Below are positions 1 through 64,000 of a DNA stretch of 64,000 nt, piece after piece. How positions within the stretch are numbered: the first letter of the stretch is position 1; every line of letters starts with the position of its first letter. Position numbers and translations under genes: made by a program. The stretch lies in the NCBI GenBank assembly GCA_030740155.1, contig JASLXV010000080.1, forward strand, positions 1 through 64,000, given 5' to 3'. The notes beneath the pieces were generated by a model. The model searched no databases and was not told where the DNA came from. It saw only the letters and a program-made list of their open reading frames with translations. This DNA is from Dehalococcoidia bacterium. GTDB taxonomy: Bacteria; Chloroflexota; Dehalococcoidia; Lucifugimonadales; UBA3495.

Positions 1-419
1 GCTCAGGTGAGGATCATTGCCCGTATGGTGGAGCGCCGACCGCGACTGGCCTCGATGCCTGGGAGACCGATACCGGTGGTAAGGTGATTATCGTGAGGTC
101 TCGCGGCGGAACTCAGGTCCGGGATCGACGAGAAGGCGGCCAGGGCTGAGGCTCTCGGCCACGGAGAGAGGGCTGTAGGGACTGGACCATGGTGAGCTTA
201 GGTCTCGGACTTTACGGGGTAAATGGCAGATGCTGGCAGTGATCACGGGCCCGGCCCTGACGATCTCATGGGGTAGTATGTGGGCTAGGGTGTTCACCGG
301 AACTTTGTCCGGCTCCGGAGGCCTCTCGGCACACACTCGGATCTGGTAGGGGCTGGACGATTCCGGCAGGTCGAGTTCCGGTCCCGGCCCCGGTCAAGGT
401 GGTATTGCGAGAGATCAGC

Positions 420-686
420 CTATGGACCCGCATCCGCGGGACCTGGAGGGCTTTGCTCAGACTTCGCTCGGCTCAGGTACCCCAAGGCCGGGTATACGTT
501 AGCGTGGATCCACCCGCGGCTTACCCCGAACCTGCGGGCTATCGCGGTTATGGTCTCATCACCACCGGCCCGCGCTTCTCGTACGGCATCGCCGATGGCC
601 ACAATGTCGACATCAAGAGGTGGACGACCTCCACGACGCTTGTACCCCTGGTAGGGGCGTTTGTGTGCGCTGTCTTGGTTGATCAT
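420..686 (-). CDS. Small helix-turn-helix protein (Hin/resolvase-type DNA-binding domain)
   Basis: GGRPP motif followed by ITAIARRFGVSRGWIH helix-turn-helix; RBS GAGGAG before the ATG. Confidence 0.7.
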   Translation of the reverse strand: MINQDSAHKRPYQGYKRRGGRPPLDVDIVAIGDAVREARAGGDETITAIARRFGVSRGWIHANVYPALGYLSRAKSEQSPPGPADAGP

Positions 687-844
687 GGTGTCTCCTCTTG
701 GATCGCCCGCTGCTGCTCAGTAATCGGGTCTAGCTTCCGGCGCTCTGTCGTCCTGCTGCCCGGTTGGCCCCTCAGCCTGGCGGTGGCCACCACCGGAATG
801 CCGTTAACACCGTTTTATCCACCCCGACCAACGCTCCGCCGTCA

Positions 845-1084
845 TCAATGGTAGACCTCCAGCTTGCACGGTCGGTATACCCGTTTGTCATTCACCTTCC
901 AGCCCTCCCATTGGAACAACACATGGATACACCGGTAACCGTAGCTCACCCTGGCCCAAGCCAGGTCTCTGATCTTGATCCGAAGAGCGGTCTGCCCTAC
1001 CGCCACGCCCTCGTTACGGTACGTGGACCGCCGCACGCTCACTGCCTCGCACACCCGCCGCTGGCCCACCCCGTAGGACACCAC
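845..1084 (-). pseudogene. IS3 transposase OrfB N-terminal fragment
   Basis: HTH_21-type YGYRxI...GWKVNxKRVYR motif; similarity ends before the integrase core. Confidence 0.8.
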
Positions 1085-1462
1085 CGAGTACTCCGTGTTG
1101 AGCTTCCTCTGAGCAGGCCGAGGGCCTTCTTCAGAGCATGTCCTGCAGCATCTGCTTGTCCAGGCTCAGGTTCGCCACCAGCTGGCGCAGCTTCCAGTTC
1201 TCCTGAGCAAAGATCTTCAGCCTCCGCACCTCTCCTACCCCTGGACTGAAGGTTTGTTTCTTCAACCGGAAGTAGGCTTGCTTGCTGACCCGGATCTTTC
1301 GACAGACCTCGGGCACCGGCGCTCCGTTCTCGGCCTGCCTCGGGGCGAACGCGATTCGTTCTGGGGAATACTGGGATTTCTCCATGGGATGACCGTCCTT
1401 CAGTCTGTTTATCATCCACAAAACTCGCATTTCTGCTGGAACGGTATTTGGGGTCAAGACCA
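858..1462 (-). mobile_element. Degenerate, 3'-truncated IS3-family insertion sequence
   Basis: OrfA-like MEKSQYSPERIAFAPRQAENGAPVPEVCRK...LRQLVANLSLDKQMLQD; OrfB N-terminus with RVSYGYRCIHVLFQWEGWKVNDKRVYR; TG-starting left end TGGTCTTGACCCC at 1462; no DDE domain. Confidence 0.85.
1131..1385 (-). pseudogene. IS3 transposase OrfA (HTH_Tnp_1), degenerate
   Basis: Matches the IS3 OrfA pattern with many substitutions; the A-rich frameshift site is replaced by a stop. Confidence 0.8.
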
Positions 1463-2164
1463 ATAGTCAGGATCCACTGACCACGTTGCCCGAATATGCA
1501 GTTGAAACCTCTTTAGTTCGCTTCTGCAAGCAGAAACTATCGGCAGGGGTACGTATTCCTCACTGCAGCTGATCGCTGCGATGATCGCGAGTACAGCGAC
1601 CTCATCTGGTGGCGTTTCGATGTTGCTGGCCAGCCTATATAGTATGTCTTGGACCCACCCGAACATGGGCACGCTCCATTCTTGGCCCTTGGACCTAAAT
1701 TGGACATGATCTAAGATGTATGGAGGGATCTCGGCTTCCCTCAGCATTTCGTATACGGTCTCGTATTCCTCTACCCAATCGGGCTCCAACCCTCCGTGCG
1801 TCCACGCTAGTCTTCCCAGCAGGTGGACTTCGGGCAACAAGATTAGCTTGCAGGCACCTAATTTTGTCAGAAGCTGAAAGACGGCTTCTTCACTCTTCCT
1901 CTGCCCCCTCTGATCAGGTAACTTCGGCACCAGGTTGTGGATCAGGGCTAGGAGCGCCGCCGGGCATTCATGGAGAGTCACGGGTCCGTGAGCCGTTGCC
2001 ATGTCGTACGCGGTTTTACCGATCGCCAGAGCCTGCTCCAGTGTTTGCTCTCTCCAGGGGTGCGCATCCGTGGCATAATCCGGGGGCAAGCTTTCGCCGA
2101 AATCAGTGTAGATGGCATCAGTTTGGAAATCGTCTATGTCCCAGAACGTGTCATGGTCCTTCAT
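1454..2164 (-). CDS. Hypothetical protein (236 aa); its stop codon lies inside the IS3 left end
   Basis: Long ORF with strong RBS GGAGGAGG; no recognised motif. Confidence 0.65.
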   Translation of the reverse strand: MKDHDTFWDIDDFQTDAIYTDFGESLPPDYATDAHPWREQTLEQALAIGKTAYDMATAHGPVTLHECPAALLALIHNLVPKLPDQRGQRKSEEAVFQLLTKLGACKLILLPEVHLLGRLAWTHGGLEPDWVEEYETVYEMLREAEIPPYILDHVQFRSKGQEWSVPMFGWVQDILYRLASNIETPPDEVAVLAIIAAISCSEEYVPLPIVSACRSELKRFQLHIRATWSVDPDYWS

Positions 2165-2237
2165 GGTTATCCTCCTCCCCCCAAGGCCGGTCGCCGGTTA
2201 GGCGGTCGGCCCTGGGGGATTATCTGATTTAGCCGAA

Positions 2238-2432
2238 CTAGGCTGAGGACTCCTCAATCTGCGCCACACCAGCACCTATCCGACGGACACCTGGTTTCCT
2301 CCACCGGTCGGCCGCCCCTCGCTCCAGTTCCCTGCCGCCGCATGCTCTCAACAACGTCAGCAAAGCGTTGATTTGAGCCAATGCGGACGGACGGTAGTGG
2401 CGGATGACCACCGGTGTCACTCTGTTATGCAC
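2238..2432 (-). CDS. Small hypothetical protein of the island
   Basis: AGGAG about 7 nt before a GTG; amphipathic VVIRHYRPSALAQINALLTLLRA segment. Confidence 0.4.
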   Translation of the reverse strand: MHNRVTPVVIRHYRPSALAQINALLTLLRACGGRELERGAADRWRKPGVRRIGAGVAQIEESSA

Positions 2433-2596
2433 CAAGGGTCTCCTGTTGATTCCGCTCCAGAAGGATGATTTCACTCAACTTGGCATCGTCTACTAGAAGC
2501 GGATTCCCGACCTCGGCGCGGGTACTATCGGGAAGTCGGTTATGGTGCCAGCTCCAGGGAAGAGTAATCGGATACACACCCAAGTCGTCTACTCCA

Positions 2597-2636
2597 ATAA
2601 AACAAGGTGGTGATGAAGTACCTCACCACCACCTTG
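2597..2636 (-). terminator. Intrinsic terminator after the 364-aa gene
   Basis: Minus strand CAAGGTGGTGGTGA-GGTACT-TCATCACCACCTTG followed by TTTTATT. Confidence 0.65.
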
Positions 2637-2679
2637 AGGTTACCAGCCCTCGGTGGGACCGTAACTGCATTCTGAAAAG

Positions 2680-3756
2680 TTACTTGGAATTCACAATACT
2701 TGTCGATGCTCGGCGACCGCGCCGCTTCCCAACATCAATGTCCAATCGCCTCCCCAAGCGACCCACAGCTTTGGTAACGGTCGATGTATCCAGTGCATCT
2801 TCACCTGCTTCCTCCCGATCAGCGATTTCCTGGTAGGTCAGCGGGCGAGCTAGTTTCTTGCTCGGGCAGATGGCTAAGTACAGCCAGCGGATGTGCTTGG
2901 ATTCTTCTGTTTGTTTGTGAAAAGTGTAGTCCTGCTCAAAAAGAATCTGGGTAGCCTCTTCCCACTGTTCCTTAAAGATATCCAGGATGTGTTGCTCTAC
3001 CTGTCTCTTGCCCCAACCACATTGGCTAATATCCCACTGGATGTTGAATGTCTTTTCTGGTTTCCACGTCGTTAGACCTGGTATCGTCAAAGCTCGAAAG
3101 CCCTCTTGCGCAGGTCGCGGCAGCATTCCTCGATCGATTTGGGAACTGTCCGATGAGACGAGGTAGTGCAACCAATGGTAGCCCCACCATTCGTCTGATG
3201 GCTCTGATGGACGCAATCCAAAGTCCCACGCCACGTGCTTGATCGCCTCCGTGAATCTCGTGACTGCCCGACCCACCTCGCCTTGCACACTTGCCAACTT
3301 GCAAAGGAGAGGAAAGCCACCTGGCCCAAGCCCGCTCCGGATAATGAGGTTCATAGCTTGACCGATGGTGTTCTCTTGCGCCACCGCGGAAAGTATCAGT
3401 TCGAAGTTCTCGATTGTGGGAATAACGTTGATCTTCCCGGGAAAAGCCTTCGCGCTGCCATCGGATATCGCGCCGACCCGGAATTCTCGTGCTAGGGCCA
3501 GTATCCGTCCAGTGAATCTTTCCTCTTTTGTCCATCCGTTTGAGTTCTGGATATAGGTGGTGATGAGAACAGATTGGCAATGATGTAGTTCCTGAGACCT
3601 ACTCATCCAACCTAGCGGGCTACCCAAGATTATCCGACCCGTTGATGGCATGCGGGCCGCTATAGCTTCGGCTTCTGGGCCTGGAACTCCCTGCTTTCGT
3701 AGGTCCCTGGCGTACGCCTTTTGGTTCTTGCTTAGCTCCGGCTTACTATTCAGCAT
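2680..3756 (-). CDS. Hypothetical protein with a probable C-terminal helix-turn-helix
   Basis: About 358-aa ORF; C-terminal LTYQEIADRE...STVTKAVGRL; ATG at 3756 preceded by GAAGGTGG. Confidence 0.7.
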   Translation of the reverse strand: MLNSKPELSKNQKAYARDLRKQGVPGPEAEAIAARMPSTGRIILGSPLGWMSRSQELHHCQSVLITTYIQNSNGWTKEERFTGRILALAREFRVGAISDGSAKAFPGKINVIPTIENFELILSAVAQENTIGQAMNLIIRSGLGPGGFPLLCKLASVQGEVGRAVTRFTEAIKHVAWDFGLRPSEPSDEWWGYHWLHYLVSSDSSQIDRGMLPRPAQEGFRALTIPGLTTWKPEKTFNIQWDISQCGWGKRQVEQHILDIFKEQWEEATQILFEQDYTFHKQTEESKHIRWLYLAICPSKKLARPLTYQEIADREEAGEDALDTSTVTKAVGRLGRRLDIDVGKRRGRRASTSIVNSK

Positions 3757-4058
3757 GGCTTCCACCTTCACCAAGGTGTGCTATGGCCAAGCGTTGAAGG
3801 TATCGGACACCTTCACAGGCTTGAGCATGGCCAGGGCTGCATGCTCCAGATTCTTGCAGCACTCCCTGGGTTAGCCCGATACCGTACCATATCACACTAA
3901 CGGTGTCGAATAAGGTCGCACGGATCACCGTATGTAAGTGGATCCCAACCCAATTGTGTGGGTGCTCCTAGCGTTGAGGCAGCACTCCGCCAGGGGGCTT
4001 CCAGTAGTCCAGGGTGTGGCTTACTCCCAACGCCAATATCACGCTGCGGTTTACTGTA

Positions 4059-4328
4059 CTACAAGCTGTGGACCGCCTCCCGGATCGCGCCTTTCATCAG
4101 AAAGGGCGCCCGGATGACGTCTACCGCCAGAGGGCTTCCGCGGCAATCGCGGCAAGGGGAAAGGGTGTTGGGCGAGGCGCACGACGAGCAGTAAGGCGGC
4201 GAAAGCCGGGGCAACTCATCAACGCAGGCGGCGCAGAGCAGATTGCCCTCCCGCCGGCAGCCGGCGCAGTGAAGGGGAAACAGCAGGTCAATAGCGGTAG
4301 AGGTGAGCCTGGCGAGAACAGCTTTCAC
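4059..4328 (-). pseudogene. comF: ComF-family protein, 5' fragment only (double zinc ribbon); PRTase domain missing
   Basis: DLLFPLHCAGC...LLCAAC...YCSSC...CRDC...APFLMKGAIREAVHSL then TAG where K of LKY is expected; downstream frame has no VPVPLH/RGxNQ. Confidence 0.85.
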
Positions 4329-4345
4329 GGTCCTCGAACCCCCGG

Positions 4346-4831
4346 CTATCGGGGCATCCAAAGCTGGAGTATCTCCTGGTCCCGGGGGAAAGCCAAAGGC
4401 GGCAGGTTGTCGGTGGGAAAGAAGCCGACATCCAGGGTCTCCGGGCCGACTGTCAAAACGCCTCCGGTCTCACGGGCGGCGAAGGCCGCTACGATCACCG
4501 GTTGTCCCGGTTCGGAATACAGGCCCAGGAGGCGAACCACCTCGACGTCCAGGCCCGTTTCTTCCTGTACTTCACGGACCGCCGCCTCCTCCACTACCTC
4601 ACCCTGGTCCACGTAGCCGCCGGGTATGCTCCACAGGCCGATGCCCGGCTGAACGCCCCGGCACACCATCAGCACCTGGCCTTCCCGTTCCACGATGCAG
4701 GTGGCCGCGACCTTGGGGTCGTAGTAGACCACCCGGTCGCACTCGGGGCAGACCGGCCGTTGCCGGCCCGCCACCTCTTTCGACACCAGAGGGGTAGCGC
4801 AGGCCGGGCAGTATTTGTCGTCGGTTGTCAT
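4346..4831 (-). CDS. NUDIX hydrolase with N-terminal zinc ribbon
   Basis: YCPAC...CPEC ribbon; Nudix box GGYVDQGEVVEEAAVREVQEETG. Confidence 0.93.
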   Translation of the reverse strand: MTTDDKYCPACATPLVSKEVAGRQRPVCPECDRVVYYDPKVAATCIVEREGQVLMVCRGVQPGIGLWSIPGGYVDQGEVVEEAAVREVQEETGLDVEVVRLLGLYSEPGQPVIVAAFAARETGGVLTVGPETLDVGFFPTDNLPPLAFPRDQEILQLWMPR

Positions 4832-4911
4832 ATCTTCCCCAGCTTACCACGATGGTCTATGATGTCCAAAGTTGAGAGGGTGTTGATTCAGGAAACCGGG
4901 GCCGGAGGATA

Positions 4912-4982
4912 GCCACAGAGACACAGAGAACACAGAGGTTTCTTTTTCTTTAATATCTCCGTGAACTTTGTGCCTCTGTGGC
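4912..4982. repeat. Palindromic repeat family A (CACAGAG-type), full hairpin
   Basis: GCCACAGAGACACAGAGAACACAGAG ... CTCCGTGAACTTTGTGCCTCTGTGGC; a near-identical arm lies at 24887-24914. Confidence 0.8.
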
Positions 4983-5108
4983 AAAATCGATGGAAGCTCG
5001 AACGAGACCAGGCAGCGGGTGCCGAGGCCCATCTACCGGGGGAACGTTCTGGGTACGCTGGAAAGATGACGTGGCTTTTTCAATGATGATGCTCCGCGGT
5101 ATTTTGCG

Positions 5109-5726
5109 TTGGCCGAGCTTCCCGGCATCCGCATAACCCCCAGGGCCGCCGTGGCTCTCCTGGCGGCCGCGCTGGTGGCGGCGCTGCTGGTCCTGGTGGC
5201 TATGGCCTTGCTTGGGGAATACACGAAGACCCGGGGCCGGCTTCTGTTGACGGCCCTGTCCTTGGCCGGGTTCTGCCTGGTAGCAGTAGCTCCGGCGGCG
5301 CTTCACCAGCGTCGCCGGTACCCGCTCGCGGCCGCCGGGGGGCTGGCCGCCGCTTCCGTGGGTTTTATGCTGCTGGTTGGGGGCACTTGGGGCACACCCG
5401 ACTCCGACGCCTACTGGAAAACCGTGGCCGTCGTCGCCATTGTGGCGGTGTCTCTTTCCCACGTGTGCTGGCTGCTGCTGTTGGAACCGCAACGGCCCTC
5501 GGCCCGTATCGCTAGGTGGACGGCGATGGGGTCGGCGTCCCTGGTGGCGTTGCTGGCGGGTTCGGCCATCATCCTGGAGGTGAAGGCTGCTCCCTACTGG
5601 TGGGCGGTGACTGTCATTATCATCGCCCAAGTCGCCGGAGGCGTGGCGGCCCCGTTGTTGAGCCGGTTGGGCCGCGCGCGGCATTGGCCGGGCGGGGTAA
5701 CCTCCCCTAAATCCCCTCCTTCGTAA
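5109..5726 (+). CDS. Hypothetical integral membrane protein (~6 TM)
   Basis: Multiple hydrophobic helices; the stop codon falls inside the repeat at 5701-5733. Confidence 0.8.
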   Translation: MAELPGIRITPRAAVALLAAALVAALLVLVAMALLGEYTKTRGRLLLTALSLAGFCLVAVAPAALHQRRRYPLAAAGGLAAASVGFMLLVGGTWGTPDSDAYWKTVAVVAIVAVSLSHVCWLLLLEPQRPSARIARWTAMGSASLVALLAGSAIILEVKAAPYWWAVTVIIIAQVAGGVAAPLLSRLGRARHWPGGVTSPKSPPS

Positions 5727-5827
5727 GGAGGGGACCTGGTTGTGGATGTGGATTGATGTGCCAATGGGTGTAGTTTCGGGTTGATGCCAAGCCTTACCCC
5801 CTTACGAAGAGGGGCCACCGGGGGGTC
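5701..5827. repeat. Palindromic repeat family B, inverted pair (CCCCTCCTTCGTAAGGAGGGG-type)
   Basis: Copies at 5701-5733 and about 5797-5827 in opposite orientation; third copy at 24558-24590. Confidence 0.7.
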
Positions 5828-5842
5828 TCGGCTACGGCCCGA

Positions 5843-6781
5843 TCAACGACCGTGGTCCCGGAGTAAGGCCTCGACTTCCTCTTTGAAGGGCATCGAGTCT
5901 TGGGCGCCGAACCTGGTTACCGCGAGGGCCCCGGCAGCCGAGGCTATTCGAACCGCCTGGCTCAGGTCTTCTCCCGCGGCGAGCGACGCGGCCAGCGCGC
6001 CGTTGAAGGCGTCGCCGGCCGCCACCGAATCCACGGCGGTCACCGGTAGGGGAGGAACGTATTCTCCCCCTTCGGCGGTGGCGTAGTAGGCGCCCTGGGC
6101 GCCCAGTTTGATGATTGCCACGGGGACGCCCCGGCTCAGCAACGCGCCGGCCGCTCTGGCCGCTGAAGCGGGGTCAATCACTGGAAACCCCACCAGCGCC
6201 TCAGCCTCCGTCTCATTGGGCGTGATGACGTGGCAGCAGGCGAAGAACGCCTCCGGAAGGGGCCGCACCGGACCAGGGTCCAGCACCACGATGTTGCCCA
6301 GGGCGGCGGCTTCGTGGGCCAGTTCCAGGGAGAGTTCGATGGATACTTCGAGTTGCAGCAGCAGGGCCGCGTTCCCTTTGAGGGCCCGCCGGACCCGGTC
6401 CGCTTCGGTCTGGCCGCAGGTATCGTTCGCCGCTAGAATCTGTATGATCCGGTTCTGGGCAGAAGCGTCGATGGCGATGACCCCAATTCCCGAGCTGACG
6501 CCCGGCTCTTCGGAGACCCCGGAAACGTCTACCCCGGCCGCCGCCAGGGAATCGATAAGCTGCGGCCCGAATATGTCGTCGCCGACCCGGCCCACCATGA
6601 ACGTCTCGGCCCCCATCCTGGCCGCCGCCACCGCCTGGTTGGCCCCTTTGCCGCCGGGATAGGTGAGGAAGCGGCTGCCCACCACCGTCTCCCCGGCTTC
6701 GGGGAGACGGGAGGCCACGGCAACCAGGTCCATGTTGATTCCCCCCAGCGCGACCACGACAGGCCGCTTTTCATCGCTCAT
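5843..6781 (-). CDS. rbsK: Ribokinase (PfkB family)
   Basis: GGINMDL, PGGKGANQAVAAAR, TPNETEA, DSVAAGDAFNG motifs. Confidence 0.93.
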   Translation of the reverse strand: MSDEKRPVVVALGGINMDLVAVASRLPEAGETVVGSRFLTYPGGKGANQAVAAARMGAETFMVGRVGDDIFGPQLIDSLAAAGVDVSGVSEEPGVSSGIGVIAIDASAQNRIIQILAANDTCGQTEADRVRRALKGNAALLLQLEVSIELSLELAHEAAALGNIVVLDPGPVRPLPEAFFACCHVITPNETEAEALVGFPVIDPASAARAAGALLSRGVPVAIIKLGAQGAYYATAEGGEYVPPLPVTAVDSVAAGDAFNGALAASLAAGEDLSQAVRIASAAGALAVTRFGAQDSMPFKEEVEALLRDHGR

Positions 6782-7082
6782 GCTTCCTGGTCCTCTCGGC
6801 CGGTGGGTGTCGCTCCCCCGGAACGCACCTTGTTGCGTCCATCCTGGTGCGAGTTTGGGGGATCACCCGCCGGCCCTGGTGATTGGATTTGATTTGAATT
6901 GAACTGCCTCCCCGGACCGGGGACGGCCCCTGCCGACGCTGACAAGATCGCCTCGATAGTAGCACTTTGACGCGGGCTTCACTACGGTCTTCTCATAGGA
7001 GTATCGACTGGGGACATTGTGGACACATGTTCCGAGAGGTGGCGGACATCGTGAGGGCCTGCCAGCCTCTGCCTGGTGTCAC

Positions 7083-7093
7083 CGTGCTATAAT
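7083..7093 (+). promoter_or_regulatory. Extended -10 promoter element (TGCTATAAT) of CoA-transferase copy 1
   Basis: CCGTGCTATAAT, repeated identically before copy 2. Confidence 0.6.
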
Positions 7094-7156
7094 CCCCACG
7101 GTAGACTCGGGGTCCGGAATCCGGGATTTTTTGACGGGATTCTTTGAGAGGTAGCT

Positions 7157-8347
7157 ATGGCTTTGGCACTTGAGGGAATCAAGGTCCTCGAGGTTACTCG
7201 CCTCCTCGCCGGTCCCTTCTGTGCAATGCTGCTCGGCGACATGGGCGCGGACGTCGTCAAGATCGAGGAGCCGGAGAACGGCGATGAGACACGCTCCTGG
7301 GCCCCCACCTGGCACGGGGAGAGCACCGGGTTCCTCTCTCTAAACCGCAACAAGCGCAGCTTGGGCCTGAACTTGAAAGAGAAGGAGGGCGTCGAAGTTG
7401 TCCTGAGAATGGCGGCCGAGGCCGATGTGTTGATTGAGAGCTTCCGTGCGGGCGCCATGAACCGGATGGGCCTGGGCTATGAGGCGATCAACAAGGTGAA
7501 CCCGCGGCTAGTTTACTGCTCCATATCGGGCTACGGCCGCACCGGCCCCATGGCCGAGAAGCCGGGTTACGACCTTGTAATCCAAGGTCATAGCGGGCTG
7601 ATGAACCTCACCGGGGACCCGGACGGACCGCCCGTCCGGGTCGGCTATGCCCTGGTGGACCTTTTTACCGGCATGATGGCCTATAGCTCTATTGTGACCG
7701 CGTTGCGCCATCGGGATAACACGGGCGAGGGCCAGTGGATCGACACATCCCTGCTAGACGGCCAAGTGGCCGTGATGAGCTATCATGGCACCAATTATCT
7801 GGCCACCGGGAAAGAAGCCCACCGGATGGGGTCGGGCCATCCTCATCTTGTGCCCTACCAGAGCTTCCCATCCTCCGACGGCTTTTTCATCCTCGCCTGC
7901 CCCAACCAGCGGCTGTGGGAACGCCTGTGCCATGCCATCGGGCGCCCTGAACTGGTGGAAGACCCTCGCTTCGCCACCAACGATGACCGGGTGGAGAACC
8001 GGGCCGCGTGTGTGGAAGCACTGAGCCAGGTCTTTCGCACCAAGCCGATGGCCCACTGGGTCCAGCTCGTCGAGGATGCTGGAATACCCTGCGGCCCGAT
8101 CCAAAGCACCTCGGAAGTGGTCAACGACCCCCAGGTGCTGGCCCGAAACATGATGGTGGATGTGGACCACCCCAAGGTGCCCGGCCTGCGGATGCCCAAC
8201 TGCCCGCTGATGCTGACCGGGAGCCCGTCGACCATCCGGCGTCACCCGCCGCTGCTGGGCGAGCATAACGAAGATATCCTCAGCCAGTCGGGCTACACCC
8301 CCGGCCAAATATCCGAGCTGCGAAAGAAGAGGGTTATCGCCGGGTGA
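7157..8347 (+). CDS. CaiB/BaiF (family III) CoA-transferase, copy 1
   Basis: LEGIKVLEV...AGPFCAMLLGDMGADVVKIE, NRNKRS, SISGYG, catalytic Asp in ALVDLFTG. Confidence 0.95.
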   Translation: MALALEGIKVLEVTRLLAGPFCAMLLGDMGADVVKIEEPENGDETRSWAPTWHGESTGFLSLNRNKRSLGLNLKEKEGVEVVLRMAAEADVLIESFRAGAMNRMGLGYEAINKVNPRLVYCSISGYGRTGPMAEKPGYDLVIQGHSGLMNLTGDPDGPPVRVGYALVDLFTGMMAYSSIVTALRHRDNTGEGQWIDTSLLDGQVAVMSYHGTNYLATGKEAHRMGSGHPHLVPYQSFPSSDGFFILACPNQRLWERLCHAIGRPELVEDPRFATNDDRVENRAACVEALSQVFRTKPMAHWVQLVEDAGIPCGPIQSTSEVVNDPQVLARNMMVDVDHPKVPGLRMPNCPLMLTGSPSTIRRHPPLLGEHNEDILSQSGYTPGQISELRKKRVIAG

Positions 8348-8495
8348 ACCGGGATGACCTTTCAGGCAGCCCCGCCCGGTACTCCTGAGCCGTTGGCGCC
8401 CGGAAAAAGAGATTGGATTTGATCTCCGGGAACGGGGTTCATCCGTGCCTGTAGCGCCAGCGGCCGCTGCGCCGGGCGCCCCGGTTTGGCGATGC

Positions 8496-8506
8496 CGTGC
8501 TATAAT
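8496..8506 (+). promoter_or_regulatory. Extended -10 promoter element of CoA-transferase copy 2
   Basis: CCGTGCTATAAT about 70 nt before the start, as for copy 1. Confidence 0.6.
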
Positions 8507-8574
8507 GCCCACTGGCAAACCGGAGGTCGATATTACCGGATTTCCAGTATCTCCGGATTCAATGCGAGGTAGTG

Positions 8575-9762
8575 ATGGCTTCGGCGCTGGAAGGAATCAA
8601 AGTTGTGGACTTGAGCCGTACCCTTGCCGGGCCTTTCTGCACCATGTTGCTCGGCGATATGGGCGCGGACGTGATCAAGATCGAGGAGCCGGAGCACGGT
8701 GATGAGACCCGCGCCTGGGGCCCTTTCTGGAACGGAGAGGGCGGTCAGTTTCTGACTTTCAATCGCAATAAGCGCAGCCTGGGCCTGAACCTGAAAGAGA
8801 AAGAAGGTATCGACATCGTTCTCGGTTTGGCAGCGGGCGCCGACGTGATGATCGAGAGCTTCCGCCCGGGCACCTTGGACCGTTTGGGCTTGGGCTACGA
8901 GGCGATAAAGCAAGTCAATCCCAAGATGGTCTACTGCACCATTTCGGGCTACGGCCGTACCGGTCCAATGTCCCAAAAGCCCGGGTACGATCTGGTGATC
9001 CAGGCCTATAGCGGGCTGATGAACCTCACCGGAGAGCCGGATGGGCCGCCCCTTCGAGTCGGCTTCTCCCTGGTGGACCTCTTTACCGGCATGATGGCCT
9101 ACGGCTCTGTCGTGACCGCTCTGCTCCATCGGGATAACACGGGCGAGGGCCAGTGGATCGACACGTCCCTGCTGGACGGACAAGTGGCCGTGATGAGCTA
9201 CCATGGCACCAACTTCCTGGCAACTGGGAAAGAAGCCCACCGGATGGGGTCTGGACATCCGCACCTGGTGCCCTATCAGAGCTTCCCCGCCTCCGACGGC
9301 TTCTTCATTCTCGGCTGCCCCAACCAGCGGTTGTGGGAACGCCTGTGTCACGCCATTGGGTGTCCGGAACTGGTGGAAGACCCCCGCTTCGCCTCCAACG
9401 ATGACCGGGTGGAAAACCGGACTGATTGCGTGGAAGCATTGAGCCGGGTCTTCCGCACCAAGCCGATGGCCCATTGGGTCCAGGTCATCGAAGACGCGGG
9501 GATACCCTGCGGCCCTATCCAAACCGTGGCGGATGTCGTCAACGATCCTCAGGTGCTGGCCCGAAACATGATGGTGGACGTGGATCATCCCAAAGTGCCG
9601 GGCCTGCGGATGCCCAACTGCCCGCTGATGCTGACCGGGAGCCCGCCAAGCATCCGGCGTCCCCCACCGCTCTTGGGCGAGCATAACGAAGAGATCCTGG
9701 CCGAGTGGGGTTACTCCCCCGGCCAGATAACCGAGTTGCGGAAGAAAAAAGTCATCGTCTAG
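8575..9762 (+). CDS. CaiB/BaiF CoA-transferase, copy 2 (tandem paralog)
   Basis: Same motifs as copy 1 and highly similar to it. Confidence 0.95.
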   Translation: MASALEGIKVVDLSRTLAGPFCTMLLGDMGADVIKIEEPEHGDETRAWGPFWNGEGGQFLTFNRNKRSLGLNLKEKEGIDIVLGLAAGADVMIESFRPGTLDRLGLGYEAIKQVNPKMVYCTISGYGRTGPMSQKPGYDLVIQAYSGLMNLTGEPDGPPLRVGFSLVDLFTGMMAYGSVVTALLHRDNTGEGQWIDTSLLDGQVAVMSYHGTNFLATGKEAHRMGSGHPHLVPYQSFPASDGFFILGCPNQRLWERLCHAIGCPELVEDPRFASNDDRVENRTDCVEALSRVFRTKPMAHWVQVIEDAGIPCGPIQTVADVVNDPQVLARNMMVDVDHPKVPGLRMPNCPLMLTGSPPSIRRPPPLLGEHNEEILAEWGYSPGQITELRKKKVIV

Positions 9763-9875
9763 GGAGCCGTCCCGCCGGCGGCCCCCACGCGGACCGGGGT
9801 GACTTTTTCTGCATCACATTCTAGCGCCGATGGAACACCGGCCTGCGGGCCGGCCCATGGATAAAGGAGTTTGGC

Positions 9876-10622
9876 TTGTCCCCCAAGAAAAAGATAAGGT
9901 TGATCCACACCTCGGACACTCACCTGGGGGACCATCTGGGTCACCCCGTGGCCGAGGAGGCCTTCCAGGCCGTGGTGGACGCCGTTCCCGCCCTGGGTGG
10001 CGACATACTGCTTCTAGTCGGTGACGTGTTTGATAACCATCGGGTATCCGACGAGGTGATCGAGTTCTTCCTGGAGCACGTGGGCCGCCTGGCGATACCG
10101 GCGGTGATCCTGCCGGGAAACCACGACCTGTACGACGACGAATCGATCTACCTGCGGCAGCCGTTCCAGCACGCGCCACCCAACCTCCACATATTCACCC
10201 AACATGATGGAGAGACCCTGTCTTTTCCGGAGCTGACGCTGGACCTTTGGGGCCGCGCCATGCTGATCCACGCACCGGAATTTCGTCCCCTCTTGGGAAT
10301 GCCGCCCAACGCCAACGGCCGCTGGCTGGTGGCCCTGGCCCACTGTCATTTCCACGAAGACCACGAGGTGGATCAGCGCTCCTCTCCGATCTACCCGGAG
10401 GACGTGGAGGGAGCGACCTGCGACTACCTGGCCCTGGGCCACTGGGACCGCTACGTGGACCTCTCCTACGGACGGGTCAAAGCGTCCTATTCCGGCACGC
10501 CCCTCGGGCCTTCTCCGAGCAATCCGGTGCGGGCCGTCAACGTGGTGGAGATGGACCCGGACGCCGGCATTCAGTTCAGGCAGGTATCCCTGGCGGGCTG
10601 GGCCGGCAAGAAACTGGTCTAG
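9876..10622 (+). CDS. Metallophosphoesterase, SbcD/Mre11-like nuclease domain
   Basis: HTSDTHLG, GDVFD, PGNHD, YLALGHWD, YSGTP motifs. Confidence 0.88.
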   Translation: MSPKKKIRLIHTSDTHLGDHLGHPVAEEAFQAVVDAVPALGGDILLLVGDVFDNHRVSDEVIEFFLEHVGRLAIPAVILPGNHDLYDDESIYLRQPFQHAPPNLHIFTQHDGETLSFPELTLDLWGRAMLIHAPEFRPLLGMPPNANGRWLVALAHCHFHEDHEVDQRSSPIYPEDVEGATCDYLALGHWDRYVDLSYGRVKASYSGTPLGPSPSNPVRAVNVVEMDPDAGIQFRQVSLAGWAGKKLV

Positions 10623-10724
10623 GAGCCCTCTTCCCCCACCGGCAAAATGGCCCGGCAATCTGTTGCCCCGTTGCGTGACGTTTTTTGGGAATGTCCCAGC
10701 GGAATCCTTCTTCGGATAAACGAG

Positions 10725-10771
10725 GATGGACAGGAAGTTGACCCCAGGTTGAGGTCAACCCCCTGTCCATC
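10725..10771. repeat. Imperfect inverted repeat between convergent genes
   Basis: GATGGACAGG-AA-GTTGACC ... GGTCAAC-CC-CCTGTCCATC. Confidence 0.6.
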
Positions 10772-10826
10772 AAGCGTTTCTTCGCGGACACTCCGGGCTC
10801 AGGTACTCCGAGGCCGGCTCTGACCA

Positions 10827-11042
10827 CTACGCGTAAGAGTTCAACTCGGTGAACACCTGCTTCCCAAGCTCAAAGGCCTCTTCAACGGTGAAGATCACTA
10901 TGTCGTCTCGATCGGCAGCCCACCGCTCGATGTGACTCCACGGGCCGCCGGTTAGATAAACAAGGGGCATGCCTTCGCCCACGGTCCGAAAGGCGATGCT
11001 GACCCCGTCGGCCGTCTTGGCGTACTGGATGCGCCGTTCCAT
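10827..11042 (-). pseudogene. Truncated alpha/beta-hydrolase-type N-terminus fused to an unrelated tail
   Basis: MERRIQYAKTADGVSIAFRTVGEGMPLV...GPWSHIE is a hydrolase-fold start that breaks off after about 40 aa. Confidence 0.6.
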
Positions 11043-11111
11043 CCAGACATCATCGTCCACGATTCGCCCCGGCACAACGCCCACCCGCCGAAGGGCCGGT
11101 CCGAGACGCAT

Positions 11112-11882
11112 CTACATGACCGAATAGCCGCCATCTACGGCCAGAACCGCTCCGGTGACGTAGTCCGACGCGGCGCTGGCTAGGAAGACGGCCGACCCCC
11201 CTAGCTCCTCCGGCCGGCCCCAACGTCCAGTGGGGATGCGCCGGCTGATCAGATCGTACCGGTCCGGGTCCTGCGCCGGGATGCTTTCGGTCAATCCCGT
11301 TACGAACCAGCCGGGCAGTATGGCATTGACCTGAATGTTGTCCCCGGCCCAGGCCAGTGCCAGGCTCTTGGTTAGCTGCACCACGCCTCCCTTGCTGGCC
11401 GAATAGGGCGACACCCAGTCGCTCCCGAAGAGGGACATCATGGAGCCGATGTTGATTATCTTGCCCCCGCCCTGCTCTTTCATTTGGGGGTAGACCGCTT
11501 TCGAGGCGAGAAAGACCGACCGCAGGTTCACGTCCAGAACGCGGTCCCACTCGGCGCCGGAGATGTCCTGGGGCTGCCTTCGCACGGCGATGCCGGCGTT
11601 GTTGATCAGGATGTCGACCCGCCCAAAACTCTCGATGGCTTCCGCCACCATCCGCTCGACATCCGCTTCTTCCGCGACGTCCACCGATAGTCCCCTGGCA
11701 CGCACCCCCAGGGCCAGGATTTGGGGCAAGGCATGGGCGGTCTTGCCGGCGTCACGAGCGGCCACCAGGATGTCGGCCCCGGCCCCGGCCAGTCCCAGGG
11801 CCATGCCCAGCCCCAGCCCGCCGTTGCCGCCGGTAACGATGGCTACCTTTCCCCCAAGTTCAAACAGCTGGTCTGGTTTCAT
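11112..11882 (-). CDS. SDR oxidoreductase (KduD/FabG-like)
   Basis: TGGNGGLG, NNAG, YSASK, VNAILPG motifs. Confidence 0.95.
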   Translation of the reverse strand: MKPDQLFELGGKVAIVTGGNGGLGLGMALGLAGAGADILVAARDAGKTAHALPQILALGVRARGLSVDVAEEADVERMVAEAIESFGRVDILINNAGIAVRRQPQDISGAEWDRVLDVNLRSVFLASKAVYPQMKEQGGGKIINIGSMMSLFGSDWVSPYSASKGGVVQLTKSLALAWAGDNIQVNAILPGWFVTGLTESIPAQDPDRYDLISRRIPTGRWGRPEELGGSAVFLASAASDYVTGAVLAVDGGYSVM

Positions 11883-12051
11883 TCGATCCTCTTCAGGCGG
11901 TCCCTTTTCGGGCCTAAATATTCCGCCGAGTTAACTTTAGCATCCGGCCCGCCACGGAGAGCCAATGCGACAACGAGACGGGGTGAGTTGTGCCTCGCCA
12001 CCGAAGTTGGGCAGCACAACCTAGCGGTCAGTCAACCTCGTTTTGGCAGGG

Positions 12052-12124
12052 TGTCATTCTGAGGAGCGCAGCGACGAAGAATCTCAGCGTAACAACGAGA
12101 TTCTTCGCTTCGCTCTGAATGACA
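12052..12124. repeat. Palindromic repeat family C (TGTCATTC...GAATGACA)
   Basis: TGTCATTCTGAGGAGCGCAGCGACGAAGAATCTC...GAGATTCTTCGCTTCGCTCTGAATGACA; relatives at 19016-19115 and 45428-45498. Confidence 0.85.
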
Positions 12125-12474
12125 ACTATCAGCACTAGGTTGACTGAGTACTATCTTCGGTTCTGGCCAGGATTCGCAAGGCCATTCCGGTGGGGACGTA
12201 TTTGGCCTGCTGGGCATCGCTCGTTTCAATTGACATAATGTCAGTTCCCCTGCGGGCCTGCCCAGGGAAGCGGGATGCTGCCAGCCCGCTTCCCACTGGT
12301 AGCCGGACCCAGAACCCCCATGGATTCCATGTTATGCTAGGCCGCGCCGACAGCGCCCGTTCCAGACCGGCGAGATTGAAGGGGCCGTACTCCATCCACG
12401 CCAGGATTCGGCTCCGAAGGTGCGGGCCCCGGCGGCAACCGGACACAGGAAGACTCACTGGGGATTATAGAGCA

Positions 12475-13995
12475 GTGACAATAGTCCGGCACCTGCAAGA
12501 ACGGGTGATGGGGAGCCCCAACTACAAATGGTGGGGCGCGGGCGCTCTCGCGGTGGCCACCGTGGTGGAGGCGTCACACCTGGGCGCCGTCAACATCGCC
12601 CTGCCGACCATCGCCGAAAACTTCGACAGCGACTTGCCCACGGTGCAGTGGGTAACGCTGGGCCACCTGCTGGCCATCAGCGGCCTCCTACTCCCCATGG
12701 GCCGGTTCTCCGACATGGTGGGCCGAAAACGGGTCTTCCTTTGGGGCATGATCGCCCTCAGCCTGGGTTCGGCCCTGGCCGGCTTCGCCCCCAACCTCAC
12801 CACCCTGATCCTGTTCAGGGTACTCCAGGGAGTGGGGCCGGCCATGATAATCGCCAACCAGATGGCCATCGTAACCGCACTTTTCCCCGACCGGGAGAGG
12901 GGCACGGCCCTGGGCCTCAACATGCTGTCGGTAGGCGTGGGACTGGTATCCGGGCCGGCGCTGGGCGGACTGATGGTGAACACCATGGGCTGGCGCTTCG
13001 TTTTCTTCGTCTACGCCCCTTTGGGGGCGCTATGCGTCCTTCCGGCCCTGGTTGTCCTGGACGACGGCCGCCTGCGCCAGGGCATCGCCAGGTTGCGGCG
13101 GGGCACCTTCGACTGGCTGGGGGCGGCCCTTTCGGCGTTGGCCCTGCTGGTCTTCCTGCTGGCCATGACCAACGGTCATCGCCTGGGTTGGGACTCCCCT
13201 TTGATCTTGACCGGGTTGGCTGGGTCGGTTGGGTTGCTGGGTTGTTTCGTATGGTGGGAGCTGCGGACCCCATCACCCCTGTTCGACCTGACCTTTTTCA
13301 AAGCGCCGCTGTTCTCCATTGGGGTCGCCGGCCGGGGGGTGTTCTTCCTTGCCGCGGCCTCGCCCCTCTTCCTGATGCCATTCTACCTGCAGGGAGTCGC
13401 GGGTCACTCCCCCGGCCGGGCTGGGCTAATCATGGCCTCCTTCTCCCTGACCACCATAATTGGAGCGCCCATCGGGGGTAGCTTGACGGACCGGTTCGGC
13501 TGGAAGCCGGTCGCGGTGGGAGGGGCTACCCTCGCGTCCGTGGGGCTGCTCCTGCTCTCCCGGATCACCGCCGGCACTCCCCTGGTCCAGGTGGTGGTGC
13601 TGCTGGTGGCCCAGAACGCCGGCTACGCAGTTTTCATCGTCCCGATCAACAGCGCCGTTCTGGGCTCCGTCGAGCGGAGCCGCCACAGCGTGGTAGTCGC
13701 CTTCTTGCAACTGCTGCGCAACGCCTTCACCGTTACCGGAATAGCGGTCGCGACGGTCATAGTCACCGCGGCCATGGCCTCCCGTGGGGTGGAGCCAAGC
13801 CTCAGCGTTATCTCCGATGCCGCCGATACCAGGGCGGCCCTCGCGTTTACCCAGGGAATACGAACCGCCTTTCTGGCGATGGGAGTTCTCCAACTCGTTG
13901 CCACGGTCCTGCTCGTGGTGGCTGGCCGCTTGTTTGGGGGGACCCTTCCGGAGCGCGCCGGAGAGGCTCAGGCCAGCCGAAGCCCTTTGAAGTAA
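12475..13995 (+). CDS. MFS transporter, DHA2/EmrB-like (14 TM)
   Basis: VNIALPTI, GRFSDMVGRKR, GPALGG...GWRFVF motifs; start GTG 12475 or ATG 12508. Confidence 0.92.
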   Translation: MTIVRHLQERVMGSPNYKWWGAGALAVATVVEASHLGAVNIALPTIAENFDSDLPTVQWVTLGHLLAISGLLLPMGRFSDMVGRKRVFLWGMIALSLGSALAGFAPNLTTLILFRVLQGVGPAMIIANQMAIVTALFPDRERGTALGLNMLSVGVGLVSGPALGGLMVNTMGWRFVFFVYAPLGALCVLPALVVLDDGRLRQGIARLRRGTFDWLGAALSALALLVFLLAMTNGHRLGWDSPLILTGLAGSVGLLGCFVWWELRTPSPLFDLTFFKAPLFSIGVAGRGVFFLAAASPLFLMPFYLQGVAGHSPGRAGLIMASFSLTTIIGAPIGGSLTDRFGWKPVAVGGATLASVGLLLLSRITAGTPLVQVVVLLVAQNAGYAVFIVPINSAVLGSVERSRHSVVVAFLQLLRNAFTVTGIAVATVIVTAAMASRGVEPSLSVISDAADTRAALAFTQGIRTAFLAMGVLQLVATVLLVVAGRLFGGTLPERAGEAQASRSPLK

Positions 13996-14070
13996 GGCGG
14001 CGCAAAACCAGCTGCCCTTCTTGTCCCTCGAATCGCGCCGGGTGGCGAGGCTATCCCTGGCCCGGGCCCG

Positions 14071-14793
14071 CTACCTTATTGGCAGCCCCTTCAGGTGCAC
14101 GGTGAAGAACTCCAGGGTCCTGATCCAGGCGGCTTGGGACGGGCCTTTCCGGTAGTGGGGACTCGCCGGGTCCATGAAAGCGTGGCCGGCTCCGGGATAG
14201 ACGAAAAACTGATGAGGCTTGCCGAGGCGCGTCAATTCGGCGTCCAGGGTGCGCATGTCCGCCTGAGATGGATCCTCGTCGTCTTCGCCGAAGTGGAACA
14301 TGATGGGGCAGGCTATCCCGCCGGCCCTGGCGAGGGGAGTCCCGGCATTGTCGCCCTGGGGGGCCAAGATGCCCGCCCCGTAGAAAGGGACCGAGGCGTT
14401 GAACTTGGGGCTGGTGGCGGCTGCCAGCCACGCGGCCCGGCCTCCGATACCGAAGCCGGTGACCCCTATTTGCTCTTGGGCGATAGAGGCGTGGCTTTGA
14501 AGGAAGTCCATTGCGGTGGCAATACCGGCGGATAGGCCGGCGTCGCTTAGGCGCCGTATCCGCTGGGAGTTTTCGGCCGGGGCATCTTCACCGATCTCGT
14601 GGAACAGATCGGGGGCCGCGGCGGTGTACCCCTCCTCCGCGAGCTGGTCGGCTACCCATTGAATGAAACGGTCGAGGCCGCCCGCATGGGGGCCGATCAG
14701 GACGGCGGGGAAAGGCCCGGAGCCGGCGGGCAGGCCCAGGTAGAGGTCCATGTCTTGGGACCCGACCGTGATTCTTTCCCAGGACGATGCCAT
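14071..14793 (-). CDS. Dienelactone hydrolase family protein
   Basis: APDLF, IGVTGFGIGG (Gly where the GxCxG Cys is expected), HFGEDD, YPGAGHAF. Confidence 0.88.
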   Translation of the reverse strand: MASSWERITVGSQDMDLYLGLPAGSGPFPAVLIGPHAGGLDRFIQWVADQLAEEGYTAAAPDLFHEIGEDAPAENSQRIRRLSDAGLSAGIATAMDFLQSHASIAQEQIGVTGFGIGGRAAWLAAATSPKFNASVPFYGAGILAPQGDNAGTPLARAGGIACPIMFHFGEDDEDPSQADMRTLDAELTRLGKPHQFFVYPGAGHAFMDPASPHYRKGPSQAAWIRTLEFFTVHLKGLPIR

Positions 14794-15295
14794 GGGTCTG
14801 ACCTCCCCTTTTGGAAGCGACTAACCCCCGGAGCGACGGCCAGGCGATGGCTCTGCGGGGCGGATAGCATCATCGCAAATCAGGCTGTCTGAGGCAACCC
14901 CGCTGGGGAAATCCGGACCAATACCGTCGCTGGAGATGCCGGAGCGGCTAGGGGGCCGCCGGTCGAGCACCCGGCCCACCCGGGGCCTGGACTCTTTCGG
15001 CGGATCCTGTCGGCGCCGTCTGGCCGCCACCCAGACTTTGATGCTCCGTCGTCCCTCTGATAAACGCACCGCTCGTCCTTTCAGGCATGGGTGAGGACGC
15101 TCGAGTCCTCGCGTGACGCACCCCCCCTCGCAAGCTTTGACCCGTTGAGCTTGGGGCAGGCCCAAGCATTCGCCGCTGCTTCCGATAACCCGCTCTTTCG
15201 CCGTGAATCACCCGCCGTGAATCTGATAAACGCCGCTTCGCATCTCAATTCATGCGCGGCCATTCGGTTCATTCGGACTCTTGCTGAGGCGATCC

Positions 15296-16696
15296 ATGGG
15301 GAAGAGAGGAACCAGCCTGGTTCGGAGGTGGTTGGGGCATCGGGGCGTCTGGCTATCTGCCGGCATCTTGATGCTCGGTGTCGTGGCCTGCGGAAGTGCG
15401 GCTACGTCCACCAGTCCACCTCCGTCGGCGGCAGCGCCTTCCAGCACCGCACCGCCCACTGCCGGCCTTGCGGCTCCATCCGACGTAGGGCCGGCGGCCA
15501 CCTCGTCCCCGCCTCGGGCGCCGGCGTTGGCCCCGGCGTCGGAATACGGCGGCGATGAAGAACCGCTTCCAGCGTCTACTCCGGTCCCCGCCGCCAGTAC
15601 GCCCGCTCCGGAGGCTCCCGGTACCTCCGGGGGAGTCCCGATGGTCGACAAAAGCATCCACAGCGTTCCGCTCGAAGACATCACCTTCGACACCTTCGGG
15701 GACCCCGCCGGTAACGTGTCCCTGGATCGCGCCGCCCAGCCGCTGATCTTGGACCTGCGCGACGCCATCATGCCCATCGCCGAGCCGGTCTACGGTCCTC
15801 CCGATTCCCTGCCCTGGCTTGACGACGACGACCTGGTGATCGGATACGACTCCGGAGACGAGGCCTACGCCTACCCGGTGAACGTACTTGACCGCCACGA
15901 GTTGGTGAGCGACCTGATTGAAGATGTGCCCGTGTTGATCACCTACTGCCCCCTATGCTTCAGCGGCGTAGTGTACGGCCGGGAACTGGACGGGCGCGTC
16001 CTTACCTTCGGCAATACCAGCGCCCTGTACCAGTCCGACCTGGTGATGTACGACCACCAAACCGGCTCATACTGGTTTCAAGTGGGCGGCGAGGCCGTCG
16101 TCGGACCCTTGACCGACTCTCGGCTCAGCCTGCTGCCGTCAACCACCATGGCCTGGGGCGAATGGCGCCGGCTGTACCCGGAGACGCGCCTGCTGACCGG
16201 GATCGCCGGCAACGCCTCACTGTTCTCCGGTAGCCGGTACGGCAGGGATTTCCCGGAGAGCTACCAAGCCCGGATTTCGAGTGACGGGTTCGTTTTTCCC
16301 GTTCACAAGGAGCTGTTGGATCCCCGCCTCTCTTCCGGGGAGATGGTGCTGACGGTGGAAGTGGCCGGCGCGACTACCGCCTACCCGCTGGATATGATCG
16401 GCGACGGGGCCGTGAACCACCGGGTGGGCGGCCGGCCGGTGGTGGTCTTCGCACTGGCCGAAAGCCGGGCCGTGGGCGCTTTCTCTCCGGAGGTGGAAGG
16501 GCGCGCCTTGACCTTCGATTATCGTGACCGGGATCAGACCTTTGTCGACCGGGAGACCGGGAGCGTGTGGGACGCCGCCGGCCGGGCGGGCGCCGGGCCT
16601 CTGGCGGGCGCTCATCTGGAGCGGTTGAACACCCGCCGGGCCTTCTGGTTCTCCATCGCCATCGCTTTCCCCGACATCGACGTCTACCTGCCCTGA
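15296..16696 (+). CDS. DUF3179-family lipoprotein with Pro/Ala/Ser-rich linker
   Basis: Lipobox LGVVAC; AYP...HELVSD...ITYCPLCFSG, LYQSDLVMYD, AFWFS motifs. Confidence 0.85.
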   Translation: MGKRGTSLVRRWLGHRGVWLSAGILMLGVVACGSAATSTSPPPSAAAPSSTAPPTAGLAAPSDVGPAATSSPPRAPALAPASEYGGDEEPLPASTPVPAASTPAPEAPGTSGGVPMVDKSIHSVPLEDITFDTFGDPAGNVSLDRAAQPLILDLRDAIMPIAEPVYGPPDSLPWLDDDDLVIGYDSGDEAYAYPVNVLDRHELVSDLIEDVPVLITYCPLCFSGVVYGRELDGRVLTFGNTSALYQSDLVMYDHQTGSYWFQVGGEAVVGPLTDSRLSLLPSTTMAWGEWRRLYPETRLLTGIAGNASLFSGSRYGRDFPESYQARISSDGFVFPVHKELLDPRLSSGEMVLTVEVAGATTAYPLDMIGDGAVNHRVGGRPVVVFALAESRAVGAFSPEVEGRALTFDYRDRDQTFVDRETGSVWDAAGRAGAGPLAGAHLERLNTRRAFWFSIAIAFPDIDVYLP

Positions 16697-16776
16697 GGTC
16701 GGGTTTCCCGAACGTCTTCTCGCGCCGAAAAGCCCCCCCTAATGCCGGGTCTCGACGCACTGCTTTCCTCTTCTTC

Positions 16777-16805
16777 TTGACACCCCCTGGCGATTGTGAT
16801 AGATT
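16777..16805 (+). promoter_or_regulatory. Sigma70-type promoter of hppA
   Basis: TTGACA-17 nt-TAGATT with TG extension. Confidence 0.55.
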
Positions 16806-16852
16806 TCCCACGCTCAAAATTCGCCTGTTTTGGCTTTCATTGGGGGGATGTA

Positions 16853-18895
16853 TTGGAGTTCTTGATTGTAGCCATGGTGGCCGGTGGGATCGCCCTTCTC
16901 TTCGCCGGCGTCACCACCATTAGGGTTCTGAAAGCCGATCCGGGCAATGAGGCGATGCGGGCCATCGGCGACGCCATCCGGGAAGGTTCCAGCGCTTTCC
17001 TGCGCCGGGAATACCTGGTGCTCGTGCCCTTCGTTGTGGTGGTGACCGGCATCTTGTGGGTGCTCATCGACTGGCACACCCGGGACGATCTGGTGCCCAG
17101 GACCGCCATCTCATACCTGGCCGGCACCCTCTGTTCGGCTACTGCTGGGCTCATCGGGATGAGCGTGGCGGTGCGGGCCAACGTCCGGACGGCGGCCGCC
17201 GCGATGCGCGGTCTGAATCCGGCGCTTCGGGTGGCCTTTTCCAGCGGGTCGGTAATGGGGGTGACGGTGGTGGGCATCGGCCTGCTTGGGGTTTCCATCC
17301 TCTACCTGATCTTCAAGGACATCAGCGTGGTGGCCGGGTTCGGTTTTGGAGCAAGCTCTATCGCCCTGTTCGCCAGGGTTGGCGGCGGCATCTTCACCAA
17401 GGCCGCCGACGTGGGGTCCGACCTGGTGGGTAAGATTGAAGCCGGCATCCCCGAGGATGACCCTCGCAACGCTGGGGTCATCGCCGATAACGTGGGCGAT
17501 AATGTTGGCGACGTGGCCGGCATGGGCGCCGACCTCTTCGAGTCCTACGTTGGCTCCCTTATCTCGGCAATTGCCCTGGCGGCGGCAGCGCTGGCCGGGA
17601 CCCAGGGTGCCTGGAAGGCCGATCAGGCGATGTTCCCCCTGCTGCTGGCGGGAGGCGGGATCCTGGCGTCAATCCTGGGCACCTTCGTGGTCCGGAGCGG
17701 GGAAAACGCCGATTTCGATAAGCTGCTCTGGGCGCTACGCCGGGGCATTTTCACCTCGGCGGCGCTGGTGGCCGTATTTGCCGTGGTCGCCGTGATAGCC
17801 CTGGACCTGGAGATCGAGTGGTTCTGGGCGGTCCTGGTCGGACTGGTGGCCGGGATAATAATCGGCCTATCCACCGAATACTACACCTCGTACAGCTACA
17901 AGCCGACCCAGAGAATCGCTGAAAACTCCCAGACCGGGGCGGCCACTGTGATGATCAGCGGTATCGCCACCGGAATGATGAGCACGGTGATCCCACTGGT
18001 CGCCATCGGGGTGACCATTATCATCGCCTTCGAGCTGTCCGGCTTCTACGGGGTGGCCCTGGCCGGTGTCGGCCTCCTTTCCACCCTGGGCATCACCCTG
18101 GCCACCGACGCTTACGGGCCGGTGGCGGACAACGCCGGAGGCATCGCCGAGCAGGCCAAGCTGCCCCCCGAGGTACGGGAGAGGACCGATGCCCTGGACG
18201 CCCTGGGGAACACCACCGCGGCCACCGGCAAAGGGTTCGCCATCGGCTCCGCCGCCCTGACCTCGCTGGCCCTGCTGGCCGCGTACGCGGTGGCCGCCGG
18301 CTTGGACGACGATGGAATCAACTTGCTGGACCACAAGGTCCTGGTCGGTCTGCTTGTTGGGGCCATGCTGCCCTTCCTGTTCTCGGCCTTCACCATGAGC
18401 GCCGTGGGCCGGGCCGCCTTCTCTATCGTAAACGAGGTGCGACGCCAGTTCCGGGAGATTCCCGGATTGATGGAAGGCACGAATCGGCCGGAATACGCGA
18501 AGTGCGTGGATATCGCCACCCGTGGGGCCCTCCGGGAGATGATAATTCCCGGCCTGATGGCTGTGGTTGTGCCGGTATCCGCCGGTTTCATCCTGGGCAC
18601 CGAGGCGCTGGGCGGTCTCTTGATCGGCGCGGTCGGCTCTGGGTTCATGTTGGCCATCATGATGGCCACCGCCGGTGGAGCATGGGACAACGCCAAGAAA
18701 TACGTGGAACTGGGCAACTTCGGAGGGAAAGGGTCTGAAGCCCACAAGGCGGCGGTGGAAGGGGATGTGGTGGGTGATCCCTTCAAAGACACCTCGGGCC
18801 CGTCGCTGAACATCTTGCTCAAGCTGATGGCCATTGTTTCCCTGGTGTTCGCGCCGGTATTCCTGGACGTGACACCTCTCATCGACCGTATCTAA
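16853..18895 (+). CDS. hppA: Membrane-bound cation-translocating pyrophosphatase, K+-dependent type
   Basis: GGIFTKAADVGSDLVGKIE, DNVGDNVGD, GNTTAATGKG, GGAWDNAKK, GDPFKDTSGP. Confidence 0.97.
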   Translation: MEFLIVAMVAGGIALLFAGVTTIRVLKADPGNEAMRAIGDAIREGSSAFLRREYLVLVPFVVVVTGILWVLIDWHTRDDLVPRTAISYLAGTLCSATAGLIGMSVAVRANVRTAAAAMRGLNPALRVAFSSGSVMGVTVVGIGLLGVSILYLIFKDISVVAGFGFGASSIALFARVGGGIFTKAADVGSDLVGKIEAGIPEDDPRNAGVIADNVGDNVGDVAGMGADLFESYVGSLISAIALAAAALAGTQGAWKADQAMFPLLLAGGGILASILGTFVVRSGENADFDKLLWALRRGIFTSAALVAVFAVVAVIALDLEIEWFWAVLVGLVAGIIIGLSTEYYTSYSYKPTQRIAENSQTGAATVMISGIATGMMSTVIPLVAIGVTIIIAFELSGFYGVALAGVGLLSTLGITLATDAYGPVADNAGGIAEQAKLPPEVRERTDALDALGNTTAATGKGFAIGSAALTSLALLAAYAVAAGLDDDGINLLDHKVLVGLLVGAMLPFLFSAFTMSAVGRAAFSIVNEVRRQFREIPGLMEGTNRPEYAKCVDIATRGALREMIIPGLMAVVVPVSAGFILGTEALGGLLIGAVGSGFMLAIMMATAGGAWDNAKKYVELGNFGGKGSEAHKAAVEGDVVGDPFKDTSGPSLNILLKLMAIVSLVFAPVFLDVTPLIDRI

Positions 18896-19015
18896 CCCTG
18901 GCGACGCTGCCAGGCCACGTGGCAAGAGACTCGCGGGAACCGTGCAGAAACTGGGGCGCTCCAGGTAAATGGGGCACCCTTAACTTTTCCCTTCAGAGGG
19001 CCTTTGCCTCAAAAC

Positions 19016-19262
19016 TGGCCTTCCGAGGAGCATTGCGACGAGGAATCTGGTGCGGGGTTCCTCCGTCGGAGCCTGGACCCACCACACCAGACCCCTCGCT
19101 TCACTCGGGGTGACATTGTCCAGAGCACTTTTGGGGCAAGGCTTTTCGGAGGGGGCTGGCGGTTCGTCAAGCCTGTCCTGAGCCCAGCCGAAGGGCTCAC
19201 CACGAACGGTGGAGGAGGATTCCCATCTAACCAGGTGGTTCGAGAAGCTCACCACGAACGGT
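19016..19262. repeat. Cluster of palindromic repeats: one family C relative and two family F copies (GCTCACCACGAACGG)
   Basis: 19016-19115 resembles 12052-12124; GCTCACCACGAACGGT occurs at about 19195-19210 and 19247-19262. Confidence 0.7.
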
Positions 19263-19331
19263 ATTTGTTACGCCAATCGGCGTCACGCCAATGATCGAAG
19301 GGAAGTACCAGGTTTGTGGCGGGCCGGCCGG

Positions 19332-19622
19332 CTACAGGGTGGAAGCGGACAGGGCCTCTTGCACCGCCGCGAGCGGCGAGCTGATATCGAACGGCTTGAC
19401 CAGTACCGCGCAGGCGCCCAAAGGCCTGGATACGGCCTGGGCCTCAACGTAGCTTGTGGCGGTGGTGACAATCAGCGGAGCGGTAGGAAGGATGCCGGCG
19501 TCCCGCAGCTCCCGGGCCTCTCCGGTGGGAGCCGAAGTTACTTCGTGTTCGAGCCGGCTCAAGACGATCTGGTACAGGGAGCGCAATGTGCTACGGTCCT
19601 CGACGACAAGTATCCTGGCCAT
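19332..19622 (-). pseudogene. Single-domain response regulator with an internal deletion
   Basis: RILVVED...and VKPFD are present, but the beta3 D-x-x-L-P-G-x-D-G segment is absent; only 96 aa. Confidence 0.7.
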
Positions 19623-19633
19623 CGGCGGCCTGG

Positions 19634-20206
19634 CTAGCCTCCGGGCCGGTCTTTAGTCAGGTAGAGCAGGCGAATCTGGGCCGTCCCCCCTTCGATCTCC
19701 AGCATTCCGAGGGTCCCCATTGCTTCAGGGCGGTAGTGCCGGCCCGGATAGGTTGGGCTGCCCGGGTTGACCAGCAGCACCCCGTCGTGATAGCAGACCA
19801 GCTCATGATGGGTGTCCCCGAAAACCACGATGTCCACCGGCTGCCCGAATTTTTGGGCTACGATATCCCGGCCTCGCCCTTCCGGGAAGATCAACCCGGT
19901 GCCGTCGGGGGTGGTGCTGATCCGTGGCCCCGGCCATTGGATGTCGTGGATCATGCCGATTGCTAATGCCTCGGCCTGGACCACCCGGGTGACCGCCGCC
20001 AGCCGGTCACCCGGCTCGGTGGGGTCCTCGTAGCCCCGCACCGCCAGCACCGGGGCCACCGTTTCCAGGCAGTCCAGGACGCCCAGGCACTCCAGATCGC
20101 CGCAATGCAAGATCAGGTCGACACCTTCCAGCGCGGTGAGCACTTCGCCGGGCAGGTCCAAGCCCCGGCCCGCCAGGTGGGTATCCGAGATCAGGCCGAT
20201 CTTCAT
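19634..20206 (-). CDS. YfcE-type metallophosphoesterase
   Basis: ISDTH, HCGD, VFGDTH, NPGSPT. Confidence 0.9.
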   Translation of the reverse strand: MKIGLISDTHLAGRGLDLPGEVLTALEGVDLILHCGDLECLGVLDCLETVAPVLAVRGYEDPTEPGDRLAAVTRVVQAEALAIGMIHDIQWPGPRISTTPDGTGLIFPEGRGRDIVAQKFGQPVDIVVFGDTHHELVCYHDGVLLVNPGSPTYPGRHYRPEAMGTLGMLEIEGGTAQIRLLYLTKDRPGG

Positions 20207-21240
20207 GACGAGGGGGTGGCCCGGGAGGTCACCCGGGGGGCGAGCGCATCCAGGGTGCGGAACATGGCCGGTAGGGAGGAGCCGCGGGGGAACGCGACCA
20301 GCGGCATGTCGGCCCCGCTACGCCGGAACTGGTCCAGCTTGGCCCGGCAGGTAGCCGCGTCGCCGAGAATGGTGACGTTGTTCAGCATCTCATCCGTGAT
20401 CGAAGATGCCGCCTTGGCCCGGTCGCCGGCAACCCAGGCTTCCCGGAGGGCGTCCGCTTGGGCCTTGTAGCCGTAGCGGCTGAACAGGTCGTAGTAGTAG
20501 GTTCCCATGCCGCCGATGTAGTAGGTCATGTGGGCGCGGACCCGCCGCTCGGCGTCAGCCAGATCCTCGTCCCCGTCCGCCACGTGGCACATGATTTGAG
20601 GGGCGACGCTGATCTCCGAAATGTCCCGGCCGGCCCGAGCAGCACCTTTGGCGACCTGCTCTTTCAGCCCCGCGAGGTGTCCCTGATGGACCCAGATGGG
20701 TAGCCATCCGTCGGCCAGCTCTCCGGTCAGGTCTAGGTTCTTGGGGCCCAAGCTGGCCAGATAGATGGGGATCCGTTTTTGAATCGGAGAAGCGCCCAGG
20801 CGGAAGCGGCGTAAGTTGTAGAAGCGGCCCTCATGGTTCACCGCCTCGCCGGACAGGGCCTGGCGGATTATCTCGATGTACTCGCGGGTGCGTTGCAAGG
20901 GATACTTGAACGGTAGGCCGTGCCAATCCTCGATGACGATCCGCCCGCTGGACCCCAGTCCCAGCATCGCTCTCCCTTCCGAGACCAAGTCCAGAGAGGC
21001 GATGCATTGGGCGATCATGGAGGGGGTGCGGCTGTACACCGTTACGATTCCGGTGCCCAGGCGAATGGACCGGGTGTTACAGGCGATGGCGGTCAACACG
21101 GTGAAGGCATCCATTCCCCATGACTCGCCGGTCCAGAGTTCGTCGTAGCCTAGCCGGTCCGCATGCTGGGCGACGGTGATCATGTCCTTGAAAGGATGCC
21201 CGTCCGGCCTGGGGTTGAAAAACAATCCGGTGCCGCTCAT
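20203..21240 (-). CDS. LLM-class flavin-dependent (possibly F420) oxidoreductase
   Basis: WTGESWGMDAF, RLGTGIV..YSRTP, GRAMLGLGSSG, GELADGWLP. Confidence 0.92.
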   Translation of the reverse strand: MSGTGLFFNPRPDGHPFKDMITVAQHADRLGYDELWTGESWGMDAFTVLTAIACNTRSIRLGTGIVTVYSRTPSMIAQCIASLDLVSEGRAMLGLGSSGRIVIEDWHGLPFKYPLQRTREYIEIIRQALSGEAVNHEGRFYNLRRFRLGASPIQKRIPIYLASLGPKNLDLTGELADGWLPIWVHQGHLAGLKEQVAKGAARAGRDISEISVAPQIMCHVADGDEDLADAERRVRAHMTYYIGGMGTYYYDLFSRYGYKAQADALREAWVAGDRAKAASSITDEMLNNVTILGDAATCRAKLDQFRRSGADMPLVAFPRGSSLPAMFRTLDALAPRVTSRATPSS

Positions 21241-21265
21241 CCGTTGATGCTCCTGTTGGTGTGGA

Positions 21266-21841
21266 CTAGTTCCGGTGCTCCCATAGGGTGAAGTAATCGG
21301 GCGAATCTCCCAGCAAGGCTTCGGTCAACTGGGTTACATGCAGCTTCTGGAGGATGTCTGTCTCCTCGGCGACCAACCGGCTGAGCACTTTTTCCCACTG
21401 GGCCACTGCGGTCTCCCCGCAGTGAGACCTCACTAGCGTTCTCAAGCCGTCCAACACCCGCTCCGAGTGGGACTCCAGGGCCCCGCCGCTAACGATGAAC
21501 ACGACGACGGTGGGGATATCTTCCTCAGCGTCGGGGCTGACCCCCAGTTGGTCCAGGATGAAGGACATGGCGGTTTCCCGGATGGCCATCTCCACCCGCA
21601 ACGGGAGGTTAATCAGGTGAGCGAATGTGAACTCGGTTTCCTCGCGAACCGCCTCGGAAAACTGATCTTCCACCGCCCTGAAGAACTCTTCGACGAAAAC
21701 ATCCGCCGCATTCAAGAGCACGATACGCGGTGGGTGCTCCCGCTGATCGATTACCAGAAACTCCTTCAGGTGAGGGAAAATGCAGAACTGAAGGTCCGGA
21801 CGCTCTCCATCGGGCAGGTGCGTGCTGAACAGTTCTTCCAT
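21266..21841 (-). CDS. Hypothetical protein
   Basis: 191-aa ORF with normal codon usage, co-oriented in the otsA operon. Confidence 0.75.
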   Translation of the reverse strand: MEELFSTHLPDGERPDLQFCIFPHLKEFLVIDQREHPPRIVLLNAADVFVEEFFRAVEDQFSEAVREETEFTFAHLINLPLRVEMAIRETAMSFILDQLGVSPDAEEDIPTVVVFIVSGGALESHSERVLDGLRTLVRSHCGETAVAQWEKVLSRLVAEETDILQKLHVTQLTEALLGDSPDYFTLWEHRN

Positions 21842-21881
21842 GTGAACCGGATGAACCGGCGCTCCTCCGTGGGCAGGAAAG

Positions 21882-23399
21882 TCACAACAGCTTGGCGATG
21901 TCTCTCAGTTGGCTGACTATCCAGTGGGTGATGTCTTCGCGGCAGACCGATGATACCAGCAGAGATGCCCGGTGCATGCGGTCCTCGGAGGACATGCTGA
22001 TCGCCTGATACAACGCCTCCATGGTGCCCTCGATATCGGTGGGGGACACGGAGAGGGCCCCTTCCTTCAATTGGTCGTGGACCCCGCTGGTTTCCGACAA
22101 CACCAGCACCCCGTCCCGGCCATTGACCACGGGACCTTCCTTGGCCACCAGGTTCATGCCTTCGATGATGGTGTTCACCAGCAACGCGTCATACAGCTTC
22201 ATCCCGGCAATCGCCTGGGTGTAGTTGTTCTCGATAAAGGTCACAATGGGCTGCCACTCCTCGGTGGCATGGGCGCTGTTGATCTGGCCGACAACCTGCT
22301 GAATCTCGTCCATGTACCGTTGATACTGGCGGATGTGGGTCCGGGACGGCACCAGGAAGGCCAAGAAGCTCACCTTGCCTTGCAGGTCCGGATGGCGCTT
22401 GAGCAGCAGCTCATAGGCTTTGAAACCCCGGATGATATTCTTGTTGGGCTCGGCGCGGTCGATGCGCATTATGGTGATGTCATTGCACATCGGGGCCAGG
22501 CGTGCCTCGTAGTCTAGGGCGCGGGGAGAGTTAGCTATCCTCTGTACCTCGGCGACGTTGATGGAAATGGGGTAGACCTTGACCTGGGTCTGGTGGCCCC
22601 GCCATTCGATCACACCCGCTTTGTGGTCCACCTCCGCCTCCGGAATAAACTCTTCGATGGAGTCCAGGAAGCTCCGCCGGTCCAGGGAGGTTTGGAAACC
22701 CACCAGATCTGCGGCGCAGAGGGAGCCGCAGATCTGGTGGGTGATATAGCTGGGGATCATCTGCCAGTAGCGGGAAGCGGGCCACGGGATGTGAATGAAA
22801 TGGTGGATGATGGCGTCGGGGATTTCCTCCCGCACGTACTCCGGCAACAGGTAGAGGTGGTAATCATGGCCAATGACGATGGGGGCCTGGCCGTACTCCC
22901 GGGCTTCCTCGACGATCGCCCGCGCGAAGGCCTGGTTCACGGTTACGTATCCGCCGTGCCAGGCGTCATGGACTGACGCGTCGACGTTGGGGTTGTAGGG
23001 CGGGTTCCACATGTAGTGCTGGAGGAACCAGAGCAAGGGGTTGCATAGCACGTTGTAGTATTTGTGGTAGACGCGGCGAGGCGTGACGACGTAGCGCAGG
23101 TTGATCTTGTGTCCGGGCAGTGGCGACTTGACGTGGCGGCCGTGGCCGCTGGAGGCAACGGTTCGGTCCCCCTCGCCCATGGCGCTGGCCACCCAGGTGA
23201 ACTCCGCGTTCTGGGTTAGGGCGCTGAGGGCCGTGACAACCCCTCCGCTAGCCCTGCGGGCCTCGGGGTGGCCCTCCGGCGTCATCTGGTGCTCGACGGG
23301 CCCGCGGTTGCTGGCCAGGATGAGAGGCCGCCGGGAAAGTAAGGTGTCGCACAGCTCTCGTAGTTCGGCCATGCTGTTTTCGGGACCGGCCTCTACCAT
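21882..23399 (-). CDS. otsA: Trehalose-6-phosphate synthase (GT20)
   Basis: ASNRGP, SGGVVTAL, HDYHL, HFIHIPWP, GMNLVAKEG. Confidence 0.92.
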   Translation of the reverse strand: MVEAGPENSMAELRELCDTLLSRRPLILASNRGPVEHQMTPEGHPEARRASGGVVTALSALTQNAEFTWVASAMGEGDRTVASSGHGRHVKSPLPGHKINLRYVVTPRRVYHKYYNVLCNPLLWFLQHYMWNPPYNPNVDASVHDAWHGGYVTVNQAFARAIVEEAREYGQAPIVIGHDYHLYLLPEYVREEIPDAIIHHFIHIPWPASRYWQMIPSYITHQICGSLCAADLVGFQTSLDRRSFLDSIEEFIPEAEVDHKAGVIEWRGHQTQVKVYPISINVAEVQRIANSPRALDYEARLAPMCNDITIMRIDRAEPNKNIIRGFKAYELLLKRHPDLQGKVSFLAFLVPSRTHIRQYQRYMDEIQQVVGQINSAHATEEWQPIVTFIENNYTQAIAGMKLYDALLVNTIIEGMNLVAKEGPVVNGRDGVLVLSETSGVHDQLKEGALSVSPTDIEGTMEALYQAISMSSEDRMHRASLLVSSVCREDITHWIVSQLRDIAKLL

Positions 23400-23613
23400 G
23401 GCCCTCTCAACGCGAGGAAGGTCTCAATTCCCCATTGATTCCGCTCTCATGGACACCAAAACCTCCGGTGATTTATCGGAGGAAGAGCGGAGCAAAGCAA
23501 ATCTTGTTTCGGAGCAGCGGCAACTCGACGGTAGCATCCTGCCCAGGGCTTGTCAAGGCGCGGCTCCCGTCCATCAACCGGTCCAATAGATGGGCGACAC
23601 CCCGCCGGTCTCG

Positions 23614-24432
23614 CTAATTATCATGGACCGGATCAGGCGCGTACGGACCGGGGCGCGGCCCACGCCCGGACAGCCCGGCAATCGCCGAGACGACCAGGCC
23701 CAGGTCCGCAACGGAGGCATCGGGCTCCGACTCTGGGTCCGACGGGTCCTCCCGCTCGTAGAACCCTGTGATCCACACGGTTTTCAATCCGGAACGCTTG
23801 GCGCCCACCACGTCGTTAACCACGTGGTCGCCCACGTGTACGGCCTCGGTAGGGGAAACGCCCATGGCGCGCAACGTCATCAGGAAGATCTCGGTGGAGG
23901 ACTTGGCCAGCCTGACTTCGTCGGAGAAGGTCAGGATGTCGAAGTAATCCAGGATGCCGTGATGCTCCAGGAACGTCCGAAAGGTGGTGCCGGGAGTCAT
24001 CCCGGTATTGGAGATCAGTCCGAGGCGCATCCCCATCTCATGCAGGGCGCGCAGCACGGGAACGGCCTCGGCGTGGGGCCGCGGTGGATGCACCAGAAAG
24101 GAGTCGGCGTATATCCGCACGATGTCTTCGAGGGTGCCCTGGTCCAAGCGGTCCACCAGACCGGGGCTGATGTTGTTGATGAAGGTCTCCACCTGTTCCC
24201 GGAAGCTGATGTCGCGCTCCTCATCCCGGATCTGGTGACACCGGCGGTAGCAGGCCCGGTAGGCTTGCCGGATGTGCTCCAGGTCGTAGTGTTCACCGAA
24301 CCGGCCCAGGGCGTCTTGGGCCCCTTCCAGCCGCACCAGGGCCCGGGCCTGTCCCTGCTCCCGGTTGTCCAAGAGCAAGGTCTGCCACAGGTCGAAGGTG
24401 ACCGCGGTTATCTTATTTGAAGTGGCTGGCAA
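23614..24432 (-). CDS. HAD-family hydrolase (subfamily IA)
   Basis: FDLWQTL, LISNT, HVGDHVVNDVVGAK; start codon uncertain. Confidence 0.9.
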   Translation of the reverse strand: MPATSNKITAVTFDLWQTLLLDNREQGQARALVRLEGAQDALGRFGEHYDLEHIRQAYRACYRRCHQIRDEERDISFREQVETFINNISPGLVDRLDQGTLEDIVRIYADSFLVHPPRPHAEAVPVLRALHEMGMRLGLISNTGMTPGTTFRTFLEHHGILDYFDILTFSDEVRLAKSSTEIFLMTLRAMGVSPTEAVHVGDHVVNDVVGAKRSGLKTVWITGFYEREDPSDPESEPDASVADLGLVVSAIAGLSGRGPRPGPYAPDPVHDN

Positions 24433-24557
24433 ATTGGCTTGCTTCGGGTTGTGTGGGAACACATCGGCTGGCGCGCCAGAGCTTGAATTGTACACGAAAA
24501 CGGCGGACCGAAGAGTCCGGGGCGGAGCCAGCAAACTTGGCCAAAATTGCGACAGGG

Positions 24558-24590
24558 AAATCCCCCTGGTCCCCCTTTACGAAAGGGGGA
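24558..24590. repeat. Palindromic repeat family B copy
   Basis: AAATCCCCCTGGTCCCCCTTTACGAAAGGGGGA. Confidence 0.65.
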
Positions 24591-24886
24591 GCCGGTTACC
24601 AGCGATACCTCAGTGCTTTGTCCACAAGGGATTCGGTGGCTGCCGTCTCTTCGGTCAGGTCTTTTGGCTGATGACGCCTTTCATCTGAGCGTTCCCCCCT
24701 CATTCTGGGCGGGTGGGCGGGTTCTTGAATGCCAACTGGTGAACGAGGCTCTAAACTTGAAAACAGCTTTCAGTACAACGCTCGGTACGTCGGCTGCAAC
24801 GGGCCAGGTCCGAGCAGGCGAGGAAGTTCGACGGCGGCGCCGCTGGAGGGCCAGGCAACCCGGATTAGATGTTCTCTTTCCAGAAT

Positions 24887-24914
24887 CTCTGTGTCCTCCG
24901 TGTCTCTGTGGCTA
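24887..24914. repeat. Palindromic repeat family A half copy
   Basis: Reverse complement TAGCCACAGAGACACGGAGGACACAGAG differs at 2 of 28 positions from 4910-4937. Confidence 0.75.
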
Positions 24915-24931
24915 ACCCCAAACGGGCCGAA

Positions 24932-26344
24932 TCAGATTGGCGGCCGGCGCGCGTGCCAGTCGGTTGCCTGCTCGTAGGCGTGGGCGGCCCGGAGGACGGT
25001 CAGCTCATCGAAGGAGCGGCCCGCCAGTTGCAGGCTGATGGGCAGGCCCGCATCGGAGAAGCCGCAGGGAAGGGCGATGGCGGGAGAGCCGGTGATGTTG
25101 TAGGGGCGGGTGTACTGGGTTAGGGCCGCCACGGTTCCCACCGTCTGTTCCCCGGCCTGCACCTTGGTGGCCAGAAGCTTGGGCGCGGTTACCGGCTCAG
25201 TGGGGCCGGCCAGGAGGTCCACCTGTTCCAGGAGTTCGCGGAACTGGCGGTCGAACAGGGACCTGGCCTGCTGGGCGCGCAGATAATCGGCGGCGCTGAC
25301 GAACAGGCCCGCTTCGAAGCGCAGCCGCACCGGAGGGTACAGGCTGCCGCCGTCGCGGGCCAGCAGGTCCCGGTAACAAGCCGCGGCCTCGGCCATCAAG
25401 ATGGTGCTGGAGATGGCCTGCGACTGGTTGAACATGGGGAAGGACACCTCGGTCACGACCGCGCCCATGGTTTCCAGCAGGGCGACCGCATCCCGGACCG
25501 CCCGAGAGACCTGGGGGTTCAGGGGCGCCTCCAGGTATTCTTTGGGCAGCCCGATGCGCAGGCCGCGAACGTCGCCGGTCAGCGCGGTGGTGTAGTCGGG
25601 AACGTCCACCCTGGCGGACGCCACGTCCATGGGGTCGTGACCCGCGATGGCGTTCATCGTCAAGGCGGCGTCTTCCACCGTCCGCACGATGGGGCCGGGG
25701 TGGTCCAGGGACCAGGAAAGGGGGGCCAGCCCGTGGCGGCTGATCAGGCCGTAGGTGGGCTTGAGGCCCACGACGCCGCAAAGGGCGGCCGGGATGCGGA
25801 CGGAGCCGCCGGTATCGCTCCCGGTGGTGATGGTGCACTGGCCCGCCGCCGCCGCCGATGCGGAGCCGCCGCTGGACCCGCCGGTGATAAGCTCCGGGTC
25901 CCAGGGGTTGTGCATGTGGCCGTAGTCCTGGTTCTCGCCCGTGGGGCCGTAGGCAAACGGGTGCATGTTCAGCTTGCCCAGCAGGATAGCCCCGGCGCGA
26001 TGGAGCCGGGCGGCCACGGTGCAGTCTTCCTTGGGAACAAAGGTGTCGAAGATCCGGGAGCCCGAGGTGGTGCGCACCCCGGCAGTGTTGAACAGGTCCT
26101 TAAGACCGACGGGGATGCCGTGCAGAGGCCCCCGGTAATTTCCCCCTTGAATCTCACCTTCGGCCCGGCGGGCGGCGGCCCTCGCTTCCTCCGGCAAGAG
26201 GGTGATGAAGGAGTTCAGTACCGGCTCGGTGGCCTCGATGCGGGCCAAGAGGGCGTCCACGATCTCCACCGGTGATACTTCGCGGCTTTGCACCAGCCGG
26301 GAAAGCCCGCCGGCGCTCATGTAACACAGCTCAAGAGCTTCCAT
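24932..26344 (-). CDS. Amidase-signature family enzyme (GatA/AtzE-like)
   Basis: GPLHGIPVGLKD, GGSSGGS, GSDTGGSVRIPA. Confidence 0.95.
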   Translation of the reverse strand: MEALELCYMSAGGLSRLVQSREVSPVEIVDALLARIEATEPVLNSFITLLPEEARAAARRAEGEIQGGNYRGPLHGIPVGLKDLFNTAGVRTTSGSRIFDTFVPKEDCTVAARLHRAGAILLGKLNMHPFAYGPTGENQDYGHMHNPWDPELITGGSSGGSASAAAAGQCTITTGSDTGGSVRIPAALCGVVGLKPTYGLISRHGLAPLSWSLDHPGPIVRTVEDAALTMNAIAGHDPMDVASARVDVPDYTTALTGDVRGLRIGLPKEYLEAPLNPQVSRAVRDAVALLETMGAVVTEVSFPMFNQSQAISSTILMAEAAACYRDLLARDGGSLYPPVRLRFEAGLFVSAADYLRAQQARSLFDRQFRELLEQVDLLAGPTEPVTAPKLLATKVQAGEQTVGTVAALTQYTRPYNITGSPAIALPCGFSDAGLPISLQLAGRSFDELTVLRAAHAYEQATDWHARRPPI

Positions 26345-26421
26345 AATTCTCCCTGGTTCCCCCTTCAACTTGGGCGTCGCCGGCACCCGGAATGCCGCGG
26401 AGGTTCGGGCTCCCGGCCGGC

Positions 26422-26634
26422 TCAGGACTTGGGGACAGTGATTGCTCCCAGAGGAATGAAGGCCATGTCCGGCTCCGCCCCGGCCACGTCGATGTTCATG
26501 AGAGGATGGAGGCTGGCCAGAGTGGTCTGAACGAATGGATAGAGTTCCTCGATGTGGGGGGATTTGACGTCCAATCCCGCCGCGGCGGCCAGCGAGAGAA
26601 ACGCTTCCCGCGGCAAAGGGGTTTCTGAAGGCAT
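26422..26634 (-). CDS. Small GatC/AtzG-like amidase partner protein
   Basis: 70 aa, ends in ...AEPDMAF; lies directly upstream of the amidase. Confidence 0.65.
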   Translation of the reverse strand: MPSETPLPREAFLSLAAAAGLDVKSPHIEELYPFVQTTLASLHPLMNIDVAGAEPDMAFIPLGAITVPKS

Positions 26635-26704
26635 GGGCTGTCGCTCCTTACCCCGGCTCCGGTCGCGGGGTATTATGGCCTAAGGGCGGCCGTCGTGCAA
26701 ACGC

Positions 26705-26772
26705 GCCCTCACCCTCGGTCCCTCTCCCAACGGGAGAGGGATGCCCTGGCGGGGCCTGGGCTGGGTGAGGGC
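26705..26772. repeat. Palindromic repeat family G (CCCTCACCC...CTCTCCC..GGGAGAGGG)
   Basis: GCCCTCACCC ... GGGTGAGGGC ends with internal hairpin CCCTCTCCC-AAC-GGGAGAGGG. Confidence 0.65.
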
Positions 26773-27018
26773 CGGGCGCCTGGCCGAGGTTTGGGAGGCA
26801 GGCATATGCTGGTATACTCATTGCTGCCGCCACCCGTTTGGCGCTCCGCTCAAGGCCTTCCCGAGTAAGGGGGGTCACCAGAAAAGAGGTTCCCCAGAGG
26901 GAACGGGGCCGACACCGCATGGCATCTCTGTGTTGCCGGAAATCTGGGGCCGAAGAAAATCGGGCGAGCCTGTTCATAGAAGCCCTGGGAAACCCTGCGA
27001 AAACCTGGAGATTAACGG

Positions 27019-27831
27019 TTGTACTGCACCAACTGTGGCCGCCTTCGGGGCGAGGGTGCCTTCTACTGTCAGCACTGCGGACACCTCCTGAGTTCGCCCG
27101 GGCCATCACCCAGCGTGGCCGGAGAAGACCAGCGGGCTGAAGGGCCGGGCGTCCCCTGGCGTGGGGGACAGGTTGCGCTGGCAATCTTGCTGGTCGCGAT
27201 CCTGGTCATCCCGGCATCCCTCGCCGCGTTTGGAATTGGCGCCCTGGCCGGGAGATATGAAGAAGCGGTGATCACCTGGTTCACCGTGCACCTGACGGGT
27301 CTCGTCATCGTCGGGGTAGTCTGGTATCTCGGGGTCCATCGCTGCCGGGCGCCGGCGTCGATGCTTGGGCTGGTACCCTGGGGAGTTCCCCGGCCAAAAA
27401 CCGCGCTCATGACCGCCGGGACCCTGGGATTCAGCCTGGCGGCCACGGCGGTCTACGCGACCCTGATCAGCGCCGCCGGGCCGGAGGTCTTCTCGCCGCC
27501 GGACATTCCCTCCGACATCGCTTTTCCCGGTCTGAGTGTAGTGTTCACTTTTCAGGCCCTGGCGCTGGCCACGCCCCTGACCGAGGAGATATTTTTCCGC
27601 GGTTTCATCTTCGCTGGGCTGATCCCCCGGCTGGGAGTGGGGTGGGCGATGGTGGCAAGCGCGGCGATCTTCAGCGTCTCCCACGTGTCGGTGGGTGTGT
27701 TGGTGCCCATCTTCATTACCGGCTTGGCCTTGGCCTGGCTCTACTGGCGGACCGGATCTCTATGGACCAGCATCGCCGCCCACGCGGGGCAGAACGCCCT
27801 GGTTGTGGCAGTCCAAGCGTACTTGGCCTAG
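27019..27831 (+). CDS. CPBP-family intramembrane metalloprotease with N-terminal zinc ribbon
   Basis: YCTNCG...YCQHCG; PLTEEIFFRG, FSVSH, HAGQN. Confidence 0.9.
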   Translation: MYCTNCGRLRGEGAFYCQHCGHLLSSPGPSPSVAGEDQRAEGPGVPWRGGQVALAILLVAILVIPASLAAFGIGALAGRYEEAVITWFTVHLTGLVIVGVVWYLGVHRCRAPASMLGLVPWGVPRPKTALMTAGTLGFSLAATAVYATLISAAGPEVFSPPDIPSDIAFPGLSVVFTFQALALATPLTEEIFFRGFIFAGLIPRLGVGWAMVASAAIFSVSHVSVGVLVPIFITGLALAWLYWRTGSLWTSIAAHAGQNALVVAVQAYLA

Positions 27832-27910
27832 ACCAGCATTCGGATGTAATATAGATTTGCGTAGTCATACGGAGGGGTCGTTCGAGGCGAGTGGGAATGA
27901 GCAGGCGGGT

Positions 27911-28732
27911 ATGAATAGGATAGAAGAGAGTTTCGCCGCCATTAAACGGGAAGGCCGAACGGGCCTCGTTGTATTCCTGACCGCCGGATTTCCCGACCGG
28001 AAGGCGACCCTGGAACTGGTGCCCAAGCTGGTGGCGGCCGGAGCCGATCTCGTCGAGTTGGGGGTTCCTTTCAGCGATCCGCTGGCCGAGGGGCCGACCA
28101 TCCAGGAGTCCAGTTTCCGGGCCCTGCAGGACCGGGTCTCCCTGGGGGACTGTCTGGGGATGGTGGAGGAACTGCGCGGGCGGGTGCCGGACACTCCCTT
28201 GATACTGATGGGGTATTACAACCCGATCTACCGCTACGGTCTGGCCCAGTTCGGCCAGGATGCCCAGCGGGCCGGCGTCGATGGGCTGATCGTGGTCGAC
28301 CTCCCTCAGTTTGAAATAGGACCCCTGGCGGCCCAATGCACCCCTCGAGACATACCTATCATCCCGCTGCTGGCCCCCACCAGCACCGATGAGAGTATCC
28401 GGGCCTCCTGTGCCGGCGCAGCCACCGGCTTCATATACTGCATCAGTGTCACCGGGGTGACCGGCGCTCGGGAGCAAGTCTCGGACCGGAGCTTTCAGCT
28501 CGTGGATAGGGTACGGGCTCACACCTTGCTGCCTCTGGCCGTTGGGTTCGGCATCTCCCGCCGGGAACACGTGGAGGCGGTCGGCCGGAAAGCCGAGGCC
28601 GCGGTGGTCGGTAGCGCCCTGGTCCGGGTGATGCTAGAATCACCCCGGGACCAGCTCGCCGAGCGCGCCAGCCGGCTTGTCGGGGAGTTGGCCGGCAGGC
28701 TGCAACCGGCAGAGGGAGGACCTAACCGATGA
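27911..28732 (+). CDS. trpA: Tryptophan synthase alpha subunit
   Basis: ELGVPFSDPLAEGPTIQ, MGYYNP, GVTGAR, VGFGIS. Confidence 0.97.
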   Translation: MNRIEESFAAIKREGRTGLVVFLTAGFPDRKATLELVPKLVAAGADLVELGVPFSDPLAEGPTIQESSFRALQDRVSLGDCLGMVEELRGRVPDTPLILMGYYNPIYRYGLAQFGQDAQRAGVDGLIVVDLPQFEIGPLAAQCTPRDIPIIPLLAPTSTDESIRASCAGAATGFIYCISVTGVTGAREQVSDRSFQLVDRVRAHTLLPLAVGFGISRREHVEAVGRKAEAAVVGSALVRVMLESPRDQLAERASRLVGELAGRLQPAEGGPNR

Positions 28733-29091
28733 GCGTTTGCCGCGGCATTAGAGGGGCGACGGTGGCCGAAGAAAACACCGAGGAAGCTATCCAGGGGGCC
28801 ACCAGGGAGTTGCTTGCTCAATTGATCGAGGCCAATCATATCGAGGAAAGAGACGTTGCCGCGACCTACTTCACCACGACGCCCGACCTGACTGCCGGGT
28901 TCCCCGCCACGGCCGCCCGCCAGCTGGGCTGGACCTCCACGGCTCTGCTGGGCTCCTGTGAGATGGCGGTGCCCGGTAGCATGCTCCGGTGTGTCCGGGT
29001 CCTCATCCTCTACAACACCGACAAAGAGCCTCGGGAACTGGTGAACCTGTATCTCAACGGCACGAACGTCCTGAGGGGCGACGACGCCTAG
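28729..29091 (+). CDS. aroH: Chorismate mutase, AroH class
   Basis: RGIRGAT, FTTTPDL..GFPA, LRCVRVL. Confidence 0.93.
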   Translation: MSVCRGIRGATVAEENTEEAIQGATRELLAQLIEANHIEERDVAATYFTTTPDLTAGFPATAARQLGWTSTALLGSCEMAVPGSMLRCVRVLILYNTDKEPRELVNLYLNGTNVLRGDDA

Positions 29092-29256
29092 TTCAACTGA
29101 CGCCGGCGCATCGCCGCCGGTGAGGACGGGACACCCAGCGGCCCAGTGACCTGGTGCGGGGGACGGCTCCTCCTCTATATCCTGTATCCGCTATTCGGGT
29201 GGACCCACCGGGAGCCGGACCTCGAGGGAAATCCACCACCAAAGGTGAGCACAGAT

Positions 29257-30279
29257 ATGATCGTGGTAATGGCCAGAGACAGCTCCGCGGAAGACCTGGC
29301 CCGGGTCCAGGAACGGATCGAAGGCCGGGGTGTGAGAACCCAAGTCTTCATAGGCGTGGAACGCATCGTGGTAGGGGTCTTGGGAACCATACCCCCGGAC
29401 TTGAAGGACGAGGTCGAGCTTCTGCCGGGAGTCATCGAGGTGGTCCCCATCTCCAAGCCCTATAAGCTGGCCAGCCGGGAGTTCCACCCGGAGGGTTCCA
29501 CGATACAGGTGGGTAACGTCGTGATCGGGGGACCCGACCCGGTGATCATGGCCGGGCCCTGCTCCGTGGAAGACGAAGAGCAGATGGTTGCCACGGCCCG
29601 AGCGGTGAAGGCAGCCGGGGCCGGCCTGCTACGTGGTGGGGCGTACAAGCCGCGCACGTCTCCCTACAGCTTCCGTGGCATGGGCTTGGACGGGCTCAAG
29701 CTCCTCCAGTTGGCCAAGAAGGAAACGGGGTTGCCCATCATCACCGAGGTTATGGCGCCGGCGGACGTGGACACGGTGGCTCAATACGCCGATGTCCTCC
29801 AGATCGGAGCCCGCAACATGCAGAACTATTCACTGCTGGACGAGGTGGGCGCCACCAAAATGCCGGTCATGGTAAAGCGGGGCCTGGCCGCTCCCTACGA
29901 GGAATGGTTGCTGGCGGCGGAGTACGTCTTGGCGGCGGGCAACGACAAGGTCATGCTCTGTGAGCGGGGCATCAGGGGTTTCGAGCAATTCACCCGGTTC
30001 ACCCTGGATGTTGCCGCCATCCCGGTGATCAAAAGGTTGAGCCATCTACCCATCATCGCCGATCCCAGTCATAGCACCGGGAAGTGGTATCTGGTTACCC
30101 CGGTAGCCCTGGCCGCCATCGCCGCCGGGGCTCACGGGCTGATCGTGGAGGTCCACCCCAACCCGGACCTGGCCAAGTGCGACGGTCCCCAGTCCCTCAC
30201 CTTCGAGAACTTCCAAAGCATGATGACGCAGATTAAGGCCGTGGCGGCGGCTTGTCGGGAACCGGCTCCGGCTACCTGA
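29257..30279 (+). CDS. aroF: DAHP synthase type I-beta with N-terminal regulatory domain
   Basis: MAGPCSVE, RGGAYKPRTSPYSF, QIGARNMQN, DPSHSTG. Confidence 0.95.
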   Translation: MIVVMARDSSAEDLARVQERIEGRGVRTQVFIGVERIVVGVLGTIPPDLKDEVELLPGVIEVVPISKPYKLASREFHPEGSTIQVGNVVIGGPDPVIMAGPCSVEDEEQMVATARAVKAAGAGLLRGGAYKPRTSPYSFRGMGLDGLKLLQLAKKETGLPIITEVMAPADVDTVAQYADVLQIGARNMQNYSLLDEVGATKMPVMVKRGLAAPYEEWLLAAEYVLAAGNDKVMLCERGIRGFEQFTRFTLDVAAIPVIKRLSHLPIIADPSHSTGKWYLVTPVALAAIAAGAHGLIVEVHPNPDLAKCDGPQSLTFENFQSMMTQIKAVAAACREPAPAT

Positions 30280-30322
30280 CCAGACGGTAAGCCAACGCCG
30301 ACAAGGCGTCAACGGCGGAAAC

Positions 30323-30358
30323 AACAGGGCGACGGCACGACCGTCGCCCTGTTCCTTT
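30323..30358 (+). terminator. Probable intrinsic terminator
   Basis: AACAGGGCGACGG-CACGA-CCGTCGCCCTGTT followed by CCTTT. Confidence 0.6.
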
Positions 30359-30571
30359 GCCCGTAGGTCTGTCGCTCGGGGTGTCCGGAGTCTCCGCTCC
30401 CGTAAGCGTGGGGCAGATCAGAGGGTTCTACTCTGCCGCCTCGACAAACTCCAGGGAGGCTTTTTCAGAGAATCGGTATACGGCACGAGGCTGGTCACAA
30501 GCTATGTAACCTGGTAAACACGGGCGCCCGCGGATCAGGACACCCTTTTGGTTCGGGCCAATCCAAAGCGG

Positions 30572-30769
30572 TTAGGCCTCGGAGAGGCTGAAGACCGTTA
30601 CTCCATCCATCTCTTCGGCGCGAACTCGAGAGCCACGCGCGAGAGCGGGCTTTGAACTGTTGAAGAACTGCCCGAAAGGTCTCTGGGCGAATGCATACAT
30701 TAGGAGTCCGTATGAGAATGCAATGCCTGAAAGAACGAAAGCCAGAAAATTCCACTCAGCCCCGTACAT
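30572..30769 (-). CDS. Small single-pass membrane protein (65 aa)
   Basis: MYGAEWNFLAFVLSGIAFSYGLLMYAFAQ; RBS AGGGGGG before the ATG. Confidence 0.5.
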   Translation of the reverse strand: MYGAEWNFLAFVLSGIAFSYGLLMYAFAQRPFGQFFNSSKPALARGSRVRAEEMDGVTVFSLSEA

Positions 30770-31333
30770 AGTTCCCCCCTGGTTTGTATTTTTTCCGGGC
30801 GACACTCCACCTTGGTCGATTGAGATGAGGACGTGGGAAGCCTTGCGCGAATGCCCTGAGTTCCACAATACCGAATCAACCCCTACGGTGCCATGGGGGC
30901 AGCACCCCGACGAATTCAGGGGTTCCGGGGCCTGGGTGAGACGGGCGTTTTCGTCAATCCCGAGATCCATCCAGGGGCGCCTGCCGATTGCGCTGCAATA
31001 CTTGCGAGTGGAAAACCTGGTCTACTACTCCTTCGGCGTAACCAATCTGTGCAACACCTGATACCGGCTCCCCGGTCCCTGCCAACCGGCAATGCCATCA
31101 CGGTACTTCCGCCGACTCCTTCTTGCCTGTAACGAGATCGAAACCGTGGCCTGGTAAAGTCAAGAATCCCCAGGGGCGCGGATTCCGAAGGATAGCGGCC
31201 TGGGCTGGCACCCAAATCGACGGCTCAGGTGGCTGGAACCGGTTTCTCAGGGGCCTAGAATTTGGTGCCTTTCAAGTGTCGAAAGTAGCAATTTCTACCG
31301 GGACCGCCGACGCGGTGCAGCGACGAGGCGGAG

Positions 31334-31378
31334 GCCTTGCACTACCTTTTTGGGTGTATCATTCTGGTAGTGCAAGGC
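31334..31378. repeat. Perfect 13-bp inverted repeat containing the GTAGTGCAA motif
   Basis: GCCTTGCACTACC-19 nt-GGTAGTGCAAGGC. Confidence 0.9.
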
Positions 31379-31400
31379 TCTGTTAGCGGAGACGGACGGA

Positions 31401-31898
31401 ATGGACAAGCCCGGCAGTGATGTAGTGCAAGACAGCCGGAGGCGGATTACGGTGGCTTCCGACACGCTGCCTGACGGGTTGCTCGTGCGGCTGGAGGGGC
31501 GCCCGCTGGCTACGTATTCAGTGCTCGCGGTCTGGTCTGACAGCACGGTGACCGTCTGGCGGTGCCACGGACCCGCGAAGGACAATCCGATGCGATTGGA
31601 TGTCGCCGTCGGCTCCGTGTCGCCGTTGCCAAGGGCCGAACAGCCCCAGAGACTCCGGGGGACGGCAGGGCTCCGAAAGGTTCCGGTGCAAGATTCGGCT
31701 GAGCCGGTAGTGCAAAAGGCCTTTGGATACCTGGTCTACAAGAAGTGCTACAAGGCGAGCTGCCACTGCATGAAAGGCGGCGCGCTCCATGGCCCATACC
31801 GTTACAAGAGCCGTCGCCGCCACGCCGATACCATGCCGAGGGTTGATGCTGCTGCCCATCGTCGTGCGGTTCGGGCCACCTACATGGGGAAGGGGTAA
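31401..31898 (+). CDS. Protein with a C-terminal DUF6788-like Cys/His zinc-binding domain
   Basis: YKKCYKASCHCMKGGALHGPYRY...RATYMG pattern. Confidence 0.7.
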   Translation: MDKPGSDVVQDSRRRITVASDTLPDGLLVRLEGRPLATYSVLAVWSDSTVTVWRCHGPAKDNPMRLDVAVGSVSPLPRAEQPQRLRGTAGLRKVPVQDSAEPVVQKAFGYLVYKKCYKASCHCMKGGALHGPYRYKSRRRHADTMPRVDAAAHRRAVRATYMGKG

Positions 31899-32138
31899 GC
31901 CAAGAAAGCAGCGATCCGGTGACGATCTTCCACAGGTGAACCGCGGGAGATCAGCCCCGGCACCGAGATTGAATGGGCCGCGGCACCCGCTTATGCCGAA
32001 GCACGCCGGGCGCCGGCCGGGTACCTCATCGGCACCGAATAGGGCAGCCCGCAGGCGTGGGTAAGCCCGGCGATGGGCCGGCTCGAAGATCTGATATGAG
32101 CCGGGCCGAACTCGGTTGTAGAGGGGACAGTCCCGGTG

Positions 32139-32921
32139 CTACAGGCCTGCCGCTGCCGCCGCCCGCCGCATCTCATTGAGGTACGTAACGCTGGAGGTCT
32201 GGAGCAGGGTGCCGACGTTGCTGTGAAAATACTGGACGCCCATATCGAGGAACTTGGGCACCAGAGCGTCGGGGCAGCTTACCCCGGCGATGCGGCCCGC
32301 CCCCCGGATGGCCTTGACACCGTTCTCCATCATGGCCTGGACCTCGGGATGGGTCTGCTGGCCGATGTACCCCATCGATTGGGACAGGTCGCCCGAGCCG
32401 ATGAAGTACACGTCGACACCCTCCACGGCGAGCAACTCCTCCAGGTTGTCCAGGGCCTCCACCTCTTCCAGCATCAGGCACACCAGGGTGTTGCGGTTGG
32501 CCTCCTCGGCGTACTGTGCCGTCGAGCCGGTCAGGCCGTAGCCCGCAGGGCGGCCCCGGCTGAAGATTCCCCGGTGCCCCTGGGGGTGGTACTTAACCGC
32601 GTCCACGGCGGCCCGGGCTTCCTCGGCATTGTTGACGTGGGGGACTTGGACCCCCCAGGAGCCCCGGTCCAGAAAGGGCGCGATGATCTCCGGTTTGTTG
32701 CCGACCGGCCGCACGATGGGGGCGATTCCGGAAAGCTCGGCGGCCCGGATCAAATCCTCAGAGTTATCCACCGTTATGGAGCCGTGCTCGTTGTCGATCA
32801 GAACCCAGTCGAACCCTAGGTAGCCCATCATCTCCACAACCGGAGGGGACGGAAAGGTGATCATGACCCCGAAGACAGCATTGCCGGATTCCAGCTTTGT
32901 TTTGAGGGTATTGTCCCGCAT
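32139..32921 (-). CDS. HpcH/HpaI aldolase family protein
   Basis: GFDWVLIDNEHG, GVQVPHV, YFIGSGDLS. Confidence 0.93.
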   Translation of the reverse strand: MRDNTLKTKLESGNAVFGVMITFPSPPVVEMMGYLGFDWVLIDNEHGSITVDNSEDLIRAAELSGIAPIVRPVGNKPEIIAPFLDRGSWGVQVPHVNNAEEARAAVDAVKYHPQGHRGIFSRGRPAGYGLTGSTAQYAEEANRNTLVCLMLEEVEALDNLEELLAVEGVDVYFIGSGDLSQSMGYIGQQTHPEVQAMMENGVKAIRGAGRIAGVSCPDALVPKFLDMGVQYFHSNVGTLLQTSSVTYLNEMRRAAAAAGL

Positions 32922-33315
32922 GGCGCCTCCTTGATTCAGCTCCCAGATCTGCTTTCGAGCGGGTGGGTCGTGCCGTAAACCCGGTGAACCAGACACCCGG
33001 CCCGTGAGTATGATACTCCGGTCCGGGAAAATATGCTCCATGCCGTGCCGGCGGTTGAAGGACTGCTGGGCGCGAGCGAGTGAACCAAGCCTCATAACAC
33101 AGCCGCAACCGGTATTTGAGACGTTGATCGGGCATCGATTTTCAGATGTCTCGGCCATACGGTGGGAGAGCGAACGCAGTTGGCCTGGAGGTCAGAGAAG
33201 TGCCCAAAGTCGATTGATTTTCCGGTTTACCGCTGGTAAAATGATGATTATCTGAAAACGTGATACTAGCCACTCAGGGGTCCGCGGCCTAACTCTTCTC
33301 AATCGGGGGGTAAGG

Positions 33316-33897
33316 ATGTTTCCAGAGGTGACCCTGTCGCCCACTACCCGTGAGGACGTTCAGCGGTTGGCGGATTGGCTAGACGACCCGGAGGTTAACT
33401 CCTCCTGGTACGGCCAAGGTGAAGACGGAGCACCCCTTCACATTGGTTACGCTCCCCGCCAGATTCTCCATACTTCCCAAGCCGAGTGGGACCACGTCTT
33501 CGAAAATGAAGATCGCCAGATATACTCCTTCCACACCTCGGATGGAGCCCACATCGGCGAAGGTCAACTGGTTGTGGAGTGGCCGCTGCTGGAGGCCCAG
33601 GTTTTCATCCTCATCGGCCGCAAAGAATTGTGGCACCACCACTACGGCACCATGGCCCTGATTCATCTGCTGGACCAGGCCTTTCAGGCCCACGGGCTGC
33701 ACCGGGTTTGGGCGGACATTCCGGATTACAATGAACACGCCCTACGGATGTTCCGCCACCTGGGCTTCGTTCTGGAGGGCCACCTGCGCAAGACCCATCG
33801 CAAGGACGGTGAGTGGTACGATTCCTTTGCCATGGGTTTGCTGACCGACGAATACAACCGGCGCCGGTCCCGGCTGATGGGCAGCGCCTCTGCATAG
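33316..33897 (+). CDS. GNAT (RimJ/RimL-like) N-acetyltransferase
   Basis: ILIGRKELW..HYGT, NEHALRMFRHLGFVLEGHLR. Confidence 0.88.
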   Translation: MFPEVTLSPTTREDVQRLADWLDDPEVNSSWYGQGEDGAPLHIGYAPRQILHTSQAEWDHVFENEDRQIYSFHTSDGAHIGEGQLVVEWPLLEAQVFILIGRKELWHHHYGTMALIHLLDQAFQAHGLHRVWADIPDYNEHALRMFRHLGFVLEGHLRKTHRKDGEWYDSFAMGLLTDEYNRRRSRLMGSASA

Positions 33898-34062
33898 AAT
33901 CGAGCCTCCGGGCCCCGGCCCATCCTGGTCCGAGGCCTGGCCCGGTGTGGGGCGTGGCATTGGCTACGGCCCCCTTACCTCCGCTGGGAAAGCTGTACGA
34001 GCGTCAGAAATCTGCACCGCCATGCCCCCTAGTGTTTAGAGTGGGCTTATGAGGAGAGAACG

Positions 34063-34764
34063 ATGCCCGTAATCACCATTAACGGCCCGATTGGCAGCGG
34101 CCCGGTACCCATCGGACAGATAGTCGCCCAGGAGCTGGAACTCAACTTCGTCGACCGGCTGATCTTCAGGGAGGCCGCCAGGCTCGTCGGCAAGCCCATG
34201 GGAGCGCTGATCGACAAAGAGCAGCGTGTGGTCCGGTTCCGCGACCGGCTGGCCAGCTTCTTGCAGACCATGCTGGAGCGATCGGCCATGTCCGGCGTCA
34301 GCGGCGAGCCGTACTTCGGACGCGGGATCGAAAGCCTCCCCTCCGAGGCCTACTCGGAGCTGACCGGAGAGTCCGCGGTGGCGACCCTGAAGGTGGCGGA
34401 CAAGGCATTCATCGAGGCTACCAACACCGTGGTGAAGGACCTGCACCAAAAGGGCAACGTGGTGATCCTGGGCAGAGGAGCCAACGTCATCCTGGCAGAC
34501 ACCCCGGGCGTCATCCACGTGGGCCTGCTGGCTCCCCTGGAAGTCAGGGCGCAGACCTTGATGGAGCGGGAGCATCTGGACCTCGAAGAAGCAAAGGAAT
34601 ATGCGGAAGAGCTGGAGCAGGCCAGGGTGGCCTTCTTCCGGAAGTTTTTCAAGGCGCATCCCAACGACCCGAACCTGTACCACATAATGTTGAACATGGG
34701 CAAGTTGCAGCACCAGACCGCCGCTGAAATCATCGTCCACGCCGCCGGGGACCTGGCGCATTGA
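34063..34764 (+). CDS. Cytidylate kinase-like family protein
   Basis: VITINGPIGSG, NVVILGRGAN, DPNLYHIMLN. Confidence 0.88.
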   Translation: MPVITINGPIGSGPVPIGQIVAQELELNFVDRLIFREAARLVGKPMGALIDKEQRVVRFRDRLASFLQTMLERSAMSGVSGEPYFGRGIESLPSEAYSELTGESAVATLKVADKAFIEATNTVVKDLHQKGNVVILGRGANVILADTPGVIHVGLLAPLEVRAQTLMEREHLDLEEAKEYAEELEQARVAFFRKFFKAHPNDPNLYHIMLNMGKLQHQTAAEIIVHAAGDLAH

Positions 34765-34840
34765 GGTCCCTCAGGTGCGCCGGCCGTCACCTGATTATTA
34801 TCTGCCCGTCCCGGTGTAGCCCCCGCGGGCCGGTCTTTCG

Positions 34841-35752
34841 TTGATCCCCTTCGCCGACGCCGACGTTGAGCGCCGTTCCTTTCCCGTGGTCAACGTGGTG
34901 CTCATCGGCCTCAACGCTTTGGTATTCCTCTACGAGTTGCAGCTCGGCGGGCTTGCCTTGCTGGGCGGCGGCGGCGACCTGGACGTCACCGGCTTCTTCC
35001 TCAAATGGGGGTTTATCTCAAATGAGTTGACGCAGGGGGTGGCTTGTACCCATCAGTGGCTGGCCATAAACCCTCTGCGAGTCCAAGAATTCTGCCCGCA
35101 ATTGCCGGCGGAGTTCCTCACAAGCCCCGAAAGCAAGCTGCCCGTGTTTGGCCCGGTCGGCGGCTTCTTTTTGCAAAATATCGACTCGCCCCTTCCCACC
35201 TGGGGCACTCTTGTCTCCTACATGTTCATTCACGGTGGCTTCTTTCACTTTGCCGGTAACATGGCGTTCTTGTGGGTCCTGGGCGATAACATCGAAAACC
35301 GCTTGGGTCACGTAAAATACCTGCTGTTTTTCCTCGTGACCGGCGTCGCCGCCGCCCTGAGCCAGATGGCCATAGACCCCCACTCGCAGTCACCGCTGAT
35401 CGGGGCCAGTGGGGCTGTTTCAGGCGTGGTCGGGGCGTACTTGCTGCTATATCCCTACAATCGCATCAGAGCCCTGGTAATTTTCTACTTCATCACGGTG
35501 GTCGAGGTTCGGGCTCTGATCTTGCTGGGGCTGTGGTCCCTTTGGCAACTGATCCAAGCTCTCTTCTCATTGGGCCTATCGAACGCCGTCAACGTTGCGT
35601 TCTTCGCCCACGTGGGAGGTGTCTTGGCCGGCGTGGTGATCATCGCCGTTTACAAGCTGCTCACCCGCCAGCCCATCTGGCCGTCGCGCCAGCGCGACCA
35701 GCGCCGTCAGCCGTGGGACTACTGGTACCGGGCCGGGCGAGGACCCGACTGA
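34841..35752 (+). CDS. Rhomboid intramembrane serine protease
   Basis: MFIHGGFFHFAGNM, IGASGAVSG, AHVGG. Confidence 0.93.
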   Translation: MIPFADADVERRSFPVVNVVLIGLNALVFLYELQLGGLALLGGGGDLDVTGFFLKWGFISNELTQGVACTHQWLAINPLRVQEFCPQLPAEFLTSPESKLPVFGPVGGFFLQNIDSPLPTWGTLVSYMFIHGGFFHFAGNMAFLWVLGDNIENRLGHVKYLLFFLVTGVAAALSQMAIDPHSQSPLIGASGAVSGVVGAYLLLYPYNRIRALVIFYFITVVEVRALILLGLWSLWQLIQALFSLGLSNAVNVAFFAHVGGVLAGVVIIAVYKLLTRQPIWPSRQRDQRRQPWDYWYRAGRGPD

Positions 35753-36045
35753 AGAGTTGCTTCCGGCATTCCCTGATCCGGACCAGAAGGGCCAAACCCT
35801 TCGACGCTGTGCGGCCGCCGGCCCAGTGACTTATCAAGATACCTCCTGTTGCGAGCGTAAACGCTTCCCCCCGCTGCGGCCGGCGTGGCGTCGGCGGCTG
35901 GAACCGGACCATGGCCGGAGACCCCCGGAGATCCAATGAATCCGGCTGGCTTGACGATAAGCATTGGTTGGGGTGTGGGTACCCTGTTCTCCTGTGGGCA
36001 GTTGGCGCAAACTAAACTGTAAACTGTGAACGTGCTGGCGGTGGT

Positions 36046-37565
36046 ATGCCTGAAAGAACCCAAGCCGAATGGGGCCGATTCCTGACCCAACTCCTCGACT
36101 CCCTGCCAGATCCAGCTATGGTTACCGACCTGCAGGGCACCATTGAGTTGGCGAATAACAAGATGCTGCAGATGACGGGCTTGCAGCGAGAGCAAGTCAT
36201 TGGGCAAGAATTCCCCTATCCCTGGCTGATGCGGCCCGGCAAGACGAACGGGAGTGCTCCCGTTGACCGGGCCTGGCAATTCGAGGCTACCACCGGTGTA
36301 GAGGGCGCCGTAACTGACGCCGAGGGCAATCGCCGCAATCTCACCTTCAGCATCACCCCTTTGGGGAGCGATGACGGCCAGCCCGAGCACTTGCTTAGCG
36401 TCGGCCACGACCCCACCCCGCAAGAGAGAGCCGAGGAGGCGTACCAGGCGGAGAAGAGGAACGCGGTGAGCCGGCTCGCTTCCGGAGTGGCCCACGACAT
36501 CAACAACAACCTGGCGGTGATCCTTGGCTACGCTGAATTCCTGCTTGGTAAGTCGGGGAGGCTGGATCGCGGGAGCGGAGCGCCCTGGACGCCATTCAGG
36601 AGCAGGCCCAAGAGTGCGCCGAGACGGTCCGGCGGATCGAACTGTTTGCCCGGCCCGTCCCCCGGGGCACCTTCACCCTCCTCTCAGTGAACGACGTGAT
36701 CCGAGCTGTTGTCGAATTGACCGAACCGCTCCGGATGTTCGACGCCGGCCAAAGTGGGACCGGCATTCGGCTCGAAACTGACCTTCACACGGTACCGCCG
36801 GTCCAGGCGCATCTGGGAGACCTGAGAGAAGCATTGACCAATCTGATCGACAATGCGGTGGCTGCGGTGCCCGATGGGGGTCTGGTCACCTTGCGGTCCA
36901 GGCTTTTCGCCGGAGAGGTGGCCGTGGAGGTGGCGGATAACGGCACCGGGATCGACCCCCAGCATCTCGGGCGTATCTTCGATCCCTTCTTCACCACCAA
37001 GGGCCCGTCTAGCTCCGGTTTGGGTTTGAGCATCGCCTACAATCTGGTGACGCAGCAAGGCGGCACACTGTTGGTGGATAGCGAGTTGGGAAAAGGGACG
37101 ACGTTCACCCTCCGGCTCCCCGCGGCCCAAACCGACCGGTCGCCTGTTTCCAGGGTCAGGGAACCACGGGTGCAGCGACGCTACCTTGAGGTGCTGGTGG
37201 TGGACGATGAGCCGCTGGTGGCCGGAATGCTCCAGACCCTTCTGGAATCCGTCGGCCACCGGGCAGCCATCTGCTTGAGCGGCCTGGAAGCGGTAGATAC
37301 GTTCCAGGCCCACGAATTCGACCTGGCAATTGTCGACCTGGCGATGCCGGAGATTGATGGCTGGGAAGTGTCCAGGCGCATGAATCAGGCTCGCCCCGGT
37401 GTCCCGATCATTGTGGCCACCGGCTGGAATATGCGGGTCGAAGACGGCGAGGAACGCGGCGCCAAAGTCAGCGCGGTGCTCAAGAAGCCCTTTGGCCTGG
37501 ACGAGTTGATCGGTGCGATCGCGACGGTCATCAATCCGTCTCCGGCAGGTGCCTCGCAGCGTTAG
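36046..37565 (+). pseudogene. Hybrid PAS-histidine kinase-receiver gene with a frameshift near 36568
   Basis: PAS and H-box (GVAHDINNNL) in one frame; the rest of the DHp helix, HATPase (NLIDNA, DNGTG, PFFTTK, GLGL) and REC in another. Confidence 0.85.
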
Positions 37566-37890
37566 CCCGCCGCGTTAGATAATTCCGGCCGGAAATGGGC
37601 CGCCGGGGGGGCGTCAGCGGTAGTCCCGTCGCTTCCCAGCAGGCGGCCCCTGGCCCGCTCCCGGCGCGGGTCGACGGAAACCGCCCCCACCGCCGGGTGC
37701 GGATATGGCTGGGCGTGGGGCTGCGCCACGGGCACGGACGAACGCCCATCGGACAGCCCGCCGCGACTGGGCGGCCTCCTCTCCCGGCACTCGTTGCGCC
37801 CCCTCCACTAGCTGATCTCGGATTGTGGTAACATGTTCCGAAGACTCCCTGCCATCGTGCCGGGAGTCACTTTGGCCATGGAGGCAGCGA

Positions 37891-40203
37891 ATGCCGGACT
37901 ATGAACCCAACATGGTCTTATCCACTCAGGAATTCAGGGTGGTGGGCAGCAGTCCCATCCGACCCGATGGCGCCGATAAAGTTACGGGCCGAGCCCGTTT
38001 TGGAATAGATGCCAGCCTTCCCGGAATGCTGCAAGCCAAGATACTTCGTAGCCCCCACGCCCACGCCCGGATAAAGTCCATCGACACCAGCCGGGCCAAG
38101 GCGCTGCCCGGAGTTCACGCGGTAATTACCGCCGCCGATTTCCCCGAGGTCTCGGGCCGGGTGGCGGACTTGGCCGAAGGGTCGATACACAACATGGGGT
38201 TCCTGAGCAGGAACATCATGGCTCGGGAGAAAGCGCTCTACAAAGGTCATGCGATCGCGGCGGTGGCGGCAACCAATCTGCATGTCGCGGCGGAGGCGCT
38301 GGCCCTCATCGACGTGGACTACGAGGTCCTCACGCCGGTCATGAACGCCCAGGAGGCCATGAAAGGCGGGGCGCCCCTCCTGCACGAGCGGCTCGCCAGC
38401 TTGACCAACCCGGCGGTGCGGCCGGGGGGGGTCATGGACGATGACGACCCCAGCGAGGGCTCCAACATCGCCAACCACTTCGAGTTCCGCCTGGGAGACG
38501 TGGCGAAAGGGTTCGCGGAGGCCGACGTTATCGTTCAGCATGAGACCTCCACCTCGGCCGTGCACCAGGGGTACATCGAGCCCCATACCGGCACCGCCAT
38601 GTGGCAATCCGACGGCAGCCTGATCATCTGGTCCAGCACCCAGGGCCACTTCACCGTACGGGAGATGACCGGCCGGCTCCTGGGTATTCCCGCCTCCAAG
38701 ATCAAGGTCATCCCCATGGAGGTCGGAGGCGGGTTCGGCGCCAAGGGCATCATCTACGTGGAGCCGGTGGCGACCGTCCTGGCGCGCCTGACCGGGCGCC
38801 CGGTGAGGGTGACCATGACCCGGACGGAGGTGTTCGAGTCTTCGGGGCCGACCTCCGCCAGCCACATAAAAGTCAAGCTCGGCGCCACCAAAGAAGGGAA
38901 GCTCGTCGCGGCGGAGGCCGAGCTGATATACGAGGCCGGGGCCTTTCCGGGTTCGCCGGCGGTCCCCGGCTGCGTTTGCATGATGTCGGCCTACGATATC
39001 CCCAACGCCCGCCTGGAAGGGTACGACGTGGTGGTGAACACGCCCAAGTCGGCGGCCTACCGGGCCCCCGGTTCTCCGGTCTCCGCCTTCGCCATGGAGA
39101 CCGCCATCGACAAGCTGTGCGAGAAGCTGGGGATGGACCCGCTGGATTTCCGTCTGCTCAACAGCTCCAAGGAAGGAACCCGCCAGGTCACCGGTCCGGT
39201 GTTCCCCCGCATCGGCTTTATCGAAACCCTGCAGGCGGCCAAAGCTCACCCCCACTACTCAGCGCCTCTGGAAGGGCCCAACCGGGGTAGGGGCGTGGCC
39301 AGCGGCTACTGGCGCAACAACACCGGTCCGTCCAGTGTCCTGGTTATCGTCAATTCCGATGGAACCGTTAGCCTGGTGGAGGGCTCTGTCGACCTTAGCG
39401 GCACCAGGACGACCCTGGCGCAACAGCTCGCCGAAGTCCTGGGAATCCAGGTTGAGGATGTAAGGCCCGCGGTGGCGGACACCGATTCCATTGGCTTTAC
39501 TTCCAACAGCGGGGGAAGCGGCGCCACTTTCAAGACTGGGTGGGCCGTGCACCATGCCGGCGAGGACGTGAAACGGCAGATGATCCAGAGGGCCGCGAAG
39601 GTCTGGGAGATCCCGGAGGAAGACGTGGAGTACCGGGATGGCGTCCTCCGGCACAAGTCCGACCCGGAACTGCAACTGACCTTCAAGCAAGTAGCGGGCC
39701 GGCAGAACGGCACCGGCGGTCCCATCACGGGACGGGCCGGCGTCAACCCCGGGGGCGTGGGGCCGGCCCTGGCAACCCACATCGTGGACGTGGAGGTGGA
39801 CCCGGAGACCGGCAAGGTGTCGATCCTCCGCTATACCGCCCTCCAAGATGTTGGCAAGGCGGTCCACCCCGATATCGTCGCCGGACAAATACAGGGGGGA
39901 GCCACCCAGGGCATCGGTTGGGCGCTCAATGAAGAGTATTACTTCAACAATCAGGGCGCCATGATGAACAGCACCTTCCTGGACTATCGGATGCCCACCA
40001 GCTTGGACCTCCCCATGATCGACACGGTCATCGTCGAGGTTGCCAACCCCGGCCATCCCTACGGTGTGCGGGGTGTGGGTGAAGTGCCCATCGTCCCGCC
40101 GATGGCGGCGATATCCAACGCCATCCACCGGGCGGTCGGAGTCCGGATGAACCGATTGCCCATGAGTCCTGGCCGGGTCCTCGAAGCCCTCTGGGAGAAG
40201 TAA
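37891..40203 (+). CDS. Xanthine dehydrogenase-family molybdopterin-binding subunit
   Basis: KVTGRARF, RSPHAHARI, HQGYIEPH, GGGFGAK, AYRAPG, RGVGE. Confidence 0.95.
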   Translation: MPDYEPNMVLSTQEFRVVGSSPIRPDGADKVTGRARFGIDASLPGMLQAKILRSPHAHARIKSIDTSRAKALPGVHAVITAADFPEVSGRVADLAEGSIHNMGFLSRNIMAREKALYKGHAIAAVAATNLHVAAEALALIDVDYEVLTPVMNAQEAMKGGAPLLHERLASLTNPAVRPGGVMDDDDPSEGSNIANHFEFRLGDVAKGFAEADVIVQHETSTSAVHQGYIEPHTGTAMWQSDGSLIIWSSTQGHFTVREMTGRLLGIPASKIKVIPMEVGGGFGAKGIIYVEPVATVLARLTGRPVRVTMTRTEVFESSGPTSASHIKVKLGATKEGKLVAAEAELIYEAGAFPGSPAVPGCVCMMSAYDIPNARLEGYDVVVNTPKSAAYRAPGSPVSAFAMETAIDKLCEKLGMDPLDFRLLNSSKEGTRQVTGPVFPRIGFIETLQAAKAHPHYSAPLEGPNRGRGVASGYWRNNTGPSSVLVIVNSDGTVSLVEGSVDLSGTRTTLAQQLAEVLGIQVEDVRPAVADTDSIGFTSNSGGSGATFKTGWAVHHAGEDVKRQMIQRAAKVWEIPEEDVEYRDGVLRHKSDPELQLTFKQVAGRQNGTGGPITGRAGVNPGGVGPALATHIVDVEVDPETGKVSILRYTALQDVGKAVHPDIVAGQIQGGATQGIGWALNEEYYFNNQGAMMNSTFLDYRMPTSLDLPMIDTVIVEVANPGHPYGVRGVGEVPIVPPMAAISNAIHRAVGVRMNRLPMSPGRVLEALWEK

Positions 40204-40234
40204 GGTACCGGCACAACTATATATAGGCGGCCAC

Positions 40235-40510
40235 ATGGCGGAAGTATGGATCCCTCCTCGAATGCAAAGCCTGACCGGAGGGCGAAAGACAGTCCAAATA
40301 GCTGGCGAAACGGTCCGGCAGATAGTCAACAACCTGGAGAAGGAGTTCCCTGGGACCAAGGCCTGGCTCTGCGATGAAGATCTGGACGATCTCATGCTGG
40401 GTATTGCGGTAATTGTCGATGGCGAGAGCAGCCAGTTGGGGTTACTCGAGCCGGTCAAGGAAAGCAGCGAGGTCCATTTCATTCCCGCTCTCGGCGGCGG
40501 AGCGGCGTAA
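40235..40510 (+). CDS. MoaD/ThiS-family ubiquitin-like protein
   Basis: Beta-grasp pattern ending FIPALGGGAA. Confidence 0.85.
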   Translation: MAEVWIPPRMQSLTGGRKTVQIAGETVRQIVNNLEKEFPGTKAWLCDEDLDDLMLGIAVIVDGESSQLGLLEPVKESSEVHFIPALGGGAA

Positions 40511-40580
40511 CTCGGCGGCCGGTGTGCTGTTTCGTAAATTGCTTTCCGCCGCCGATCCTGCGACATTCCCTACCCACCAA

Positions 40581-40647
40581 CGTCTTTCCGGCGAAGGCCG
40601 GAATCCACGGAGGCGCTGGCTGGATCCCGGCCTTCGCCGGGATGACG
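40581..40647. repeat. Palindromic repeat family D (GTCnTTCCGGCGAAGGCCGGAATCCA)
   Basis: CGTCTTTCCGGCGAAGGCCGGAATCCA ... TGGATCCCGGCCTTCGCCGGGATGACG; degenerate relative at 45262-45337. Confidence 0.8.
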
Positions 40648-40680
40648 GACTGGGTGTCAAGCCAGGTACGAGAAGCCGGG

Positions 40681-41721
40681 TCAGAACTTGAGGGGATCGA
40701 GCTTGATTCTTTGCCCGGTACGGGCCGACTCGATCATGGCCAAGGTCGCTTGCACCACCTTGGCGCCATCCTCGCCCGTGGCCGCCGGCTGCCGGTCCTT
40801 CTCGACAGCCTCCTGAAAGTCTTCCAGCATGGCGACGAAGTTGGGCATCAGATTTCCAGGGTAGGCCTCAGTTTGATTGACCGTGTCGCTGACTATCTCC
40901 ACCTCACCCTGGCGCGCGGCGAATAGTGTCCCCTTGCCGGCGGCGCGGCCACCGGTGCCATAGATCGAGATATCGTTGCGCGGGTCGGGGAGGAGCCGCC
41001 CGGTGCACACGGTGGCTATGGTACCGCCATCGAAGCGGAGCAGCATGGTGACCAGGTGCTCCAAGGGTTGCTGCTCGGTCTGGCCGTCGGTGATGGCGGA
41101 GACCTCGATCGGGTCCTGGGCCAAGAGGAACCGCAGCAGGTCCACCACGTGAACCCCCATGCCCATCATCGGGGAGGCGCCGCCGACCATTTCCGGGTCC
41201 TCCCACCATAGTTGCGCGCCCGTGCGGGCCGCCGGCTCGTCCTGGCCCCGGACCCCACCGCCCCATAACCCTTGGGCCAAACCGATCCGGCCCAAAGCCC
41301 CTTGGGCGATCACGTCGCGCATGAGTTTGTGGGCGGGGTGTTGCCTGAGTTCGAAGCCCAGCCCCAGCTTGACGCCGTTGGTCCGGCACTGGCGCACCAT
41401 GTCCACCGCGTCTTCCAGTGTGGTGGCCATGGGCTTTTCCGTTATCACCTGCTTGCCCGCTTGGGCCGCCAGGAAAGTGTGGCGGGCGTGTAACGAGTTG
41501 GGCGAAACGATGAACACGGCGTCCACCCGGGAGTCCCGGACCATCTCTTCTACAGAATCGTAGGCGGCTTTGGCCCCGTGTTGCTCGGCAAACTGCTCGG
41601 CGCGACCCTGGTCGCGGCTGCACACCGCCACCAGCTCCGCCCCCGGGGTTTCGCCGATGGCAGGAGCGATTCGATTCTCGGAATGGGACCCGGTGCTCAC
41701 TATTGCCCAGCCAATCGCCAC
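40681..41721 (-). CDS. Gfo/Idh/MocA oxidoreductase
   Basis: VDAVFIVSPNSLHA, EKPMA, GVHVVDLLRFL; GTG start with GGAGGAG. Confidence 0.93.
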   Translation of the reverse strand: MAIGWAIVSTGSHSENRIAPAIGETPGAELVAVCSRDQGRAEQFAEQHGAKAAYDSVEEMVRDSRVDAVFIVSPNSLHARHTFLAAQAGKQVITEKPMATTLEDAVDMVRQCRTNGVKLGLGFELRQHPAHKLMRDVIAQGALGRIGLAQGLWGGGVRGQDEPAARTGAQLWWEDPEMVGGASPMMGMGVHVVDLLRFLLAQDPIEVSAITDGQTEQQPLEHLVTMLLRFDGGTIATVCTGRLLPDPRNDISIYGTGGRAAGKGTLFAARQGEVEIVSDTVNQTEAYPGNLMPNFVAMLEDFQEAVEKDRQPAATGEDGAKVVQATLAMIESARTGQRIKLDPLKF

Positions 41722-41989
41722 GTTACTCCTCCTTCGGTTTGGTTTTCGTAGCTTAACATAGGGATGGCCGGAGCGGCAGCCCTCGATCCGCACCTAAACT
41801 GAGTATCATATTCCCGCCCACCCACCCAACATCGTTTGGAGGCGCACGGGGCTTTGCGCCGCGCGCCTCCAAACCCCGACCCAGGGAAGGGCGACCCCCC
41901 AACGAAGCACGATCTATTCGTGGGGCCGCTCTTGGGAGTTGCCGAGAGGCGGCGCCAACCCAGGGAGCGAAGCACTTGGCGACTCGGAA

Positions 41990-42050
41990 TTGACGTCCGG
42001 CCATAATCGGGGTACAGTGGAATATAACCCCCCCCCAGGGGGTAGGGGTA
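41990..42050 (+). promoter_or_regulatory. csoR promoter and CsoR-type C/G-tract operator
   Basis: TTGACG-17 nt-TACAGT followed by ATATAACCCCCCCCCAGGGGGTA. Confidence 0.75.
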
Positions 42051-42072
42051 CAGCGAAATGAGGAACAGCACC

Positions 42073-42339
42073 ATGATATCTGATAGCAAAGTGGATGCCC
42101 TGAAGCGGCTGAGCTACGTCGAGGGGCACCTATCCGGCATTCGTAAGATGCTGGAAGAAGACAAGTATTGCGTCGACGTCCTCAAGCAGACCTACGCCGT
42201 CAGGCGGGCCATCGAGAAGATCGAAGGTATCATGCTGGAGGGTCACCTGCACTCCTGCGTGGTGGAAGGGATCAAGACTGGGCGCGAGGACCAGGTGCTC
42301 GACGAATTGAAAGACCTGTACTTTCTTGCCAACAAATAA
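42073..42339 (+). CDS. csoR: CsoR/RcnR-family copper-sensing repressor
   Basis: KRLSYVEGHLSGIRKM, YCVDVLKQ, HLHSC. Confidence 0.92.
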   Translation: MISDSKVDALKRLSYVEGHLSGIRKMLEEDKYCVDVLKQTYAVRRAIEKIEGIMLEGHLHSCVVEGIKTGREDQVLDELKDLYFLANK

Positions 42340-42384
42340 CCGGGCCAACAAATGACCGGGCCGATTCTAGATAGAGGTTCTTAC

Positions 42385-44907
42385 ATGGCTACTGGATCTC
42401 AGCAAGCTGAACGCGTAACTCTGCCGGTGGAGGGGATGACCTGTGCCTCGTGTGTTGCCCATGTCGAGTCGGCGCTCAAGGAGGTCCCGGGCGTCGCCGG
42501 CGTCAGTGTAAACCTGGCTACCGAAAAGGCCGCCGTGGAGTTTAGCGAGCGGGAGGTACCTTTCGAGCAGCTTCGCGAGGCCGTGAGCCAGGCCGGGTAC
42601 AAGATTTCCACTTCTCGAATGACGCTGAACCTGGGCGGCATGACCTGCGCCTCCTGCGTCGCCCACGTCGAGTCGGCCCTGAAAGGGGTCTCGGGGGTGA
42701 CTGAGGCCGCCGTCAACCTGGCCACCGAAAAAGCCACGGTGGACTACGTCGCGGGTATAGCCGAGCTGGACGATTTCCGCCAGGCAGTCGAGGAGGCCGG
42801 ATACCGGGTCGAAGGATTGGATACGGACACCGGGAGCACCAAGGAGGAGATGGATAGGCTGGCCAAGGTCAAGGAGATCCGGGCCTTGGGAAACAAGGTG
42901 ATGCTGGCCGGAGCCGGAGCTATCCTCCTTTTCCTGGGGACCTTCGGTGCTTTTCCGTGGGTTGATTCTTTCATGGAGCGGGGGTTCTACCCGTTCTTGC
43001 TGTGGGCCGTGGCTACGCCAATCCAGTTCTGGGCTGGATGGATGTTCTACTCTTCCGGAATACCCCCCGTGCGGCACCGGCGGGCCAACATGCACACGCT
43101 GATCGCGATGGGCACCAGCACCGCATACCTCTACAGCGTGGCCGTGGTGTTGCTGGACGCGGTGTCGCCTCAGGTCTTGGTGGACAACGGAATCGGTACC
43201 GAGGTCTACTTCGATACGGCGGCGCTGATCATCGCCTTGATAATGCTGGGGCGCTGGCTGGAGGCGCGGGCCAAGGGCAAGACATCGGAGGCCATCCGGC
43301 GGCTCATGGGCATGCGCCCCAATACCGCCCGCTTGATCCGCGACGGCCGGGAGGTGGACGTTCCGATCGATACGGTGGTCCCCGGCGATATAATCCTGGT
43401 GCGTCCCGGAGAGAAGGTGCAGGTGGACGGAAAGGTGACCGAGGGCTACTCGACGGTAGACGAGTCGATGCTGACCGGAGAGAGCATGCCGGTGGACAAG
43501 CAGCCCGGCATGGTGGTCTACGGCGCCACTCTCAACAAGCACGGCGCTTTCCAGTTCAGCGCCACCAAGGTTGGAAAGGACACGGTGCTGGCCCAGATCA
43601 TCCGCCTGGTGGAGGATGCTCAGGGCTCCAAGGCCCCGATCCAGCGGCTGGCCGACCAGGTGGCGGCCTACTTCGTGCCCGCCGTCATCGCCACCGCCCT
43701 GGCCGCCTTCCTGTTCTGGCTGCTGCTGGGACCGGCCCCGGCCTTGACCTTCGCCACCCTGGTGTTCGTGGCGGTGCTGATCATCGCCTGCCCCTGCGCC
43801 CTCGGCCTGGCCACTCCCACCGCCATTATAGTGGGCACCGGCAAGGGAGCCGAGCTTGGGGTGTTGATCCGGGGCGCTCAGGCCTTGGAGATTTCCCACA
43901 AGGTCAACGTGGTGGTGCTGGACAAGACCGGTACCCTGACCACCGGGAGGCCGGTGGTTACCGACCTGGTCGCCGTGGGCACCTCCGAGGATGAACTGCT
44001 GCGGCTGGCGGCCTCGGCGGAGCGGGGCTCGGAACATCCCCTCGGCGAGGCCATCGTCCTGGAGGCCCAGGCGCGGGACCTGGAGCTGAAGCCGGCGGAA
44101 CGTTTCCAGGCAATACCCGGGCTTGGCATCGAGGCCCAAATCGATGGACGCCTGCTGCAATTCGGCAACCAGGCTCTCATGGAAGCCGGCAATGTCCCGC
44201 TCAATGGCCTGGCAGAAAGGGCCCATGAGCTGGCCATCCAGGGCAAGACGCCCATGTTCCTGGCGTCCGAAAACGCCGCCCTGGGAGTCATCGCCGTGGC
44301 CGACACCCTGAAGCCGACTTCCCGGGACGGTGTGGCCCGGTTGCAGCAGATGGGACTGGAAGTGGTGATGTTGACCGGCGACAATGCTCAGACCGCCAGG
44401 GCGATCGGCGAACAGTTGGGCGTGGACCAGGTTGAGGCCGAGGTCTTGCCCCAGGACAAGGCGGCGGTGGTGCGCCGGCTTCAATCTCAGGGGAAAGTGG
44501 TGGCCATGGTGGGCGATGGCATCAACGACGCCCCCGCTCTGGCCCAGGCGGACGTGGGACTGGCCATGGGCACGGGCACCGACGTGGCCATGGAGTCGGC
44601 GGATATTACCCTGATGCGGAGCGACGTTGGCGGGGTAATCACCGCGTTCAACCTGAGCCGCCAGACCATCCGGACGGTCAAGCAGAACCTGTTTTGGGCC
44701 TTCTTTTACAACGTGATGCTGATTCCGGTGGCGGCCGGGGCCCTGTACCCGCTGTTCCAGGCTGTGGGCGGCGTCCCCGGCAGCATGGACTTCTTCTTCG
44801 GCGACCAGGGGTTCTTGAACCCGGTGCTGGCGGCCCTGGCCATGGCCTTCAGCTCGGTTACCGTGGTGAGCAACTCCTTGCGCCTGCGGAGAGCCAAGGT
44901 TGTTTAG
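42385..44907 (+). CDS. copA: Cu(I)-translocating P1B-type ATPase with two HMA domains
   Basis: Two GMTCASC, TGES, CPCALG, DKTGT, SEHPL, GDGIND, YN and MxxSS motifs. Confidence 0.97.
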
Positions 44908-44909
44908 GA

Positions 44910-44946
44910 TGGTTGTCTAAACGGTTGTCTAAACGGTTGTTCAAAT
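44910..44946 (+). repeat. 12-bp tandem repeat, about 3 copies
   Basis: GGTTGTCTAAAC GGTTGTCTAAAC GGTTGTTCAAAT. Confidence 0.8.
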
Positions 44947-45027
44947 GGGGCTTTGGGGAACCCTTTCGGGCAAGAGAGGGTCTCCCAGGCCCCTTCCATA
45001 ATACTCAAATCAGTGGAGGAATAGGAC

Positions 45028-45243
45028 GTGGCGACAGCTATCGATCCCATATGCAAGATGGAAGTGGACACGGGGAATCCCTCGGGAGGGCAGAGCGAGT
45101 ACCAGGGGACCAGCTACTACTTTTGCGCGCCGGGCTGCAAGGTTGCTTTCGACAAAGAGCCGGAGAAGTACCTGTCGGGTGAATCGGCGGCGCCGGCGTC
45201 CAAGCCCACCTTCTTCTCTAAGATCTTCGGCCGCAAGCACTGA
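45028..45243 (+). CDS. YHS/TRASH-domain metal chaperone
   Basis: DPICKMEV...YYFCAPGCKVAFDKEPEKY. Confidence 0.92.
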   Translation: MATAIDPICKMEVDTGNPSGGQSEYQGTSYYFCAPGCKVAFDKEPEKYLSGESAAPASKPTFFSKIFGRKH

Positions 45244-45261
45244 AGAGAGATCTAACCCGGT

Positions 45262-45601
45262 CCGTCAGCCCAGCGAAGGCCGGGATCGATGAGCCGCTTC
45301 TCTGGATTCCCCTTCCACGGAAGGGCCGGAAAGACGGTCACGGGGAGGGAAGGCCGCGCAGGTGCGCCGATCCAGAGCTGCTTGCGCGACAGTTTCCAGG
45401 CGCATGGCCAACGTGGTCGTCGCTGGATGTCATTCCGAGGAGCGGAGGGACGAGGAATCTCAGCGTGACACCGGGATTCCACGCCTGCGGCTCGGAATCG
45501 TTCGCGCCCGGATTGGATAGGTACCGCGGCCGACGAAAATGGACGCTGCCCGGATCCGGGACCTTGATGTAGAGGCGGGCTTCAAACCCGCCTCTACATC
45601 A
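45262..45601. repeat. Cluster of three different palindromic repeats (families D, C and a GTAG-type REP)
   Basis: 45262-45337; 45428-45498; TGATGTAGAGGCGGGCTTCAAACCCGCCTCTACATCA at 45565-45601. Confidence 0.75.
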
Positions 45602-45633
45602 TCGTTCAAATCTTGGTGCACCGGCGCGGCGGG

Positions 45634-48258
<2,625 letters not shown>

Positions 48259-48300
48259 GCGAGTCACCACCTATTTCGGGTTCCCGCCCGCCGGGCGCCG

Positions 48301-48381
48301 TTAGGGGCCGGCGGGCGAGGGAACGGTCATAATGATGAGGCGCCGCCCCACTTGCCGCTTCCGGCGCCGGGCTGGCGGCAT
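48301..48381 (-). CDS. Candidate upstream ORF of secA (26 aa)
   Basis: GAGGAGG RBS, ATG, MPPARRRKRQVGRRLIIMTVPSPAGP-stop inside a hairpin. Confidence 0.4.
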   Translation of the reverse strand: MPPARRRKRQVGRRLIIMTVPSPAGP

Positions 48382-48794
48382 CCAGGGACCTCCTCTTGGA
48401 AGAACAACAGACATTATCTCTATTGTAGCGAAAGTAGACGGCCGCTGCACACTGGCTCGGAAGGGTAATGTGCGCAGAAAAGCCGGGAGAGGGCCCTTCA
48501 AAGAGCTTTTGCCTGACTGGTAAATGGCGGCGAATCCCGCCCCGGTAAGACGGCGGGCGAGAACTTCAGCATCGCCTTGGCGGGGGGCCTATGTTTCTGA
48601 ATAACCGGTACTCAGGTTGAGGGAGGGGTCTACAGGCTGCGTAAATGGCCCGGTGGGTTGTCTGGTAAACGGCTTTCCACCGGAGAAGATATGGGACAGC
48701 CCCTCCCCGCGAGCGGCCCCGATGCAATCAGGGCCGGGATGACGGACCGGGCGCCAAGCTGCTCAAGAGACACTGGGCTGGATTGCAAGGCCAC

Positions 48795-49868
48795 CTACGA
48801 GACGGTACTCTGAACCGCCTGGCCAACTCTCTCGTGGGTCCAGTTCAGCAGCTCCTCGGTCTCTTCCCATCCGATGCAGGCGTCGGTGATCGAGACGCCG
48901 TACTTCAATCGGGGCGGGATTCCATTTAAACTCTGGTTGCCCGGGTTCAGGTGGCTCTCCAGCATGCAGCCGATGATGTCGGTGTTGCCGGCCACGCGCT
49001 GCTCCACCACGGATTTTAAGGCAATGGCCTGCTTGGAATAGTCTTTGGCGGAATTGCCGTGGCTGCAGTCCACCAGGAGATGGGAGCGGACTCCCGCGGC
49101 TTCGAGCTGCATCTTGGACTCGGCGATGGCCTTGGCGCCGTAGTTCGGTCCGTGCCGGCCACCCCGGAGCACGAGGTGCCCGTCCGGGTTGCCGGTGGTA
49201 CGGACGATCGCCGTCCGGCCTTCGTGGTCGAGGCCTAGAAAAGCGTGGCTGGAACGCGCGGAAACCGTCGCGTCGACGGCTATCTGAGCATTGCCGTCGG
49301 TGCCGTTCTTGAACCCCACAGGCATACTCAGCCCGCTGGCCATCTGACGATGGGTCTGGCTCTCGGTGGTACGGGCGCCGATGGTCGCCCAGGTCACCAG
49401 GCCCGCCAGATACTGGGGCACCACGGGGTCGAGAAACTCCGAGCCGGCGTACAATCCCATCTCGGCGATCTTCAAGAGCAAAGTACGGGCCCGGTGCATG
49501 CCTGTCTCAATATCAAAGCTGTCGTCCAGGTGGGGATCGTAGATGAACCCCTTCCAGCCCACCGTTGTCCGCGGCTTCTCAAAGTAGACGCGCATCACTA
49601 TCAGCAGCCGGTCACTCAGCTTCTTCGAGGATTCGAGAAGCCGCCCCGCGTACTCCAGGGCAGCTTTCTCGTCATGAATCGAGCATGGCCCGACGACCAG
49701 CATGAACCTTGAGTCCAGGCCATTCAAGATGTCGCGGAGCTGCTGCCGGCCGGATAGCACGGTTTTCTCCGCTTCCGGGCTGACCGGCAGTTTGTTGACC
49801 AGATCTAATGGTGAGATGAGCTGCATGGTGCTCTCGATGTGTACGTCCCTGGCGGCTGATGGCTGCAT
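48795..49868 (-). CDS. DAHP synthase type I-alpha (AroF/G/H-like)
   Basis: VGPCSIHD, MRVYFEKPRTTVGWKG, IGARTTESQTHR, VDCSHGNS, YGVSITDACIGW. Confidence 0.96.
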   Translation of the reverse strand: MQPSAARDVHIESTMQLISPLDLVNKLPVSPEAEKTVLSGRQQLRDILNGLDSRFMLVVGPCSIHDEKAALEYAGRLLESSKKLSDRLLIVMRVYFEKPRTTVGWKGFIYDPHLDDSFDIETGMHRARTLLLKIAEMGLYAGSEFLDPVVPQYLAGLVTWATIGARTTESQTHRQMASGLSMPVGFKNGTDGNAQIAVDATVSARSSHAFLGLDHEGRTAIVRTTGNPDGHLVLRGGRHGPNYGAKAIAESKMQLEAAGVRSHLLVDCSHGNSAKDYSKQAIALKSVVEQRVAGNTDIIGCMLESHLNPGNQSLNGIPPRLKYGVSITDACIGWEETEELLNWTHERVGQAVQSTVS

Positions 49869-49970
49869 GTCTTCGCTCCCCTTAGTCTCGTGGTAGCGCC
49901 GTTCGCCGGCTTCCGGGGGTCCACCTTTCGGTATTGATCGTGCTCTGATCCGGCATGATTGCCTCAACAC

Positions 49971-50002
49971 AACAAAACACCCCAACCGCTGCCGGTTGGG
50001 GT
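49971..50002 (-). terminator. Attenuator terminator hairpin
   Basis: Minus strand ACCCCAACCG-GCAG-CGGTTGGGGT followed by GTTTTGTT. Confidence 0.85.
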
Positions 50003-50031
50003 CTTGGTGTTTCCGGGAATCTTGTTCTAGG

Positions 50032-50124
50032 TCATCTGTTTTCGGGCACCAAACCTCGGCCGGCAGCGCTGGAGCCAGTAAAAAGCCAGTAATACCCGTA
50101 AAACCGGTGTGAACTGATCATCAT
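50032..50124 (-). CDS. Aromatic amino acid attenuator leader peptide (30 aa)
   Basis: MMISSHRFYGYYWLFTGSSAAGRGLVPENR; clustered F/Y/W codons; overlaps the antiterminator arm. Confidence 0.85.
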   Translation of the reverse strand: MMISSHRFYGYYWLFTGSSAAGRGLVPENR

Positions 50125-50129
50125 TATAG

Positions 50130-50157
50130 ATAATACCGCTAATTTCGCGGTTGTCAA
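50130..50157 (-). promoter_or_regulatory. Promoter of the leader-DAHP synthase transcript
   Basis: TTGACA-16 nt-TATTAT; the leader ATG follows after 5 intervening nt. Confidence 0.75.
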
Positions 50158-50264
50158 TGCCCGCTACCCCAACCCGGTGGCAGCGGCCGACCACCCGCCA
50201 CGGAGGCTTTGGTTGGCTTGACGGCCTGCCGGGGTCCCGCGGGGTCGAAGCCCCGGGCCCGCCG

Positions 50265-51275
50265 CTACTCCGCGGTTCCCGTCCGGACGGCGCCGATCAA
50301 CTCGGTCACGTGGCGAACTCCCGACTGCTCCAGGTATTCCCGGAGCCCTTCCAGGATGCGGAAAGGAGACCCCATGTCGACCAGGTTGGCGCTGCCCACC
50401 TGGACCGCTGTGGCGCCCGCCAGGATGAACTCGAGGGCGTGGGCAGCTTCGAAGATACCCCCGCAGCCGATGATCGGCACGTCCACGGCCTGGGCGGTGC
50501 GGTACACCAGAGAAATGGCAATCGGACGCAGTCCATGGCCGGAAAGGCCGCCGGCGCCGGCGCCGAGCACCGGCCGGCGGGTCTCCAGGTCGATGGACAT
50601 CGCCGGGATGGTGTTGGAGATGGTCAGGGCATCGGCTCCCGCGTCCACCGCTGCCCGAGCGATCTCGGTGATGTCGGGCACGTTGGGCGACAGCTTTACC
50701 AAAACCGGCAGGTCGGTCTTGGCCCTCACGGCCCCCACCGCTTCCCCCGCGAGCTTGGCGCTATGGCTGAACATGGCGCCGTTCTCGATATTGGGGCAGC
50801 TCAGGTTGATTTCCAGGGCCTGAAACCCGCTGGCACCCTGGGTCATGGCCGTCATCTCACCGAATTCCGCGACGCTTTCGGCGGCCAGGCTCAGCACCAC
50901 GGTGGTGCCCAGCTCGGCCCACTGAGGGGCAGCGTCGGAAAGGGTGGCCTCGATACCCGGATTGGCCAGGCCGACAGAGTTGAGGAAAACGAATTCCCCG
51001 GCCGCAAATGCCCGGCGAAAGGATTGTGGATACCAGCGCGGCTCCGGGTTGCCCTCCCTTGGATGGCGGGAGACGGTCTTGGGTATCACGGCGCCCAACA
51101 GGCTCAAGTCCAGCTCCGGGGGCATGCCCCGGCCGTATCCGTCGTAGCCGAAGGTGCCGGAGGCGATTATCACCGGGCTGGCTATATGCAGGTGGTGCCG
51201 GTTCCGGGGCGCCAAGTCCACCGCAAGGCCGACATTCTGAGACGCCTCCGGAACTCCGGCAACCTCTTTACTCAT
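50265..51275 (-). CDS. pyrD: Dihydroorotate dehydrogenase family 1 (probably 1B)
   Basis: [36 protein letters not shown]; start overlaps the rpoC stop. Confidence 0.92.
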
Positions 51276-54200
51276 CGGGCTCGCCGTCGACTTCCTTTCC
51301 GCCGTCATCGCCGCTGCCGGACTCCTCTGCCACCGGGGTGTTGTCGTCCGGGGTGTTCTCGTCGAGGATGGGGTCGCCGCTGCCGGACTCCCCGGCCACC
51401 GGGGCGGCATCGCTAGAGTCTTCCCCGCCAAAGATATTGTCCACCTCACCGGGGTCTATATCCTCGGCGCCTTCCTGAAAGAAGGGGTGGCCCGAGGAAG
51501 GTGGCGGTCCCTCCGAGATGGGGAACCGTATATCTTCGGGCCCACTGGGAATTCCCAGCCAGCCGCCTGGGGCCACCGTCAGCTCCGAAATGATCTCCGG
51601 CTCCAAGAGTTGCTCCATGCCTGGGGTATCGATGCGAGCCGGGATCAAGCGGCCGATGATTACGTTTTCCTTTAAACCGAGCAGCCAGTCCTGGGCGCCG
51701 CTGACCGCCGCCTGGGTGAGAACCCTGGTGGTCTCCTGGAAAGATGCCGCTGACAGGAAGCTATCGGTGAGCAGAGAGGCCCGGGTAACCCCCAGCAGCA
51801 CTGGCTTGGCCGTGGCGGGCTCCCCACCCTCGGCCAACACTTTGGCGTTCTTCTCCTGGAACTCGAATTTGTCCACCATCTGACCCGGAATAAAGTCGGA
51901 GTCTCCGGTGGATTCCACCTGGACCCGCCGCAGCATCTGGCGCAGGATTATTTCGATGTGTTTGTCGTGAATGCTGACGCCCTGGGATAGGTACACCTGC
52001 TGAACCTCATCCACCAGGTACCGTTGCAGATCGTCTTTGCCCCCGATATGAAGGATGTCATGGGGATTCAACCGGCCGCCGATGAGGGCGTCGCCGGCCT
52101 TGACCTGGGCGCCGTCGCTGACCAGGATGTGGGCCGATGCGGGAATGAGGTGTTCCCGCTCCTCCACGTCCTCCCAGATGATGGAGATGCCTTCTTTGTT
52201 TAGATCCACCCGGCCTCCCATGTTCGCCACCACCTCTTCAGCAGGCGTGGGATCATCTTCAGCGGCGGCGCCATTTTCACCGGACAAGGAAATGACGGTG
52301 CTGGCCAGGACCATGCCTGGCTCCACGTACTCTCCCTGTTCGACGAGTATCTGGGCGTCCTTCGGGAGGGAGTAGTCCTCCCGGAACTCCTCCCGGCTAA
52401 CCATCTTTAGCCGCCGGCCGTCTTCGTCGACCTCTATCTCCACCGTGCCGTCGATGTCCGCCAAGATGGCGGCCCCTTTGGGGACACGGGCTTCGAACAG
52501 CTCTTCCACTCGGGGCAGGCCGCTGGTGATGTCCAGGCCGGCAACGCCTCCGGTGTGGAAGGTCCTCATGGTCAGCTGGGTGCCCGGCTCGCCGATGCTC
52601 TGGGCGGCGATGATGCCCACCGCCTGGCCTTCTTCCACCGTGAACCCGGTGGCCGGCAACCGGCCGTAACACATTTGGCAAACGCCTCGGTGGGCTTCGC
52701 AGTTCAGCGGTGACCGCACTGGGATCTCGTTCACGCCGGCTTCCACCAACTGGTCGGCGATACGTTTGTCGATATCCTGGTTCCGGTCTACCAGTATCTC
52801 CCCGGTCTCTGGATGAGCAACGGGGGCCGCCGAGTACCGGCCCACCAGGCGATCTCGCATCGACACATGCATTGGATCGTCGGGACGGACGTATACCCAA
52901 TAGGCGTCATAGGTGCCGCAGTCGCTCTCCAGGACGATTACTTCCTGAGCTATGTCGATCAACCGGCGGGTCAGATACCCGCTGTCGGCGGTCCGCAACG
53001 CGGTGTCGGCCAGACCTTTGCGGGCTCCGTGGGTGGAGATGAAGTACTCCAGCGCGGTCAGCCCCTCGCGGAAGCTGGACTTGATGGGCAGGTCGATGAT
53101 CCGCCCCTTGGGGTTGCTCATCAGGCCGCGCATGCCGGCCATCTGTTTGATCTGGGAAATGTTACCCTTGGCCCCCGACCGCGCCATTACCGCGATGCCG
53201 CCGTAGTTGGACAACTCCTCTTCCACTAGTGCCGTGGTCTGGTCCGAGGCCTTGGTCCAGACCTCCACCGCATTGTTGTAGCGTTCCTCCTCGGAGATGA
53301 GGCCGGAGAGGAACTGCTCATCGAGATTGGCGACCAGCTTGGTTGCCCGGTTCAATATCTCCGGCTTTTTGACCGACACCTGGATGTCGTTGATGGCGAT
53401 GGTGATGCCTGAAGCGGTGGCGTAGTGAAAGCCCAACTCCTTAATCGCGTCCAACGCCTGCGCCGTCTCGTCGTTGGTTAGACTATGGTAGAGTTCCGCG
53501 GTCAGCTCTTTCAGGCAGCCTCGGTCCATTAACTTGTTTTGGAAGCCGATGGACGAAGGCAAGATCTCGTTGAATATCAGACGGCCCAAGGTGGTTTCCG
53601 TCCAGTCGTCACCATCGGTGCCCTCGACGGTCCGCACGAAGATGCGGGCCTGGAGGCCGATGAGCCCCGACGCATGGGCGATCCGCGCCTCGTCGAAGTC
53701 GTAGAACCGGCGCCCCTCGCCAACGCTGCCTTCCCGCAACTCGGTGAGGTAGAAGCAGCCCATTACCATGTCCAGGGTGGGTGCGACCAGCGGGTCCCCG
53801 GAGGCGGGCGACAGCATATTGTGGGTGCTCAGCATGGTCTCGCGGGCTTCCAGCACCGCCATCCTCGAAAGAGGCACGTGGACCGCCATCTGGTCGCCGT
53901 CGAAGTCCGCGTTGAACGCGGAGCACACCAGGGGGTGAATCTGGATGGCGTTGCCTTCGATGAGCACCGGCATGAAGGCCTGGATGCCCAGCCGGTGCAA
54001 GGTGGGCGCCCGGTTCAGCATCACCGGCCGGTCTTTGATCACGTCTTCCAGGATGTCCCAAACCTCGGGCCGGGCCCGCTCCACCATTCGCTTGGCGTTC
54101 TTGATGTTGGGGGCGATTCCCAAGACGGCCAGGCGGTGCATCACGAAGGGCTTGAACAGCTCCAGCGCCATCCGCTTGGGCAGGCCACACTGGTGCATCT

Positions 54201-55527
54201 TGAGTTCCGGCCCGACCACGATCACGGAGCGGCCGCTGTAGTCCACCCGCTTGCCCAACAGGTTCTGGCGGAAGCGGCCTTGCTTGCCGCGCAGCAGGTC
54301 GGACAGGGACTTGAGCTTGTGATTATGGCTTCCCTGGATGGGGCGGCCCCGGCGCCCGTTGTCGATCAGGGCGTCCACCGCCTCCTGGAGCATCCGCTTT
54401 TCGTTGCGGATAATTATCTCTGGCGCTCCCAGGTCGGTGAGGCGCTTCAACCGGTTGTTCCGGTTGATGACCCGGCGGTAGAGGTCGTTGAGGTCGCTGG
54501 TGGCGAACCGGCCTCCATCCAGCTGGACCATGGGCCGCAGCTCCGGAGGCAGAACCGGCAGCACGGAGAGGATCATGTCTGCTACCCGGTTATCGCTGTT
54601 GCGGAAGGACTCGACGACCCGCAGCCGCTTGATGGCCTTCTTACGCCGCTGGCCGGAGGTGGAATGCATCTCGTGGATCAGGTACTCTCGCAGGGCTTCC
54701 AGGTCGATGGTCCTCAGGATGGCCAGGATGGCCTCGGCCCCCATTGCCGCCTGGAAGACCTTGCCGTAATGCTCTTTAAGCTCCCGGTAGCGGGATTCGG
54801 CGATGAGCTTGTGGACCCGCAGGTCTTGAAGCTCGTCGATCACGGTTTGGAACTGCTCTTCCAGCTGTGACTCTTCCAGGGTCAGCTGGGCGTTAATGGC
54901 GTCGATCTCAGCCTGGGCGGCCTGTTGCTCGACCTGCGCTTCCGGGCCGGCTTCGGGGCTGATTTCAGCTTCAACGGTTGCGGTTAGTTCCAGGGTCCGC
55001 TCCGCGGCGGTCCGGCGGCGCTTCTCGACCTCATTCTCCAACTTGGCCCGCTCTTCCTCAACGGACTCCTGCCTGGCCTCCTCGTCCACGGATACGATGA
55101 TGTGCTGGGCGAAATAGAGGACCCGCTCCAGGTTTCTGGGAGAGAGGTCTAAAAGGAGGCCAAGCCGGCTGGGCGTGGTTTTGCTGAACCAGATGTGGGC
55201 GACCGGGGCCGCGAGCCGGATGTGGCCCATGCGCTCGCGCCGCACCTTGGATCGGGTTACCTCCACGCCGCACCGGTCACAGATGACTCCCCGGTAGCGG
55301 ATCCGCTTGTACTTGCCGCAGAAGCACTCCCAGTCCTTGGTTGGGCCGAAAAGCCGCTCGCAGAAAAGACCGTCTTTCTCCGGCCGTAGGGTGCGGTAGT
55401 TAATGGTTTCCGGTTTGGTGACCTCGCCGTGGGACCAGTTTAATATCTGCTCTGGAGAGGCGATGGATATTCGAATAGCGTTGAAATTGGTGCCCTGGGA
55501 ATCGGTTCTGTCTGCCATCCTTACCAT
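51268..55527 (-). CDS. rpoC: RNA polymerase beta' subunit
   Basis: [45 protein letters not shown]. Confidence 0.99.
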
Positions 55528-58500
55528 TAAATCGTCTCCAGTGGTAGATAAAGCTCGGTGTCATCGGAGGTTCTCCGGGTTAGTGAAGGCCGGTCGTCCT
55601 CATTCAACAGCTCCACGGACAGCCCCAGGCTCTGGAGTTCCTTGAGCAAGACGTTGAATGATTCCGGCACTCCGGGCTGGCCGATGGGCTCGCCTTTCAC
55701 TACTGCCTCGTAGGTCTTGACACGCCCCGCCACATCATCGGATTTTACCGTCAACACCTCCTGCAAGTTGTAGGCCGCGCTGTAGGCTTCCAGTGCCCAG
55801 ACTTCCATCTCGCCGAACCGCTGGCCGCCGAATTGGGCCTTCCCGCCCAGCGGCTGCTGGGTGATCATGGAATAAGGCCCGGTTGACCGGGCGTGGATCT
55901 TGTCTTCCACAAGGTGAATGAGTTTCAAAATGTAGATGCTGCCCACCGTTACCAGTTGGTCGAAGGGCTCTCCGCTACGGCCGTCGAATAGCTCGAACTT
56001 GCCAAAGGTGGGGGGTGAGATACGTTTTTCACGGTGGACCTTCAACGCCAAGTCGTGCAACTCGGCGGGGTCCAGCCCTTCCGTTTCTTCGCCGGCCGCG
56101 TCCTTAAGCCATAGACGCAAGCACGCCGCTTGGGCCGCTCCCCTCACCGATTCATCGAAGAGGTGCCGGCCATCGAAGCCCCTCTCCTCCAGCCAGCTAT
56201 ACGCCCGGGAGTAGTCGATCCAGGGAGCGTCGTCGTTGGGGCTGGCCTCGTTGGCCTCGGCTTGCTGAACGAACCAGACCCGGGCCAGGGCGTCTTCAAT
56301 GGAGACATCCCGGGCGCCGTCGAACACCGGCGTGTTGGCCCGGAAGTGCAGGTTATGGGCCGCCCAGCCAAGGTGGGTTTCCAGCACCTGCCCAAGGTTC
56401 ATCCGAGAAGGTACACCGATGGGGTTCAGGATGATGTCCACCGGGACGCCGTCGGCCAGGTAGGGCATGTCCTCCTCGGGCAGGATGCGGGCGACGACAC
56501 CCTTGTTGCCGTGACGGCCGGCCATCTTGTCCCCGACGGATATCTTCCGGGTCTGGGCAATCCACACGCGTACTGCTTCGTTGACGCCGGGCGATAGGTC
56601 GTCCCGGTTGGCCCGGTCCAGCACCTTAACGTCGATGACCTTGCCTCGCTCGCCGTGAGGCACCCGCAAGGAGGTGTCTTTAACGTCGCGGGACTTTTCT
56701 CCGAAGATGGCTCGCAGCAGCTTCTCTTCCGCGGTAAGCTCGGTTTCACCCTTGGGGGTAACCTTGCCCACCAGAATGTCCCCGGGACCGACATCGGCGC
56801 CGACTCGAATGATGCCCCTCTCGTCCAGGTCGCGGAGACTTGCCTCACCCACGTTCGGGATGTCCCTGGTGATCTCCTCGGGACCCAGCTTGGTTTCCCG
56901 GGCTTCCATCTCGTGTTTCTCGATGTGGGTCGAGGTGAAGTAGTCGTCCTTGACCAGCCTCTCGCTGACGATGATGGCGTCCTCGTAGTTGTAGCCCTCC
57001 CAAGACATGAAGGCGACCACCACGTTCTGGCCCAGGGCCAAATCCCCGTGGTCGGTGGAAGAGCTGTCGGCCAGAACGTCCCCCCTGTCCACGGTGTCGC
57101 CCTTGGCCACGATTGCCCGCTGGTCGAAGCAGGTCCCCTGGTTGGTGCGGGCAAATTTAATCAGAGGGTGATTGTGCGCTTCCCCCTCTCGGTCCATGAC
57201 CACGATCTCGCGGCCGGTTACCGCCGTCACCGTGCCGGACGTCAGGGAGAGCACCACCTGGCCGCTGTCCCGGGCCACCCGGCTCTCGATCCCGGTGCCC
57301 ACCACCGGCGCCTGGGGCCGGAGTAGCGGCACCGCCTGGCGCTGCATGTTGGATCCCATGAGGGCGCGGTTGGCGTCGTCATGCTCCAGGAACGGGATGA
57401 GGGCTGCCGACACGCTCATGATTTGCATCGGGGAGACGTCCATCAGGTCTACGGAGTCCGGCGTGTCCTCGGTATAGGTCTCACCGACCCGGACTTCCAC
57501 CCGGTCTTCAATGAACTGGTTCCGGCGGTCCAACAGGGAGTTGGCCTGGGCCACCCGGAAGGTCTCCTCTTGGTCTGCCGATAGGTAGATGACTTCGTCC
57601 TCACCGGAGGCCACGAAAGGCCGGACGGGCACCGACGTGCCCTGAGGCAGCTCGCGCACTGCGGCGAGCTTCTTACCGTTGATGAGCCTTCCCTTGGCGA
57701 CGATAAGCTGGCCGGATTCATCCACCACGTCAGCGCCGGCGATGCGCCCGTCCATCTCCGGGGCGTCGCTGGGCAGGCTCTTCAATACCCGGCGATACGG
57801 GGACTCGATGAAGCCGTAGGCGTTGATCCGGGCGTAGGATGCCAGAGAGCTGAGCAGGCCGATGTTGGGGCCTTCCGGCGTCTCAATGGGGCAAATCCGC
57901 CCGTAGTGGGAGAAGTGGACGTCCCGCACGTCGAACCCGGCCCGTTCCCTGGATAGGCCACCGGGGCCCAGGGCCGACAGGCGGCGCTTGTGGGTCAACT
58001 CGGCCAGGGGGTTGGTCTGGTCCATGAATTGGGACAACTGGGAGCCCCCGAAGAACTCCCTGACCGCCGCTACCACCGGCCGAATGTTGACCAGACCCTG
58101 GGGGGCGGCGGTTTCCGGGTCCACCAGGGTCATCTTCTCCTTGACCATCCGCTCCATGCGCAGCAGGCCGACGCGCACCTGGTTTTGCACCAACTCGCCC
58201 ACGGCCCTAACCCGGCGGTTGCCCAGGTGGTCGATGTCGTCGGGGCGTCCCTGTCCCTGGTTAACCAGGATCATGGTGCGAATTACGGCCACCACGTCGT
58301 CCAGGCTCAGGGTCATCAGCGAGGAGTTGCTGGTCTGGGCCAGCCTGCGGTTCAGCTTGTAGCGGCCCACCCGGCCCAGGTCGTAGCGCCGGGCGCTGAA
58401 GAACAGGTTCCGGATCAGGTTTCGAGAGTTTTCCAGGCTGGGAGGCTCGCCCGGCCGCAGACGCCGGTAGAACTCGATCTGGGCGGCGGCGATGCGCTTG

Positions 58501-59303
58501 GCCTGTTCGCTGACGAACTCGAAATCGGGACGGAGCCACTCCCAGAGGGAGCGTAGGTCGTCTTCCCGGAAGTTCATATCCTTGACTTCAGAGGCAGGGT
58601 CCCGGTCCAGGGTGGACTGAATGTACCGGTGGTTTTCGTCGGTGTCCACCTCCTCGAACAGTTCGAGCAATTCTTCGTCTGTGGCCACTCCCAGCGCCCG
58701 GAGGAAGGTAGTGGCCGACACCTTGCGTTTGCGGTCTACCTTGACCGAGAGCACATCCTTGGAGCTGGTTTCGAATTCCAACCAGGCGCCCCGGGAGGGG
58801 ATCAGCTTGGCGAAGCAAAGGCTCCGGTCGCTCGCCAGGTTCTTCTCGTACACGAAGTAGATGCCGGGGGAACGCACCAGCTGGCTGACCACCACGCGCT
58901 CGGCGCCGTTTATAATGAAGGTGCCATTGGGAGTCATCATGGGTATATCACCCATGAATATCTCCTGTTCCTTGATCTCCCCGGTGTCTTTCATCACTAG
59001 ACGGGTTTTGACGTAGAGGGGCTGGGAGAAGGTGATTTCCCGTTCTTTGCTCTCTTGAGGAGTGTATTTGGGTGTCCAGAAGTAGTGTTCCTGGAAATGA
59101 AGTTCGTACTTCTTTCCGGTGTAGTCTTCAATGGGAGAGATTTCCACGTAGACTTCGCGGAGCGCATCGGTCTTGAACCAGTCCCAAGACTGGATCTGGC
59201 CCTGGATGAGGTTGGGGACATCTAATACTTGCGGGATTCGGGCGTAAGACTTAATATCAGGAAGTTGCAAAGCATGTCTATCCGGCGCAGGGGGCAAACC
59301 CAT
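55527..59303 (-). CDS. rpoB: RNA polymerase beta subunit
   Basis: [40 protein letters not shown]. Confidence 0.99.
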
Positions 59304-59440
59304 TTCCCATTCTCCTCAGGGCGAGTGAATAAATCGGTCGGGGTGACCGGAGCAACGGCTCGAAAGAGGAATTACTTAAGTCGAGGTCGGCTAGAGGGAT
59401 GACAGAAGTCGTGGCTTGTGGCATATACCCGTAACCTTTT

Positions 59441-59468
59441 ATTATACAGGCACGCCGCTTGTTGTCAA
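59441..59468 (-). promoter_or_regulatory. rpoBC promoter
   Basis: Consensus TTGACA-16 nt-TATAAT. Confidence 0.8.
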
Positions 59469-59635
59469 GAGTTTACATGTGAATATTGCCGCGAGTTCAC
59501 CATACCACTCCAACCGAGAGGGGACGGGCTCTCTGTCGTCGTGACTCCGGAACATTCGGCCAACCGTGATGAGACCTCCAGCCTCCCTGGCTCCTTGTCT
59601 GGACTCCACGGCCCGCGGCGATTAGCTGGCCTACG

Positions 59636-60979
59636 ATGGTGAAATTCCGCCTGGATCCGGCCAACCTGACCTTTGCCGGCCAGAAGATTCATTACGCCTG
59701 GGTGGTGGTGGGGCTGGCGGCCTTGATGCGGCTGACCAGCTCTTCTTTCAGGACATCCTCCAGTGTGTTGATCCCGCGGCTCGTGGAATCCTTTGGTTGG
59801 AGCTACGGCGCCGTGGGACTGGGGTTCTCCATCCAGTGGATCGTCTCCGGGCTTTTCGGCCCTCTGGCCGGCGGGATGGGCGACCGCTACGGCGTCCGGG
59901 TCACCATGGTGGTGGGAGCCCTCCTGTTCATTGCTGGCATGGTGCTAACTGGCACTATGTCCCATTTGTGGCAGTTCTACCTCTTCTTTGGGGTCCTGCT
60001 CAGCTCCGCCATGGGAATATTCCAAGTACCTCTGACCGCGGCGGTTACCCTCTGGTTCAGGAAGCACCTGGGTGTTGGCATCGGCATTTTGCAGGCCTCT
60101 CAGGGCTTGGGGCCTCTGGTAGCTGTCCCCATTATGCTTTTCATCCTCAACTGGTTCGGAGGGGGAGTTGACGGCATCAGGGCGGCTTTCTGGCTCCCCG
60201 GGCTGGCTGGGGGGGCCGCCCTTCTCCTGCTGATAACGCTGTTCCACAATGAGCCGGCCGACCTGGGGCTTCGTCCCCTGGGCGCCTCGTCGGAGGAACT
60301 CATACGGAGGCTGCAAAGAGGTGAGGTGGCCCGAGCCAGAAGCAAGGCATTTCTCCATCAGGTCCAGCGTACCACCACCTTCTGGAACCTGATCGGCATC
60401 CACTTCTGGGGATGCGCCGGCCACTCCATCATAATCGTCTACTTGGTGGCCATGGCCGAAGCCAAGGGCGTAACCGAGGCCGCAGCGGCCGGGACTTTCG
60501 TCGCCCTCACGGTGTCCAGTTCTATCACCCGGTTCGTGGTCCCCGTCGTCGCCGACCGCGTGGGAAGCAAATGGGCCATGGGGACGAGTTTCTTCCTCCA
60601 GACCGCCCCGGTACTTATGCTCTTCTTCGCCAACGAGCCCTGGATGTTCTACGTTTTCGCCACCATGTTCGGTATCGGATTTGGCGGCGAGATGAGCGCT
60701 TTCCCCATAATCAACCGCCAGTACTACGGCGGCGCCCCCATCGGCGCCACCTTCGGCTGGCAGATGATGGGATCGGGCGTCGGCATGGCGGCAGGGTCCT
60801 TGGCCGGGGGGCAGCTGCGAGACCTGACCGGCGACTTCACTGCCACCATAGCTCTTTCTTTCACGATGAGCTTGATTGGCGTACTATCCATCCTACTGCT
60901 GCCTGCCACCACCCGTCCCTTGCTTCCCGACTGGGAGGAAGCGTTGCCCGAGGAGATTCGCTCTCCCGCTCCGCCGTAG
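59636..60979 (+). CDS. MFS transporter (monocarboxylate/OFA-like)
   Basis: HYAWVVV, GMGDRYGVR, ADRVGSK; about 12 TM segments. Confidence 0.92.
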   Translation: MVKFRLDPANLTFAGQKIHYAWVVVGLAALMRLTSSSFRTSSSVLIPRLVESFGWSYGAVGLGFSIQWIVSGLFGPLAGGMGDRYGVRVTMVVGALLFIAGMVLTGTMSHLWQFYLFFGVLLSSAMGIFQVPLTAAVTLWFRKHLGVGIGILQASQGLGPLVAVPIMLFILNWFGGGVDGIRAAFWLPGLAGGAALLLLITLFHNEPADLGLRPLGASSEELIRRLQRGEVARARSKAFLHQVQRTTTFWNLIGIHFWGCAGHSIIIVYLVAMAEAKGVTEAAAAGTFVALTVSSSITRFVVPVVADRVGSKWAMGTSFFLQTAPVLMLFFANEPWMFYVFATMFGIGFGGEMSAFPIINRQYYGGAPIGATFGWQMMGSGVGMAAGSLAGGQLRDLTGDFTATIALSFTMSLIGVLSILLLPATTRPLLPDWEEALPEEIRSPAPP

Positions 60980-61120
60980 ACTCGTAGCGGCGTGGCGGGC
61001 CGTTCCGGGTTCGGGTTCCAGCGGCTTGGAGCAACATCTGATGCGGTTTCGTGCGAGCCTGAGGGCTTTGTGCTAAACTCCGGTGGCAGTTGGCAACTAG
61101 GCTCGAATGGAGGTGGCAAG

Positions 61121-62545
61121 ATGCTAGATTTGATCATTCGCGGCGGTCAGGTGGTAGCCCCATGGGGAGTGGGCGAATGGGACGTGGCGGTCCAGGGTGA
61201 GAAGATCGTCGCCGTCGCCGCCCCGGGGACCCTGACCGAAGATGCGGTCCGGATTATTGACGCCTCCGGCAAGGTTGTCGTGCCCGGTGGAATCGAGCCG
61301 CATGCCCACATCGCCGCGCCGATAATGGGGCAGGGAGACCTGAAAACCGCTCCACCGGAGCAGGTGAGCCGGGCCGCGCTCTTCGGCGGCACCACCACCC
61401 TTCTGGACTTTGCCATCCAATTTCCCGGCACCGATGTCAACCAGGCAATCCAGGAGCGAACGTCCGTCTGGAAAGGGAAATCCTACTCCGACTACGCCCA
61501 CCACTTAATGCTGTGCGGCGCGCTTTCGGACAACATGTTTGGCCAACTGGGTGAGGCTGTTGAAGACGGATTCTCCACGTTTAAGATCTTCACCACCAAC
61601 GTCCGCCCGGCCTCCAGCTCAGGCGAGCCGCGCATGGTCCGCATGGGCCACCTGCACGACCTCATGGAGCGGGTGCAGCGCCTGGGGGCCATGCTGATGG
61701 TCCACTCGGAGGACGACGACATGGTCCAGCACATGTACGAGAAGCTGGCCCAAGAGGAGCGAACCGAGTGGTGGAACATGCACTTGGTGCACAGCAACGA
61801 GTCCGAGGACGTGTCCATCCGGCGGGTGTTGCGGGTCTCCGAGTGGACCGGATCGCCGGTGTACTTCGTCCACGTGAGCGCCAAGCAGGGGCTGGAAGCG
61901 ATACAGGAGGCCCGGGCCAAGGGGATGCCGGTCTACGGTGAGACCCTCCACAATTACTGCTGCTTCAACTCCGACGACTACAAAGAGGAGTACGGGATGA
62001 AGTACCACACCTATCCCTCGCTCAAGTCGGAGGAAGACCGGAGGGCGCTCTGGGACGGCATTGTTCGGGGCGGCCTGAGCACCATGGCCACCGACGAATA
62101 CTGCACCTCTTGGAAGGTCAAGGTCGCCGGCAAGCTGGTATCCAACGTAACCGGGGGGCACAACGGCGCTGAAACCCGGCTCGGGATCACCTACAGCGAA
62201 GGGGTCTCCAAACGGGGGATGTCCCTGCAGCGGTTCGTAGACGTGACCTCGGCCAACGCCGCCAAGATCATGGGGCTCTACCCGCGCAAGGGTGTCATCG
62301 CACCGGGCAGCGATGCCGACATCGTGTTCATCGACCCCGGCTTCAAGAGGCCGCTGGCCATGTCTGACTTCCACATCACGGACTACAGTATCTGGGAAGG
62401 GTTTGACGTCGCGGGCTGGCCGGTGCTGACGATTCTGCGGGGCAAGGTGGTGGTGGAGAACGGCGAACTCAAGTCCAGCCTGGGCAGCGGCAAGTTCATT
62501 CCTCGCAAGGTGGACCCGGAGTTCGCCAGCCGGCCTGCCTGCTAG
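61121..62545 (+). CDS. Dihydropyrimidinase/hydantoinase-like amidohydrolase
   Basis: PGGIEPHAH, GGTTT, FKIF, VHSE, VHVS, KGVIAPGSDADIV. Confidence 0.9.
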   Translation: MLDLIIRGGQVVAPWGVGEWDVAVQGEKIVAVAAPGTLTEDAVRIIDASGKVVVPGGIEPHAHIAAPIMGQGDLKTAPPEQVSRAALFGGTTTLLDFAIQFPGTDVNQAIQERTSVWKGKSYSDYAHHLMLCGALSDNMFGQLGEAVEDGFSTFKIFTTNVRPASSSGEPRMVRMGHLHDLMERVQRLGAMLMVHSEDDDMVQHMYEKLAQEERTEWWNMHLVHSNESEDVSIRRVLRVSEWTGSPVYFVHVSAKQGLEAIQEARAKGMPVYGETLHNYCCFNSDDYKEEYGMKYHTYPSLKSEEDRRALWDGIVRGGLSTMATDEYCTSWKVKVAGKLVSNVTGGHNGAETRLGITYSEGVSKRGMSLQRFVDVTSANAAKIMGLYPRKGVIAPGSDADIVFIDPGFKRPLAMSDFHITDYSIWEGFDVAGWPVLTILRGKVVVENGELKSSLGSGKFIPRKVDPEFASRPAC

Positions 62546-62648
62546 CCGCCCTGCGCCGCAGGCTGGGCTGAGGGGTGGCCAGCGCACCACCGGATGCAGT
62601 TGGCCACCGGCAGCATTGCGCGATTCCGTCTAAAAGGACCGCCGCGCC

Positions 62649-63077
62649 TCAGTTGTTGGGCGCCCCCTCCCGAATCCACTCCACGAGCAGGGCAATATCC
62701 TGGTCCGGGAGGGGCGAACCGGCCAGAGGCATCCGCGGCTGAAGCTCCCCGGTGAGCCGCTGGACCAGGATGCTTTTTGCCGGGTCGCCCGGCACGACTA
62801 CCTGGTTGGCAGTGCTCCCCGCCATCAATGAGTCGTAGGAGTCTAGGTAAAGACCCATCTGGCCGCCGTGGCATCGAACACAGTTCCTCGTCAAGATAGG
62901 GCGTACGTCCCTGCTGAAGCTCACAACAGCCTGACCGCCCGGGGTCGACGTGGGTGCGGGGGTTACCGCGGGACGCGGCGCCACGGGCGCCATCATTCCC
63001 CGGTTCGACATCATCCCGCAGGATCCCAATAAGGCCGCCAACGCCACTAGGAGAACGATCAAATACGATGATCGCAT
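62649..63077 (-). CDS. Monoheme c-type cytochrome lipoprotein (planctomycete cytochrome c-like domain)
   Basis: Lipobox LLGSC; SFSRDVRPIL..NCVRCHG...PGDPAKS...RMP...EWIREGA. Confidence 0.85.
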   Translation of the reverse strand: MRSSYLIVLLVALAALLGSCGMMSNRGMMAPVAPRPAVTPAPTSTPGGQAVVSFSRDVRPILTRNCVRCHGGQMGLYLDSYDSLMAGSTANQVVVPGDPAKSILVQRLTGELQPRMPLAGSPLPDQDIALLVEWIREGAPNN

Positions 63078-63269
63078 CGCTGGGACCCCAGTGTCCCCGC
63101 CCCACCTTTTTAGCCACGAGGGACTGTCGATGTTTCATCGACACCTTCGTTGAATCAACATAACGCGGCTTTCCGCCGTGTCCTTGGCCCCAGCATGATC
63201 ACGGGGACCCGCGGACGCCATCGGCAACCTGGCGCTTGGGATACTCAAGAAGCTCCCACATCGAGCCGG

Positions 63270-64000
63270 CTATCCCCGTAGCACTCCGTGGCGCTCCAGG
63301 ATGCGGGCCAGTTCGGCCACGCCGTCGGAGATCGTCTGGGCCGAGGGGTGGCCGAAGCACAGCCGGATGCAGTTGGCCCCCCGGCCTTCCGGCGAGAATT
63401 GGCTACCGTTGTAGTAGCTGACCCCTTCGTTGAAAACCTGCTCCTGGATCGCGGCCAGGTCGGCGCCCTCGGGGAACTCCACCCATATGTACAGCCCGCC
63501 CTCGGGTTTGCTCCAGGTGGCGGCGCTGCCAAAATTCTCGCCCAGGGAGGCCAGCATCGCGTCCCGTTTCACCCTTAGCGACCGGTTCTGCTCGTCGATG
63601 TGCTGGTACATGTCGTGCTTAAGGTACTCCTCCAGGGCCAGCGCCGCAAACTCGTTGACCCCCCCGCCGGCTTTGAAGCCGATGGCCCGTTGCACCACCG
63701 CCTCGGGGGCGACCAGGTAGCCCATCCGCATGCCCGGCGCGACCAGCTTGGAAAAGGAGCCGACGTACATCACCCGGCCCGTCTCGTCCAGCGAGTGGAA
63801 TGAGGTCACGTCCTCCCCTTCGAAGCGCAGGTCCACGTAGCAATCGTCCTCGAAAATCGGGACCCCGTATTCCCTGGTGATGTCCAGAATCCGGTGTCGC
63901 CGTTCCAGGGGCAGAGTCCAGCCCAAGGGGTTCTGGAAAGCGGGTATGGTGTAGAGGTACTTGGGTTTCTTGCCCTCACCCGAAAGCCGCTTCAGGGTCG
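63270..64000 (-). CDS. PLP-dependent aminotransferase class I/II (LysN/MocR-like), 5' end outside the window
   Basis: YTIPAFQNP, FEDDCY, GSFSKLVAPGMRMG, PEGGLYIW. Confidence 0.93.
   Translation of the reverse strand, partial: TLKRLSGEGKKPKYLYTIPAFQNPLGWTLPLERRHRILDITREYGVPIFEDDCYVDLRFEGEDVTSFHSLDETGRVMYVGSFSKLVAPGMRMGYLVAPEAVVQRAIGFKAGGGVNEFAALALEEYLKHDMYQHIDEQNRSLRVKRDAMLASLGENFGSAATWSKPEGGLYIWVEFPEGADLAAIQEQVFNEGVSYYNGSQFSPEGRGANCIRLCFGHPSAQTISDGVAELARILERHGVLRG

What the first reader, a model, noticed from the sequence alone, without database searches (positions are those of the whole stretch)
49971..50157. Leader-peptide attenuator that can sense Phe, Tyr and Trp together, probably on a leaderless mRNA, upstream of DAHP synthase
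Seen on the minus strand: promoter TTGACA-16-TATTAT (50157-50130), then after 5 nt and with no RBS a 30-codon ORF (50124-50032) MMISSHRFYGYYWLFTGSSAAGRGLVPENR, with 6 aromatic codons out of 8 (2 Phe, 3 Tyr, 1 Trp). Segment 50068-50047 (CGCTGCCGG...TTGGTG) is complementary to 50009-49987 (CACCAA...CCGGCAGCG). That second segment overlaps a terminator hairpin with a U-rich tail (50002-49971), so the two structures are mutually exclusive. Established: this is the geometry of trpL/pheL-type attenuation. A ribosome stalled at the control codons leaves the antiterminator free, while one reaching the stop masks it. Inference: one leader integrates all three end products at the pathway entry step, uses leaderless initiation, and occurs in a Chloroflexota-like genome where I do not know of a described example. 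It is below the ORF-track size cutoff.
Basis: partly seen in the sequence, partly recalled or inferred. Interest (0 to 1): 0.85.

Follow-up and report, generated by a model that had tools for sequence, protein, structure and literature searches.

The report
Aromatic leader-peptide attenuator before DAHP synthase
A tiny reading frame packed with tyrosine and phenylalanine codons, plus one tryptophan codon, and a predicted switchable transcription stop signal sit in front of a gene for the first enzyme of aromatic amino-acid synthesis in this uncultured bacterium and many relatives; they likely let a stalling ribosome turn the gene on when those amino acids run short, a textbook mechanism.

Summary
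The 30-codon ORF (control run FYGYYWLF) is the only short ATG ORF in the genome with 6 aromatic codons in 8. The downstream gene is a type I-alpha DAHP synthase. A leader of this kind with a terminator precedes the ortholog in 41 of 53 distinct Dehalococcoidia/Chloroflexota loci. The terminator covaries strongly and the antiterminator core moderately. Folding with a masked ribosome gives the expected switch. It is very likely a classical ribosome-coupled transcription attenuator (0.9).

Tyr and Phe are the conserved signals. Trp is optional: one codon in 18 of 41 leaders, never tandem, yet enriched and at seven different positions, so three-way sensing is plausible but unproven (about 0.45). 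The start codon lies 6-10 nt after the -10 box in 37 of 41, with no Shine-Dalgarno site here: leaderless or nearly so, start site unmapped.

Precedents exist for the same enzyme: Corynebacterium aroR-aroF and Acholeplasma uORFC-13-1. My searches found no paper for Chloroflexota, but this scan noted the device before on other DNA, including three other Dehalococcoidia genomes. Verdict: new member of a known kind; interest 0.32.

The parts
50130..50157 (-). Sigma-70-type promoter, -35 TTGACA (50157-50152), 16-nt spacer, -10 TATTAT (50135-50130)
   Evidence: a like pair of hexamers 6-10 nt before the leader start in 37 of 41 leaders
50032..50124 (-). Leader ORF, 30 codons from ATG 50124 or 29 from ATG 50121 (the start that aligns with relatives); no Shine-Dalgarno site
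50080..50103 (-). Control codons F8 Y9 G10 Y11 Y12 W13 L14 F15
   Evidence: stalling simulated at F8, Y12, W13, F15
50074..50079 (-). Segment 1 core (Thr-Gly codons), pairs with the segment 2 core as a small protector hairpin
   Evidence: 82% of cells paired, 4 of 6 pairs with a two-sided change, 4 of 500 shuffles; second register tried (first failed)
50047..50068 (-). Segment 2, 5' strand of the antiterminator, inside the leader ORF; conserved core 50064-50060
49987..50009 (-). Segment 3, 3' strand of the antiterminator; includes the 5' arm and loop of the terminator
49969..50002 (-). Intrinsic terminator: 10-pair stem 50002-49979 and U-rich tail
   Evidence: 92.7% of cells paired, 5 of 10 pairs with two-sided changes, 0 of 500 shuffles
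49876..49881 (-). Shine-Dalgarno-like site of the DAHP synthase gene, 7 nt before its ATG
48795..49868 (-). Regulated gene: type I-alpha 3-deoxy-7-phosphoheptulonate (DAHP) synthase, 357 aa, apparently monocistronic (secA starts about 500 nt further down)
   Evidence: PRK12755 503 bits, cut-off 343; TIGR00034 468 bits, cut-off 173

Best explanation
This is a short aromatic-codon reading frame overlapping a predicted antiterminator/terminator pair in front of a type I-alpha DAHP synthase gene, and it likely works as a ribosome-coupled transcription attenuator that turns the gene on when charged Tyr- or Phe-tRNA (here possibly also Trp-tRNA) runs short. Inferred steps: transcription starts at about 50125-50121, and a ribosome loads without a Shine-Dalgarno site on one of the two ATGs at or just behind the 5' end. 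If charged aromatic tRNAs are scarce, it stalls in codons 8-15, covers segment 1 and leaves segment 2 free to pair with segment 3 as that emerges, so the terminator cannot form and the polymerase reads into the gene. If they are plentiful, the ribosome moves over segment 2 to the stop at 50034-50032, segments 3 and 4 form the terminator, and a transcript of about 150 nt is released. With no ribosome, segment 1 would pair with segment 2 and termination would be favoured. Shown: the anatomy, its conservation, covariation and computed folds. Inferred: translation of the leader, the start site, stalling and the regulatory response.
For: Conservation: 30 of 61 genomes hold the ortholog and 24 of those 30 carry leader plus terminator; 17 more among 23 further distinct Chloroflexota loci; 41 of 53 in all. 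The leader travels with the DAHP gene while the upstream neighbour changes (pyrD, chorismate mutase, trpA, others; read by eye). Coding signature: Tyr uses both codons equally (TAT 72, TAC 70) and Phe both (TTT 55, TTC 20); 32 of 41 have 5 or more aromatic codons in 8 in frame, 0 of 41 in either other frame (leaders were picked for this, so it is partly circular); 218 of 451 control-zone codons are Tyr/Phe against 16 of 650 outside. Structure: terminator covaries; antiterminator core 95% paired, 10 of 15 pairs with a two-sided change, 2 of 500 shuffles; protector core 82%. Switch: on the transcript cut at the terminator loop, the terminator's 5' arm is sequestered (>0.5) in 37 of 41 leaders with a ribosome at the last control codon and in 1 of 41 with it at the stop; the 2:3 duplex beats shuffles (p<0.05) in 30 of 41. 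For the window, stalls at F8, Y12 and W13 make the antiterminator the minimum-energy fold in all 4 settings; ribosomes at G22 or the stop give the terminator in all 4. A covariance model finds one copy in each of 19 genomes, all before this gene (training members), and among the 31 genomes without the ortholog only one weak partial match, a plain terminator. Contigs from RNA libraries of two studies bridge the terminator (X1, X2, X6): compatible with read-through, not proof of it.
Against: No direct data on start site, translation, termination or response; only contigs, no raw reads. At equilibrium on the full transcript the terminator still wins in 40 of 41 leaders with the ribosome at the last control codon (0.84 in the window), so the switch must rest on folding order; my kinetic proxy is crude and, without a ribosome, gave the terminator in only 2 of 4 settings. 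Antiterminator covariation is modest (score reached by 28 of 500 shuffles), and swapping segments between structural families lowered pairing only slightly. 11 of 41 leaders do not beat shuffles for the 2:3 duplex. Six leaders have only 3 aromatic codons in their best 8, some with Cys in place of Tyr. 12 of 53 loci lack the device. Strong-promoter genes of this genome show no leaderless peak (4 long ORFs start 6-10 nt after a -10 box, 30 at 29-39 nt, of 425 promoter-like sites), so the initiation mode is unusual for the host. In C. glutamicum aroR, Tyr codons did not confer a Tyr response, so codon content does not prove which amino acids are sensed.
Confidence: 0.9

Rival explanations
1. Three-way sensor: the single Trp codon at position 13 gives a real response to Trp limitation in addition to Tyr and Phe.
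For: W13 lies two codons before the conserved last Phe, where a stall yields the antiterminator in all 4 settings. Trp occurs in the control zone of 18 of 41 leaders, in 9 of 15 clusters, at seven different positions. With one leader per cluster it makes up 7.8% of non-Phe/Tyr zone codons against 1.0% outside the zone, 1.1% off-frame and 1.3% in long ORFs of the genome.
Against: 23 of 41 leaders lack it; only 7 of 41 have it within the last five control positions; never tandem. Against a base-composition null the excess is about twofold (18 vs 8.5), like Cys TGC (20 vs 11.7), so drift from Tyr through Cys can explain part of it. The trp operon has its own T-box. In aroR one of two encoded amino acids was not sensed.
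Confidence: 0.45
2. The hairpin is a constitutive terminator of the upstream pyrD transcript; the ORF and the complementarity are incidental and the DAHP gene has its own promoter.
For: pyrD ends 108 nt before the -35 box on the same strand; the terminator dominates at equilibrium.
Against: The terminator lies downstream of the only promoter-like site in the region; promoter, ORF and terminator stay with the DAHP gene across different upstream neighbours; the aromatic run is unique in the genome.
Confidence: 0.03
3. The peptide acts itself, as a nascent-chain arrest peptide sensing free aromatic amino acids (TnaC-like, recalled) or as a product in trans.
For: The motif FTG..AG.GLV recurs in many leaders.
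Against: Those residues are the codons that form segments 1 and 2; in L015, L033, L036, L042 and L043 a stop codon falls right at the segment 2 core while the downstream bases and terminator persist, so the RNA, not the peptide tail, is conserved. Aromatic residues swap freely among Y, F and W.
Confidence: 0.05
4. A protein- or ligand-controlled RNA switch (riboswitch, TRAP-like or T-box-like) in which the ORF is not translated.
For: No Shine-Dalgarno site before the leader ORF; no leaderless peak among ordinary genes.
Against: No Rfam family near its threshold in 48000-51500; the T-box search finds three sites elsewhere and none here; start codon, frame and synonymous variation are kept although the start-to-cluster distance varies by whole codons.
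Confidence: 0.02

Closest known systems
Corynebacterium glutamicum aroR-aroF attenuator (Neshat et al. 2014, not held; seen only as summarised in passages of PMC11802643, and of PMC4046766)
   Same: Leader peptide with Phe/Tyr codons before a DAHP synthase gene; read-through on ribosome stalling.
   Different: aroR has Phe-Tyr-Phe and responded to Phe, not Tyr; here 5-7 aromatic codons, Tyr-dominated, often with one Trp; another phylum. Sequence homology could not be tested.
uORFC-13-1 motif before aroF in Acholeplasma (PMC8632094, passages)
   Same: Predicted uORF with own promoter and terminator before a DAHP synthase gene; attenuation proposed.
   Different: Has an RBS and a U run coding at least one Phe; 24 representatives in Acholeplasma and unassigned environmental sequences; untested there too.
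E. coli trpL and pheL attenuators (PMC11802643 passages; four-segment model recalled)
   Same: Control codons, 1:2 / 2:3 / 3:4 alternative pairings, intrinsic terminator.
   Different: Single amino acid, branch-specific operons, Shine-Dalgarno-led (recalled); no Rfam match here.
Leaderless attenuator peptides of Actinobacteria: Corynebacterium ilvB leader (PMC5784534 passages); mycobacterial poly-Cys leaderless ORFs (10.1101/834739, search listing only)
   Same: Leader ORF starting at the transcript 5' end with no RBS; the ilvB leader holds several related amino acids.
   Different: Those hosts have many leaderless genes (PMC9031893 abstract passage for Mycobacterium); this genome shows no leaderless peak among ordinary strong-promoter genes.
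Shewanella aroF 5' motif listed as 'attenuator sensing tyr-tRNA' (PMC2659441 table passage)
   Same: Attenuation proposed for a DAHP synthase gene.
   Different: Prediction resting on an E. coli paper; no leader sequence seen by me.

Membership tests
Classical leader-peptide transcription attenuator | Short leader ORF with a run of codons for the pathway's end products, upstream of a biosynthetic gene | tested here: met
Classical leader-peptide transcription attenuator | Intrinsic terminator between leader ORF and gene, conserved with compensatory changes | tested here: met
Classical leader-peptide transcription attenuator | Mutually exclusive antiterminator whose 5' strand is free when the ribosome sits on the control codons and covered at the stop | tested here: met
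   (computed folds; covariation moderate)
Classical leader-peptide transcription attenuator | Protector (1:2) hairpin | tested here: inconclusive
   first register failed; a short second register holds at 4 of 500 shuffles
Classical leader-peptide transcription attenuator | One promoter upstream of the leader ORF, none between terminator and gene | tested here: met
   (consensus scan only)
Classical leader-peptide transcription attenuator | Leader is translated and read-through responds to charged-tRNA level | not testable with these tools
   only assembled contigs of RNA libraries were available
Leaderless mRNA | Start codon at or within a few bases of the transcript 5' end, no Shine-Dalgarno site | tested here: inconclusive
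   geometry fits (6-10 nt after -10 in 37 of 41; no pairing), but the 5' end is not mapped
Multivalent Phe+Tyr+Trp sensor | Codons for all three amino acids kept in the control zone across orthologs | tested here: inconclusive
   Tyr 40, Phe 38, Trp 18 of 41; Trp enriched but not positionally fixed
Rfam leader, riboswitch and T-box families | Match to a curated covariance model | tested here: not met
   4 chance-level matches, none on the leader; T-boxes only elsewhere
C. glutamicum aroR (as a homolog) | Shared descent of leader sequence | not tested
   aroR sequence not retrieved; primary paper not held

The most novel reading that the evidence does not exclude
A single leader integrates Tyr, Phe and Trp at the entry to the shikimate pathway, with Trp codons gained repeatedly and independently; and this lineage, whose ordinary genes are Shine-Dalgarno-led, reserves leaderless or near-leaderless initiation for its attenuator peptides (the aromatic leader and at least two Cys-rich leaders share the geometry), which would load the ribosome at once and tighten coupling to the polymerase.
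Probability: 0.3. Interest if true: 0.52.

Novelty: new member of a known kind. Interest (0 to 1): 0.32.

Why it matters
It extends ribosome-coupled attenuation of amino-acid synthesis to marine Dehalococcoidia, for which my literature searches found no description, and it shows how a lineage with no TrpR match in this genome (94% complete) can tie the first shikimate step to its end products while using T-boxes for trp and ilv genes. The family is a natural allelic series (0 or 1 Trp, Tyr-to-Cys swaps, a clean deletion) for asking how many codons, and where, a multivalent attenuator needs. The mechanism itself is textbook and already described for this enzyme, so a specialist would be interested rather than surprised.

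Tried and rejected
Rfam scan of 48000-51500: nothing above chance. First protector register (control codons paired with 50050-50043), which is part of the window's minimum-energy fold, is not conserved (59.9% paired, 258 of 500 shuffles) and was dropped as a family feature. Cross-family swap of segments 2 and 3 was not decisive. A per-codon accessibility profile before segment 3 is made rose only from about 0.13 to 0.42 towards the last control codons and was nearly flat across codons 7-17 in the window: weak positional information. Genome-wide search for a leaderless peak among long ORFs: none (ATG starts and strong promoters only). My genome-wide leader-plus-terminator scan missed the known positive, so its blank for other aromatic, His or Leu leaders means nothing. 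No aromatic leader seen before pheA or tyrA (700 nt read) or before the type I-beta DAHP synthase (by eye). RNA runs: none of 8 laid runs has a contig over 50098-50240, and X1 and X2 stop at 50096-50097, but they are one study, coverage is patchy and the one probable DNA run also stops short (50061), so this says nothing on the start site. Runs with small shares were not used for habitat. The careful tree did not finish; the quick tree served only to see that Trp-bearing leaders are scattered; no donor or order of events is claimed. Leaders outside the order (L060, L086, L094, L115, L122, L129, L131, L132) have terminators, but the 2:3 duplex beat shuffles in only 1 of 8, so they are not counted as support. 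Look-ups of earlier notes by place and by sequence were empty.

Full report
1. Observation. On the minus strand the window reads TTGACA-16-TATTAT at 50157-50130, the only promoter-like site in 49000-51500, followed after 5 nt by two tandem ATGs (50124, 50121) opening a 30-codon ORF that stops at 50034-50032. Codons 8-15 are F Y G Y Y W L F. A 10-pair terminator (50002-49979) with a U-rich tail follows. Segment 50068-50047 pairs with 50009-49987; the region folds at -31.3 kcal/mol, the terminator at -20.7 and the 5' part alone at -26.2. It is not chance: of 31,271 short ATG ORFs in the genome only this one, from its two ATGs, has 6 aromatic codons in 8, and its 2:3 duplex beats all 200 shuffles.

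2. Context. The gene below (49868-48795) is a type I-alpha DAHP synthase with its own Shine-Dalgarno site 107 nt past the terminator. pyrD lies above. The best named relatives (59-71% identity) are Dehalococcoidia/Chloroflexota; the label SAR202 comes from an earlier AI note and was not tested. The genome has a second, type I-beta DAHP synthase at 29257-30279 after trpA and a chorismate mutase, without a visible leader, no TrpR match (genome 94% complete), and three T-boxes: two before ilvB-like genes and one before the trp operon, the last below Rfam's cut-off (I read its specifier as UGG by eye).

3. Relatives. 30 of 61 genomes carry the ortholog; 24 of the 30 have an aromatic leader ORF and terminator, 6 do not (one of these is cut at a contig end). 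One search gave 25 Chloroflexota loci, of which 2 duplicate earlier ones; 17 of the other 23 have the device, 1 has lost it by deletion, 4 have a terminator-less short ORF and 1 has a terminator without an aromatic ORF. Total: 41 of 53. I chose these 41 and their start codons by hand, which makes counts of aromatic content and spacing partly circular. Upstream neighbours differ. Of 55 non-Chloroflexota loci, 3 have short ORFs with 7-8 aromatic codons in 8; of 24 further phylum-wide loci, 5 have 4 or more. A covariance model built on 30 leaders found one copy in each of 19 genomes, all training members, and no convincing copy in the 31 genomes without the gene; it does not see the divergent leader families.

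4. Translation signal. In the control zones 140 Tyr and 78 Phe codons fall among 451, against 7 and 9 among 650 outside. Both Tyr and both Phe codons are used, and the other two frames never reach 5 aromatic codons in 8. In 37 of 41 leaders the start codon lies 6-10 nt after the -10 box (8 nt in 11, 10 nt in 13); 4 have longer 5' regions. With the usual start about 7 nt after the -10 box (own knowledge), the mRNA is leaderless or has up to 4 leading bases. The second ATG aligns with relatives, so a start site just below the first ATG would not refute the model. Ordinary long ORFs of this genome show no such peak, but Cys-rich leaders before a sulfite-reductase-like and a ThiF/MoeB-like gene (named by eye from their sequences) start 8 and 11 nt after a -10 box.

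5. Structure. 30 of the 41 leaders were aligned; 11 with different terminator sequences were left out. Terminator: 92.7% of cells paired, 5 of 10 pairs with two-sided changes, 0 of 500 shuffles. Antiterminator: core helix 95% paired, second helix 72%, outer extension 37%; 10 of 15 pairs with two-sided changes (2 of 500), covariation score 28 of 500. Protector: the first register failed, a short second one holds (82%, 4 of 500). These shuffles ignore relatedness and are not probabilities. With a ribosome masked to 9 nt past the A-site, the terminator's 5' arm is sequestered in 37 of 41 leaders when stalled at the last control codon, in 1 of 41 at the stop, and in 29 of 41 with no ribosome. Against this, on full transcripts at equilibrium the terminator wins in 40 of 41 even in the stalled state, so folding order must matter. 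In the window, stalls at F8, Y12 and W13 give the antiterminator in all 4 settings, F15 in 3 of 4, G22 and the stop in none, and no ribosome in 2 of 4.

6. Which amino acids. Tyr is present in 40 and Phe in 38 of 41 best windows; Trp in 18, single, never tandem. Trp sits at seven different offsets in 9 of 15 clusters; one-per-cluster resampling gives 7.8% of non-Phe/Tyr zone codons against 1.0% outside, but only about twice a composition null, like Cys. In the window W13 is well placed. I put a real Trp response here at about 0.45. The aroR case, where Tyr codons gave no Tyr response, is the caution.

7. Expression. Eleven runs hold the stretch or part of it; 8 were laid, all as contigs. Contigs of X1, X2 (one study) and X6 (another) bridge the terminator with 31 or more letters on both sides. 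This fits read-through but cannot show strand, ends or level, and DNA may be present in such libraries.

8. Mechanism and rivals. Best: classical ribosome-coupled transcription attenuation sensing Tyr and Phe (0.9), with Trp as an open addition. Rivals: incidental ORF before a constitutive terminator (0.03), an active peptide (0.05), an untranslated RNA switch (0.02); see those fields.

9. Known systems and novelty. C. glutamicum aroR before aroF (passages of PMC11802643, and PMC4046766; one passage of PMC3890552; the primary paper was not held), Acholeplasma uORFC-13-1 before aroF (passages of PMC8632094), a Shewanella aroF listing (passages of PMC2659441) and the leaderless ilvB leader (passages of PMC5784534) cover the mechanism, the target enzyme and leaderless initiation. 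Passages of PMC4833913, PMC2965389 and PMC9031893 name no Chloroflexota attenuator. Ten full-text searches gave no paper describing such a leader in Chloroflexota or a tested Phe+Tyr+Trp leader; the library lacks most subscription papers, including the comparative surveys of attenuation (one seen only in a reference list, others recalled), and I opened no supplements, whose tables may list such cases. Earlier AI notes of this scan report the same device in three other Dehalococcoidia genomes and in cyanobacteria and archaea, among 380 notes holding the search words; I did not check those loci and do not count them as support.

10. Verdict. Real, conserved, very probably functional; a new member of a known kind. 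Interest 0.32. The boldest reading left open (three-way sensing plus leaderless initiation reserved for attenuator peptides) has probability about 0.3 and would deserve about 0.52.

Noticed in passing
window 29257-30279 (+): Second DAHP synthase, type I-beta (PRK08673), after trpA (to 28732) and an AroH-type chorismate mutase (28729-29091); no leader/terminator seen.
   Followed up: partly
G000:C74:52224-52553 (-); G000:C85:84468-84730 (+) and 61425-61685 (-): T-boxes before the trp operon (specifier read by eye as Trp; below the Rfam cut-off) and before two ilvB-like genes (read as Leu and Ile).
   Followed up: partly
G000:C99:28614 (+), C25:122594 (-), C23:56203 (-): Cys-rich short ORFs followed by U-tailed hairpins before a sulfite-reductase-like, a ThiF/MoeB-like and a cysK-like gene; the first two start 8 and 11 nt after a -10 box, like the aromatic leader.
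   Followed up: partly
L035, 80 nt before the DAHP start: The promoter is kept but the whole leader and terminator are gone, apparently deleted between short direct repeats seen in close relatives such as L008.
   Followed up: no
L008, L016, L031, L037, L038 leaders: One clade has Cys codons in place of several Tyr control codons (up to 4 in 10): decay, or a change in what is sensed.
   Followed up: no
L050, L052, L053, L074, between chorismate mutase and DAHP synthase: A short ORF ending in a shared LFT...S.SY pattern, starting near or overlapping the upstream stop, with no promoter or terminator seen: a possible relic or translational variant.
   Followed up: no
L060, L086, L094; L122, L129, L131, L132: Aromatic-rich leaders with terminators before type I-alpha DAHP synthase in a Desulfatitalea, a Latescibacterota and a deltaproteobacterial record and in other Chloroflexota; antiterminator support in only 1.
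   Followed up: partly
window 50260-50230 (-): GC-rich inverted repeat with a UUCG loop right after the pyrD stop, no U tail.
   Followed up: no
window 37825-40510 (+) and 42058-44907 (+): A molybdopterin oxidoreductase large subunit followed by a MoaD/ThiS-like protein, and a CsoR-like regulator before a copper-type P-ATPase (named by eye).
   Followed up: no
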